From Cetorhinus maximus (lineage: Eukaryota), in contig NC_135917.1 of NCBI RefSeq assembly GCF_964194155.1, forward strand, positions 2,294,001 through 2,358,000: a DNA stretch of 64,000 nucleotides. The letters run 5' to 3'. The notes under the pieces are model-generated. The model ran no database searches, was not told where the DNA came from, and saw nothing but the letters and a program-made list of their open reading frames with translations. The translations under genes and the position numbers were made by a program. Numbering within the stretch: position 1 is the stretch's first letter; the number at the start of each line of letters is the position of its first letter. Below are positions 1 through 64,000 of this stretch, piece by piece.

Positions 1-389
1 CCACCTTGCAAACCTCACTTTCATCTACATAGGTTATGAGTACTTCAAACCTGTTTGACGATTGCAAAGTCTAAGGCTCCTCCACTACTGTCTGCTCTGT
101 CTCTTTACCTGCCTCACTCACGGTCACATCCTCCTCCTGTCCCTCACTGCTGACCAAAACAGATGACCCTCTTCTAAGAGGCGTGACCATCTTCTGGAAC
201 AAAGTGTCCAGGTATTTCTCCCCCTCCCTTATGTTGCGCAGTGTCTGCAGCTTTGCTTCCATTTCAATAATCCTGATCTAGAATTCCTCTAGCTGCTTTA
301 CACTTTCTGCAAATGTGTGTGTCATGGATCGCCTTGGCGTCCAAAAGTTCCCACATTCCACAGCTGCAACATAGCACCTGTCCTGCCAT
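1..389 (-). mobile_element. CR1/HER1-type LINE, 5' end (degenerate ORF1)
   Basis: The ATG at 389 opens MAGQVLCCSCGMWE...CRKC...MEAKLQTLRNIREGEKYLDTLFQKMVTPLR, the Cys motif plus leucine-zipper N-terminus typical of CR1 ORF1. It has an internal stop and runs off the window. Confidence 0.75.
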
Positions 390-487
390 TATTACCTATG
401 TTATTTAGGTAACCTAATTACTCACTTAATTAACTTAGGAATTATTCGAACTATACCACCCCTCTTTCCCCCATGCACCAAATTCCC

Positions 488-876
488 ACGTGAACCTAAT
501 TCGCTACTCATTCAGTCTCCATCTCACTCCCGTGTAGTCGCCTGTCTCCTCGCGCACCCCTTACTAATCATGTGGTTTGAAAAGTCTGTCTCTTTTATAG
601 ACCCTTTTGAGTCACTAGCTAGTTTAGCTTCCTACTACAGTAATTAACACCAGTTGAACCAACTTTCAGGTGATTGACAGATAACTGGCACTCCAGGCAG
701 TTCTCTGTTTAACAAGCTAACCTAACTTACTTGAAGGTTAGTACTATGTCAGGTCTTGATTCTTTAACTATAGTTAAAGCCTGAAAAGGACTTACGTGAA
801 CCTAATTCGCTACTCACTCAGTCTCTGTTTCACCCCAGTGTAGTTGCCTGTCTCTTCACACGCCCCTTGCTGATCC
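488..876. repeat. ~80-bp dispersed direct repeat (488-569 and 794-876)
   Basis: Both copies begin acgtgaacctaattcgctactca and continue ...gtgtagt.gcctgtctc...ccccctt.ct.atc. Confidence 0.8.
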
Positions 877-1199
877 AAAGGGTTGAGTTGGCATAACTAT
901 TGACAGAACATGCACGATCTCTAGTAAATTCACCTCCAATTAAACCTCTTGGCTTACTTCGACACAAAAGGGAGACAAAGGATGATAGAAAACATAGCAC
1001 ACCTCAAAAGACTGACCAAAGTGTTATTGACAGTGGTCTGGTTGCTTGTTACATCTGTCGCAAAACATTACATTAGCAGGTCTCCTGTGCCATTGCTCAT
1101 GGAGACTCGCACTGGGTTTGGAAGTGTGCACACAGTATGAATGGAATGCTCAAGGCACTCAGGAGAACCCTGTTAGCACACCTGTGCAATCAAAAAGAA

Positions 1200-1570
1200 A
1201 AAAACTTGCAAATATATTGCATCTTTCATATCCTTAGAATGTCCCAAAGTGCTTCACAACCAATGAAGTACAGTCACTTATGTAGGCAAACATGGTGGCC
1301 ATTTTGCACCCAGCAAGATCCCACAAATAGCAATGTTGGAGGTGTTACTTGAAGGAGATACAATGGCCAGGATACCAGGGAAACTCCCTGCCCTTCTCCC
1401 AATAGCACTGAGATCTTGTACATCCACACAAGCAGGCAGATAGGCCTCAATTTAAATGCTTCATTCAAGAGGCAGCACCTCCCACAATGCAGAACTGAAA
1501 AAAAATTGTCTGGGTCATATGCTTGAGTCAAGATTGTTGTGATTTCAAGCCCCAATCAAGGGGCAAACGT
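1200..1570 (-). mobile_element. Deu-domain SINE (SacSINE1-like), degenerate
   Basis: The reverse complement carries the Deu core (gaggtgctgcctcttgaatgaagcatttaaattgaggcctatctgcc) and an L2-like tail (gcactttgggacattc...tgcaagttt). Confidence 0.7.
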
Positions 1571-2449
1571 GTTACCACCAACGAAAGAGACACTGATCCG
1601 AGATCATTGAAAGGTAGTGCTAGAATTGTTTCAAAGAGATTTTTTAAATAAAAGATTACAGGTGACTTAAAAACAATTTTGAGAACACAAAGGTAGGGAG
1701 AACGAAGCGATTTCATTTCAGTAATTTCCACCCACCCGAATCTGGTTTCCAACTTAGACCGCGTGCCAATACGTGTACCAGAGAAACTCCTCATGCTTCA
1801 TTGTCTATACACAAACAATCCCACAATCCAAGAAAATTGTATCTCTCACCTCCTGAGGAACAGCCAGTCCAGGAGGAAATTTGGAATAATGCACAATAAT
1901 AATGCACAACAGGTTCAAGACAAGTTTGCTGAAAAAAATCTGTCTTATCAAAACAAAAATAAAAATCTGGTTTTGCAGCTCTGTTGCACAACTGGAAAAT
2001 AAAAACAGCAGCTGCTGATGAACTTGAACAAAAGCAACTTTTCAAAACTATGAAACAATCTTTGGCAGATCAGCAAATCAAACCTTCCAAGTGTGCAGTA
2101 ATAGCTATTTTGGAGCAACTTGCTGTGCTGTCATACTACCCATTACTTCAGACAATTTTGTTTTTTTTCAAATCAAGACAACAACTTCCTCCCTCTCTTA
2201 CCTATAGATGTATGATTCACATTGTAGTTTCTCATCCCAGTACCTAGATAATGAAGTGTCAGTTGGCAATTCAACTAAGGAAGGGGAAAAAATAATTAAG
2301 TTAAATGCAGTTCCATTCCCACCAGACAACCACATGTGGGCTTTACAGCAGGGACCAGTCAAAGAAACACCACTGCTGCCACCCTCCTGCCTCCTCCTCT
2401 TCTCTAACCCAAAGAATAACTAACTTTCATTTAGATTGTACTATATGCC

Positions 2450-2860
2450 CTCAGGACATCACCAAGCACTTGAAAACCAATTAACCATTTTTAAAGCACA
2501 GTCACTTAAGTGGGCAAGATCCCATAAATAAATGAATGATCAGACCAACCCTCAGTTTGGTGGTATTAGTAAACTATTTTACCCTTGGCCAGGACACTAG
2601 AACTCTCGAGTCTTCAAATGCCCCATTTGTTTTGCCCCTCCATCTGAACAGGTAGCTAGAGGCCGGGATTTTCCGGCCCCACCTTGAGGGATGCGGCAGC
2701 CAGCCAAAAGTCCATTCGCTTTCGGTGGAACCAGATGACCCTGGCGATGGGTGGGGCCGGAAAATCCCACCCAAAGTTTCAGTTTAAATACATCAAAAAC
2801 ATGGCAACTCCCAACAGTGCAGCACTCTCTCTGTGTCAGCATGGAATGAGGCTTTAACCA
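2450..2860 (-). mobile_element. Deu-domain SINE, interrupted by a MITE
   Basis: Same family motifs as 1200-1570, split at 2660-2772. Confidence 0.6.
2660..2772. mobile_element. MITE with Harbinger-like TIRs
   Basis: gggattttccggccccacc and ggtggggccggaaaatccc form a perfect 19-bp inverted repeat. The terminus matches the Harbinger TIR at 59835 at 14 of 16 positions. Confidence 0.75.
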
Positions 2861-4351
2861 AGTGGCACAGAAGGTCAGTTACAAGCAAAGGTCATGTCAA
2901 CAGAATCTAACAGATTGGCCAATTTTTTATTAAAATTACAATTTGGCATCACGCACTCAAACATCTGGCACAATGCATCCTTAAGCACACAATTCATTAA
3001 ACTGACTCACCAGGAAATGTGGAAGTGATTTCCAACTAACATTAAACATTTTAATTCAGGTCCACCAGATTTTTTCCATCAGTATAAATCAAAAGTACAA
3101 TGCATTATTTTTAAACAGCAAGTGCCGATGGCATCGCTTGTGGAAACCAGCTTGGAGTGTTTTGAAGTTGAATTAGGGACAGCTGGAAAAAAGCTGCAGC
3201 TACTGGTGTTAATCTATTAGACCAGAGTCAGCAACTCCGAATCACTTCTGATAAGGCCGTTTACTATTAAACTTAAAACAATTAATCAGGGCTTTCTACA
3301 ATAGCTCTTCTCCACCAACCTGCCCCACCCACCGCACACACATAAATGCGGTTATGATAGGAATACCTCGGAGCTCCACAGTATCTATAAGTTTTAGAGA
3401 AGCTATTTGGTCATGCAAAAAGTAATAAAGTCTGATTAATATCTTAAAAACTCATATCTTCAAGTTGTTTAGCCAACTTTTATATCATTCTGCCTTCTGT
3501 TGGTTATTCCAAAATTATGTCAAGTAGCTGCATTATTTTTATCCCATATTTGGTTGAACATTACAAGTTTCATTCAACAGCCCCATAGCACAGCATAGTG
3601 GCACAGGATCTTACATGTATAAAAAGTTCCTGATTTTGGTTGGGGCATCTGGAAAGCTGTTAAAGGGCAACACCAAGTAATGGCCACCAAGGTGCTTACC
3701 TCCCAGGTATCAAAATAAAAACAGTACCGGTCACACACAAGGTAAAGGAATTAATCAAATATATAAAATGGAAAACACATTAAGTCTACGTTTAATTCCT
3801 TAACTTAATACTGTATTTTGTTCAAAGTCAATCAAGCACATTAGAGTCAGTAAACAATTACAGAATTTGAAGAAGGCATTTGATTTCGACTCCAAATGTG
3901 TTAAATAAGAAAAATAAACTCGATTACATCACATCAAAAATTTTAGTAAAACATAAATGTTTAATTCAGCAGCAGACCACAATGTATTTGTGTCTATCTA
4001 TATACAGACAACTGTTGTCTCAATCTCTTACAAATACCCACACTTAAGAGTTTGGGAAAGTAAATCTGGATATTTATAAGTACAGTAAAAGACGACGAAA
4101 GTGCAATTTAAAGTATAATCAAGATTTCATTTTCAATAACCACAAAACAGAATGGAAAAAAAACACATTAACAAGCACCTCACGTATAAAAACGCTTGTT
4201 TTGGACCTTCTTGGAGAATTATTCACAAGCTTTTCCAAGTTATTTTTAAGTTAATATCCCAAGAAAAAAATTTCAACCAAACAAAATTAAATTCAACCTC
4301 GCAAAATTCAGAACGGGGGGGATTGGGGTGGGGGGGGAAGAGGACACTCAC

Positions 4352-4379
4352 CTTAACAGGTGGATACGTATGCGCAAAG
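4352..4379 (-). other. 28-nt non-coding (5'UTR) exon of an unidentified minus-strand gene
   Basis: The minus strand reads ttgtatcttttccctcccagttctgcag|ctttgcgcatacgtatccacctgttaag|gtgagt: pyrimidine tract, AG, and a consensus donor. Confidence 0.55.
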
Positions 4380-4616
4380 CTGCAGAACTGGGGAGGGAAA
4401 AGATACAACAAATCAAGAGACCAATTCATAAACACCCAGACATATTTTAAAAATATAACCGAATAGACCAAAGTCCTTGAGAATCCAGAATTTTCTTCTG
4501 ACTACAAGTCCAAGAGAGGGCGGCTTGACTTTTCACAGCTCCTCGATCTGCTCAACAATTTAAGAGGAACATTTATTCAATATCGGGCATTTTTTTGCTA
4601 GCATTTTTCTCCTCAC

Positions 4617-4990
4617 CTGTTGAGTCGTTCTTCGCCCCTGACGGCTTTCCGAATGTCAACGAAAGTTTAGATTGCAGCGAGGAGAAAGCTTTTCCCTACA
4701 CTGCCTTGCCAGCGCACCTGCCTCAACTGCCCAGTTCCAATTTCCCAGACTGACTGAACTGCCTCGAGATTTTCAGCCACGCACCAGTGAATGACCTCAG
4801 CGCGTCAGAGCTGGAGTTAAGCTGGAGTTGAAGTCATCCTTGCGAGTCCTCCGACTGGTCTTCCCAGGCTGCAGGGGGCGCGGGGCGCCGGCAGCTCGAA
4901 GCCCTTTGGCGCCAGAGAACAATCGCCGAGCGGATGCGTCGTCCTCTTGGACAACACCATCTGCAGGATTGGGAGGCAAGAATTTTCCAG
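4617..4990 (-). promoter_or_regulatory. CpG-rich promoter / non-coding first exon of an unidentified gene extending left of the window
   Basis: Local CpG and GC enrichment (ggggcgcggggcgccgg). Minus-strand donor aacag|gtgagg at 4617. No credible ORF. Confidence 0.55.
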
Positions 4991-5134
4991 TGTTTACACC
5001 ACCTGCTGGATTCCACCAGCAATGATCCGCTTTTAAAAAAAATGTGTTGCACTTTGTTTCTTTGGAAAGTCATTGGATTGTTCCAAATTTTGAAGAGCGA
5101 TGAAGTGGACTAGTGGAGAGGATGTATTCAATAT

Positions 5135-5480
5135 CCTGAGGGGGTCTGGACAAAGTAGATTGGGAGAAACTGTTTCCATTGGTGGAAGGATCCAAAACCA
5201 GAGAGCATAGATTTAAGGTAATTGGTAAAAGAAGCAATGGAGAGAATAAGAAAAAATGTTCATGCAGTGAGTAGTTAGGATCTGAAATACATTGCCTGAG
5301 AGGGTGGTGGAGGCAGATTGGATCATGGCTTTCAAAAAGGAATTGGATAAGCACCCAAAGAAAAAAATACGCAGGGCTACAAGGAAAGGGCTGGGGAGTA
5401 GGACCAACTGAGTCATTCTTACAGAAAGCTGGCAATGAGATAACAGGCTGAATGGCCTCCTTCTGTGCTGTAACCATTCT
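5135..5480 (+). mobile_element. CR1/HER1 LINE 3' fragment
   Basis: RT C-terminal motif (GLDKVDWEKLFPLVEGSKTREHRFKV) followed by the tail gctgaatggcctccttctgtgctgtaa. Confidence 0.8.
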
Positions 5481-5739
5481 ATGGCCATCATTACATAGAA
5501 CATACAGCATAGAAACAGGCCATTTGGCCACTCAGGTTTATACCAGCATTTATACCTCCTTAACCCTTACTTCATCTCACCTCATCATCATATCCTTCTG
5601 TTCCTTTCTCCCTCATGTGTTTATCCAACTTCCTGTAAATGATGTTGCCTGCTTGCAATGTGATACTCTTTCAGGTCACAAATTACAGTTCCATCGTGCT
5701 CAATGCTTACTGATAAATATCTCTCAGTACTTACTGAGA

Positions 5740-6050
5740 AAGGGATAGAGGGTGGATACAGTTGGAGGGAGGACGTTGGACAGAGAGTCCTGAGGAAGCA
5801 ACAGCCATGTTACTGGAATTAGGGAGAGAGGTGGCAAGGCAGAGATGGTGAGGGAGGGGGTTCCAGAGATTGGGGCAAGGTGAGAGGGGTGAACCATAGC
5901 AGGATTTCAACATAGAACAAAAATATTAAAGTCAAATCTCTGAGCACCCAGCGGAGCATGACAAGGAGTGATAGGACTTCAGATGTTAGTGCATGTGAGA
6001 GTAGAAGACTCCAGCATTCTGGATAACTTGTGGTTTAAAGAAATTGACAT
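5740..6050 (-). mobile_element. L2-type LINE fragment
   Basis: The reverse strand reads ...ctctggaaccccctccctcaccatctctgcc (LWNPLP motif) with an upstream tccagaatgctg, typical of L2 3' RT. Confidence 0.5.
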
Positions 6051-6153
6051 TGACTTAGGGCTAGATTTTAACCCAAGTCCTTGAAGTAAATGAGCGATGT
6101 ATATCTTACTTCACCATCCAGTATGTAAGAGAATTGGCTCTCAATGTGGATAG

Positions 6154-6850
6154 TGTTATGAAAGCAAGGTTTTATAAGGTGATTATGTTTTGGGACTGTC
6201 TAATTCAAGGGAAAATGTAGGAATGAAGAGGGCCATGTGATTTGCTTCGCATTCTACCTGACAATAAGCCTGGATGGCTTGGTTACCATGGGGATAGGGG
6301 TCCCAGGTTGAGACTTACTGGGAACAAGGTGCAAAAAAACCTGGAAACAAAGGCAGGAGCAGCTGGGCTAACTGCACAAACTTTCAGTCATCAAGTTTTT
6401 GGACAGAAAGAGAGTGTCAAAGAGGTCTCACACAGACAAAAGGCTGCAACTTGTGTGGTCAACAGAGAGAGAGAGAAGAAGGCTGCAAGTTCTCTGTGAG
6501 CTACCAGGCAGAGTTTGGGAGGAAGGACCTCTCTGTTAAAGAGACACATCTCATGGCAATCTAAAGACTCGAAGATTTGCCTTGGCAAGGCTGGGGGGAG
6601 AAATCGCCGGAGTTGATATTACTGCAGGGTAGTCAGTTGGAAATTTTCTGAAAACTGAGGGAAGCGCCTGTCAATGATCACTCGACATTACGACTCGAAA
6701 CGTGGAGATATGAACCCATTGAAAGCTGGGAGTGACTGTTTCCTATAAAGACTGTAATCCTGTGGAGAATGTGTTGTATATGTATGCGGAATGGGGCTAT
6801 CAGTCATGTTAAAACATTAAAAAGGGTTATCTTTTCTGTAATACAAGCTC
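6154..6850 (+). mobile_element. solo-LTR-like sequence
   Basis: Starts tgttatg and has LTR-like composition. The right boundary and TSD are not resolved. Confidence 0.35.
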
Positions 6851-7546
6851 TCTTACTTTACTTTTTGGGTTCATTATTCTTTTGCCTATGATTATAGTGA
6901 GTAATATTTTCACTACAAGAGCTACAAAAGACTCCAGTAACACAGAAAGCATAAGGATCCATAAAATAATATTTGCTTATACTATAGTATTTTTGCTATG
7001 CTGGTCACCATTTTACATAATTGTATTTCTTTCCCTGTTGGATATGTTTTAAGTGGTGTTGTGTAACAGGTAATTTATTTATTTTATCTTTTCTGTAGAT
7101 AAGAGTATTTGTTGCCTACTAAGTAATCTTTAAACCCACTTCCTATGAGCGTGTGAGTCCACAGTCCAACTGCTCATGATTAAGCATTAAGTGGAACTAA
7201 ATCTGCAATATTACTCAGATGATGGTTGGTGTGGGAAATGAAAATGTCTTGTTGCAGGAAGAGGGTCCTCACCTGGGGTTGAAACTGCTACATATTATTG
7301 CAGCAGAGTAAAGCAGCTGGATGTAGTACAGACCTGACCTGAAAGTGCATGGTGCTCACACTGAGTGACAAAAGATTCTGATTCCCTGCAGCAATGACAT
7401 CCATGACCAAGATGAGCAGAAAAATTAGCAACAACAAAATAAAACTAACTGGAGAAAAATTTGAAATCTTGAAAGGTCGCAAAATAGGCGCAATAACAAG
7501 GATAGTGTCAAATTCAAGGTATGGTACTGCAGATACTTGTGCACGC

Positions 7547-9150
7547 TGTTGTGATATGAGGTGTATGTACCTTTAAGGGTCTGTATCTTAAACTACTGTC
7601 AATCATTACGCACCTTGACAGGATGTGATGTATTAGTACCATGACTTGCAGTCAGTCTGAAAGCAGCAGTGGTCAAGGTCAGACGTGTGCCTCACAGTGA
7701 ACATTATTGTCTTAACTTCAAGTAAATAATCCACATTATTGTTTCACCAGTCCTTGCGTATGACTGGTACGTTCATGTCAAAGAAAAAGAAGAATATAAC
7801 ATGGTGGCAGCACAATTTTTGAAGATTTGACGAAGTAAAATACAAGCCTCAATTCTTCACATGCAGAAGGAAACAGCTGGTGTGAAAGTGAAACAACCAT
7901 TAAGCCCCACCATCTGTAAATGATTCTGCAGCTCTATAGGGTTTCTACACATAAGACACCATATCTTCATTCTGGGATCACACCTCAGTCCAAGCAGCAG
8001 ACATCGGGTCCCGGTGAGATTGTAAAAGTCTAACTGCTGAAAAGTTTAAGCAGGGACAGAAATTAAACAGCAGACTGCAGGTGGTCTCACTTTAAGTAGA
8101 ACTCCACAGGCAGGAGAATTCATTACTGCTGAAGCTAAATACTGCAGACTGGGTGTGATGACTGTCACTTTAAGCTCAGTTCAACTGAGTAGGAGGTCAC
8201 TTGATTTGTTCAACCAATATGTGGCTAGCGTGGGGGAAATAAATTCTAGGGAGGGGTTTCCTCGGAAAAATTGGCTGTATGAGGGGTTGGCTTGATACAA
8301 GCAGCCATGGAAGCTCTTGTGTAAATACAGTTCGTTTTGTTTGACTAAGAAGCCTCCCAGAGCGTGTTTCTACACTGGGCTGGGAAGAAGAATCTATCTG
8401 GTAACAGCTAACAACTCGAAAAAGCTTTTTTCACTGTTTGCTTTCATTTTTTAAGTCTGCAGCCACTTTCCCACCCAAATCACCACTTCGTGGGCAGAAC
8501 TGCTAAAACTGGGTAAAATCAGAAAGAGCTGAACAGCACCATTGTAGCAGTCATGCAGTAAGTTATGATCAGTTAAGGTAGCGGCCACTAAAGATAATGA
8601 AACTCAGGCAAACTAACTAAGAGCTGGAGAAAACTTGAATAGCTGTCAAAAAGCATTAAAAATCCTGCTAAATGCTAAAAGATGACCACTGCATTTCCAA
8701 CACTCAATTGGAAAGCAGGAGATCTCCTGTGTTTCCTTTCTTCCGACAACGTGTCAAACTGTGTTTTCCAGACCTCAATATCTCTGAACCAGATAAATGA
8801 CCATGCTGTAAATTGCTATAGGCAATGAAAGCCTTCGCAGTCTGAACATGTCAGGTCTGTCCAACGATGATCTTAAGAATCCAGATAAAATACGGTCAAT
8901 ACTCTAAAATCAATTACGAGTGAAACTCAACTTCAGAACACACCGTCTGGAATTCATGTCCTTAAGGTAACAATCGGCAGAGACCACTGACCAATTCATA
9001 AGTAGATGCAGAGACAAGGAGCACGATTGCAACTTCATAGTAGTGGAGCTAGCCAACAGAATAATTGAGCTTGTGATAGCATCTACCCCAATGCAAGCGT
9101 TCCAAAATGACCTCTTGGACCAACCAAAAGGTTGGAAGCACTACCCTAGA
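7547..9150 (+). mobile_element. Gypsy-type LTR retrotransposon remnant: 5' LTR (7547-7801), PBS, degenerate gag
   Basis: TG...CA LTR followed by the PBS tggtggcagc. Bases 8700-9120 translate with stops to LNWKAGD...FRQRVKLCF...KLNFRTHRLEFMSLR*QSAETTDQFISRCRDK..DCNF...RIIELVIAS, a Gypsy-type gag. Confidence 0.7.
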
Positions 9151-10174
9151 CATCACAAAGAGTAAGCTAAAAACAGTCCCTGCCTCCAGAGACTGGTCTG
9201 GGTTGTGAAATAGCTTAAGTAAAAGGTCGAAATCTGTAAGTATTGTTTACATTTTATTGAAGCAAAAAAACAGTTACAGAAACAAAAATGGAACAAGGAG
9301 CACAACATTTACAACTGTTTTTGCAACAAACTCTTTACCTCTGCTGAAAGAAACTAAACTTGTTTGTAGATGTAGCAAGGGCTAAGGTGGGATGGAAAGG
9401 CTCTTTGTTGGTGTCTGCAGGCTCTCTCCTACAATACTTATCTGTGTCTTTGCCAACATCTGCCTGAAAGAATTCTTTCTGGTAATGAAAATGAAATATT
9501 GTTGAAACATATTTACACAACTGCAGGGGCAAAAAAGCAATTGAGTATTTACAAATCTTTAAGAATCTTGAATTGGTTCCAGTTATAAAATGAAGAAAAT
9601 AAGAGCTCTGTGATGGTTCGGTTGATAATTGCACCATCGTGTATGGTGCTGAACCAAGCTGACACTCAGAACGTCAAAAAGGTGTCGAGATTAATAGCCC
9701 TATTTCCCCATTGCCAATCAGCCTGCTAAAGCTCCGGGGTAAATTGGACCTTGTGTGCCTGCTTTATGGGCGTAAAATAGGTGCAACGCAGGCCAAATTT
9801 GGGAGCATCTTCCTGCAACACAAGAACACCTGAAAGACCTGCTATTGGGTGAGGCTATTTTTATGGCACCCTGGCAACTGCCTAAAATGGGCACTAAGCT
9901 CCTCCCATGAGGAGGAGAGGATTAGGCCTGGATTTTCTTTTCGATACCAAGGCATGTAGCTGGACCTGGCTTGGGAAAAAAACAATCGTTGCTCCAGGGG
10001 AGCAGGGGGAGGGCAGGTTTGGAATAGAGTTGGGCCCACCAATCCTGGAAGCAGAGTGTAGGTGACCGCAGGCAGCCGAGGTGGGCTGGACAGAAGGTTC
10101 TAGAAGGTTCTCTGGGACTTTGTCTCAGTTATGTTATAAGATTTAAAAGATAGCCCTCACTCCTCAAATCTTCT

Positions 10175-10310
10175 CACCCCCTGCCCACGTCATGGCCCCT
10201 TATACCCTTCATGCCAACTTATGCCCCCCACCCCATGGTCCCTTATGCCCCCATGCCAATTCATGCCTTCCACCCCCATGGCCCTTTTATATCCCCCATG
10301 CTAACCCAGT
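10175..10310. repeat. C-rich tandem repeat (~39-bp unit, 3 copies) inside a probable non-autonomous DNA element (about 9740-10856)
   Basis: catggccccttat.ccc.catgccaa recurs three times. Confidence 0.6.
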
Positions 10311-11494
10311 ATCCACCCTGGGCAGACCTCAGGACCCATGTGGAGATGAAATAAAATAAAGTTCTAAAAATCTAATATTGCTCTCACTATACAGGCTTGA
10401 TAGTAAAAAAAAACTCCAAATCATGAAAGCCCATGCAAAACTTAAAGAAGTGCTAGAACAGATGCTACACCATCTTCCCTGTCAACCAAAGCAATACAGC
10501 AATTTGTTTTAATTCTCATTGACAACTGAAGCCTTTTTTTTAATGTTTAAAGGGCTAGTTGATTTAAATAACTTCAGATCATGATAATTAAACAGACCTT
10601 ATCTGCCCTTCGAGAGCATTTACATTTACTTCATAAATTTGTAGCTTCCACACTGCAGTTTAAGGCCCTTGTCAGCACTGAGTTCATATAGCTCTGCTGA
10701 GTTCGGGTTTCCCTCATGTGCATTACGCCCTGCTCTCTTTCCCCTACTGGCAAAAATTGGATCTGTTGGAAATCGGGGTAGGCCTCCCACATCTGACTCC
10801 ATCCCACCATTTTTGAAAGTCCCCAGAGTCTTCACATCTCTGCAAAAATGCAGCCCATAATGTCTGTTTTAAGCCAAAATGAATGCGATGAATAGAGCAG
10901 ACACGAGGTCTGGTCCACTCAATGCTTAAGCGGTTGCTGCAAGCTAAAAGCGACTACCAATAAATTATTTTATTAAATGTTTCTGTGGAGCCAGGAGGAG
11001 CAGGTGTGATCCCTATGCTCTACAGTTCTTGTGATCATCCCATTCTCCATATTATCACTCCATCTTCCCACTTCCTGGGACTTATAACAGGGCCGCTATC
11101 TGTGAAGCCGCTCAAAAGCTCACCTTAACCAATTTCTATGCCTCACTCTCTAGGCTACTTGTGTGAGACATAAGAAGACTGATGCTTGTGGAGTTATACT
11201 CCTGATAGCCAGTTGGTGAAGGAAGAAACCAGAGTCAGTCTCCTACCTGGAATAGATTTATTCACAGAGCATATATCTCCTGACTCCACACTACTCCTGT
11301 GTCTCCTTATATGTGCCCAAGTAACCATCCAATCAGCGCTCTCCACCTGTATGTACTTAACCTCAATTGACACTGTATGCATCATTGCTTTCAGGAGAGT
11401 CAGAGGGGAAATTGAAGGGGACTAAAGAGGAAAATTAGGTAATGGAACTCAGGTCAGCGGTTCCCAAACTGTGGGTCATGACTCCAATTTGGGT

Positions 11495-12495
11495 TACATA
11501 GAAAATCAGGAGTAGGCCATTCGGCCCTTCGAGCCTGTTCTGCCATTCATTATGATCATGGCTGATCATCCAACTCAATAGCCTGCTCCCACTTTCTCCC
11601 CATACCCTTTGATTCCTTTCCCCCCAAAAGCTACATCTAACTCCTTCTTGAAAACATACAATGTTTTGGCCTCAACTACTTCCTGTGGTAGCGAATTCCA
11701 CAGGCTCACCACTGTCTGGGTGAAGAAATTTCTCCTCATCTCAGTCCTAAATGGTCTACCCCGTATCCTCAGACTGTGACCCCTGGTTCTGGACTCCCCC
11801 ACCATCGGGAACATCCATCCTGCATCTACCCTGTCTAATCCTGTTAGAATTTTATAAGTTTCTATGAGATCCCCCCTCATTCTTCTGAACTCCAGCGAAT
11901 ATAATCCTAACCGACTCAATCTCTCCTCATATGTCAGTCCCACCATCCCAGGAATCAGTCTGGTAAACCTTCGCTGCATTCCCTCTATAGCAAGAACATC
12001 CTTCCTCAGATACTGCACACAATATTCCAAGTGTGGTCTCACCAAGGCCCTGTATAATTGCAGCAAGACATCCCTGCTCCTGTACTCAAATTCTCTGGCT
12101 ATAAAGGCCAACATACCATTTGTTTTCTTTACCACCTGCTGCACCTGCATACTTACCTTCAGCAACTGGTGTACAAGGACACCCAGGTCTCATTGCACAT
12201 TCCCCTCTCTCAATTTATAGCCGTTCAGGTAATAATCTGCCTTCTTGTTTTTGCTACCAAAGTGGATAACCTCACATTTACCCACATTAGACTGCATCTG
12301 CATTTGCATGCATTTGCCCACTCACTCAGCTTGTCCAAATCACACTGAAGCATCTCTGCATCCTCCTCACAGCTCACCCTCCCACCCAGCTTTGTGTCAT
12401 CTGCAAATTTGGAGATATTACATTTAGTTCCCTCATCTAAATAATTAATATATATTGTGAATAGCTGGGGTTCCAGCACCGATCCCTGTGGTACT
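11495..12495 (-). mobile_element. 5'-truncated CR1/HER1 LINE (RT domain and 3' end)
   Basis: ORFs 12225-12479 (LFTIYIN...KFADDTKLGG) and 11575-12165 (LYRALVRPHLEYCVQ...RGDLIETYK...TRGHSL), plus the CR1 tail. Confidence 0.92.
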
Positions 12496-12745
12496 CAAAT
12501 CTGCGGGTTGAGTAACAGTAAAAAGGGTCACAAATATTTCTGGTAATTGTCATGTTAATATGTAAAATAAAAACAAACTTTCTGTTGTTGAAACAGTTGT
12601 CTCCTGCACTGAAATTGGCAGGATTTTTGAAATTGATGAATAATTATAGATCAGCCACTCGTGACCAGTGTTTTATTTCATCCTCAGAGTTTGATCTAAA
12701 TCTGCCTGGTTCCAGCCAATTACTGCTCAGAGTGGTCTCTGACGA

Positions 12746-13110
12746 GCGACCCAAAAGAGTGCTCCAGCCACGGGCAGAGTAAAGAAGGCTCATTGTTACA
12801 GATCAGGCCCGGTTCTTTGAGCATGAACCGCTGCTACCAGGAATCCAGCGACCTGTTCATCCGCAAAATTCCTGTTTAGTGCCTGATGTGAGAGATCACT
12901 CAAGATTTCAAGCTAGACCCTGTGCTTCCAGAGCTCGGCCATCATGGCCCTGCTGGAAGTCAGTGAGGCTTACCTGGTGGGGCTCTTTGAGGACACCGAT
13001 CTGTGCGCTATCCACACGAAGTGAGTCACCACTATGCCCAAAGACATCCATCTGGCCAAGCGCAACAAGAGCTCCTTTAAGACCCACCAAATCAACAAAG
13101 GAAAGAGCTG
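12746..13110 (+). pseudogene. H3: replication-dependent histone H3 (H3.2-like) pseudogene fragment with degenerate stem-loop and HDE
   Basis: Translates with stops and frameshifts to KSAPATGRVKKAHCYRSG...YQESSDLFIRKIP...[56 protein letters not shown] (about H3 residues 27-129). It is followed by agctcctttaagaccc-accaa (13070-13090) and aaagagctg (13102-13110). Confidence 0.9.
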
Positions 13111-14649
13111 CAATTTGCTGTAACCTCAGTAATCTCTGTCTGGTTCCAGTAGTACCCTAGAACTTTAATTGAAGGAGCGCAAGTCTGATATCCAATCTAG
13201 GATTCATAAAACAGCATCTCCGGTACCCAGGTTCACATGCTTTCTTAGGTAATACCTAGTGCTGCTAATTTGTAAATAATTTTTGATTTCGGACACACTT
13301 CATTCACTATTAGCTGGAAGGGGATATGTGTGAGCAGAAAGGGTTAGGAAACAAATGCAGGTTAATAGAATTAATGGGCACGGAGGTTATTGAGAATTGC
13401 TTTGAGAATTGGATTGACGGAATTGGGGTGTGTGGCTTCAGGCTGCATCTGTCGAGGGTGCCTCCTTTGGACTGATACTACGCAGTTGGTTTCCCTGTAG
13501 GCTTTTGGCAGAGGCGGGTTGTTGGGTGGGATTCAGGTGGGATCGGTTGGTTGGGGCACGGAGGACGTAGTTGCATTGCTGAGTTGTTTGGAAGAGATGA
13601 GTTTGCAGCCTGGTCAGTGAGGATCTGGGATTTTCATCACAGATTTGCATTTTTATATAATGTATTCCCAGAATATGTTGATCTATAACACGAAAACTTT
13701 AACAATTATATACTGAATGTTATCATGATGCTTTATTGCTGTTTTATTTTTGTTGGGTGTCTGGGGTCACGTTAATATGCAAGTGTTAAAATGGGGTCAC
13801 GGAGGAAAATAGTTTGGGAAGCACTGACTTAGGCAAAGGACCCTTTAGCTTTCTTTTTCAGCCCAGTTTATTGCCATGTACATCCCCCAAAACATTGCCA
13901 TGTACGTGGCCCCAGACTATTTCATCTATATTCCTTTAGATTATTGCCATGCATAAACCCCAATTTAGTTATCGAGCAGGACAAAGTCAAAGCAAAACTC
14001 TAAAGTATCAACACTGTAGCACTGAAGCTGCTGTACGAATGAACGTAGGAGTTAATTATCATTTTCAATTCCTTTAAAGTATGAGTTAGAGAACAGGATC
14101 TAGGGAGGGGATGAACAGGATAACAAACAACAAAATGGACCTCTTACCTGTCCATTGTCACTAATTTAGGAGTCCCTGGAAACGAAGCTGGGATAGCAGA
14201 GTTCTTCTTGGCAATTGGAAAACTCCCATCTACAATATTTGTGGACCACATGTGGGAGTCGCTAACAAAGGATAAGATTTATTATTAATAGAGTACAAGA
14301 TTTGACATTTAATCAACCAGCGATTGTAAGAACATATATAGCAGCAGGAGTGGGCCATAAGTATCAACCCATTAAGAGTTGCTGCTTCATTGGGGTTCTT
14401 CAATCTCAGAGCCTCTTGAACCAATCTGCACATGGAGATCACTGGAGATATGGTCTCACAAAGTCACACAGGTTAGCTCGACAGTCAAAATGTATGCACA
14501 GTGATCCAGATTGGGGGAAAAAATAGACAGACTGACTAACTGTGGAGAGCAACCGGCCGGGTTTGAATAGTGGAGTTTTGGGAATGTATAGATATTTTCT
14601 GTCTTTGTGGACCACTGAGGCTGAACCAGACTGTTCACAACCTCAATGT

Positions 14650-15458
14650 ACTATTTAAACCTAAACTGAGCTTTCAACCCTTTATCTTCTCTAAGACCAC
14701 CCACCAACACCATTGCCTGTCTCCACCTCTGCCTCAGCCCATCGACTGCTGAAACCCTCATCCATACCTTTATTTTACTGCCAGACTCAACTAATCCACT
14801 GCGTCCTGAATGCCCTCCCATCTTCCACTTCCATAAGATAAGGCTGAAGCATTTGCAACGATCTTCAGCCAGAAGTGCCAAGTGGATGATCCATTTCGGC
14901 CTCCTCCAGAGGTCCCAAGCATCACAGATGCTAGTCTTCAGCCAATTCTATTCACTCCATTTGATATCAAGAAATAGCTCAAGGCACTGGATACTGCAAA
15001 GGCCATGGGCCATCGCAATATTCTGGCAATAGTATTGAAGATTTGTGCTCCAGAACTTGCCGTGCCCCGAGCTAAGCTGTTCCAGTACAGCTACAACACT
15101 GGCATCTACCTGGCAATGTGGAAAATTGCCCAGGTATGTCCTGTATACAAAAAGCAGGACAAATCCAACCCGGCCAATTACCGCTCACCACCACCTTCTC
15201 AAGGGCCATTAGAGATGGGCAATAAATGCTGGCCTAGCCACCGATGCCCATATCCCGTAAATGAATTTAAAAACATAAACTTGAGATCATCCAAAGTTCT
15301 GCTGCCCATATCCTAACTTCTGCCGTCCCCTTCACTCATCACCACTGTGCTTGCTGACCTAATTGGATCCCAGTCCAGCAACACCTCAAATCCATGAATT
15401 CAAATCTCTCCATGGCCTTGTCTCTCCCAATCTCTGTAGCTTCCGCCACCCTACAATC
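14650..15458 (+). mobile_element. L2 fragment interrupted by an internally deleted CR1-like LINE (about 14836-15273)
   Basis: L2 motif AETLIHTFI continues after the insert. The insert encodes LKICAPELA...MWKIAQVCPVYKKQDKSNPANYR and has the tail gggcaataaatgctggcc. It is flanked by cataa on both sides. Confidence 0.7.
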
Positions 15459-15776
15459 TGTTGTAAGGGTTTGTTCAGTAGGTCTCATTAAGATTTTAGA
15501 GGCTTTTAAGGTTGAACTGTACTGCTTATTGGTAACACATAACTATTTACATACATACAAAGTATTAGCCCAAACTATGAGCTAACTCCATGCTTACGTC
15601 TACACAGGTCTCTGTATATTCCTAGATTGACCCAGGTCCCTTGTCATGTGACCGTTTGCATCATACTGTGGGCAGGACTGTTCTCCAGTTCCACATTAAC
15701 CCTTACTATGCCAAACACCCTAATACAACACCTCCGCCCAAGTCTTTACCCAACATATTCACAGTACAACCTTACT

Positions 15777-16515
15777 TTACGTGCTACCCTTTCTTGTCAG
15801 CAATTCCTTCTCCTGTTCCAGGCATTTTTCACGATACTTAATAGAAACTTCTGATACTTGAAGTTCATCAAGTTCGAATTGAAAATCTATCTTCATTTTA
15901 TTTGCTTCCACAAGGTTATCATTTAGGCATTTCGAGTCCTCTTTCAAGTGTTCTACTTCCTCTGAGTGACAGTCCACTGTTCTCATCAGTGTTCATTTTT
16001 CACTAGCAAGCTCATCTTTTGTCCATGAATGTTTCATGAACAATTCTTCCTTAACAGAGCCTAATTCCTCCGTGCTATCCTTCAAGCTTGTGTTCTGTAA
16101 TTGCACCTCTGCTAATTGTTTCTGAGATTCTTGATGCTCTTTTGTGAGAACTTCTACTTTCTCTTGCCATTCTAGATTCTTGATTTTCATTTCAGCCATT
16201 TCATTTTTCAACAACTCAATGGTTCTCAGTAAGTTTGAGGCATCCAATGCTTTTCCTTCTAGCTCATTGATCTTCACTGTCGGATTTACATTTTCCGATC
16301 TTATTTCAGTCTTTTCTTTCTCCATCTGCAGCATAGCTTTTCCCTTGACCTTCATTTTGGTATCACTGTTGCCTGGGTTTGCCTCTGGCGAAGTCTTGTT
16401 TCAGTTCTGTAATCGTGCTACGCATAGCTTCAGTATCCGCTTGCAGCTTGGAACGCTCTAACACTTTACCCTCAATCAGAGCCAGATAACTTAGCTCTGC
16501 CACCTGCTGTTGCAT
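15777..16515 (-). pseudogene. disrupted coiled-coil ORF inside the LTR element
   Basis: ORFs 15993-16355 and 15777-15986 are in the same frame, separated by one stop. They are E/K/L-rich with a heptad-like pattern. No gag, RT or integrase motifs. Confidence 0.6.
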
Positions 16516-16720
16516 AAAAGCAAAATACTGCGGATGCTGGAAATCTGAAATGGAAACAGAAAATGCTGGAAAAACTCAGCAGGTCTGGCAGCATCTGTGG
16601 AGAGAGAAACAGAGTTAACATCCAACAGCTCTGAAGAAGAGTCATACAGACTCAAGACGTTAATTCTCTTTCTCTCTCCACAGATGCTCCAGATCTGCTG
16701 AGTTTTTCTAGCATTTTCTG
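16515..16720. mobile_element. Penelope-like terminal palindrome with a degenerate hammerhead core
   Basis: ~62-bp inverted arms (16557-16619 and 16659-16720) surround ctgaagaagagtcatacagactcaagacgtt. Confidence 0.7.
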
Positions 16721-17417
16721 TTAGAATGCAAAGTGCTGGATATTGAAACAATGGCTGCCACAGACAGACCCACCCAAAACCCCTTGGAAATACACAATAG
16801 GTGAAGTATTTCAAGCCAGGTTCCAGCCACTTCAGTGAGATTGTAAGGAAGCTTTCATCAGAGGAAACAAGCTGAGGGCTGCTGCTCTCTCCCTCTCTCT
16901 CTCTTTTAGAACAAGTGCATTACCCGGTTCCAAAGCCAGCTTTACTAGAAACCTACCAGCAAACTGAGATCTTGTAATAATTGCAACATCTCTTACATCT
17001 GACTGTATGCATGAAACTAGCTAATCCAAATCAGCTGCAACATTTAAAAATCTATGCCTCAAGGACAATCAAAGGACACTTAACTGTATATTCTTTTAAC
17101 TTTGTAAAAATTGAATTCTAACTTCCCTTATCTCTGAAACCTGTATGTGTGCATGGGCCTGAATGACTGCATGAGGGCCAAATGCCTGAATGCTATTATT
17201 TTTTCTCAGATTTAGTGGTTAATAAATTTGTTCTTTCTTTAACTCAGGAAAACCTTGTTTGATTGGCTCCTTATTGTTCACAGCACAAATAGTTAATTAC
17301 ATTCTGATTTGGAAAAGGTATATGCTTCTGAAAAAGAAACTTAAACCCTTGTTGTGACCAACTGAGGAGATTGAATGAGGGGAGCCAGTTCACCCCTTCT
17401 TACCTGGTCATAATAAC
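16719..17417 (+). mobile_element. nested solo-LTR-like insertion
   Basis: tgtta...taaca ends, AATAAA at 17221, and it interrupts the coiled-coil reading. No TSD found. Confidence 0.45.
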
Positions 17418-19139
17418 AGTAGATTATTCTTTTCCCATTCAGCCTTTTTTTTCTTTTTGGGGTTTTGCTCAGCCTTTTGTGATCTGGCTAGGTCCTTTGA
17501 CTCTGTGTTCGATCAGGTCTGGCAATGGAGCTTTCTTTTAAGCGATCTCCAGCTGTGTCTTCAATTCAGGTGTACTTCAGTCAGGTCAGGACTTCTGTTT
17601 CTTTAGTTTTTCATGCCTTGAAATTACAGGGACCTACTCTAGCTTCTTCCATTCTGGGTTTGTGCATTGCCTACTACTATGTTGTAAGGGTTTGTTCAGT
17701 AGGTCTCAGTAAGAGGGTTAGAGGCTTGTAAGGTTGAACAGTATTGTTTATTGGTAACACATAACTATTTACATATTTACAAAGTATAGCCCAAACTATG
17801 AGCTAATTCCATGCTTACTTCTACACAGGTCTCTGTATACTCCTAGATTGACCCAGATCCCTTGTCATGTGACCATTTACATTATACTGTGGGCAGTACT
17901 GTTCTCCAGTCCCACATTAACCCTTGCTATGCCAAACACCCTTATACTACACAATCCTTCAAGGTCTCTGCCCCCCTCCAACTCTGGCCTTTTGTGCATC
18001 CCTAAATTGTATGTGGCCTACGGAAAGAGCTAATGGGCTAGGTTTCCAGTGCTGAATAATATCTAGAGATCATGTGATTAAGCATTAACAATGTGGTTCA
18101 AAAAAAACACTGAATCCAGGGTAGCCTGATATATTTTCTTATTGTTTTATTTTTCCTGAAATGCTGTTGGGTGTTCTGATACATGCAAAGTAACTATTGT
18201 TCTGTGGGACTAGGACTAGTTTCTCCTTTTAAAGTTGGACACTTTCGTTTCAGAGTCTAAGGTGCAGTTAGTGGGGCTGTTGTTTTTGATATCTGGACCT
18301 CTGTTCCAGCATTGATGCATTCTAATTGCAACCTTTCTTAAATATTTGTGTCATATATAATATGAGTGAAAAATAAATCCGGCAAAATCTATTTTTGTAA
18401 TATTCTGTAAATAAACTACATGTGTGTATTTGAGGCAAATTACTAAAGACGTTTTCACTGGCAGAAAGTTGCTGTTGATCTGCTTCAAGGCAACTTCCTC
18501 TAGGGATTTCCCAGTCTTTCTTTAAAAATGACCTTTATTGATGCTGTACAGGATTGTTGTTGGAATCTCAGCCTGTACCTGCTGCATAGAGCAGCAGTGT
18601 TTTAAGTAGTTGAAGCTTTGAGTACAGCATTGCTGAAATGTGCAGCTGCACAATGTATGTCCTTTCATGGCAAATAGTGGCCAAATCTGAACTAACAAAC
18701 CACTTGACTCTTATCTTTAAAAAAAGGAAACTGTATTTATAACAACCTAATCATCCAGTAATTTCTGTTTTATATAAAAAAACCTCACTATGTGCCAGTC
18801 ACACCACTTAAAGCTTTTAATGATGTGTAGGTGTGTTAGGGGTGCCTGACAAGACCATACACACTGGGAGCTATAAAAAACAAAATGTGGAATTCAGAAA
18901 ATTCATTCTCCCAATGTATTGTGTGTACATTTACGTAAAAATATAAGAAATAGGAGCAGGTGTAGGCCACCTGTCCCCTCGAGCCTGCTCTTCCATTCAA
19001 TAAGATCATGGCTAATCTTCTACCTTAACTCCACTTTCCTGTCCTATACCCACGTGATAATGAGCACTCTGCGGACTAGATTTTCCTATAAACTGTAATC
19101 TTAAAGGCTGATTTTTCCAATGTCTTTGTTCAGGGATGA

Positions 19140-19239
19140 TTATGCATTCCAAATAAAGCCACTTTTTGATGGCAATCTGTTACTGTTGTCAGGGTAACCT
19201 GGGATAGACTGGTATGAACCTGATGCTTTATGATTTTGG
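19140..19239 (-). CDS. FAM186B: FAM186-like, tentative terminal coding exon 7
   Basis: Acceptor ctcttatcatttatgtag. Phase 2 matches the donor at 20495. Encodes QNHKASGSYQSIPGYPDNSNRLPSKSGFIWNA*, with a GYPD..RL resembling the G(Y/H)PDIPRLL near the FAM186 C-terminus as recalled. Confidence 0.35.
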
Positions 19240-20494
19240 CTACATAAATGATAAGAGCAAATATGAGCAGTCTTTATCACTGCACCACCAAATCAAAGAT
19301 TGACAACAAACTGTGTTAAATAACGTATTACTACACTGAGCACTAAGGAACACAGCTAACAACTACTGCAGGTCATATTAGCACTTGACTACCACAAGAC
19401 ACATGTTCATGTGTAACAAAGACTGTCTTCTAGTCGGAGTCTGCATGGAGCAGGCTGTATTAGGTCCCACTTACCTTTATTTCCATCTTTATATAAGTTA
19501 ACATCCTGGATAACATGACCCTATCAGAGGATCCCAGTAATCCCACAGTGAGTAGTGCAAATGAGGGCTCAGTAAAACTTTGTCTTCTTTGTCCCTTTCT
19601 AGGATTCAATATGGTCAGTGGTTTAGCTCAAGTCCTAACTTAATCCTGTTGTCCTCTTTTCCCCATCAGCTTTACAGTTTGGTAATGGTTGTTAAGTCAA
19701 GAAGGTAAGGAATAAGAAGACCTACGTTTGAAATTGCATTTGCAATCCTACTTGGGTTTTCCCCATCAGGCTGTGTTGGATTAGCAACCAAATTCTACCA
19801 GGATTGACCCTAAGATCCGTTTCTCTCCTCTTCTTCTCCAAAGGTCCACCATCATAGCAAAGGAACAAGACAGGAATAAACCATTAACAGCTCTCAAGCA
19901 ATGAATCTCAACCTCTAGTGTGGAATGGGTTGGCTGTGCACCCATCAGCTTAACGACCTTAATCCTTCCTCTTTGGCACTTCATCGGTAAATGGATTCGT
20001 TTACCATGCTGGGGTCTTTTGCTTACTGCAATCACAACAAGTATTGAATGTTCTTTGGTTAGGTAATGCAGTTAGGTTTCAGTACAATGCAGGTCTGCCC
20101 CTACAACAACAGGGCGACATACTCAGCCACATTTCTTATCAAATGCCTCTCTTATATCCACTCTATGCTATCATTCGTAAGCAGGGTACATTCACTTTTC
20201 TCTAGCTTGGTTTACAAAGCTACTGCATACTGCCCATAAAGTGGTGGTCTGCTGAATCTGATTCAAGGAGGAAAGCTGAGAACACCCATGCACAAACCAT
20301 GCCAGGGGTCACCATGACCAAGCCATGGGTCCACTTAATGGAGCAATGCCTATCCAAGGTCACTCATCCTGTTGCCCTATTTGCAGTGGAAACACGAAAG
20401 TGTCCTAACATACTCTGTTTTTGCCATAAGAAAGGTGAGGCCTATTTAGCATTATTCAGTTGAAATTCTTAAAACTGTAAGACTGAACTCATAC

Positions 20495-20670
20495 CTCACT
20501 CTAAGAAAAGCTGAAGACGCACAGTTGCTTTGACCACGAAGATAACACGGTCTATTGGATGCTATCAAAAACGTCGGCTGAAGGGGGTACCTGAACTGCT
20601 TCCTAGTCCTTGGATTTGTTGGTTTGGCCAGAAATGGACTAAACAAGTGTAGGCCAACATGGTGTTTAAG
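20495..20670 (-). CDS. FAM186B: FAM186-like coding exon 6
   Basis: Acceptor ttctttttaaag, phase 0, LKHHVGLHLFSPFLAKP...SSAFLRV. Donor gag|gtatga at 20495, with an alternative aga|gtgagg at 20500. Confidence 0.65.
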
Positions 20671-21290
20671 CTTTAAAAAGAATATGAATACAATGGTAAT
20701 AGACTTTTATTTTTGATCTTTCCTCCTCAAGACAGTGACTATTGCTGGGTTACATTACATAGTTTCCAGCTACCCTCTGATATCCCACCCAAGTAGTCAC
20801 TTTAATGAGCAGCTGGGGCCAGAAGATGGGTAGATAACAACACATCCCAGCTATACCCGATATAACCTCCTTCCCCATCCACACATGAGAACAGGGCTAG
20901 GACATTTAACCCTTCGACCCAGTTCTGCCATTCTATTAGATCATACTAATAGATGTAATTGAGTAGATCTTCCAGAGTTCCCAACTCAACCTTTTTGCTG
21001 CATTGAAGTACAAGGGAATATCAGAGGGGGAATCATTCCTGAATTGTTTGCTTCCTTGTGACACTTTTCACAAGGGCTTGGATCTTGGAGGATTCCAGCC
21101 AGCTGTGGAGGCTGTGTGGCTTGGGGATATCCGATTGGGCAGAAAGGATGAGGATGACTGAAAAACGAGAGACTATTGCCTCCACAGAACCAACAAGGGT
21201 TATTAGTGGGGTTAAAAATGAAAAGCTAAACTCATGAATTAAACAAAACAGATTGTACTAAATGTACATCATCCTAAAATCAGAACACAC

Positions 21291-21480
21291 CTGATTGAAC
21301 AAGTCAGTCATTCGATTCAAGTGCCTTTGGCGACTCTGATTAACTAGTTGCTGTCTTGCATCCCAGTGCTGCATGCTGGACTTTACACGTGCTTCAAGCC
21401 TGTTGGCAAATCTGTACAGATCCTGAGCAACCGCTTCATTGTTACTGCTAACATCAGACATCCTGCTGTTCAAATAATTT
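21291..21480 (-). CDS. FAM186B: FAM186-like coding exon 5 (conserved C-terminal domain)
   Basis: Acceptor tttctttctcctttaag, donor cag|gtgtgt, phase 2 to 0. AQDLYRFANRLE...QHWDARQQLVNQSRQRHLNRMTDLFNQ resembles the FAM186 AQNLYIFLENID...W..KQ...CL..M..MF segment. Confidence 0.85.
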
Positions 21481-22839
21481 CTTAAAGGAGAAAGAAAGAC
21501 ATAAAGATGAATAAATGAATCTGACCCTGCACTTTAGATGCTCCTTTGCCACCATTTTCTGTGGTATGTTCCCAACCATCACCTTGTGCTACAATTGGGC
21601 TGAATGACAGCACTTTATTTTATCATTCTTCCTTCTCCCTTCCTCCTGGCAAAGTGACTGAGACCAAGCATACACTGGGCAAAGAAATCCAGGGGGAGGT
21701 GCCAACGAAATTATTCTCCAAATCCTTTTTCAGACTTTCTTTTCTTTTCTCTCCTCATCTCCCAAAGACCCAAACTCGGAGTGGGCTTTAGTCCTAGGTG
21801 TCTCCAGCACCAGACTGAAGCCAATCCTGACCTTAGGCAATGTTCATGCACTTAACAATTCCCAGCTAAAATCACTGGACAGCAGTGGAAGCAAGAACAC
21901 TTGCTAATTTTTCTCTTCTCTAGCCAAGCGATGTCAAGGTCCACTGTAGCACGCCAGGACTGGCCCTGGCTGAAATCAGCTAACTGTGCACATATTGGGA
22001 ATAAACCATGGGAGCTTCCTGGTCTGAATGGCTTAATACTACACATGACAGTACTTCAGAACATATGAATATAGAAGTCAAAGAAGAAGCCCATTGAAGC
22101 TCATCTCTTTCATACACTATCTTAACATGAACTCAATTTTGACGTTTGTTCTTTTTGTTCTAATATCTTGCCTGGTACTCACTAAGAGACTGAGCGAGCT
22201 CGTATTTTTTTTCAGCAGAATATGGTATGAGTGCTATAGACAGCCAAGATCACCATGAGCCTGTCACACAGAGCTAGCAAAGTAATTTAATAGAGTTTAC
22301 ATTAGATCTCTGCTACAGGAATGAAGCTTATTGCTTAAATCTATTACCACTACTCCAGTGGGTAAATACAATATGGTTCTGAGCCATGCAAACTAGTAAA
22401 GTCCCATGTTTGATCCCTAATCAGTGCTCAGTGAGTTGATGTCACGTAGGGCAATAGTAGGGTGCTGCATCAAGTAGCATCAGCATCCTTGGGCTCAGGA
22501 GGGAAAAAATAAACAGCCTGGAACCTTGCCCCTGATTAATATCCAATGATAGGTAGATGTTGGGTAAAAACAGAATTTGGTTTGGCCATAATTCATAGTC
22601 AAATAGCCTGCTAACAGTCAAGACTAGATGTCAACTTAATGTCAGCAGTAATCTATTTACTACTGTTACGTCCATTGGAAGATCTAAGTATCACTGTTTA
22701 AGCTCACTTGAAGAACAGGAATAGATGAAGATCTGGACATTTGCTGGAGCCACATACGAGAGTAAGTCACTTTCTTCAAGAGGGAGAAAATTGAGGGAGA
22801 AAATCTGTAATATTCCCATTTCTAAGACAGAAGTTCTCA

Positions 22840-23230
22840 GAAACACCCCAAAGCACGTCATACACGATGGATTGCAGTAATTGCTGTTACATGGCTAAAC
22901 ACAACAGCCATTTTACCGACAGCAAACAGCAAAGTCCTACAAGCAGCGATGTAATGCTGAATGATCAGTTAATCTGTTTTTTTTTAGTGTTTGTTGATTG
23001 AGGGAGGAATGTTGGCCAGAAAAACACCCTTCTTTACTTCAAAGAGTACCAGGAGATCTTTACCGTTCTTGGTTTTAACAATTCGTCTGATGGATGGCAC
23101 CTCTGAGGAAGCAGATCTCCCTCAATACTGCACTAGGAGTATTGGACTGGATTATATGCTCAAGTCCTGCAATGGGGCTCGAACCTACAACCTTTTGACT
23201 CAGAGGTGCCTCAATAAGCCAAGCTGACAT
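22840..23230 (-). mobile_element. Deu-domain SINE
   Basis: tRNA-like head on the minus strand (gtaggttcgagcccc), Deu core and L2-like tail. Confidence 0.7.
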
Positions 23231-23409
23231 TCTCATGGGAAAGTTGTCAATTTCTGACTGATTTCAAACATCCAAAATCAGCATTTGTACTGATATGCAT
23301 TATGAGTTTATGCTCATTTAACCCAACAAGAACTTTTAGTGAAAGGTACAATAGTCTGGTCAAATTGATATCAGCTACTTTTTAAAATTAATGACAGGTA
23401 TGCATCTAC

Positions 23410-25336
23410 CTAACGGTTTGGATATGACGGAAGGTGATGTACTTTCTGAACAGGTAAGCCAGTCGAAGCTGAACTGTAGTTAATGTTTGATGAATAAGGT
23501 GTGTTGCTATGGCATGGAGTTGTCTGGAAATTATACCATTATACACTGCTTGGTCCAAAGTTTTATAATTTTTTCTTAGGTATGTCACATTTACGATATA
23601 TGACCCATCCACAATGTTTTCGGTATCAGCAGCCTGGAAGACCTTTCCCCTGGATTGTGTTGTTCTTTCTATTATCTCTGTTGCCATATTGGGCAGAAGA
23701 ACTCCTTCCTTCTTACCATGTTCTGCCTGTAGTTTAATTTCCTTTCCTTTAAGCCCAAGGACGCTGTTGATAGAGTATAGATTCTTGGTTGTCTCTCGAA
23801 TCCTGATTAACTGATCCATTCCAGCCTGAGAGGACATTTTCTCAAGCGTCAGAACTGTGTCCAAGGCTTCCAGGGTCTTTTCATAGAAGTGGGCTTCTTG
23901 CTGGGACATATTTTTGTTCTGTTTGGCCTCTTCAATGAAATACTGAATTTGGGCACTTAATTCATCAAGTGCAATCTCTTGAATAATACTGAATCTGGAA
24001 ATTTCTTCCAGAAGTTCAGCAAAAGTCGTAAATTCAGGTTGTTTATCCTTCGATTTCTCCACTAGGCTTTCCTTTGATGGCTTTAATACTTGGATTTGTT
24101 GCTCACTGACCTCTTGCTTGAAGTTCTGCCTTGGCTTGGAAAATATTTCTTTGATTGTTTTCTCAATCACTCCATAAACGTTTTTTAATTCAGCAGACTT
24201 GAGAAGAGCTTGGACTTTACAGACATCATCAGGTGAAAGTTCTTTGCCACTGCTCAATCCATGATCCAGCGAATACAAAACAGCAGTTTGAAAATCTGTG
24301 AGCAAGTCTACAACTACCTGCTTAGCCTTGGTTTTTAAAGCTTCTTCTTTCCGAGCTGATGCCCTCTGTTTCTTTCTTCCATTAGGATTAGATTTATGCA
24401 TCTTACCATTCACTGCTTCATTAAGAACCTTCTCCAATTTGGGCTGAGTTGTGGGAGAAATCCTTTCATTGGACACTTCTGTGGGAATATTTTCCCCTTC
24501 AGGTTCTCCAAAGGGTATGTTTTCTTCCTTGGATACTTCTAGGATAGCCCATTGTTTCTGAGGTTCTCCAAAGGAAATATTTTCTTCTGTGGATTTTACA
24601 GGGACAGTCCTTTGACCATCAAGTCTATCATGTCCATCAACAAGAATATTTTTGTGCTCCTGACTGAAGGGATAATTCCCCCTTAGACTTTCTACAGGAG
24701 TGATTTTGTCGTTTGATTTTTTCAAAAGTGTGGTTCTTTTATTTATTTTGGGCACCTGCTTTGTTTTTATTTGCAAATCTTCAGATGGAGAGAAATTTTC
24801 AGAAGTGATTTGCTCATGAGAGGGTGTTTTCTTAGCGTTTTGTAGCTGTGCAACTTTGGACCTCAAGAGTTTAATGGTGTTTTCCAGATTATAGTTAGTG
24901 CTACATGCTTCCTTGTAATGATGTTCCGCTAATTCAGCTCGTGTTTTAAGTGCACTACTGTGTTCTTGAAGATGTTTTAGCTCATTCACCAAGTTATCTT
25001 CAAAACCCTGGGAGCCAAATGAGTCTGACTTTCTCAATTCATTTTCTACCTCAAAATATTCCTGTGACCGACTGTGAAATGCTTTGTGAAGATTCTCTAT
25101 GAATTTCCTTATGTATCTGAAGGCAATTGTCTGGGCTTTCTTGCAAGGAAGAGATTTTGTGATGTCTGTTAGTATCATATCAATCTCTCCCACTACTGCG
25201 TCCAACTGTTTTGCAATGTTCGGTTCCATCATTTTCGCTGTACTCATTGGCTGCATATCCAGAAGATGCATGAGTGTTTTGGGATCCATCTTTTTCTCCC
25301 TCCACCATTTCAAAATGGTACCTTTACCACCAGGAC
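23410..25336 (-). CDS. FAM186B: FAM186-like coding exon 4 (1927 nt)
   Basis: Acceptor attctttgcag, donor tag|gtagat, phase 1 to 2. Open 641 codons: KGTILKWWREKK...AFRYIRKFIENLHKAF, a coiled coil, and ...RLAYLFRKYITFRHIQTVR. This matches recalled FAM186 N- and C-terminal motifs. Confidence 0.9.
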
Positions 25337-25539
25337 CTGCAAAGAATCACAGGGTAAGACCAATTATTGCACACTTTATTATGTTTTATGCTTCAAAACT
25401 TTTTGACAGTGTTTAAGGTATATCAATACCAATATCAATATAAGTCTTTCTCTTTCTTTCCATCAGAATTGGATATTGTGCAATTTCATGTGTACTCTGA
25501 ATGATTTTAACATTGTGCAATGCAACTTACTAAATATCA

Positions 25540-25935
25540 GTTTGGCTCAGTGATAGTACTCTCACCTCAATTGAATGATTATGGGTTCGAGCTCCGATTC
25601 AGGGCTTCAGCGCCAAATCTAAGCTGATATAACAGGTCACTACTGAGAGACTGCTGCATTAAGAGAGCTATCTTTCAGGTGAAACATTAAGCTGAGACCC
25701 TATCTCTCCATTCAGGTGGATATAAAGGATTTGAAGTTAGAGCAGGGGAATGAATTTTCTTGGTATCCAAACTAACGTTTGTCCATCAACCAAACAGATT
25801 AGCTGGTAATTTATCTGAGTGCTGTTTGTGTGCAAAGTGGTTGCCATGTTTGATTATAAAAAAAGTGACTACACTTCAGAAATAAATCATTGGCTAGTAA
25901 GGACTTTGGGACATCATGAGGACATGAAAAACACT
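25540..25935 (+). mobile_element. Deu-domain SINE, near full length
   Basis: A box ggctcagtgatag, B box gggttcgagc, Deu core, and tail ctttgggacatc. Confidence 0.7.
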
Positions 25936-27270
25936 TAATGCAATCAGGTACAGAAGCATAGTGGTTATGTTACTGGACCAGTAATCCAGAAGCCTGAACT
26001 AATGATCCAGAAAATATGAGTTTAAATTTCACCATGACAGGTTGAGATTTTGAATTCAGTTTTTAAATAAAACTATTTGGAAATTATTCTGTCCATTAAT
26101 GTGTGGTAATTTAGTATATTAGTATTACTGGAGTATTACCCCATTTCTGACCATGTTCCTAAAGTTAATTTGGGGAGCAATTTGGTTTGACAAATCCTTG
26201 GTTTAACAGATCCTGTAATAGCATTTAAGGGCTTGTCAAGGGCACCAATTAAACATGTGAATTTGCTTATGCTTGCCTTCCAGCTATGTTAATAAAGTGT
26301 CATCCGCCTATAACATCAACACTGTTTCTCTTTCCACAGATGCTTCCTGACCCACTGAGTGTTTCCAACATGTTCTGCTTTTATATCAAGTTAATGATGC
26401 TTGCTGTACAGATTGTGGTGGGGTAGAGAATCAGCAGAAATCCAACTATAACCCGGTCCGTAGGAAGTATTTTGGATGTGGTATGTCCATATTATTGACT
26501 GTCACACTGCAAGTTTACCCCATCAAAACTGGACAGTAATCAACCCACCTCCATAAAAATGATTCAATATAAAACCATCAGAATATGCATCCATAATAAA
26601 GTTTAACATTCAGTCCAGTGATAATTTATGCTAAATAGTTGGGATGTGTTATAGATCACTCAGGGAAGCCAAGTTGCGATCTCAACATACACTTTTACAG
26701 GTATGTTGTAGTCTGGAGCTTTTGGATAGTGATGGTAGAGGCTGCAACTTTCTATCCATCACACAGCTGACCAGAAATCTCTCCCACTCTTACTGTCTGC
26801 CATTGGAGTGTGTTGAAAGGATTTTCAGATTGGTAATCGCTTGTTTGGCCACATCTTCCTTGGTCATCAAGTCCTGGGTGGGACTCGAACCCAGAGCTTC
26901 TGGCTCAGAGGCAGGGATGCTATCCACTGTGTCACATGACCCCCAAATGTTATGTTTGTACAAGGTCAATTTTAGATAAAAGCTATTTATCTGACAATAT
27001 TACAGTACACACTGCAGTGTACCACAGGACTTGGTTCTCCTTAGGCTAAGTAAAAGAAAAGTCATTTTCAACAGCTTTTAAACACAATCAAGTGACAATC
27101 CAAAAATAGCTCTGTTATGCAAAACTGTAGTGATTATGACGATCCTTTCACATTAACTCCCCTCACTCTAATCAACAAAATTGGTGAACTCGAGGACAAA
27201 GAGGAAGGAAGTCTCGTCTAATAGTCACAAGAATTTATCATATTACTATTGTTTCAACATCAGCACTGAT

Positions 27271-27436
27271 GAAGCTGGTAGCTTCATGTGCGGTACTTGT
27301 GGCAGAACCTGCTTCTCAAGGATTGGCCCCTTCAGCCATCAGCAAAGGTGTGCTATATGAAGATACCCCATCTGAAATGGATTGTTTGCTATGTATCCAT
27401 CATCTTTTGTAGATGGAAGGATGCTGACAACGATGG
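27271..27436 (+). mobile_element. RTE-type LINE 3' fragment with a 23-bp TSD
   Basis: FMCGTCGRTCFSRIGPFSHQQRC zinc-finger tail and an atccatc...gatgga hairpin. TSD attgtttcaacatcag(c/t)act(g/a)at at 27248 and 27437. Confidence 0.75.
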
Positions 27437-27464
27437 ATTGTTTCAACATCAGTACTAATTCATG

Positions 27465-27610
27465 TCTTCGGAACTTCCGAAGAAGAGTCATATTGGACTT
27501 GAAACATTAATTCTGTTTCTCTCTCCACAGATGCTGCCAGACCTGCTGAGTTTTTCCAACACTTTCAGTTTTTATTTCCGATTTCCAGCATCCACAGTAT
27601 TTTGCATTTA
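27465..27610 (+). mobile_element. Penelope terminal-repeat remnant
   Basis: ccgaagaagagtcatattggacttgaaac followed by ctctccacagatgctgccagacctgctgag. Related copies lie at 26320-26390, 33060-33200 and 34365-34470. Confidence 0.65.
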
Positions 27611-28266
27611 CTTTAGAGAGAGAACTGGCTTCATTGTCATGGTCATACATGTCATGGTTCCTGAGACTCATCTTCACATTTTTCATCCTATACTGTCTTA
27701 AAAGTCATTTGTTCCTGTCTAGTGTCAGTTTGATATTTAGCTTGCTGTAAACAGTCTTCAGTGGGGTAGCATTAAGGCAAATGGTCTTCAACTGAATGAA
27801 GGTACCCTGCAGAAGATGCTTCCTGGCCCAGTTTTCATTTTGTTTCCTGGTGAGTTGAGGTTTTCTCATGTCCATGTACACATCTGTGGCCACTTCCTGC
27901 ATTGACTACAACCTCTACGCAATGAGTCCTTAAAGTTACATTCTTAAATTTTGGGGTTCTGATGTACAGAAGTTTGGAGATTGAAATGCTTTGCTGAGAT
28001 GGAAAGTGACAACCTTTTAAAATGCTCAGCACAACTTGAAACATGAATTTTTGTATACATTTGGAAAAAACAACTTCTAAGCTCATAATTTGCTGTCCCA
28101 TATAATCTTTCTCTTCCCTCCATTTTACAGTTATGCTGAAATCAACACCCACGACATCGTCTCCAACTCATAACTCATTATTTTCCTGGATCTGAAAATT
28201 GTGGCTGTCTTCTGTCAATTTGGACACTTGGACACATGGCAAAATCTAATACTTTTCTAAATTTAC

Positions 28267-28461
28267 CTGCTGGTTTTTGCTTTGCATGCTCATGTTGAAG
28301 ACTAAACAGAGTGTTAGATAGTTTATGCAGATTGTCTATGCATTCTTGTGAAGAAGCCAAGCTTGATTGCACTTTCACGTTAACTTCCTCAATCCATTCA
28401 GCTGACCTTTTTTCAACTTCTCCATCCTCCTCGAAGTCTTCTTCATCAATTAGTATTTGAT
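28267..28461 (-). CDS. FAM186B: FAM186-like coding exon 3
   Basis: Acceptor atattttgcag, donor cag|gtaaat, phase 1 to 1. EWIEEVNVKVQSSLASSQECIDNL resembles FAM186B EWIEVTEKVLPLSLIATKRGIESL as recalled. Confidence 0.88.
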
Positions 28462-28687
28462 CTGCAAAATATATGGATAAGATAAAATTATATTTGTAAA
28501 TTAGATTGAAACAGCACATCTGGCCATACATAAAGCTGCTCCTGTTTTAAGAGCACTTATTATTCTTATTTGCATTTTTTTTTTTGGCTTCATCAAGGTG
28601 AAGAATTTAGTGTTAGTAAGTGAAACACTTTCCATCTTGAGCACAGAGCATTATCAGCTTTGAACACTCTCAAGTTAGGCATAACAT

Positions 28688-29076
28688 GGTTAGATACAGA
28701 GTAAAGCTTCCTCTACACTGTACCCATCAAACACTCCCAGGACAGGTACAGCATGGAGTTAGATACAGAGTAAAGCTCCCTCTACACCGTCCCCATCAAA
28801 CACTCCCAGGACAGGTACAGCACAGGGTTAGATACAGAGTAAAGCTCCCTCTACACTATCCCATCAGACACTCCCAGGGCAGGTACAGCACAGGGTTAGA
28901 TACAGAGTAAAGCTCCCTCTACACTATTGCATCAAACACTCCCAGGACAGGTACAGCATGGGGTTAGATACAGAATAAAGCTCCCTCTACACAGTCCCCA
29001 TCAAACACTCCCAGGATAGGTACAGCATGGGGTTAGATACAGAGTAAAGCTCATTCTATACTACCCTATTAAACAC
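28688..29076. repeat. ~69-bp minisatellite, about 5.5 copies
   Basis: Unit ggttagatacagagtaaagctccctctacactgtcccatcaaacactcccaggacaggtacagca(t/c)gg. Confidence 0.95.
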
Positions 29077-29504
29077 ATCAATCTCAGGAGCTGGGTCACA
29101 TGAGTTCAAATCATGACCAGGGAAACTGGTTTACTGTGACTGATTCAGTCAAATTCTGTTTTATTACATAGGATTGCCAAATTTGTACTGCCTTTTTTGA
29201 GATCACAATCTGCAACTTCTTCCATTTCTCCTGGTCAATATTTATCCCTCAAACCAACATCATCAAAACAGATGATCTGATTATTTATCTAATTGCTGTT
29301 TGTGGAAGATTGCTGTACAAACTGGTTGCTCTATTTCCTTCATGACAATAGTAACTACAATTCAAAAATACTTCTTTGGCTGTGAAGTGTTTTGGGATGT
29401 CCTGAGGTGGGAGGGAAGGTGTTATATAAATGCAAACTCTTTCTTTCTAATGAGACTCCACCCTATTCCCAACATTTCCATTCAGGATGTCAGTAAGAGT
29501 GGCA

Positions 29505-30290
29505 CTTATAGGAACAGGTGGAGGCCATTTAACCTCTTGAGTCTGTGCCACACATTCAGTGAAATCATGGCTGATCTGTGGCCTACCTCCATATACCCCA
29601 CCTTTGTCCCATATCACTTAATACGTTTGGTTAACAAAAATCTATCAATATGAGGTTTAAAATGAACAATTGATCCAGTATCATTTGCTGTTTGTGGAAG
29701 AGAGTTCCAAACTTCTACCATCCTTTGTGTGTAGATGTATTTCTGAGTTTCACTCCTGAAGGGTCTGGCTCTAATTTTTAGACTATGCCCCCTAGTTCTT
29801 GGCTCCCCAACCAAACAGTGGAACTAGTCTTTCTCTACCCAATCCATTTCCCTTAATATTTTGAAAACTTCAATTAAATCACCACTTAACCTTCAAAATT
29901 TCAGGGAATACAACCCTAGTTCGTGTAATCTCTCTTTACAATTTAATCTTTGGAATGGTATCTGGGTTAAACCAGTGAATCTACAAGGCGCTCCCTCTAA
30001 GGCCAATATGTCTTTCCTAAGATGTGTTGGCCTGAATTGCTCACAGTACGCCAGGTGTGGTCTAACCAGGGCTTTGTATAGCTTAATCAAGACTTCTACC
30101 CCTTTGTATTCTAGTCTTTTAGATATAAATATCGGCATTCCATTAGCTTTTTTGATTAATTACTGTACCTGTTTATGACATTTATGACATCTATATACCT
30201 GACCCCTGAAGTCTCTTTGGACCTCCATTGTTCCTAGCTTTTCAAGATTTAGGAGATACTCTGGTCTATCATTTTTAGTCCAAAGTGGGC
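29505..30290 (-). mobile_element. CR1/HER1 LINE 3' fragment
   Basis: LYKALVRPHLAYCEQF...RTRGHSLKI...VWNSLP plus the tail. Confidence 0.85.
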
Positions 30291-31857
30291 ACTTAGGACA
30301 AAATGGCTGACTCCAAGCTAACATCATCTTGATATAACATTCAGGGCCCGATATTGGTTCAGTAAAATATTACTTAGTGAGAAATTGTTCTGTCTGGTTC
30401 GTCAATGTTAATGCACACTATAGTAATGTGAAACTACAAAAATACTTCATTTAAATTAAAAACAAACTGATAAGCATATTATTAGGCTTCTTGAAACAAA
30501 ACCTGGGTATTTGTAAGGGCTGATTTTATCCAAGAGTGCACACCAGAAGGCCCATCATTCTAGCCCCTGATAAGTGTCACAATACATATTTTAACAGTCT
30601 AATACTCTAATGTGTGACACACCATTTAAAGGTGCATTTATAATTCTGTTCATATGAAGTGGTTTGGCTTCATCCGGATGTGATTGTTGCATTAGGAATG
30701 AAATATTAGTCTTACTCTGCAGTCCTTTTAGAGCTCAATGATATGTTGCAACATGTGTTTGGGTTACATAGCAAATATAAAATCAAAAAGACCCACTTGA
30801 TAAACATGAGGGAATAACTCTGAAAGCTTCCATTCCAAGTCTACACTTACAGTCAACAACCTGCCTTAGAACCTACAGCTGACTCCACCTAAGTGCATGC
30901 CTAAAAGATGCATGGTTCCAATATGCAATTTAACCAAGTGAGAAACATCAATTCGATACAAGATTTGACCTACACCCAATATATCCCATCTTGTTGTTAG
31001 TATCTTTCATTGTGCTTTTTGCCAATTAATGATATTAAGCTATTCAACTGTGATGCTGTTCTCACTGGATATCCACACATGAGCATATTCCATCAAGAGC
31101 TGCTGAACAGTAATAGAACCCTTGCTGATTTTCCCTCATAAGTAACCAAATTGTAGTGCTCCTACTGAGATAATGCAACACAGACCATGAGTCAAACCTG
31201 GCACCTACTAGTTTGTATACCTTACTGCTCCAGTGTCTTTACCTGCTGGGTAATCAGATAAGCATAATTTTCACTGAGTGTTGCTTTGTTGATTAAACCT
31301 TGTGACATAAATACTGACTGTTGAAGTGTTCAAATCGAAACTGGGTCTGGCTCATATCCAGCAGAGAGCAAGGGAATTGTGATGGAAAATGATAATAAAT
31401 GGTTGAATTGGATCCTGGTTGATGGGATGACCTGGAAGTCCTCTTCTCTTGCCTACATTCCTAATAGGAATGATTGCTTCTATGTTCAATACACTATCTA
31501 TAATAATATATCAAAAATCTTACATTTATGCACACTTCCTGTGTACAAAACTTATTTCCTTGTCACATTTTTGTTAAAATTTTATGTCAACTTTTTCCAT
31601 TATAAATTCCTATGTCCACATTTATAATGAATCTGCCCATGTAAACTTGTCACACCATAATTACACCCTCCCACCAGCCGTATTACTGAAATGTCATGTT
31701 TTTGCACCACCCAGCTCCTCAGCCTGTACTGCAGAGAAAGTCCTACGTTCCAATCAAACCTACTTCTCTGCTTCTCAAATTGGGAGAGTTAGGTTAAAAT
31801 TCCCCCCTCAGTGTGTAAAGCCACTGAAAATCAACTAGTTTATAATAAACCACATAC

Positions 31858-32068
31858 TGCTGTCTGATAGCCATTGTAGAATAAACTTTAAGATTTCCTC
31901 TTTGGTGCTGCTGCCGGTTGCAAACTCAGTGATCGTATCTATCAACCATTCCCTTTCCTTTCTTTCAGGGGTAAAGGTGATTTTTGGCACTTGTTGGTGG
32001 TCAAATCTTGCGTGGCTCAAAGCAAAATTCACTTTGTCTAGAATGTCCCTCAAGCGTTCTGCAACTTC
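31858..32068 (-). CDS. FAM186B: FAM186-like coding exon 2
   Basis: Acceptor tttgccaacag, donor gca|gtatgt, phase 0 to 1. EVAERLRDILDKVN...KEEILKFILQWL resembles FAM186 DISTQLSDILDNVN...KEKHLYDILRWL. Confidence 0.88.
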
Positions 32069-32264
32069 CTGTTGGCAAATGTTAAAAGAAAAGATCAAAA
32101 AGAGGTAAGCTATTCAAGCAAATTAGTAGTTTCAACAATTGCAGGATTTTTTTGGAAATGTTAACTACTTCTAAAAGATGCAAAGCACTTCACTCAGCCT
32201 ATCTATGCCCCGCTGTAAAAAATGAAGAAAACATAATTGCATCTTAATGAAGAAAAAAATGAAA

Positions 32265-32490
32265 GATCTGTATTTATGTAGTGCCTTTCATGACCTCGGG
32301 ATGTCCCAAAGTGCTTTAAAGCTGTTGAAGTACCATTGAAATGTAGCTACTGTTGTAATGCGAGAAAACACTGCAGTCAATTTGTGCTCAACAGGATCCC
32401 ACAAACAGCAATGAAATAAATTACCAGATAATTGTTTTGTTGTAATTTTGCTTGAGGGATAAATATTGGTGAGTACACTGGGGAAAACTT
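32265..32490 (-). mobile_element. Deu-SINE 3' half
   Basis: L2-like tail and body motifs as in the other copies. Confidence 0.6.
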
Positions 32491-34718
32491 TCATTCAATC
32501 ACCATTATCTCATCTCTTCCCCATTACCAGGACCTCCCAACCAGGGTAATAGCTCATCACCAATGTACAGTGTGATAATAGAAAATATGTTTTATTTCAT
32601 TGAATATTCAATGCCTCCCTGGTAACTTGTACTGTGTAGTGCTGTTTGGCTTCAATGTTCTCATCTATAAACCCTCTTCACTCAATGGCTTCCCACAGAC
32701 AACTGCTAGGAGTGTAAAATGTGAGAACTTTACAAATACAAATCATTTGCTAATCCTTTGTTCGAGCCAAAACAAGAAAAAATCACCAGTGGGTTTATGC
32801 TTCCCCCTCCTCATACATGTAATATGACAGACCTTATTCAGTAGCATATTCACACACATTATATACAGACATATAACACACAGATGTAGGAAGCCACTCA
32901 GTTGTATCCAAAACTACTATCCTTGGTTAAAGAAGAAGGCCCAGCACTTCTCTGGGCACTTAGAGATGGGCAATAAATGCTGGCCTTGCCAGTATGCCTG
33001 CATCCCAAGAACAATTAAAAAGATTCCAAATGAGCTACCAAGTTAAAAACACTGCAGGAAAAATGCTCTGACAAAGAGTCATATGGACGCAAAATGTTAA
33101 CTCTGCTTATATCTCCACAGATGCTGTCAGACCTGCTGAGTTTTTCCAGCATTTTCTGTTTTTATTTCAGATTTCCAGCATCCGCAGTATTTTGCTTTGA
33201 AGGAAAAATGGTCTGTTTTGTTTCAGTACAATCTGCCACAATGACTCCCGGTTGCCAAGGCCACGGACAACAATAAGGTTCTGAATAATGGCAATTTTAG
33301 AATTTGAAATAACAGTATCCACAAATATCATTCACATTTTTAAAAATAAAATGTCAGTTTCAGATACTATATATGGAGAGTACAATGAGAAATTCTATCA
33401 GCTATGTGACTGACAATCCCAGTCTCCATAAATTTAATAAAACATGCCCCACAATTTCCTCTAATCATCTCTGTTTCTCTGAAAATAAAGTTCCAGTCTC
33501 AGGAGCAGATAAAATGCCAACATCAAGTTCAAATCTCAGTTCTGGTTCACTAAAGCTCGCCATCATTCTGTGTATGCCTCTGTGCAAATCAAAATAATTC
33601 AATTAAATTATGCAACAATGATCCTCAATAAAACCTCAAGATCCAAAATATTCCCAAAAAGATCACATTATGTCTAGAGTAAGAAGAGGATTTCGGCCCA
33701 TCAAGCCCTCAATACGAATGGTGAAGGGGAAATAATTGCTGGGCTCTGGAAAAAGAACAGAGGAGCGGGACCAATTGGATTACTCTTCGAAAGAGCTGGC
33801 GCAGACTCAATGGGCCGAATGGCCTCCTGTGCTGTACTCCTCTATGATTTTATAGCAATAAGAGGGATTCATTTGTTTTTTTTTTGAACTTGTGATCTCC
33901 ATGCAGCTAATAATTTGATCAGTCTGCCTGGAATCGTACTTTTGTTGCTTTCAAAGTAACCTGCTTCCCGACTCCTGCTTGTGTGCTCCGGGTGGCCACT
34001 AGGAGGCCTCAGGCGTACAGCCCAGACAGGACGCCTCCAGCAGATTAACCTACTGTTGTCCAGGGCTGTGGGGAGATCGGGGATTGAGCAGAGAACTGGA
34101 TCGACCCACATGCTTGCACTCTGTGGAGTGTTCAAGCTGTCACGCTGAGTACCACTTTGCCACCGACTCATAACTCGTTTTAACGTGTGAGGTATATAAA
34201 TGTCAATGTCAAGGTTGATGAACTTTCAAAGCAGTGTCACTGGGACAATAAACATCTTATCTGCTTTCTTCCTGTCAAGGAACGCTCCTTTGGAATACAA
34301 TGTTTCTATTGAGATTCCGGTCCCAGATTCAAGTCGAGGGAAAACAAAATGAAAAAAAACGAAGAAACCTGAAATAAAGGCAGAAAATGCGAGAAATCGA
34401 CAGCAGGTCAGTCAGCCTCTAAAGAAAACAAGATAGACCAATGTTTCGGGTGTAGCTATTTGGTCAGAATCATAAATACGTTGTGCTTCAATATCCTTCA
34501 AGTTACAGTGACACGATGGTGCTGAAATTGGGAATGATGTTCCCGCTTCTTCTAAATTCAGGACTGGATGTTTCGACGAATGTAAATTTTAGTACAAACT
34601 TATATAACACTCAGCCAGGAACCGTCCTTCTAAGTGATTTTTTTGTGAAAATACGCGATTGCTGCTGCCCTCGCTATTTATAACTGATCATATTTTCCCT
34701 TCTGCAAGTGATCGTTAC

Positions 34719-34859
34719 CTGTCTTGCTCTCGCCAGCTGCGCTGTCTCAATTTTTCCTATTGCTCGTTGGACAGTCGTGGAGAGGTCACTGTCGCTTTCA
34801 TTGGGTGTCAGAATAGTGCTCTCAGAGTCAGTCTTACTTTTGTCCTCTTTATTGTCCAT
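34719..34859 (-). CDS. FAM186B: FAM186-like first coding exon (exon begins at 34882 after acceptor ttttttcctcag)
   Basis: MDNKEDK...TTVQRAIGKIETAQLARARQ|gtaacg matches the FAM186 N-terminal SVK.II.RIE.AQL.RA.E motif. 47 codons, phase 0. Confidence 0.88.
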
Positions 34860-35057
34860 ATTGTTTGTGAAAAGGCACACAACTGAGGAAAAAACCCTCA
34901 AATAGTTACAAGAACCGATATATATATGTATGTATTTTAACTTTCCCTTAATCTTTTGCCCATCTAAGTGGAAGGGGCAGGTGAGGGAGGTGAGGCGAAT
35001 TCTCACACCGGTGTTTTGGCACCTTGAGCGATGTGTCATGAATGAACGATTGTTTAC

Positions 35058-35200
35058 CTGGGTTGACGCCGCACTGGCGGTGCTCGGAAATCGACATCGA
35101 CGTTCACGGTGTGGATTTCATGTCTCCACAGGACATGACAATGGGAAATGACACTAGTCACAAGGCTAACTGAAGGTTACTTGGGCATACGCGTCCTTTT
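35058..35200 (-). other. probable non-coding first exon of the FAM186-like gene (TSS not resolved)
   Basis: Minus-strand donor cccag|gtaaac at 35058 pairs with the acceptor at 34883. The region is CpG-rich. Confidence 0.5.
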
Positions 35201-35271
35201 TTTAAGAAGGGCGCAGGTAAATGTGAGCTTGTTTGGACCCTTGACAGCAAGAACCGAGAGAAGAACAACAA

Positions 35272-35347
35272 ACCACAACTCCCAAGATGCACCGGAGCTC
35301 TCCACGCAGGCGCTCGGAGTCCCTGGGTGGCGTCACGTCTATAAATA
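35272..35347 (+). promoter_or_regulatory. bidirectional promoter core: ZNF143/THAP11-type site, CRE, TATA box
   Basis: accacaactcccaagatgca (35272-35291, versus consensus ACTACAnnTCCCAnnATGC), tggcgtca (35328-35335), and tataaata (35340-35347), inside a CpG-rich region. Confidence 0.7.
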
Positions 35348-38300
35348 GCGGCGCTGTGGAACGTCGAGCCTATTGTTAGACAGGTCGGTACATTGTAGCT
35401 GGTCAGAGTACGGGCTGCGGCAAGTCAGTTTCACCAGTCAATTTCACCACTACCAACTTAAGTTAGCTTCTTCCCTACACCCCCCCAACCCTACCCCCGC
35501 CCCGGCCCTTACAATCTAAACCATCGCCTGCCAACCTTCCTCTGATCGCAACAAACCCAAACACCTCCACCGGCAAAAAAAAAGAACACTTTCTTTAACA
35601 CGAATCTGTTTGGAAAAGGGGTTGAATATATATTGTATGAAAGGCTGTTGTGGAGGAAAAAAAGGGACTCGCCCAGCCAAGCGCCATTTAAATCCCTGTA
35701 CAGCACTTAAATAGGAGGGAAACTGCCGATTATAATCTACATTTCAGGTAGGGGATTGCGTTTTTTTACTTGTTTGTGCATGATCATTGGTCCGTCATTA
35801 ACAAGGATGGCAGAATGCTATTTTCTGCTGAATGATTCGGCTGGCTATAAACAAGCTTTGACACCGTTTATGATGCGGTTTCCGGGATAGTCGCCGGTAA
35901 ATTTTCGTCAGAACTAGTGATCAGTTGATGAATCATGTCATGTTAAATACCATCTCCTTCTCATTGCTCCTCATTTACCTTTCCGAACGGCATTGCCCTT
36001 TACCCACTAGTTGTGCAGATCAAATGTCAAAATCTAGTTCGCCCACAGTTACAGTAAAGCGGGTCAACTGCAATGTAGTGTGAGCATTCTTCTGGTGACA
36101 CCCCGTAAACGGTACGGTAAAACATTAAGCAAATAACTACATCCAATATTAATGCTTGCTGAACTCTCTCACGTCTCCGCGCATTATATATTTCTCGGTA
36201 CATTAGGAGTCCCTTTTTGTTCTGCCTTTATTGAAATCTATAGCAACCTCATTCTCTAATATAAATTTACCACCAAATTAAGTTAGTATGTAAATATCAA
36301 GGAGTCTTACTCCCACCCCCACTCCCTCCAGACACTGAAATTGTGACATGGATGGCACTTGTGTTCAGCTACTCTGGATCTGCTTATTATACGGGTATAA
36401 TGTATTTTAATGACTGTAAAACATGTTATGGGAAGAGCAAAATATGCTTTAAAAGTCTCACAGAGGGATGTATTTTTATGATTTCCATTCAATCCTATAT
36501 TGCGGTGAATATTATTTATTCTAGCAAAGCTGTTGGTAAAAAATTGAGTTTTAATTGACTAAATTGTCTCTGAACTAGATGGGAAAAACAATATAGTTGA
36601 GATTTTGTGCAAGCTATCCTAATAAAGCTTGGTTTTTAATGGATTCCTGCCCAAGGGCAACACACAGTTGTAACACTGTCACTGGAAACAAAATGGACAC
36701 AATATTAATCACGGATTCATCTTATAACACTGTAGTTTCTTAATCACCAAAGTGAAGGACTGTTTAGGAAGAACCCCATTTTCAGAAGTTGATATGCAAG
36801 GATTTCTGGGTCTCATGATTTCAAAGCATATGATTAGGGTTTACGGTGTAAAATAGGAAAAAAAACTGTCTCAAAGGAAATTGGGTAAGCACCTGAAGGG
36901 AAAGAAATTGCAGGGGAAGGGAATGGGACCAGCTAAATTGCTCTTGCAGAGATTCAATATGGGCTTGATAGGCCTCCTGTGCTGTAACCATTCTATAATT
37001 CTATTCAGTTATTACATGGGATTGCAGAGCTGTTGCCACCTTTTTCTAGGGATTACGTTCTGCAGTTCCTTCCATTTTTCCATGAATACCGAAAACTTGT
37101 TCACAAAAGAGTTGCTGTTCCTCATAATCGGTCACCGGCTTATGAATAAATCAAATTCTGTCAATATGTGAAACTCTGGGATTTTTAATGATCCATCTTG
37201 TGGGGATTGTGTTGCATGATTCCATCCATTTTCTTGAGAAAAATGAAAACCAGTAATCTTGCATGTCAATCCTTTCTGGCCATGAATAATATTTTACAAA
37301 GTTGCAGTGGATTGCCTGGGAACCCAAAAGGCTTCCCATCTTTCTAACTAAATGTCAAGTAAGGAAAAGGGAAGGTTTCTCTGCCAGCTGTGGGAGCACC
37401 ATTGCCACAAAGACTGCAGCGGTTCAAGAAAGTCCACCAGCTTCTGGAGTAATTAGCCAGGGGCAATAAATAGCAGCATTTTCAGTGTCACCCATACCCC
37501 AAAAACAAATTCTACTCATAGGCACCTTGCTTTCTGTTGCAAACTGGATTTGGCAGAAACTAGGGAGCAGGTTGCCCACTTGATTGGATAAGATTGATGG
37601 TCGATGTTAGTCCTTACTCCTAAAGCCTCCAGACTTAATGGCCAAAAACAATTAGTGCAAGTAAAATCATATTCAGTAGAGTTGTTACTGGTATTACAGT
37701 TCTGTGCTAATGAGTGTAACCAGAAGGAAAATGAGCTACAGCTGGCGGAATGCTTGCAGATCAACAACTAGCATTTATAGGGTGCCTTTAATGTAGGGAA
37801 ACGTCCCAAAGTGGTTCAGACAAGCATAATCAAAACAAAATATAGACACTAAACCAAAGAAAGATATATTAGGAGTGGTGACTAAATGCTTGGTCAGTGG
37901 CAAATTGTAAGGAGGAGAGACAGGGAATTTCAGAGCTTAGGGCCTAGACGGCTGAAGGCAGAGCCCCCAGTAGTGGGTAAAGGGAGTGAAAGATGTACAA
38001 GGTGTTGGGTTTCAAGTTAGGCCTACCTATTGCTGAAATCACTGGGTTCCTCTGGGCCTAGTCTCAGAAGGGTTCCTTCAGCAGAAGGGAAGTCTACACA
38101 ACATCTTGCATTTATATAGCACCTTTTAATATAGTAAAATAACCCAATTTGCTTCATAGGAGCATTATCAAAATTTGACACCAAGCCACCTAAGGCAATA
38201 TCAAGACAGGTGACCAAAAACTTGGTCAAAGAGGTAGATTTTAAGGAGTGCCTTAAAAGGAAGGGAGAGATGCAGAGATGCATCATATCCATGTATGTGA

Positions 38301-38399
38301 TGGGGAAAATTGCATCTATGTGGTAAAACTGACAGTTAGGAGAAACCTGTTGCTCAAAGTTGCCCCATCCAATTGCTGGTGAATGCAATGGAGAGACAA

Positions 38400-40125
38400 A
38401 AGTGTGTGTGGACCTGGAAGATGTGGGTACAGTCCTCAATGAATACTTTGCGTTGGCCTTCACAATGGAAAAGAATGACGCAGGTGTAGATATCAGGTTG
38501 GAAGACCGTGAAATATTAGAGGAAATTAACATAGAGAGAGAGGAGGTACTAGTGGGTTTAGCTGCCTTAAAAGTGAATAAATCCTCAAGCCTGGATGAGA
38601 TGTATCCCAGGCTGTTGAGGGAGGCAAGGGAAGGGATATCAGGGGTCCTGGCAGTAATTTTCAAATCCTTTCTGGCCACAGGTGAGACGCCAGAGGACTG
38701 GAGGACTGCTAACGTTGGCCCATTATTAAAAAAGGGAGGAAGGAATAGACCAGGAAATTACAGGGCAGTCAGTCTAACCTCGGTGGTGGGGAAGTTACTA
38801 GAAAGAATTCTGAGGGACAGAATATAACTGCACTTGGAGAGGCACGGATTAATCAGGGATAGTCAGATTGGATTTTTTAAGAGAAGGTCGTGTTTGACAA
38901 ATTTGACCGAATTTTTTGAGGAGGTAACCAGGAGTGTTGATGAGGGTAATGAATTTGATGTAGTCTACGTGGACTTTAGCAAGGCTTTTGACAGGATCCC
39001 TCGTGGCAGATTGGTCAAGAAAGTAAGAGTCCATGGGATCCAAGGCAAAGTGGCACATTGGATCCAAAATTGGCTGAGAAGCAGGAAGCAGAGGGTGATG
39101 GTAGAGGGATGTTTCTGTGACTGGAAGTCTGTTTCCAGTGGGGTCCTGCAAGGCTCAGTGCTGGGGCCTTTGCTGTTTGTGGTGTACATAAATGATTTAG
39201 ACTTAAATGTAGGGGGTATGATCAAGAAGTTCGTGGATGACACGAAAATTGGCAAGGTGGTAAATAGTGAGGAGGATAGCCATAAACTGCAGGAGGATAT
39301 CAATGGACTGGTCAGGTGGGTAGAGCAGTGGCAAATGGAATTCAACCCGGAAAAAGTGTGAGGTAATGCTCTTGGGGAGGGCTAACAAGGCAAGGGATTA
39401 CACTATGAATGGTAGGACCTGGGAAGTACTGAAGATCAAAGGGACCTTGGGTGTGCATATCCACAGATCCTGAAGGTAGCAGGGCAGGTAGATAATGTGG
39501 TTAAGAAGGCATATGGAATACTTGCCTTTATTAGCCAAGGCATAGAATACAAGAGCAGGGAGGTTATGCTGAAACGGTATAAAACGCTGTTTAGGTCACA
39601 ACTGGAGTACTGAAGTTCTGGTCACCACATTATAGGAAGAATGTGATTGCACTGGAGAGGGTGCAGAGGAGATTTACCAGGGTACTGCCTGGGCTGGAGG
39701 GCCTGAGCTATTAGGAAAGATTAGATAGGCTATGGTGGTTTTCCTTGGAGCAGCGAAGGTTGAGAGGGGACCTGATAGATGTATATAAGATTATGCGGGA
39801 CATAGATAGGGTGGATAGGAAGGCACTTTTTCCATTAGCAGAGGGGTCAATAACCAGGGGGCATAGATTTAAGGTAGGAGGTAGAAGGCTAAGAGGGGAA
39901 TTGAGGAGAAATTTTTTCACCCAGAGGGTGGTAGGAGTCTGGAACTCTCTGCCTGAAAGGGTGGTAGAGGCAGAAACCCTCATAACATTTAAGTATTTAG
40001 ATACTCACGCTAATCCCATTTTCCAGCGCTTGGCCCATAGCCCTGGAGGCTATGGCAACGCAAGTCAGATCTTTGTTGATTGGCACAGACACGATGGGCT
40101 GAATGGCCTCCTTCTGTGCTGTAAA
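38400..40125 (+). mobile_element. 5'-truncated CR1/HER1 LINE ORF2 (RT), disrupted
   Basis: PEDWRTANV..PGNYR..., DFSKAFD, GVLQGSVLGPLLF, KFVDDTK, RGDLI...RGHRFK, and the CR1 tail. Several stops. Confidence 0.93.
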
Positions 40126-40719
40126 CGTCTGAGCATAAAAAAGTCTTCAAACATTTGAACCAGGAACGTGTTGTTGTTCAGGTGAGACAGAAGCAGTATG
40201 TTGGTGCTATGTGGTGCTTTGGCACAGAAGTAGAATGTGGGTGTATGCTGACAAATACGTGTTTGCCAATTTTCTTGAACCATACTGCCACAGTGGAGGT
40301 GTAGAGCCATGTCCTGGCACATTGCTAGAAGGAAGAATTAGAGATCCATTAATACCATTTGCGGTCTGCAGCACCTCCTTAATGCTGAGCTCAAGCAGTG
40401 TTGGGAAGAAGCAGCTCAACCACCTCATACCAAAATAATAAATAAGGCACAATGCCACACACATTGCTAACCAAGACAAATGGTACTGTATATATTGGTT
40501 TGAATACAGAGAGAACATCTATTTTCAGTCCTCAAACAAAGGCTGCAAATAAACCCCTTTTGCAGCTTGCCACCTATCTGATTCATGGGATCAATGCATC
40601 CTCAGCAACTTTGACTACTTTGATACCTATTTATCAATTGAATGTCATGGAAGGGGCAGGGAGAGTAATTGTACTCTTTGCAGCCACATGGTTTAACATA
40701 CAAAGCCTCTGGTTTGTCT

Positions 40720-40979
40720 TTTTTCCAGAAATATACTTTATTCATAAAATTTGTAAAAGTACATTGTAGAACATTTCAACTTGAAACTTAGTGCACTAAA
40801 ATTTGACTTGTCTCCGTACAGCATATACCACTCTGAGGTGCCTCCATAAAATTAGAATACTCTTGATATTTACAATATACATTCCATGTCAGCCATGCAG
40901 CCCGAGGCATTCTACAAGTTTTCTAGCCCCTTGGTGTACAATGGCTTAAAGATCTTAAGACAGCAACCTTTCCCCATTG
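40720..40979 (-). mobile_element. Tx1/L1-type 3' fragment with a perfect 19-bp TSD
   Basis: TSD caaagcctctggtttgtct at 40701-40719 and 40980-40998. The insert begins caatggggaaagg, like the ORF2 end at 44330, and ends ttttatgaataaagtatattt, like 44656-44675. Confidence 0.85.
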
Positions 40980-42457
40980 CAAAGCCTCTGGTTTGTCTGT
41001 CACCTGGAGTACACTGTATTCATACAGGAAATGAAATGTACAGATTTCTTTTTACCACTTTAGGCAGATGAGAAAAGACACTTGCTGTGCTCTTCCCTCA
41101 ATCACATGGTTTATTTTGCATGCAAGGCATTAACTGGCTGTTCAGCCTGCTGATTGTCATGAATGGTTGCATCCATTTGCTAAAGTCCACAGATTGTGTT
41201 GCAAGATGTATAAGCTTCAATAAGCACAAGCAAGTAACTGTTTAAATTCATGTGCTGTGCCAGGAATTCTTCTTTCTGTTCCCTACCCCCACACAAGCTT
41301 TTGGCCATTTAAATAACTTCAAATTCTATTAATATACAAAAGAAAACCATTCCTTATCCACTGCAACAAGTCAACATTTCACATAAACGGCATGAGGAAC
41401 AACAGTCTAGGAAGCATTTGAAAATTATCCATGACCCTTGACCTACTAAATTAAGAAGATTACTGAATAAAGACAATGTGCGCCAATATAAACCGCCTGC
41501 TTGTACAGACTCTTTGAATGAAGTACCAGATTAAGGGGTCAGAACTTTCTAATGTGTTGGGTGTTGTACTCTAGTCCCTCAAAGCTATCTCATTTTCTTT
41601 CCAGCATTGTTTGTTAAAATGACCGGGCTCTTTTAAGTTCCAAATTCGGCCGCTGCAGTAGATGATGACTGGCAGGGCTCATTGTCACACTAACTGGCTC
41701 CATGGTCAAGGGATGTTGCATGACAACTTAATAAGTTAGCAATTGGGTCAGAGTTTGGAGCACCTGAAAAAACAGATGGTACAAATCTGTGTGTACTTTT
41801 TTGCTCCAAAAACAAAACTGGGGAGATACCAAAGAATACAGTTGTAGCCACACCACCACCACCTCCTCCACCGCCCACCCCCCCCAAATAATGCAGACTT
41901 GGACACTAATATTGCATCTTCCCCCCACCACTGCCTCCCCATCTGCCCTAACATCTTTGATTTAAACACTTGAAAATTGCACATCCCCACCTCCTGTTGC
42001 TCCATCAAGCCTGCCTGCCCCACACTAATGACGGCCAGAGCACCACGATTAAACATTTCCTTTCCACCACTCAACTGCACAGCCAGCATGTAATCTTCTG
42101 AGACAGACAAGAAGAACCCAGGCCAATAATGGAAAGAAAATACACTGGAAAATTTCTTACCAACCCATTTAGGTGACTGAAAGCAGTCCAGGAGATCACA
42201 TGGCCCACATTGGTTCTCATCAATAAGGACAAACCAGCCCAATGCTATTTATGTAAAGAGATTTACTACATAATTGGATCAAGCATTTGAAGCTCAAGTT
42301 TTGCCACCTTGAATAATGGACCATCTTAAGGTCTTTATGCATCCTTAATCAGTTAACTTAGTCAGAATTAACCAAAAAAGGAACTGGTCTTATGGCTTTC
42401 TACTGCTCCTATTTCTTATGTTCGTATGCCTATTCTGGGCTAGCTCCACATGGGGCC

Positions 42458-44688
42458 CAAGCATGTCAGAATCCATGAGGAAAGGTATCATCACCCTCAT
42501 CTACAAGCACAAGGGGGAAAGGGAGGAAATTAGAAATTGGCGACCCATTTCACTGTTGAATGTAGACTATAAGATTCTGTCCAAGGTCATCGCCAATCGG
42601 GTCAAGTCCACTCTGGAATTGGTGATCCACCCTGACCAGACCTGCGCTGTGCCCGGCAAGAAGATCTCTGGCAGCCTTGTGCTACTCAGGGATACGATTG
42701 CCTATGTGCAGGACAGGGGCGTGGACACCTGCCTCATCAGCCTGGATCAGGAGAAGGCCTTTGACAGAATATCGCACACCTACATGGTGGATGTGCTCTC
42801 CAAAATGGAGTTTGGGGAGGGAATTTGCAACTGGATCCAACTGCTCTACACTAACAGCAGTAGCGCAGTCTCAATCAATGGTTGGGAATCAGATAGCTTT
42901 CCGATTAAATCTGGAGTCAGGCAGGGCTGCCCCCTCTCCCCTGTCCTGTTTGTGTGTTGCATAGAACCCTTTGCTGAGTCCATCAGGAAGGATCCGGGCA
43001 TAAGAGGAGTGACGATCCCAGGCAGTGGAGGTACTCAGGTCAAAGCCTCCCTGTACATGGATGATGTCGCCGTCTTCTGCTTGGATCCACTGTCGGTGCG
43101 CAGACTGATCCACATCTACGACCAGTTCCAACTGGCCTCGGTAGCCAAGGTATATCATGGGAAGAGCGAGGCCATGTTCTTTGGGAACTGGGCTGACCAA
43201 TCCTTTGTCCCCTTCACCGTCAGGGCTGACGGCCTGAAGGTGCTGGGGATATGGTTCGGAGGGACCGGGGCATGCGTTAGAAACTGGAAGGAGCGAGTGT
43301 CTATGATGCAAAGAAAACTGGGCATGTGGGAGCGACGCTCCCTCTCCATTGCGGGTAAGAACCTGGTCATCAGGTGTGAGGCACTCTCGCTGTTGCTGCA
43401 TTCCAGACTTCTGCGCGATGGCGATCACCCGAGCCACTTTTCGCTTTAGCTGGAGATCAAAAATAGATCATGTCCGCAGGGACGCGATGTACAAGCCTCT
43501 AGATAAAGGGAGAAAAAATGTGCCCAACATCACCCTCATACTGATGGCCACCTTTGTGTGTGGCTGCATCAAGCTGTGTGTAGACCCTCAGTACGCAAAC
43601 ACCAAGTGTCACTACGTGCTGAGGTTCTACCTGTCCCCGGTGTTGTGAAGGATGGGTCTGGCCACGCTGCCGCGGAACGCTCCAAGTAGTTGAACCGTGC
43701 CGTACCACCTGTCCCTCGTGGAAAAATTTATGCAGAGAAACACCTTTGACCACAAGTCCATCAGGCAGTGGTTGGCACATAATGTCTTAGAGGCCCTGCG
43801 GGAAAAGGAGAGGGTGGACCCTGTGGGATGGTTCCCCCAGCAGACCGTCAAAGTCATTTGGCAGAATGCCTCATCGCCAGAACTTTCCAACAAGCACCAA
43901 GATGTAGCTTGGCTGGTGGTGAGAAAGGCCCTCCCTGTCAGATCCTTCCAACACGCCAGGAGTCTCACCCCCCCCTCTGCACGTTACCCTCAAGGTGGCT
44001 GTGGTGGGGACGAGACCGTTGTTCACCTCCTTGTGGATTGTGCCTTAGCAAAGAAGGTCTGGAGAGAGATGCAGTGGTTTCTGTCGAAGTTCATCCTGAG
44101 CAATTCTCTGCTCTACAGGCTGTTCCCAGGGGGACACACCGAGACAAACATCAACTGCAGCTGGAGGATCATCAACTCAGTGAAAGACGCTCTTTGGTCT
44201 GCCCGTAACTTGTTGATCTTCCAGTGCAAAGAGTTGTGCCCGACCGAGTGTTGCAGACTGGCACATTCCAAGGTCCAGGACTATGTGCTGAGGGGCGCAC
44301 TAAAGCTTGGGGCAGCCGCTGCAAAGGCGCAATGGGGAAAGGACGCTTTCTGCCATAGTGCACCGAGGGGCTGGGAATTGTTTACAGCCCCTCGGGCTGT
44401 ACAGCTCACAATGAAGGTATGCATGGAATGCTAATTGTATTATAATTGTATTGAAGCACCTCAGAGTGCAACATGACGTATGTTGATAACTCCAATCCCA
44501 TTACACTGTCTGACTGTCTGTAATGACCATATTGAAATGATTGTAATATTCATTGATTGTATTGAAGCACCTTGTGATCCATGTGTAAAAGTTGAATCTG
44601 ATTGCACTTTTTGTGATGGTGATTTACAAATGTTTTGTAATATTCTTCCAGATATTTTATGAATAAAGTATATTTTTCAAAAAAAAAA
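42458..44688 (+). mobile_element. Tx1/L1-clade LINE, 5'-truncated ORF2 (RT and zinc knuckle) with 3'UTR and poly(A)
   Basis: NWRPISLLNVDYKILSK, DQEKAFD, GVRQGCPLSP, YMDD, ETVVHLLVDC. AATAAA followed by an A10 tail. Frameshifts present. Confidence 0.93.
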
Positions 44689-44936
44689 TCTGTTCTAATC
44701 CCATTGATTTGACTCTAAAAGACGCCCCGGACAAAGACATTATACGAAACACAAGGTACTATTCTGGTGTTGAAGTGTAGGTGTGTTCCTTTAATGTCTA
44801 GTTGATACAGGGTAAGCTGGTCTATTTGTGCAAAGATCAACAATGAGGTTTAAGTGGTTTTGGCATTTTCTGTTGGAGAGTATTTACGTTACAAATAACT
44901 GTCTTTGTTCTTTTATATAACCCCTCCCTATCAAGC

Positions 44937-45290
44937 GCAGTACGCACGTTTGTATTGCACGATATCAGAAGTGATGGCTATATAATGGTTCCTGATCTGT
45001 TTGAGCTCAGAGGCCTTGACTTTTTACCTCAAAGCTCATTTGATTTTTAATAGGAACCACTGATGCCTTCATCAATGATTAGTTTGCGGGCATTGCTGAG
45101 CCTGGTCATGTGAGGGAGTTGAATAAGCACCCATTGAGTTACAGTCATGAATTCAGTGATGGCTGACATTCTCAAGCTCAGTAATGCCTCTATCCAGGTC
45201 TCCTGATGTCACCCACATTGGCTAGAAACAAGAAAAGAGGTGACTCCACAGTTCGGTGCTGTCAATAATGCAGTCAGGCACACTTAAATG
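44937..45290 (+). ncRNA. candidate structured ncRNA with C/D-box-like motifs
   Basis: Stems tggttcct/aggaacca, gggcattgctgagc/gctcagtaatgcct, cagtcat/atggctg and gatatcag/ctgatgtc, whose non-Watson-Crick pairs are G-U on the plus strand. Motifs GTGATGG 44971, CTGA 45060, ATGATTA 45075, CTGA 45203. No family recognised. Confidence 0.4.
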
Positions 45291-48044
45291 AAAGTGAATA
45301 ACTGATAAAAGAATAACATCTTGATGCACATTCCTTTTCTGATGATTCTTGCCCTGGTTAAACGAATAGAATATTTAAATTAAGGTCTGCATTTTTTCAA
45401 ATAGTGTTGCACTGCCTCAGTAAAGCCCATGTGTTGAGCCCTTTTTGGCAATCAACGCATAACTTTTTTATAAGTGTTTTTATCGAGGTGTGAAAATTGC
45501 CTAGGAACCAATTCAGTGATATTTGAGACTTTCACCTCATCAGGTGCTGGGGCTCAAGTACTTTGGGCAATCAATGTGACAAGTGCTTTTGTTTAGGTCT
45601 GTAAACTGTCTCATCCAGTGTTAATATTCATGCTTAGTGATTTTACCCACTTTTTAAAACAGTATTGTAATTGTAATCCAGTTTACATTCTATTGTTAGT
45701 TTTCTCAATTTGATACCATAGTTAAAATGGACAAATGAGTAGAATGGTTAAGTACTAATGACTAATAAATTACTATTTTGTCAGGTAATTTTAACAGTTT
45801 TGCCTCTGTGGTTACAGTGGGCAACAAGATCCTTTTCGACACGTCCTCTCTCAAAGCAGACATCTCTGAGGTGAGGAGAAATTACAGCTGCCCTACCTCA
45901 TTAATGGCTTGATTCTTAATACAATGATGGTAAGACACTCTCTTGAATAAAATAAAAGGCGATACTTGCCGTGTGGAGCAGTGTTGTGTTAAGGGGAGCC
46001 CAAACAACCCTTTACGCATTGAAGCCTGGCTAATGTAGTGCCAAAACTGAGCCGTCAGTGTGGAATTCCCTTCCTCAATCAGTTGGACTTTCTATATCTG
46101 ACCATTCTCTTCAGGATCTTGGAGAATACTAGATCGTTACTTATTGAACAATTCGTCATATTCTGTTCCTAATTTTTGATGATGACATCTGTCACCACAG
46201 AATTTTAACATAAATGCTTTTATATTATTTTACCTTTTTTTTATTTGCTGTGATTTACGATCTGAATAAATTTCCTTCTCTATTTAGAGAGGCCCAACCT
46301 GTAATGGGTAGGGCTAGTTATAGGAATCTTCTTGCCAGGGCATTGTGTCGAATAGAATTAACTCAACCATGGCAGGTTCTGTGTTACTGACAATGGGAAT
46401 GTCTTGCATGGCATGGGTTGTGTCTTTAACAAAAAATGAAGTGAGTGTTGCCACCACTGTCAACAAATGAGTTCAAGGCAAGGTGGGCCTTATGGCCGGA
46501 CTAACAGCAAACAGAAATTAGAACTCATGATTAAAAGTACAGCAGGATTCCCAATGAAAGCAGCATTATTTCTCCAGCAAGATGCAGTGAGTGGAGGATA
46601 GTTAGATAATACAAAATGTGTGTAGAATCAATCCCAGTCACTTACAATGGTCTCCAGGTGATTGATGGGTGAAATTACCCGATCATCTCTGATTAGGAAT
46701 AGTGGTGTTACTGTATGCAACCATCTCCATTAAACAAATGGAGGAGAGGATGTTGTGTTGCATTTGGTATTTTACCTTTCACGATGTGGTCCCATAGGAA
46801 TTGAAAGAAAGTGACACAAAGTAGATAACACTGAAGAAATGAAATGCTTCATTTCTCAGCTGCCTTGTACCATTTTATATACTGATAGTTCTGCTGATGA
46901 CAGGCAGAGCTGAAGGAAAACTCACTGTGATCAATGGCTGCATTCAAATAAGTAGCAGAAACAAAACACTTCTGACTTGGGCAATTACATGGGTGGTACT
47001 TTATTCCCATCACTACGAAGCTCTAAAGGATGTCAACATTATGATGTGTGAATGATCATCTACACTTGGTTTAATTACAGTAGGTCACGTGAAAGTGGAC
47101 CTGGCCTCCAATGATTTATTTTGTCAAATATTAGTAGCAATTCTCTTTTCTACTTTTATTCACCCGGAAAACTAAGTATGTGTGCAGTGTTTTTTTTAAA
47201 TTCCATACTCTGAAGGTTATTTCTCTTGAGATGCCATCTTCAAGTACAGCTATCGTTGGGAGCGGATTATTTAAGATCAGATTTTAACACATTGCAATGC
47301 TTTAGTTTCTTGCTAGTACAGGTGAGAAAAAATGCCCAACTGGGACTGTGGAAATGTAGCCCAAGCTCACAGACCAGATTGAACTATATGTCACAAATTG
47401 GATAAATATTTGAAGAGCTTATTTTGCAGGGCTGCAGGGAGAGAACAGGGGCATGGACCTAATAGGCCAACTCTTTTAAAAAGCTGCACAGACATGATGG
47501 GCTGAATGGCTGCCTTTTGTGTTGTAAGATTCTATGATTTTATGATTCATACATCTTCACTAAGGTTCACTTCTATATTCTGATAAAGTCTTATCTTTCT
47601 GTCTCCACCCCCATAAAAGCTTTTAAAACCTTCAAAATATCCTAAGGTCTTGGTACCCTTCACCTTTTCCCTTCAGTTCAGGCCAAAGGTCATGCTTTAT
47701 TTCTGGCATTGGTAGCAGCATTTTTGCTCCTCAAAACCAGCACAAAATCCAGTTCTTCACCTTGCTTGGTCCTTGAAAGGATTAAGTATTATCTTGCCTG
47801 TACAGACTTGGGGAATTGCCTGAGTTTTGTGATAAACTGCCCAAAAATGACTTTAATGTTCCAAGGAAGTGCCTGGGCATTAGCAACAACACACTTAAAA
47901 TTACCAGGGATGTAAACAAAGACTCGCATTCATTGCAATCCACTTTGAAGTATTAGGGAATGGTCAAAGACAGGCATGTGGTTTGACTGCTAAAGCTTCA
48001 CTGTAGCAGTATTGTCACCAGGCTTATTTAACATATTGTGCTCA

Positions 48045-48740
48045 GCTCTAGCACTCTCACCTCTAAGTCAGAAATGATGGGTTCACATCCTTCTCCTGAG
48101 ACTTGAACACATAATCCAGGCTGACACTCCAATGCAGTGCTGAGGAAGTACAGCACTGTCAGAGATGCCACCTTTCAGATGAGACCTTAAACTGCGGCCC
48201 TATCTGCCTTTTCAGGTGGATCTGAAAGATACCATGACGCTATTTGAAGAAAAGCAGGGAAGTTCTCCCTAGTGTTCTGAACAAAATTAATCCTCAATCA
48301 ACAGCACAAAATTGGATGATCTAGTCATCATAATGTCTGCATGTGAGACCTCCAGTTGACTGGGATCGGAGTTGATGCATGGGAATTCCTCACTGCTGAC
48401 CAGATTACCTGGAGGCAAGCAGTCAGGAAGAGCGTGGAAAGAGCAGAGGACCAGAGATGACCAGATGGTGGAAAAGAGATCCTGCCGAAGGAAGGAACAT
48501 CAGTCGATCTCGAGCCAATGCTATTCATCTGTGCCAGCTGTGGAAGGGACTGCCACTCTCAAATCAGCCTCTTCAGCTACAGCAGATGATGTTCAATACA
48601 GAAGTGACATACACCCTGGGTGCAATCCATTGTCTCCCGAGATGGATGGATGCCATCCAGTTATTTTCATTTCTGTTTGTGGGAACTTGTGCACAAGTTG
48701 GCTACATTGTTTCCTATATTATAACCATGATTACACTTTG
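48045..48740 (+). mobile_element. Deu-SINE interrupted by an RTE 3' fragment (about 48328-48653)
   Basis: B box gggttcacatcc and Deu core. The insert has FICASCGRDCHSQISLFSY and an atccattgtctcccgagatggat hairpin. Flanks atctagtcat/atccagttat are TSD-like. Confidence 0.7.
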
Positions 48741-51702
48741 GGGAGGCGGTGGTGTAGTGGTGTTGTCACTGGACTAACAATCCAGAGACCCAGGGTATTG
48801 CTCTGGGGACCATTACCAATTGTCATAAAAATATATCTGATTCACTAATGTCCTTTAGGGAAGGAAATCTGCCATCCTTACCTGGCATCGCCGACATGTG
48901 ATTCCAGGCTCACAGCAATGTAGTTGACTCTTAAATGCCCTCTGAAATGGTCTAGCAAGCCACCTGGTTGTATCAAACTGCTATGAAGTCTAAAAGGAAT
49001 GAAACTGGACGGAACACCCGGCATCAACCCAGGCACCGGAAACAACAATGACAAACTCAGCCCTGTCGACCCTGCAAAGTACTCCTTACTAACATCTGGG
49101 GGCTTGTGCAAAATTGGGAGAGCTGTCTCACAGACTAGTCAAGCAACAGCCTGACATAGTCATACTCATGGAATCATACCTTACAGATGATGTCCCCGAC
49201 ACCATCATCACCATCCCTGTGTATGTCCTGTCCCACTGGCAGGACAGACCCAGCAGAGGTGGCGACAGAGTGATATACACCTGGGAGGGAGTTGTCCTGC
49301 GAGTCCTCAACTTCATGAAGTCTCTTGGCATCAGGTCAAACGTAGGCAAAGAAACCTCCTGCTGATTACCACATACCGCCCTCCCTGTACACACACACAC
49401 ACACACACACACACAGCTCCCCCCCCCCCCCACTCAGCTGACAAATCAGTACTCCTTCATGTTGAACACCACTTGAAGGAAGCACTAAGGGTGGCAAGGG
49501 CGCAGAATGTACTCTATCACCAAGAGTAGCTTGGTAGCGTGACTAGAGACTGTGCTGGCCGAGTCCTAAAGGGCATAGCTGCTACATGCGATCTGCGGCA
49601 GGTGGTGAGGGAATTGAACAAGAGAGATACACATACTTGACCTCATCCTCACCAACCTGCCTGCCGCAGATGCATCTGTCCATGACGGTAATGGTAGGAG
49701 TCACCACCGCACAGTCCTTCTGGAGACAAAGTCCAGTCTTCAAATTAAGGATATCGTCCATCGTATTGTGTGGCACTACCGCCGTGCTAAATGGGATAGA
49801 TTTCAAACAGATTTAGCAATACATGATTGGGCCCACAGCACCTCATAGATGCCATCAGCAGCAGAATTTAATTCAACTGCAATTTGTAACCTCATGGCCC
49901 AGCATATCCCTCACTCTACCATTACCACCAAGCCAGGGAATAAACTCTGGCTCAATGAAGATTGCAGGAGGGCATGCCAGGAGCAGCACCTGGCATACCT
50001 AAAAATGAGGTGTCAACCTGGTGAAGCTACAACACACAACTACTTGCATGCCAAACAGCATAAGCAGCAAGTAATAGACAGAGCTAAGCGATTCCACAGC
50101 CAACGGATCCGATCCAAGCTCTGCAGTCCTGACACGTCCAGTCGTGAATGGTGGTGGACAGTTAAACAACTCACTGGAGGAGGAGACTCCACAAACATCC
50201 CCATCCTCAACGATGGAGGAGCCCAGCACATCAGTGCAAAAGATAAGGCTGAAGCATTTGATACAATCTTCAGCCAAAATTGCCAAGTGAATGACCCATC
50301 TCGGCCCCCTCCAGAGGTGCCCAGCATCACAGATCATATCTTACAGATAACATCCCAGACCCACCATCACCATCCCTGGGTATGTCCTCTCCTACCAGCA
50401 GGACAGGCCCAGCAGAGGTGGCGGCACAATCGTATACAGTCAGGAGGGAGTTGCCTTGGGAGTCCTCAACATCGACTCCGGACCCCATGAAGTCTCATGG
50501 CATCAGGTCAAACATGGGCAAGGAAACCTCCTGCTGATTACCACAGCCCTCCCTCAGCTGATGAATCAATACTCCTCCATGTTGAACACCACTTGGAGGA
50601 AGCACTGAGGGTGGCAAGGGCACAGAATGTACCCTGGGTAGGGGACTTCAATGTCCATCAGCAAGAGTGGCTCGGTAGCACCACTACTGATCGAGCTGGC
50701 CAAGTCCTAAAGGACATATCTGCTGTACTGGGTCTGTGGTGAGGGAACCAACAAGAGGGAAAAACATGTCCAAATGTAGCGAATTGGCGTCTTCAGCCAA
50801 TTCGATTCATTCCATGTGAGATCAAGAAACGGCTGAAGGCACTGGATACTGCAAAGGCTATGGGCCCTGACAATATTCCGGCAACAGTACTGAAGACTTG
50901 TGCTCCAGAACTTGCCGCGCCCCTAGCCAAGCTGTTCCTGTACAGCTACAACACTGGCATCTACCCGGCTATGTGAAAAATTGCCCAGGTATGTTCTGTA
51001 CACAAAAAGCAGGACAAATCCAAGCCGGCCAATTACCACCCCATCAGTCTACTCTCGATCATCAGTAAATTAATGGAAGGAGTCATCAACAGTGCTATCA
51101 AGCGGAATTTGCTTAGCAATAATCTGCTCACTGATGCCCAGTTTGGGTTCTGCCAGGGCCACTCAGCTCCTGACCTCATTGCAGCCTTGGTTCAAACATG
51201 GACAAAAGAGCTGAACACCCGAGGTGAAGTGAGAGTGACTGCCCTTGACATCAAGGCAGCATTTGACTGAGTGTGGCATCAAGGAGCCCTAGCAAAACTG
51301 GAGTCAATGGGAATTGGGGGGAAACTCTCCGCTGGTTGGAGTCATACCTAGCACAAATGGTTGTTGGAGGTCAGTCACCTCAGCTCTAGGATATCACTGC
51401 AGTAGTTCCTCAGGGTAGTGCCTTTGGCCCAACCATCTTCAGCTGCTTCATCAATGACCTTCCTTCCAACATAAGGTCAGAAGTGGGGGTGTTCGCTGAT
51501 GATTGCACAATGTTCAGCACCATTCACAGCTCCTCAGATACTGAAGCAGTCCATGTCCAAATGTAGCAAGACCTGGACAATATCCAGGCTTGGGCTGACA
51601 AGTGGCAAGTAACATTTGCACCACACAAGTGTCAGGCAATGACCATCTCCAACAAGAGACAATCCAACCATCCCCCCTTGATGTTCAATGGCATTACCAT
51701 TC
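48741..51702 (+). mobile_element. CR1-like LINE with a tRNA-derived head, APE and RT remnants, and an internal duplication
   Basis: Head gggaggcggtggtgtagtggtg. APE motifs (PDIVILMESYL, DRPSRGG, VGDFNVH) and RT motifs (QFGF, ALDIKAAFD, FADD). Bases 50335-50765 repeat 49170-49625. A (CA)n tract lies at 49389-49414. Confidence 0.8.
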
Positions 51703-52530
51703 GGAACTTGCAGGTGGTGGTATTCCCTTGCATCTGCCCTTGACCTTCTAGGTGGTAAAGGTCATGGGTTTGAAAGGTGCTGTCTAAGGAGCCTTGGTGA
51801 GTTGCTGCAGTGCAGCAACCATCTGTTAGATGGTACATGCTGCTGCCACTGTGCATCGGTGGTGAAGGGACTGAATGTTTATTGTGGTGGATGGGGTGCC
51901 AATCAAGTGGGCTGCTTTGTCCTGGATAGTGTCAAGCTTCTTGAGTGTTGTTGAAGCTGCAATCATCTAGGCAAGTGGAGAGTATTCCATCACACTCCTG
52001 ACTTATGGCTTGGAGATGGTGGACAGGCTTTGGGGAGTCAGGAGATGAGTTATTCACTGCAGAAGTTCCAGCCTCTGACCTGCTCTTGTAGCCACAGTAT
52101 TCCTATGGCTGGTCCAGTTCAGTTTCTGGTCAATGGTAACCCCACAGGATGTTGATAGTGGGGGATTCAGCAACATTAATGCCGTTGAATGTCAAGGGGG
52201 GATGATTGGATTCTGTCCCGTTGGAAATGGTCATTGCCCAGCACTTCTGTGGTGCAAGTGTTACTTGCCACTTATCAGCCCAAGCCTGGATATTGTCCAG
52301 GTCTTGCTGCATATGGACATGGACTGCTTCAGTATCTGAGGAGTCGCCAATGGCGCTGAACATTGTGCAATCATCAGCGAATAACCCCACTTCTGACCTT
52401 CTGATGGAAGGAAGGTCATTGATGAAGCAGCTGAATGTGTTTGGGCTGAGGACCCTGAGGAACTCCTGCAGTGATGTCCCATCTTCCTTTGTGCCAGGTA
52501 TGACTCCAACCATTTGTTTAGTTGTGACCA
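51703..52530 (-). mobile_element. inverted 3' part of the same LINE family
   Basis: ORF 52130-52555 (FSCFINDLPS...FADDCT...WADKWQV) is the reverse complement of the 51390-51700 region. Confidence 0.85.
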
Positions 52531-53617
52531 ATGATGGGAACTGGTCATGTCTCATGAACCTAGTTTGCTAGAGTTGGTGCCTTGTTTTGTGGAACCACTT
52601 GGATTTGTTGGGACGGAGGGGTTCAGAAGGTAGCCACTTCACTCCCGTCCCCATCACCCCTGTGTGGTGATTTAAAATAAATATTACTATTGAATTATTC
52701 AAAGTATTGTTTTGTTTGCCCAGCTTGGCACCTGCTGCTGAAAGTGGCAGGTACCCAGCTTCCAGGTATTGTAAATGTCTAATAAGCTGACGAGTTGTGG
52801 ACCATCCAAACGTGACCGTCCCCTGTAATTTTAATTACTGTCCCCTTAGTTCCTCCTCCTCTACTTCCTGGTAGATAGAAAAGGACAGAAGAAGCAATGA
52901 ATATCCCCTCATGCGTTACTTGTCTTAGAATCCAAACGTTTTTGTTCTTTTATGCTTCTCCACATTGAAAGTGAGCGGTCCACTATCACTTTTCATTCTT
53001 TCACAGTCTCCGTGTGCTAATTCTATTGCATTCATTGTGATACTTATTATATTTTATACCTTGCTGTTGAAACCCTCCTCCATGCTTTTGGTACCTCCAC
53101 ATTTGGCTATTCCACTGCTCTCCTAGCCGGCCTCCCAGCTTCCATTCTCCATAAACTTGAACTCATGCAAAACTGTGCCTGTATCCAAACTCGCACAAAG
53201 TTACATGCATTCACCCATCACCTCTGTTCTTGCTAAGCTACATTGACTCCTATTCTACCAATGCCTTGATTTTAAAATTCCCATCTTTGTAACAAATTGA
53301 AACCAGTTTTACATGGAATGCAAAAGCAGTGAGGGAAAGATTCAACCTCCATAACTTGCAGCCTTAGCATGGTTGCTCTACTAAAAATATCTCTCTATAT
53401 AAAACTCACTCTTGACATCATGTTATCTCTTGGGACAGCCAGTTTACCAGACCAGCCACATTCATATCGTAAGTGGAATGTTCCCAAAATAATAATTGAA
53501 TAGTTCGCATATTGATGGTGAAATATCACAAAAATGATAGGCAAAAGATGAAAATAAGAATTAATACCAGCAAAATGAGAACAGTATTGTTTTATTTAAT
53601 GTGGTTTTATATAAGTA

Positions 53618-53927
53618 GGGGAGATGGTGGCATCGTGGTAATGTCACTGGACTAGTAATCCAGAGGCCCAGGCTAATGCCCTTGGGGATATGGGTTCAAA
53701 TCCCACCATGGCAGCTGGTGGAACTTAAATTAATTTAATAAATTAATTGTCATCAATTGTCATAAAGACCCATCTGGTTCAGTAATGTCCTTCCTTCCTA
53801 AGGAAAGAAATCTGTTGAGCTTACCTGGTCTGGCCTTCATGTGACTCTTAACTGTCCTCTGAAATGTTTAGTTCAAGGGCAATTTGCCAGCAATGCCACA
53901 TCTAATGAAAGAATAAAGAAAAAAAAA
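53618..53927 (+). mobile_element. tRNA-derived SINE sharing head and tail with the LINE family at 48741
   Basis: A box tggcatcgtgg, B box gggttcaaatccc, A-rich tail, and TSD tataagta/tacaagta. Confidence 0.8.
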
Positions 53928-55029
53928 TACAAGTAAGAGCTCTTACGTAACCTTAAGGGCTGGAGAGGAGTACTTTGTGTAAAATTCTGCCCACTCCCCA
54001 GGCATGACCTAAAATCAACAACAATGAATACTTCCGAGCTGAGAGAAGGCATTTTAGTTGTGTCCATTGTAATGGAGTTTATTGGAAAAGACCCACTAGT
54101 AATGCATCTCTTGTTCGCTGCCATCTATGTGAGTGGGAGAGTGCTGTCCTTCTCAGGTCTGGCCACTAATGCTGTTTCAACAATGCCATTTAGCACTGAC
54201 TAGGATTTCCTCTCCTGCACACACATCTTTTCAGACAAATTGCCAAATATTACTTTTTTGGCTGGGGTTTGTGGGGATGGTGTTGAGGTTTCTTTACATT
54301 GAAAGCACTTTCTCCTTCGTAATGGGGCTTTTAAATTCACACCTGTGTGGAGCGATCACTGTCCAACCCGAGCTGTCAGCGTTGTGTGAAGATCAAAAAT
54401 AGTGACAGATTGCAAACACATCTAAAATGTATGGAGCTGTGTTCCGATTTTTTTTTTTCAATGTAACATATGTTTAAAGTATGTCACATTTTTAAAACCA
54501 AACGAGTCTCACTTTCAAACAGGAAACTTGAAAGGTAGCAGAAAACTATAAATTTACCATATTGTCAGGGAGTGTCTGAAGCTGGATAAATTTAAACAGT
54601 AGCCAAATAGATTTACATAATTATTGTTGGTCTTTAAATTATAAAGTGTAAATTATACCCAGTGACCTGACCTGGAGTGAAGTTAGAATGGAAAGCATGT
54701 GACATGTTTTTAAATAGTTTGTGGCAGAGTGTTTCCACGGTAACAGTCATTTGTTTGCAGAGTCTGTGCTGAAGGGACCTCACTGCAAGCCGGGCTGTGT
54801 CTTGTTTTGAAATCCAAGCAGAATAAATAACTGGTGTATTTTAATATTTTTCATTGGCTATTTGGATAATTCAGTGGATAATTATGATTTTTAAATGAAT
54901 GGCTTTTTGGCTGGGCTGTGTGAGCTGGAGGTTCCAGTAACTGGGTTGATGTTGCCTTTTCCTTAGGTCTCTGACGGTATTTTTCCAAATCATTCTCTCA
55001 GTACAAAGAACAATCTTCTTTGAAAGAAA

Positions 55030-55310
55030 GTAAGACTTGCATTTACATAGGGCCTCATCATGCCTTAAATACAATGAGTGGTCTTGACATGTGGTAACTG
55101 GTTAAACAAATCTGCAGCTGAGTATCTGCACTTTAGATGCCACAAATGAGATGAGTGACCAGTTGATCTGTTTTCAGTGGTGTTGATTGAGGGAGGAATG
55201 TTGGCCCAGGACATGAGAACACTCCCTGCTCCTCTTTGAATAATACTGTGGGATCCACCTAAACAGGCAGATGGGGCCTCAGTTTAATGCCTCTTCTGAA
55301 GATGACACTT
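55030..55310 (-). mobile_element. Deu-domain SINE
   Basis: Family motifs as in the other copies. Confidence 0.6.
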
Positions 55311-57154
55311 CTCATATTTGATTCCCTTCTTGGAGGCGCTCCATTGTCCAGGACTAAAATCCACAAAATCTATCAAATCTCCTTTATTATATATTTTTTA
55401 AAATTACATTCTGACGATTATAAATGGTGAGGTTATCAAGGAATGTGAAGAAATGGCAGGTAAAGGGTTTGAGGTGCTGATCAACCATGATCTAATAAAA
55501 TGGCAGAGCAGGTTTGAGGGGTTGAATGGAGTACTCCTGTTCCTAGTTTCTTTTACCTAACTGGAAAAGGGAGGGAAACATTTCTGATGTATAAAGAATG
55601 AAAGTCAGTCTGTTCAGCCCTTCACCGATTGTCATTCAGCTAGTTTTCCAGGTCGACGCTTGGCAGGTGACTTGTTGGGAACAGCAAACATGTGAGCTGA
55701 GTGTTGAATTAGTGACTCATCTCAAGCAGCTGCAGAAGCAAGTGAAACATTGTTTTCTGTGAACAAGGTCTGAAAATCTCTGCAAATAAGCAGGCCACAA
55801 ACTTTCTATCAGTGAAGGAAATGGCTGCATATTGGAATAGATGCTTTTTTCCCTAAATTGTTGTGTAATTGAATGGTAACAGCCTGGGAGTTCTTGCTTA
55901 GAACGTTTATTGCTGTACTTGCATTCAGCAAAAGACAACTTTGCTCATGGGTTTTAAAAAGATATTTTTAAAAATGCCTCATTCCTTTTTTTTTAATGCT
56001 GCCTCTGCTCATATAGGCGATTTGAAAACTCTTAAAGGGCTGTGTGCTTGTTGTGACTGCTCTTGGCGAAAAGGTTTTATTACGTGATTAAAACGAAATG
56101 CAAGTGAGATTTCAGTAAAACAGAGTTTTCACAGTGCAATGTACTTTTATGTTAAAGGTGGACTTCAGTTATTTGCATATCTCTGTTTCCACTGTGTAAA
56201 AATACCCAGCCAACTGGAGTTGTTTGGAGAGAGCATTGTGAGCTGTAGAATTCGAGAGTTGAGTATAAGTGGATACAAGTCAAAGTGAATTAATAATAGT
56301 AGCATGAGATGTGTTGCTATAAGTACTGTTTCTCCTGTGGTATATTGGAATATATTAATCTATACATTAAAAATATTAGTCTGCGCACACACTCAACTTT
56401 TTTCATTACCAATGTGTAAATGGGAATTTATAATGAAAACTGCTTGTGTAATCTTATCACATTGCAATAAGGCCCTCCCATCAGTGAAGGCACTACAGTC
56501 TCACCATTGGGAGTGTAAATACAGTTTGACAAGTTTATATAGGCAAATCCCATTATAAATGTGGACATAGTTTTATAGTCGTTTGGCCATACAGAACTTG
56601 AGTATTACTGAAAAAAAAGACATGCTGTTTAAGCTTTTCATCTTGCACACATCAGGACAGATGAATTATAAATTGTTCCCTTTACTGTTGGTAATCTTGT
56701 GATCTGTCTTGATGAAAAGCTTAGACATATGTATTTTTATGTTTCTTTTATAAATTTCTAAGAACTGATTTAGTGACTTTCGAATGGGGACTGAATTGCG
56801 TCTCTGTGCCCTGGTCCAATTATCCTTTGTGTTTGAACCCTGTTTCACCTGAAGATGGCACATAGTCCTGGTTCACCATATGCAAAATTATGGGGTTCCA
56901 CCTGCTGCTGTTCTTTTTCTCTTTAGTTTAAACCAACAGGTGACTGGCTGACTGCCACTCGCACCCCTTCAAGAAACCAGCATAAAGCAGCTCTTGATGG
57001 TGCTCTACCCCAAGAGATGTAATAAGGAATAGGGAATTTGGGTTTTTGCAGACATAGGGAAAATTATTTTGCCAAAAATTGCTTTTGAACTATTGAACAG
57101 GGGTGACACATACCGCAGAATATTTTGTTCAAACTCCTCTACTGACTCAATACA

Positions 57155-57735
57155 ACAATTATGTTGAACTTGTATAAGACACTAATTAGGCCCTCATCTG
57201 GAGTACTGCATCCAGTTCTGGGCACCATACTTGAGGAAGGATGTGAAGGAGAGAGTACAGAGGAGATTCACAAGTATGATTCCCGGGATGAAGATCTGTA
57301 GCTATGAGGATAAGTTGGAGAAGTTGGAACTGTTTTCCTTGGAGAAAAGAAGGCTGAGAGGAGACTTGATAGAAGTATTCGAGATCCTCAGGGGAATGGA
57401 CAGGGTAGATAGTGAGAAACTGTTCCCACTCAAGAGAACATCAAGAACTAGAGGACACAGATTCAAAATAATTGGCAGAAGGTGTAAATGTGATGTGAGG
57501 AAACATTTTTTCTCCTAGAGGGTGGTTGGAGTCTGGAACAAACTTCCTGAAAGGGTGGCAGAGGCAGGTTTGATCAGGTATTCAAAAAGGAATTGTATTG
57601 CTACCTGAAAAGAGATAATGCACAAGGTTATGGGGATAAGGCAAGAGAGTGGGACTATTGGAATGCTCTTTCAGAGAGCCAGTGCAGGCTCAATGGGCCG
57701 AATGGCCTCCTTCTGCACTGTAATGATACTGTGAA
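57155..57735 (+). mobile_element. CR1/HER1 LINE 3' fragment
   Basis: LYKTLIRP..LEYCIQFWAP, RRLRGDLIEVF, RTRGHRFK, and the tail. Confidence 0.88.
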
Positions 57736-58699
57736 ATACGCCCATGTCTAATTTAGGATCCTTTAATTAAATCTAACAATTGAAACTATTCATTGAAAGA
57801 TGCTCAACTATCAAAACAGTTTCATTATAAATCTATACTTTGCATATATCATACCCCATCTCTGTTTACCACAGAAATATACATGACACGTACATACACA
57901 TGTTACCTTATAAATACCATCTGCCTCGCCACTGTTCAGGACTCTGCTCAGAGTTATGATCTCTGTCTTACCTGCTCCAAAGCCACATGTGCAACTCGAA
58001 GGGAACATTCAAAATCAAATCTCCAGTCGGGTGTGGGCAGTAACATAATTTGACCCAAAGTGACTATTTAAATAACTGGGTTCCTTCACCCTTTTAAAGC
58101 AGGAATCCAACTGGTTCTTTGATGCCCTTTATGGAAAGAAACCTGCCATCCTTAACCATTCTGGACCAAATGTGACTCCAGACCCACAGCAATGTGGTTG
58201 GCTCAGAAATGGTCTAATAAGCCACTCGGTTGTATCAAAACATCTGCTATAACTGGAATGGTTCTCAAGGCAAGAAGGGATGGGCAATAAATTTATCCAG
58301 AGAATGAAAAAAAATTACTTTCTTTGCAAGCAGCAATGAACTGGGGGCCAGCAACCCTATATTTTCTGAAGGAAAATCTCCAATTTACAGCTCACTCAGT
58401 CAGTTATATATTGCTTAATGTCAACTTTTGGATCCGCCTTCTAACTTTGCATAAGCTGTCTCATGACTGGTTCTAACTGGTTGTATTTAAAGCATGTGAA
58501 TAGCCTATTTTCGAAGCTAAATGAAACATAACAATCCTAGAAGACCTCCAGTCTCTCCTTTACACAATCACAGCAATATAATTACAGGATTGAATAGCAT
58601 TGATCCTCATTTCCATTCTTTAAAGATTTATTTTTAATACTGAAGCCATGCTTATGCATAATGTTTTTAAAACATTTGCATTTAAGTAACAGATTTCAC

Positions 58700-59060
58700 A
58701 ATCTCCAGAATGTGCTATACAACCAATCAAGTACTTTTGAAATGCAGTCACTGTTGTAATGTAGGAAAAGTAGCACATAGCAAGTTCCCACAAACAGCGA
58801 TCTGATAACCTGTTTCAATGATTTTTGTTGAGGGTTAAGTATTGGCCAGGACTTGGGAACAACTCCCCTGCCCTTCGAATAGTGCCATGGAATCTTTTAT
58901 GTCCACCCAAGAGGGACGATGAGGCCTTGGATTAACGTCCCATCTGAAAGATGGGACCTCCAACAGTGCAGCACCCCCCAGCACTGCACTGGGATGTCTG
59001 CAGTGAGACTTGAACCCACAACTTTCTGACTCAGAGGTGAGAGTGGTACCAACTGAGCCA
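58700..59060 (-). mobile_element. Deu-domain SINE, near full length
   Basis: Head tggctcagttggtacc...gtgggttcaagtc on the minus strand, plus the Deu core. Confidence 0.75.
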
Positions 59061-60429
59061 TGTCTGGCATCTAAATTAGGTCCCTGGCGTTCTTATAAGA
59101 AGGTGTCCAGCCCTCCATGTGGCACCACGTCAACTGGCATAAATGAGGTTGGGAGTTCTGTTTTTTAGGGTATGGAGGACTAGCAGTATTGGGCAGTGTT
59201 AGATGTGTTGGGTTCCTCCTCCAATCTATGCTTTTACACAGCAAACCCTTGGTCTATTGCTGCACTGACGGCTGTGATGGGACTGGGATTATCTGGGCTA
59301 TGGAACCTTGATATGTACAATCCTCCCCTGATTGCTCGGAGAAATCCATGGGGCTTCATCCTCTGGTAACTCTTTTTTTAAAAAGTTTGCTGTTTCCTCC
59401 TTTGCCAAGAAGGTTGGTTCAGAAGGAAGGATTGAACTTCACTGGTCTTCCCTCTTCTCAGATGTTGCATTGATTTCCATGATAAACAATAGAGCATGGA
59501 ACTTTTTGCCTTGCCAATACAGAATGTTCTTTATTTACATGTAAATATAATGGCACAGATACCCTGCATCAGGTAGTGCTGCTATGTCAAGAGACTTCAC
59601 CTGACAGCAAAGCCCATTGAAATGGACTTGAATCAGGTTAAGGCCACAAATAGGAATTTCTCCCAGATAATTGAAGACGCGAAGAGCTGTAGGGAGTAAA
59701 ATATGATTGTGACGTTCAGCAGGCAAGGGAACTATTTGTACAGGAATACACTATCTTGTCAATAAGTCTTCAGATTGGTCTGAACCTTTAACCTAGAATA
59801 TTGAAATTCCACTCTGTTGTTTTCAGGGGACAAAGGGTGGAATTTTCCGTGCCCGCTGGCCTCAGGCGTGGTCGATGGCGTGAGCAGACAATATGGCGAG
59901 AAGGCCAAAAATCGATTTCCCGATGTCGTAAACCAGTTTGCAATCGGTCGCTCTGCCCGTCAATGGCGGGCCGCGTTTCCCACCACTGGACGTCGGGAAC
60001 CTCATTGTAATACATCTGCATGTCATTATAAGGCCAGCCCGCTGCACTCATCCCCCCCCCCACCCCCACGCTGGATCCTCTGCCCACGTCAGCAGGAAAA
60101 CATGCCGGTGCAGAACACGTCTTAACAAGTGTGACTTACCGCCAGGGCCTTGCTCACATTGCGGACATCCGAGGAGCAGAAGATGCTGGAGCCCGACAGC
60201 AACAGGACTCTGGAGGAACGTCCATGGCTTGCTGGGTGAATTCTCATGGACATGGCTCTGTGCGAAGGTGGAAAGTCACTGTTGAGGGTCTGCTCACAGT
60301 GGATGATGGTTAAGGGGGTGGAAAGGAAGGCCCAGCTGTGTTTGGGAGAGGAAGATGTACCGGTGGATGGGAGAGGAAGGTCTAGGATCAAGTGGGAGTG
60401 GGAGGGGAAGAGGTGTGGGGGGGAGGATG

Positions 60430-60610
60430 GTGAGGTTGGGAGGGAGGGAACGAAAGTGTCGGGGGGGGTGAGGTTGGGAAGGGGGAATGATTGTGTCAGA
60501 GTAGGTGAGGTTGGAAGGGGGGGAACAAAGGTGTCGAGGGGGTGTGAGGTTGGGAGGGGGGTAACGAAGGTGTCAGAAGGGTGAGGCTGGGAGGGGGGGA
60601 ACAAAAAATG
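60430..60610. repeat. G-rich tandem repeat (~38-bp unit, 5 copies)
   Basis: gtgaggttgggagggggg.aac.aaggtgtc recurs five times. Confidence 0.8.
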
Positions 60611-63235
60611 TTGGGAGGAGGTTCAGATCGGGAGGGACTACGGGGGAGGAGGGAGTAATGGGGGAATACGGCAACTGGGGAGAGAGGTGTAAATGGGTGG
60701 AAGGTGCAAGGCAAGGAGTTTGGAGGGAGGAAGGAGCCCAGGGAAAGGAAGAAGTGTGGAGAGGGGCAGGGAGTAAGGGTGTCTGAAGGAGTCAGGGTGG
60801 AGGAAGGAGTCCAGAGAGGGGAAGGAGTAAGGTGGGGGGGTGGTAATGGGGGGATGGGGGAGTCCGTGGTGGGGGCGTGAGTGGCAGGAGTCCAGAGAGG
60901 GGTGATGTCCAGGTGAACGTGCAAGGGACGGCTCTGATGAGTCCATAACTGCCTCCTGGGGAGCGAACTGAGGGTGGGTGTGGTATGAGGGAATAGTGAG
61001 AATGACTGAGGGTAGAGTGAGGCGATAGGGTGGGAGGGTGAGGGTAAAATGGTATTGGTAGAAGGGACAGCGAGGGTGGTTGGTGGGGATTCGGAGGCAG
61101 GCGTGGACCCTGGGGGTGGGAAGGAGGAGGTCGGGGAGGTCAATGTGGATGAGGGTGGGATTTTTGGGAAGGAAGGGAATGTGCACGTTCACCTGAACAG
61201 CCCAGAAAGAAAAGGGTTGTGGTTGGGAGGTCACGGAGGGGAGGTGGAAGGTGATGCCCGGGGTGTCGACAGATGATGGGGGAAAGGAAATGGGCAACAA
61301 TAGGAGGGGAAAAGATGGGGGAGCAAAAGAAAAACTGCAGCCACCATGCTGGCTATATCGAAAGTGAAACGAGAGTTGTGGTGGGCGAGATCAGGTGCTA
61401 TGTGGGAGTGTGATCAGTGGGTGGGTGGAGATGCAGGTCAGCTCAGATGGACAGCTGAAAGCAAACTCCAGCAGCCGCATTGAAAATGCTCAGGGCATTG
61501 AGATGAGTGCAATGCGGTAAGGAAACGTGTGCGTGGGAGAGGCTTACACAAGGCTCCGAAAGGCCCTGCCACACACACACACACACACACTTCTCCCTCC
61601 AGAATCACTCGTGGGCCGGCTGCATGCAGCTGAACTGCTTGTGGGAGGACTCGTGAAGCCTGTCAATGAAGCTGAAAGACACCATTACACATTATTCAGT
61701 GGAAGTGAATATATTTCCAGATTGTAAAGTGATAAAATGTGAACACATGCAACCAGCTTGGATCAGAATTTCTTAACTTTTGAACACCTTAGACTTCTAG
61801 GTGCTGCCCTGACATCCGCAGCAGGGGTGGAGACAACCTGTGCAATGGTTGGCCCTGTTGTCTCTGATGCCTTCAGCATGCGCCCTCTGGAGACCCGAGG
61901 CCTTGGGGACTCTGACTTGCCCTGGCTGTCCTCCTGTGGGCCAGCTGCTCCCTCTGGTGACAGAGGATGAGGTTGAGGGGGTCACAGGCAAAGGGGACTT
62001 GGAGGGAGAGGACAGCCTCTGAGATTCCTGGGTAGATGACCCAGGGGTGTCCAGCTGCCACTCTTCCTCCCTTTGGGTACCCGAGGGCCCCGGCATGACT
62101 CCTTGAGGGGAAGGAGCACCTGGGGGCTCTTCGAGGTGCCCTGTTTTCCTTTCACATTGCCACTGCAGGAACCCACCTATGGCTAACACGGTGGAGTGCA
62201 GGTCTGCGTGCATCTCCGTGTTCTGGTCTCCATGGCATCCCTATGGAGACCTCCATATGCACACATGTGGGCACCACTTCACCAGAGAGCAGGCAGACGC
62301 ACTCCTCCAACTCACTTGCCACTCTTGAGGGTTTCCAACAGCTCCCCATGGTATTCCCCCGCCTTCTCTTGACTCTCCAGAATGAGTTGGAAGGCCAAAT
62401 CCAGAGGCTCGTCATCTGACTCGGACTTGACAGATGCCTCTACCCCAGCAGTCCTCCGAGCGCTGGGGAGTTTGGCTGAACCTGCCTCCTTGTGCTGCGG
62501 GCACATGTCCGTGTTGTGATCATCAGATTGTGAACCTGAGCCTGTTCTAGATCTAGGTTCCACTGAGGTGTGTGTCTCTGCGCTGTGGAGGGTGTGGGTA
62601 AGTGCTGTGACGGGTCTTCTGGGCTGCTTATTTCCAGCTCTTCAATGGAGGAGGTGTCCTCTTGGCTGGAAGTGAGGACGTGGATTTGGCTGAGGAAATG
62701 GCTGGCTGAGGGTGTCAGTTGCTTGGCAGAGCTCCCTGTGAACCAAATTGGAGATAATTCGTGCATGGCAGCACAGTCAAAAGCAGGAGAGACAGCACTC
62801 ACATTTGCATTGAGAGAGGGATGATGTGGTGCAGGATCCTCATGAGTTCACCGCCAACCTCACCATTGCCGCAGGCACAGTCCACGTCCTCACCAGTCAG
62901 CACGATGGTATGCTCCTCAAAGTGAGTGAGGAGCCTAATGTGGGCCACTCCACCCCCAGTCTGGGACCTCTCCCTGCTGTTGTGAGCAGGTTTTCCCTGC
63001 ATGAAAAGAGATGGAGAGAGTGTGAGCAGGACACCTGGCACTGCGTCCAGTGCTTGTGTGGTGAGTGGAGACATGGACAGGATGAGCACACGAGCTCCAG
63101 AGGGTATGAGCCTGAGGAAAATGTGAGTGTGTGTGAGAGTGCTGTTAGTGGTGTTGTCCCTTGAAGTGAGAGATCCCTGTGGATGTGTGATGGGTTTGTG
63201 AGTATAAGTTGAGAGTGATGAGAAGAGTGACTTAC

Positions 63236-63484
63236 CCTGGTGGATCAGATGAGACCATTCATCCTGTTGTAGCACTGGGTGGCTGTCCTGTTTCGCAGGG
63301 CATTGGCCCTGACCACCGCTCCCACTTCCTCCCAAGCTGGATTAGTGATGCTGCTGCCCCTCCTGCGGCCAGAGTGGAGGTCATCACAGAGGACAGCACA
63401 GTGGGCCTCCACTGCATCCAAAAGGCGCTCGGGGGATGTGTCATTAAACCTGGGGGCTGCAGTTTTCTTGCCTTTTGGGGCCAT
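63236..63484 (-). pseudogene. Harbinger Myb/SANT-like DNA-binding protein, exon 1 (further degenerate exons to about 61770)
   Basis: MAPKGKKTAAPRFND...LLDAVE...AWEEVGAVV......RTATQCYNRMNGL is the trihelix/Myb-SANT pattern of Harbinger ORF2. Donor cagg|gtaagt at 63236, acceptor ttttcatgcag at 62997. Confidence 0.75.
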
Positions 63485-64000
63485 GCTTTCTTTGCAGCAG
63501 TTGTCGGCTGGAAGCACACTGCGCACGGCTGCACTTTAAATATGGTGCCCGGCGTGATGAAGCGGTGTGGTGATGGCATGGAGGGTGAATGAGAGCGTGC
63601 CCGCCATCGAAAGTCATGTTTCCCGGGAATGCAAAGTGAATGCGGCGGGTTTGGGACAATACAGCGTGAGAAGCCGCCATTGCGGCTGCTGGGTAAAATG
63701 TCGTTTCTCCCTCCCTCTACCGCACTTGGTGCAAATCTGGGACGATTCCTCCCAAAGTGGAGCCAAACTTAGTATGGAAAGCTCCTCATCCCTCCCAAAG
63801 GACTGCTGGTGTTGCTGGGCAGTTGTGACACTCCTCAGGAGTTCAGGTTTTGGGGAATTTAAGTTAACATTATGCTGTTCCTTGTCTGGGATCTAGGGCT
63901 CCTTGACAACTACTTGTGAAGGTTAGTTACAAGGACTTGCTAAATAAAGCTTAACTAGAGTACCGCATTGCTTGTGGACTGGGTTGCTGTGGGGGAGGGG

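Follow-up and report, generated by a model that had tools for sequence, protein, structure and literature searches.

A low-copy, putatively Buster-type hAT family bearing histone H3 gene DNA in Cetorhinus maximus

Pack-TIRs are transposable elements (TEs) whose ends enclose host DNA with an identifiable TE-free parent. In their multicopy form, dispersed copies have the same junctions and distinct target-site duplications (TSDs). The available text of a survey of 100 animal genomes reports four multicopy cases (1.4%), in frog and alligator, gives copy numbers of three and five for two examples, and lists no Pack-TIR for the elephant shark; a search of its supplement for histone cargo found none in the accessible part (Tan et al. 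2021, PMC8277862). Histone H3 genes carried by hAT elements are described, in the available text of two reports, from the Dothideomycete fungi Pyrenophora (H3L, PMC3538342) and Pseudocercospora (PMC6710886). Concerning vertebrates, our search of the open-access literature, a scope that leaves aside Repbase and Dfam and does not establish absence from print, brought up no DNA transposon reported to carry histone sequence; a prior annotation of the element described here may exist. In the accessible text of a recent review on how histone genes are organised, a term search yielded nothing on histone genes borne by transposons (PMC13525598).

In this study, we analyse a 64,000-nucleotide stretch of the Cetorhinus maximus genome (the window; contig NC_135917.1, positions 2,294,001 to 2,358,000), in which an earlier note had proposed a hAT element with a captured H3 gene piece. 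We hold it very probable that the element is a low-copy non-autonomous hAT with ~0.9 kb of H3-region DNA. In this reading the cargo was likely acquired in a single event, when repair or replication switched templates, and a Buster-type transposase acting in trans likely spread the element in an old burst. As far as the reports cited above can be compared, it resembles Pack-hAT-N8_XT of Xenopus in enclosing captured host DNA between non-autonomous hAT ends, in its occurrence on several chromosomes with distinct TSDs, in its distance from the parent locus and in its apparent short microhomology, the latter read here by eye. It differs from the surveyed multicopy Pack-TIRs in having at least 11 copies, in their age and in a cargo of histone promoter, coding and 3'-processing DNA. 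With the fungal elements it shares a hAT superfamily vehicle, an H3 cargo and amplification to dispersed copies, and dead copies are found in Pseudocercospora too (PMC6710886). The fungal elements, however, have autonomous transposase-bearing forms and 26 to 784 copies, whereas ours has no transposase. Moreover, the Pseudocercospora cargo looks transcript-derived (PMC6710886), in contrast to the genomic capture described below, and the Pyrenophora copies are intact and transcribed (PMC3538342), whereas here TATA box and ATG were apparently lost before amplification. Drosophila Mar, a Buster-family hAT MITE, is alike in its short terminal inverted repeats (TIRs) starting with CAG, its 8-bp TSD with central TA and its non-coding nature, according to the available text (PMC3517528).

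Layout of the element and its H3 cargo

The element spans 11447-13834 of the window, TSDs included, and is composed as follows.

11447-11454, plus strand: left TSD ACTCAGGT, 6/8 identical to the right copy
11455-11470, plus strand: left TIR, 14/16 complementary to the right TIR
11471-11495, plus strand: hAT left subterminal sequence, part one, common to H3-less family members
11496-12494, minus strand: nested 5'-truncated LINE, presumably CR1-type, with RT-like frames and no counterpart in any other copy
12495-12531, plus strand: ~18 bp of unassigned filler next to the LINE 5' end, followed by the remaining hAT left end, as placed by alignment
12532-12745, plus strand: captured H3 upstream and promoter DNA, collinear with TIR-less histone units and ending at the common 148-bp deletion
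12653-12660, plus strand: distal CCAAT box, decayed, inside the captured promoter DNA
12714-12722, plus strand: proximal CCAAT box, inside the captured promoter DNA
12746-13056, plus strand: codons 24-127 of a canonical H3 gene, interrupted by frameshifts and stops
13070-13085, plus strand: degenerate histone 3' stem-loop, 3/6 pairs remaining
13101-13110, plus strand: histone downstream element (HDE) GAAAGAGCTG, a decamer identical to that of intact H3 genes on contig C32
13111-13392, plus strand: captured spacer from between H3 and H2A, with matches in TIR-less H3+H2A units up to profile position ~990
13393-13628, plus strand: G-rich arm inside the hAT vehicle, also in H3-less relatives (e.g. 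C23:22.38 Mb)
13629-13810, plus strand: hAT right subterminal sequence, high-copy, ~80-85% identity among the best 40 of 1193 candidates
13811-13826, plus strand: right TIR, pairing with the left TIR
13827-13834, plus strand: right TSD ACTTAGGC

The cargo (~0.9 kb, 12532 to ~13392) contains the H3 fragment of the earlier note and extends beyond it, since promoter and downstream spacer were captured as well. It consists of ~215 bp from upstream of the gene, in which two CCAAT boxes lie, the 148-bp deletion, the remaining coding sequence (CDS), the 3' UTR, the stem-loop, the HDE and ~280 bp of spacer. The deletion takes out the TATA box, the 5' UTR, the ATG and codons 1-23; a 44-bp gap at the CDS 3' end is found in the window copy only. 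As noted before, the coding piece carries A31 and S96, and a CGA to TGA change makes a stop of R116. It is 82-83% identical to the intact H3 genes on C32. The stem-loop remnant, the ACCAA behind it and the purine-rich HDE, which is the U7 site in histone 3' processing, are likewise present. The stem-loop is predicted to be unfolded, as compared to -9.4 kcal/mol for that of the intact gene, and a scan of the whole window with Rfam gave no match at gathering thresholds, which is consistent with its decay. The combination of TATA box, ATG, 136-codon frame and stem-loop with HDE that marks a functional replication-dependent H3 gene is thus not found here.

The nested LINE lies at about 11496-12494 and was given earlier as 11495-12495. 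Its 3' end splits the left subterminal region and contains reading frames of the RT C-terminus; the name CR1 is our assumption, and one 204-aa frame gave no Pfam match. Being absent from every other copy of the element and 90.5% identical to another fetched LINE copy, the LINE must have inserted later than its host. Exons resembling FAM186A/B lie on the minus strand of the window, the last detected one ending at 21276; the H3 piece is antisense to this gene and ~7.5 kb 3' of that exon.

Copies, vehicle and variants

Searches of the 4.0 Gb assembly, with the whole cargo or only its promoter or downstream portion as query, revealed 11 dispersed H3-bearing copies of the same build (A type) on 9 contigs: C40 (the window), C15:91.59 Mb, C7:58.96, C9:95.20, C19:43.68, C3:128.97, C27:35.29, C28:16.29, C8:55.71, C8:95.71 and C5:135.31. 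When other copies were used for searching, no new H3-bearing A-type copy came up. The number is a lower bound because each search scored the best 40 candidates at most. Three more fragments have no H3 part (C1:94.60, C3:135.51, C13:75.56). All 11 copies have the same 148-bp deletion junction. The left TIR is kept in ten, the right TIR in six and both in five, one of which (C9) has an inverted left arm; the missing ends of the truncated copies and fragments (two each on C3 and C8, one each on C19, C27, C28, C1 and C13) were sought 10 kb further out and not found. That six of the 11 copies are without one end, the full layout standing in five only, counts against our best explanation.

In the five complete copies the 16-bp TIRs are complementary at 12-14 positions. 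Own-pair TSDs match at 6, 6, 6, 5 and 5 of 8 positions, and at 6 of 8 in the B type described below. They differ between sites and agree within a site: the six independent H3-bearing insertions have a mean match of 5.67/8 as compared to 3.35 over 544 cross-pairs (P ~2e-5). The null set comprised the six H3-bearing sites and 11 H3-less members, out of 14 for which a left TIR had been called; L050, L053 and L059 were dropped, as their flank calls looked wrong. This supports the TIRs and the 6/8 TSD that the earlier note had seen around the H3 piece. Its mobile TIR-H3-TIR family is real in layout and in its differing TSDs; the "many copies" expected are some 11 old ones.

The right end alone is far more abundant, with 1193 candidates. 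H3, promoter or spacer DNA was found within the fetched flank in none of 25 right-end-only loci, of which 14 have a left TIR and interiors other than H3; two H3-less members have an exact 8/8 TSD. H3 is therefore the cargo of one small subfamily in a large non-autonomous hAT family, which for the most part lacks it. The label Charlie for the window element is a name we presume, and Charlie/MER-type elements, as we take it, share the CAG TIRs, the 8-bp TSD with central TA and the non-coding nature. Buster-group hATs are described, in the available text, with the TSD consensus nnnTAnnn and short TIRs of 5-27 bp (PMC3517528). All of this is found here: the TSD is 8 bp long, the TIR is short, and over 17 sites T at position 4 and A at position 5 account for 58/68 symmetrised counts. 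None of 30 PF05699 (hAT-dimerisation) loci, from at least 40 matches, had the family's ends within 1.5 kb, and no transposase relic was seen among the matches listed. As no autonomous partner was found, the vehicle is assigned by TIR and TSD form alone; judged from these, it is a large non-autonomous hAT family of apparent Buster type.

A second form, the B type (C36:10.72 Mb), has the ends of the A type, A-like upstream DNA and a different deletion, which keeps the 5' UTR and the N-terminal codons and removes TATA and most of the spacer. Its diagnostic sites are of the unit type (CDS 8 vs 3, 3' UTR 11 vs 3). It represents one insertion, duplicated with its flanks on C36, C1830, C1360 and C4905, and could have arisen by gene conversion or by a second capture. 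The A-type and B-type deletions both remove the TATA region. A lone copy at C7:84.21 Mb keeps the promoter, a TATA-like element, the ATG and the codons to ~93. It starts near the capture boundary and has A-like states (5 vs 0, 6 vs 2); no TIR was found within ~10 kb of it. The copy could descend from a full-length founder as its relic, or be an old duplicate of unrelated origin. We regard it as unlikely, though conceivable, that the founder held an H3 gene fit for expression, complete with promoter and U7 signals of its own, that only TATA-less derivatives spread and that this copy is what is left of it. If true, such a full-gene founder would imply selection against mobile histone expression and, together with the fungal cases, a further independent capture of H3 by a hAT and thus a recurring affinity between hATs and histone loci.

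Age, decay and function

The copies are 13.8-18.6% diverged from their consensus and on average 26% from each other. The tree of the cargo, built without the short C1 fragment, is nearly star-like; supported pairs are the window with C15 (95) and C7 with C5 (82), and the A type together with the C7:84.21 Mb copy is set apart from the B type, the TIR-less units and the intact genes (support 97). Changes were found at 246/1779 (13.8%) of 0-fold and 80/529 (15.1%) of 4-fold sites (Fisher P 0.48), and CpG sites changed about three times faster than others (216/500 vs 414/2856). A pN/pS of 0.72 against a present-day H3 gene had suggested selection on the coding piece; with the reconstructed parent as reference, the signal was gone (0.91, P 0.48). 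TATA and ATG are deleted in all 11 A-type copies, the frames have stops or indels, and the stem-loop is off consensus at 28/144 cells, being identical to the intact gene's in one (C15) of the nine copies retaining it. The family is old and disperses no working gene. The dispersal in progress of H3 sequence and U7 processing signals, as proposed earlier, is thus not supported on either count: the copies are old and decay neutrally, and none has TATA or ATG. Likely the family is dead today. No sequencing run of RNA was listed as carrying the element. Runs of two other organisms share 16-21% of its sequence words, a share of words alone that says nothing on orthology or expression.

No present function is evident, and the copies are probably functionless. 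Some might nevertheless be kept as regulatory modules, with CCAAT box and U7-pairing HDE, despite the dead coding piece. The HDE is off consensus at 2/90 cells, where ~12 would be expected, and the proximal CCAAT decamer at 2/100; the two are among the three best-kept places in 832 overlapping windows of alignment. This conservation exceeds what neutral decay would leave and counts against our best explanation. These counts, however, are overdispersed (variance of z 1.6-2.1), and a rough correction weakens the HDE signal to P ~0.01; a decamer with no annotation is conserved to the same degree; the stem-loop, required alongside the HDE for cleavage, has decayed; and in the window the HDE motif is antisense to the nearest gene. 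Since, moreover, seed-based searches favour copies with intact words, we take the conservation as a lead only and a regulatory role as improbable.

Parent units, route of capture and significance

C32 holds a large cluster of intact canonical H3 genes; all 27 fetched from it have a full frame. The family consensus CDS differs from them by 4.3-5.4%; when CpG decay is reversed, four bases differ and the protein is identical. Their flanks are remote from the family: the upstream part is collinear more weakly than in the TIR-less units (34-37% diverged), and the spacer has no match. Degenerate H3 units with no TIRs, at no fewer than 29 places (on C11, C16, C20, C36, C81 and C179), match the cargo over its full length and differ from the family consensus by 17-23% in the upstream part. 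A convergent H2A gene is present in 19 of 20. Seven units with at least ~4 kb of flank match profile positions 65 to ~990, and hAT ends are found in none of them. These TIR-less H3+H2A units preserve the parent configuration. Most scattered H3-like loci that we saw are such units, so that the mobile family, offered earlier as their explanation, accounts for a minority.

Transposon ends thus lie on both sides of host DNA that has an identifiable TE-free parent, and dispersed copies have the same junctions and distinct TSDs. Mature histone mRNA contains neither promoter sequence from before the TATA box nor sequence beyond the HDE and cleavage site. As the cargo holds both, capture took place at the DNA level and not via mRNA, as the earlier note had argued. 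At both capture junctions vehicle sequence was replaced, not interrupted. Both junctions and the deletion appear to have ~2 bp of microhomology (AA at the left junction, GA at the right, AG at the deletion), read by eye in decayed sequence. An H3-less non-autonomous element likely exchanged its interior for histone-cluster DNA by template switching, through gap filling or FoSTeST. The order of events would then be capture, the 148-bp deletion and amplification, the deleted form being multiplied by mobilisation in trans.

The alternative that the H3 piece is a retrocopy of an mRNA or read-through transcript, which landed inside the hAT and was then carried, draws on the Pseudocercospora H3, whose lack of introns suggests transcript capture in the available text of that report (PMC6710886). 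Canonical H3 genes are intronless, so that the intron test gives no answer here, and a long read-through RNA could span the downstream spacer. The cargo, however, starts ~215 bp 5' of the TATA box and takes in the CCAAT boxes, by which a retrocopy is already largely refuted; it is not confined to transcribed sequence, and neither poly(A) nor a separate TSD is seen at either H3 junction. We therefore give this origin very little credence. Still less credible is a layout made of TIRs from separate insertions or copies spread by segmental duplication: the abundance of the hAT right end and the duplicated B type speak for it, but ends and cargo recur together at unrelated sites with site-specific TSDs and similarity of the window to the C15 and C7 copies ends at the TIRs, which refutes it for the five complete A-type copies and leaves it valid only for the B-type duplicates. 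Neither of the outcomes named earlier as contrary, H3-less copies together with a TSD of its own for H3 or TIRs from separate insertions, holds for the H3-bearing subfamily.

Capture of genomic H3 DNA by a non-autonomous hAT is thus our preferred reading. In the features that were tested, the element passes as, and works like, a multicopy Pack-TIR whose vehicle is a hAT of apparent Buster type. We consider the finding real and well supported; the class is known and is rare in vertebrates. With 11 copies, resolvable junctions and a traceable parent, the family is a clean vertebrate example of gene capture by a DNA transposon. It adds a route for scattering histone pseudogenes besides retroposition and cluster breakage. 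Moreover, it preserves promoter and spacer of an ancestral histone cluster which have since been lost from the intact genes.

Degenerate H3 and H2A units

At least 29 degenerate units of H3 with convergent H2A are present in the Cetorhinus maximus genome (examples at loci L094, L129 and L291), clustered near contig starts and also on contig C36:

C11: 0.69-0.97 Mb
C16: 4.27-5.11 Mb
C20: 0.25-1.47 Mb
C36: 4.9-11.3 Mb
C81
C179

These units lack the hAT ends of the element, and none of those translated keeps an intact H3 frame. They are a dead second histone-cluster lineage, separate from the intact cluster on C32.

Variant and isolated H3 copies

C36:10716885-10717863 (L128), also C36:10.748 Mb, C1830, C1360 and C4905: B-type element
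C9:95197380-95201490 (L114): A-type copy with an inverted left arm
C7:84213100-84213690 (L127:5601-6183), minus: an old H3 copy standing alone

The B type shares its hAT ends with the A type but has a different internal deletion; its H3 part is nearer to the degenerate H3 and H2A units, and the element was duplicated along with its flanks. The left arm of the C9 copy and the flank on that side run in the opposite orientation to the remainder and are interrupted by 2.6 kb of inserted DNA; the TSD still matches at 5/8 positions. The C7 copy keeps its promoter, a TATA-like element and the ATG, is truncated near codon 93 and groups with the transposon copies; no TIR was found near it.

Other features of the window

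13865-13963: direct repeats, three degenerate units of 26 bp with core ATTGCCATG, a short way to the right of the element
15780-16575, minus: coiled-coil reading frame broken by a frameshift and a stop
21276-21503, 23406-25346 and 28178-28546, minus: exons of a FAM186A/B-like gene
42349-44434, plus: long reverse-transcriptase-like frames

The coiled-coil frame is not a clean exon; it may be a fragment of a decayed retroelement or of a pseudogene. The 646-codon exon of the FAM186A/B-like gene matches both Pfam domains. The reasonably intact LINE frames, which we take to be Tx1/L1-like, belong to a different LINE clade.

H3-less relatives and probable hAT transposase genes

L192-L195 (C6:72.99 Mb, C7:13.79 Mb, C33:18.59 Mb, C30:18.03 Mb): reading frames, four in total, that encode a hAT dimerisation domain
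L037, L038, L039, L042, L044, L045, L047, L048, L051, L053, L056, L059, L060, L125: H3-less family members

All four frames are intact at 670-700 codons, and near none of them were ends of this hAT family found (0/4); they are likely domesticated hAT transposases. The H3-less members have several distinct interiors of 0.5-1.5 kb, some with exon-like or splice-donor-like stretches. Interiors with such stretches may be further captured cargoes.
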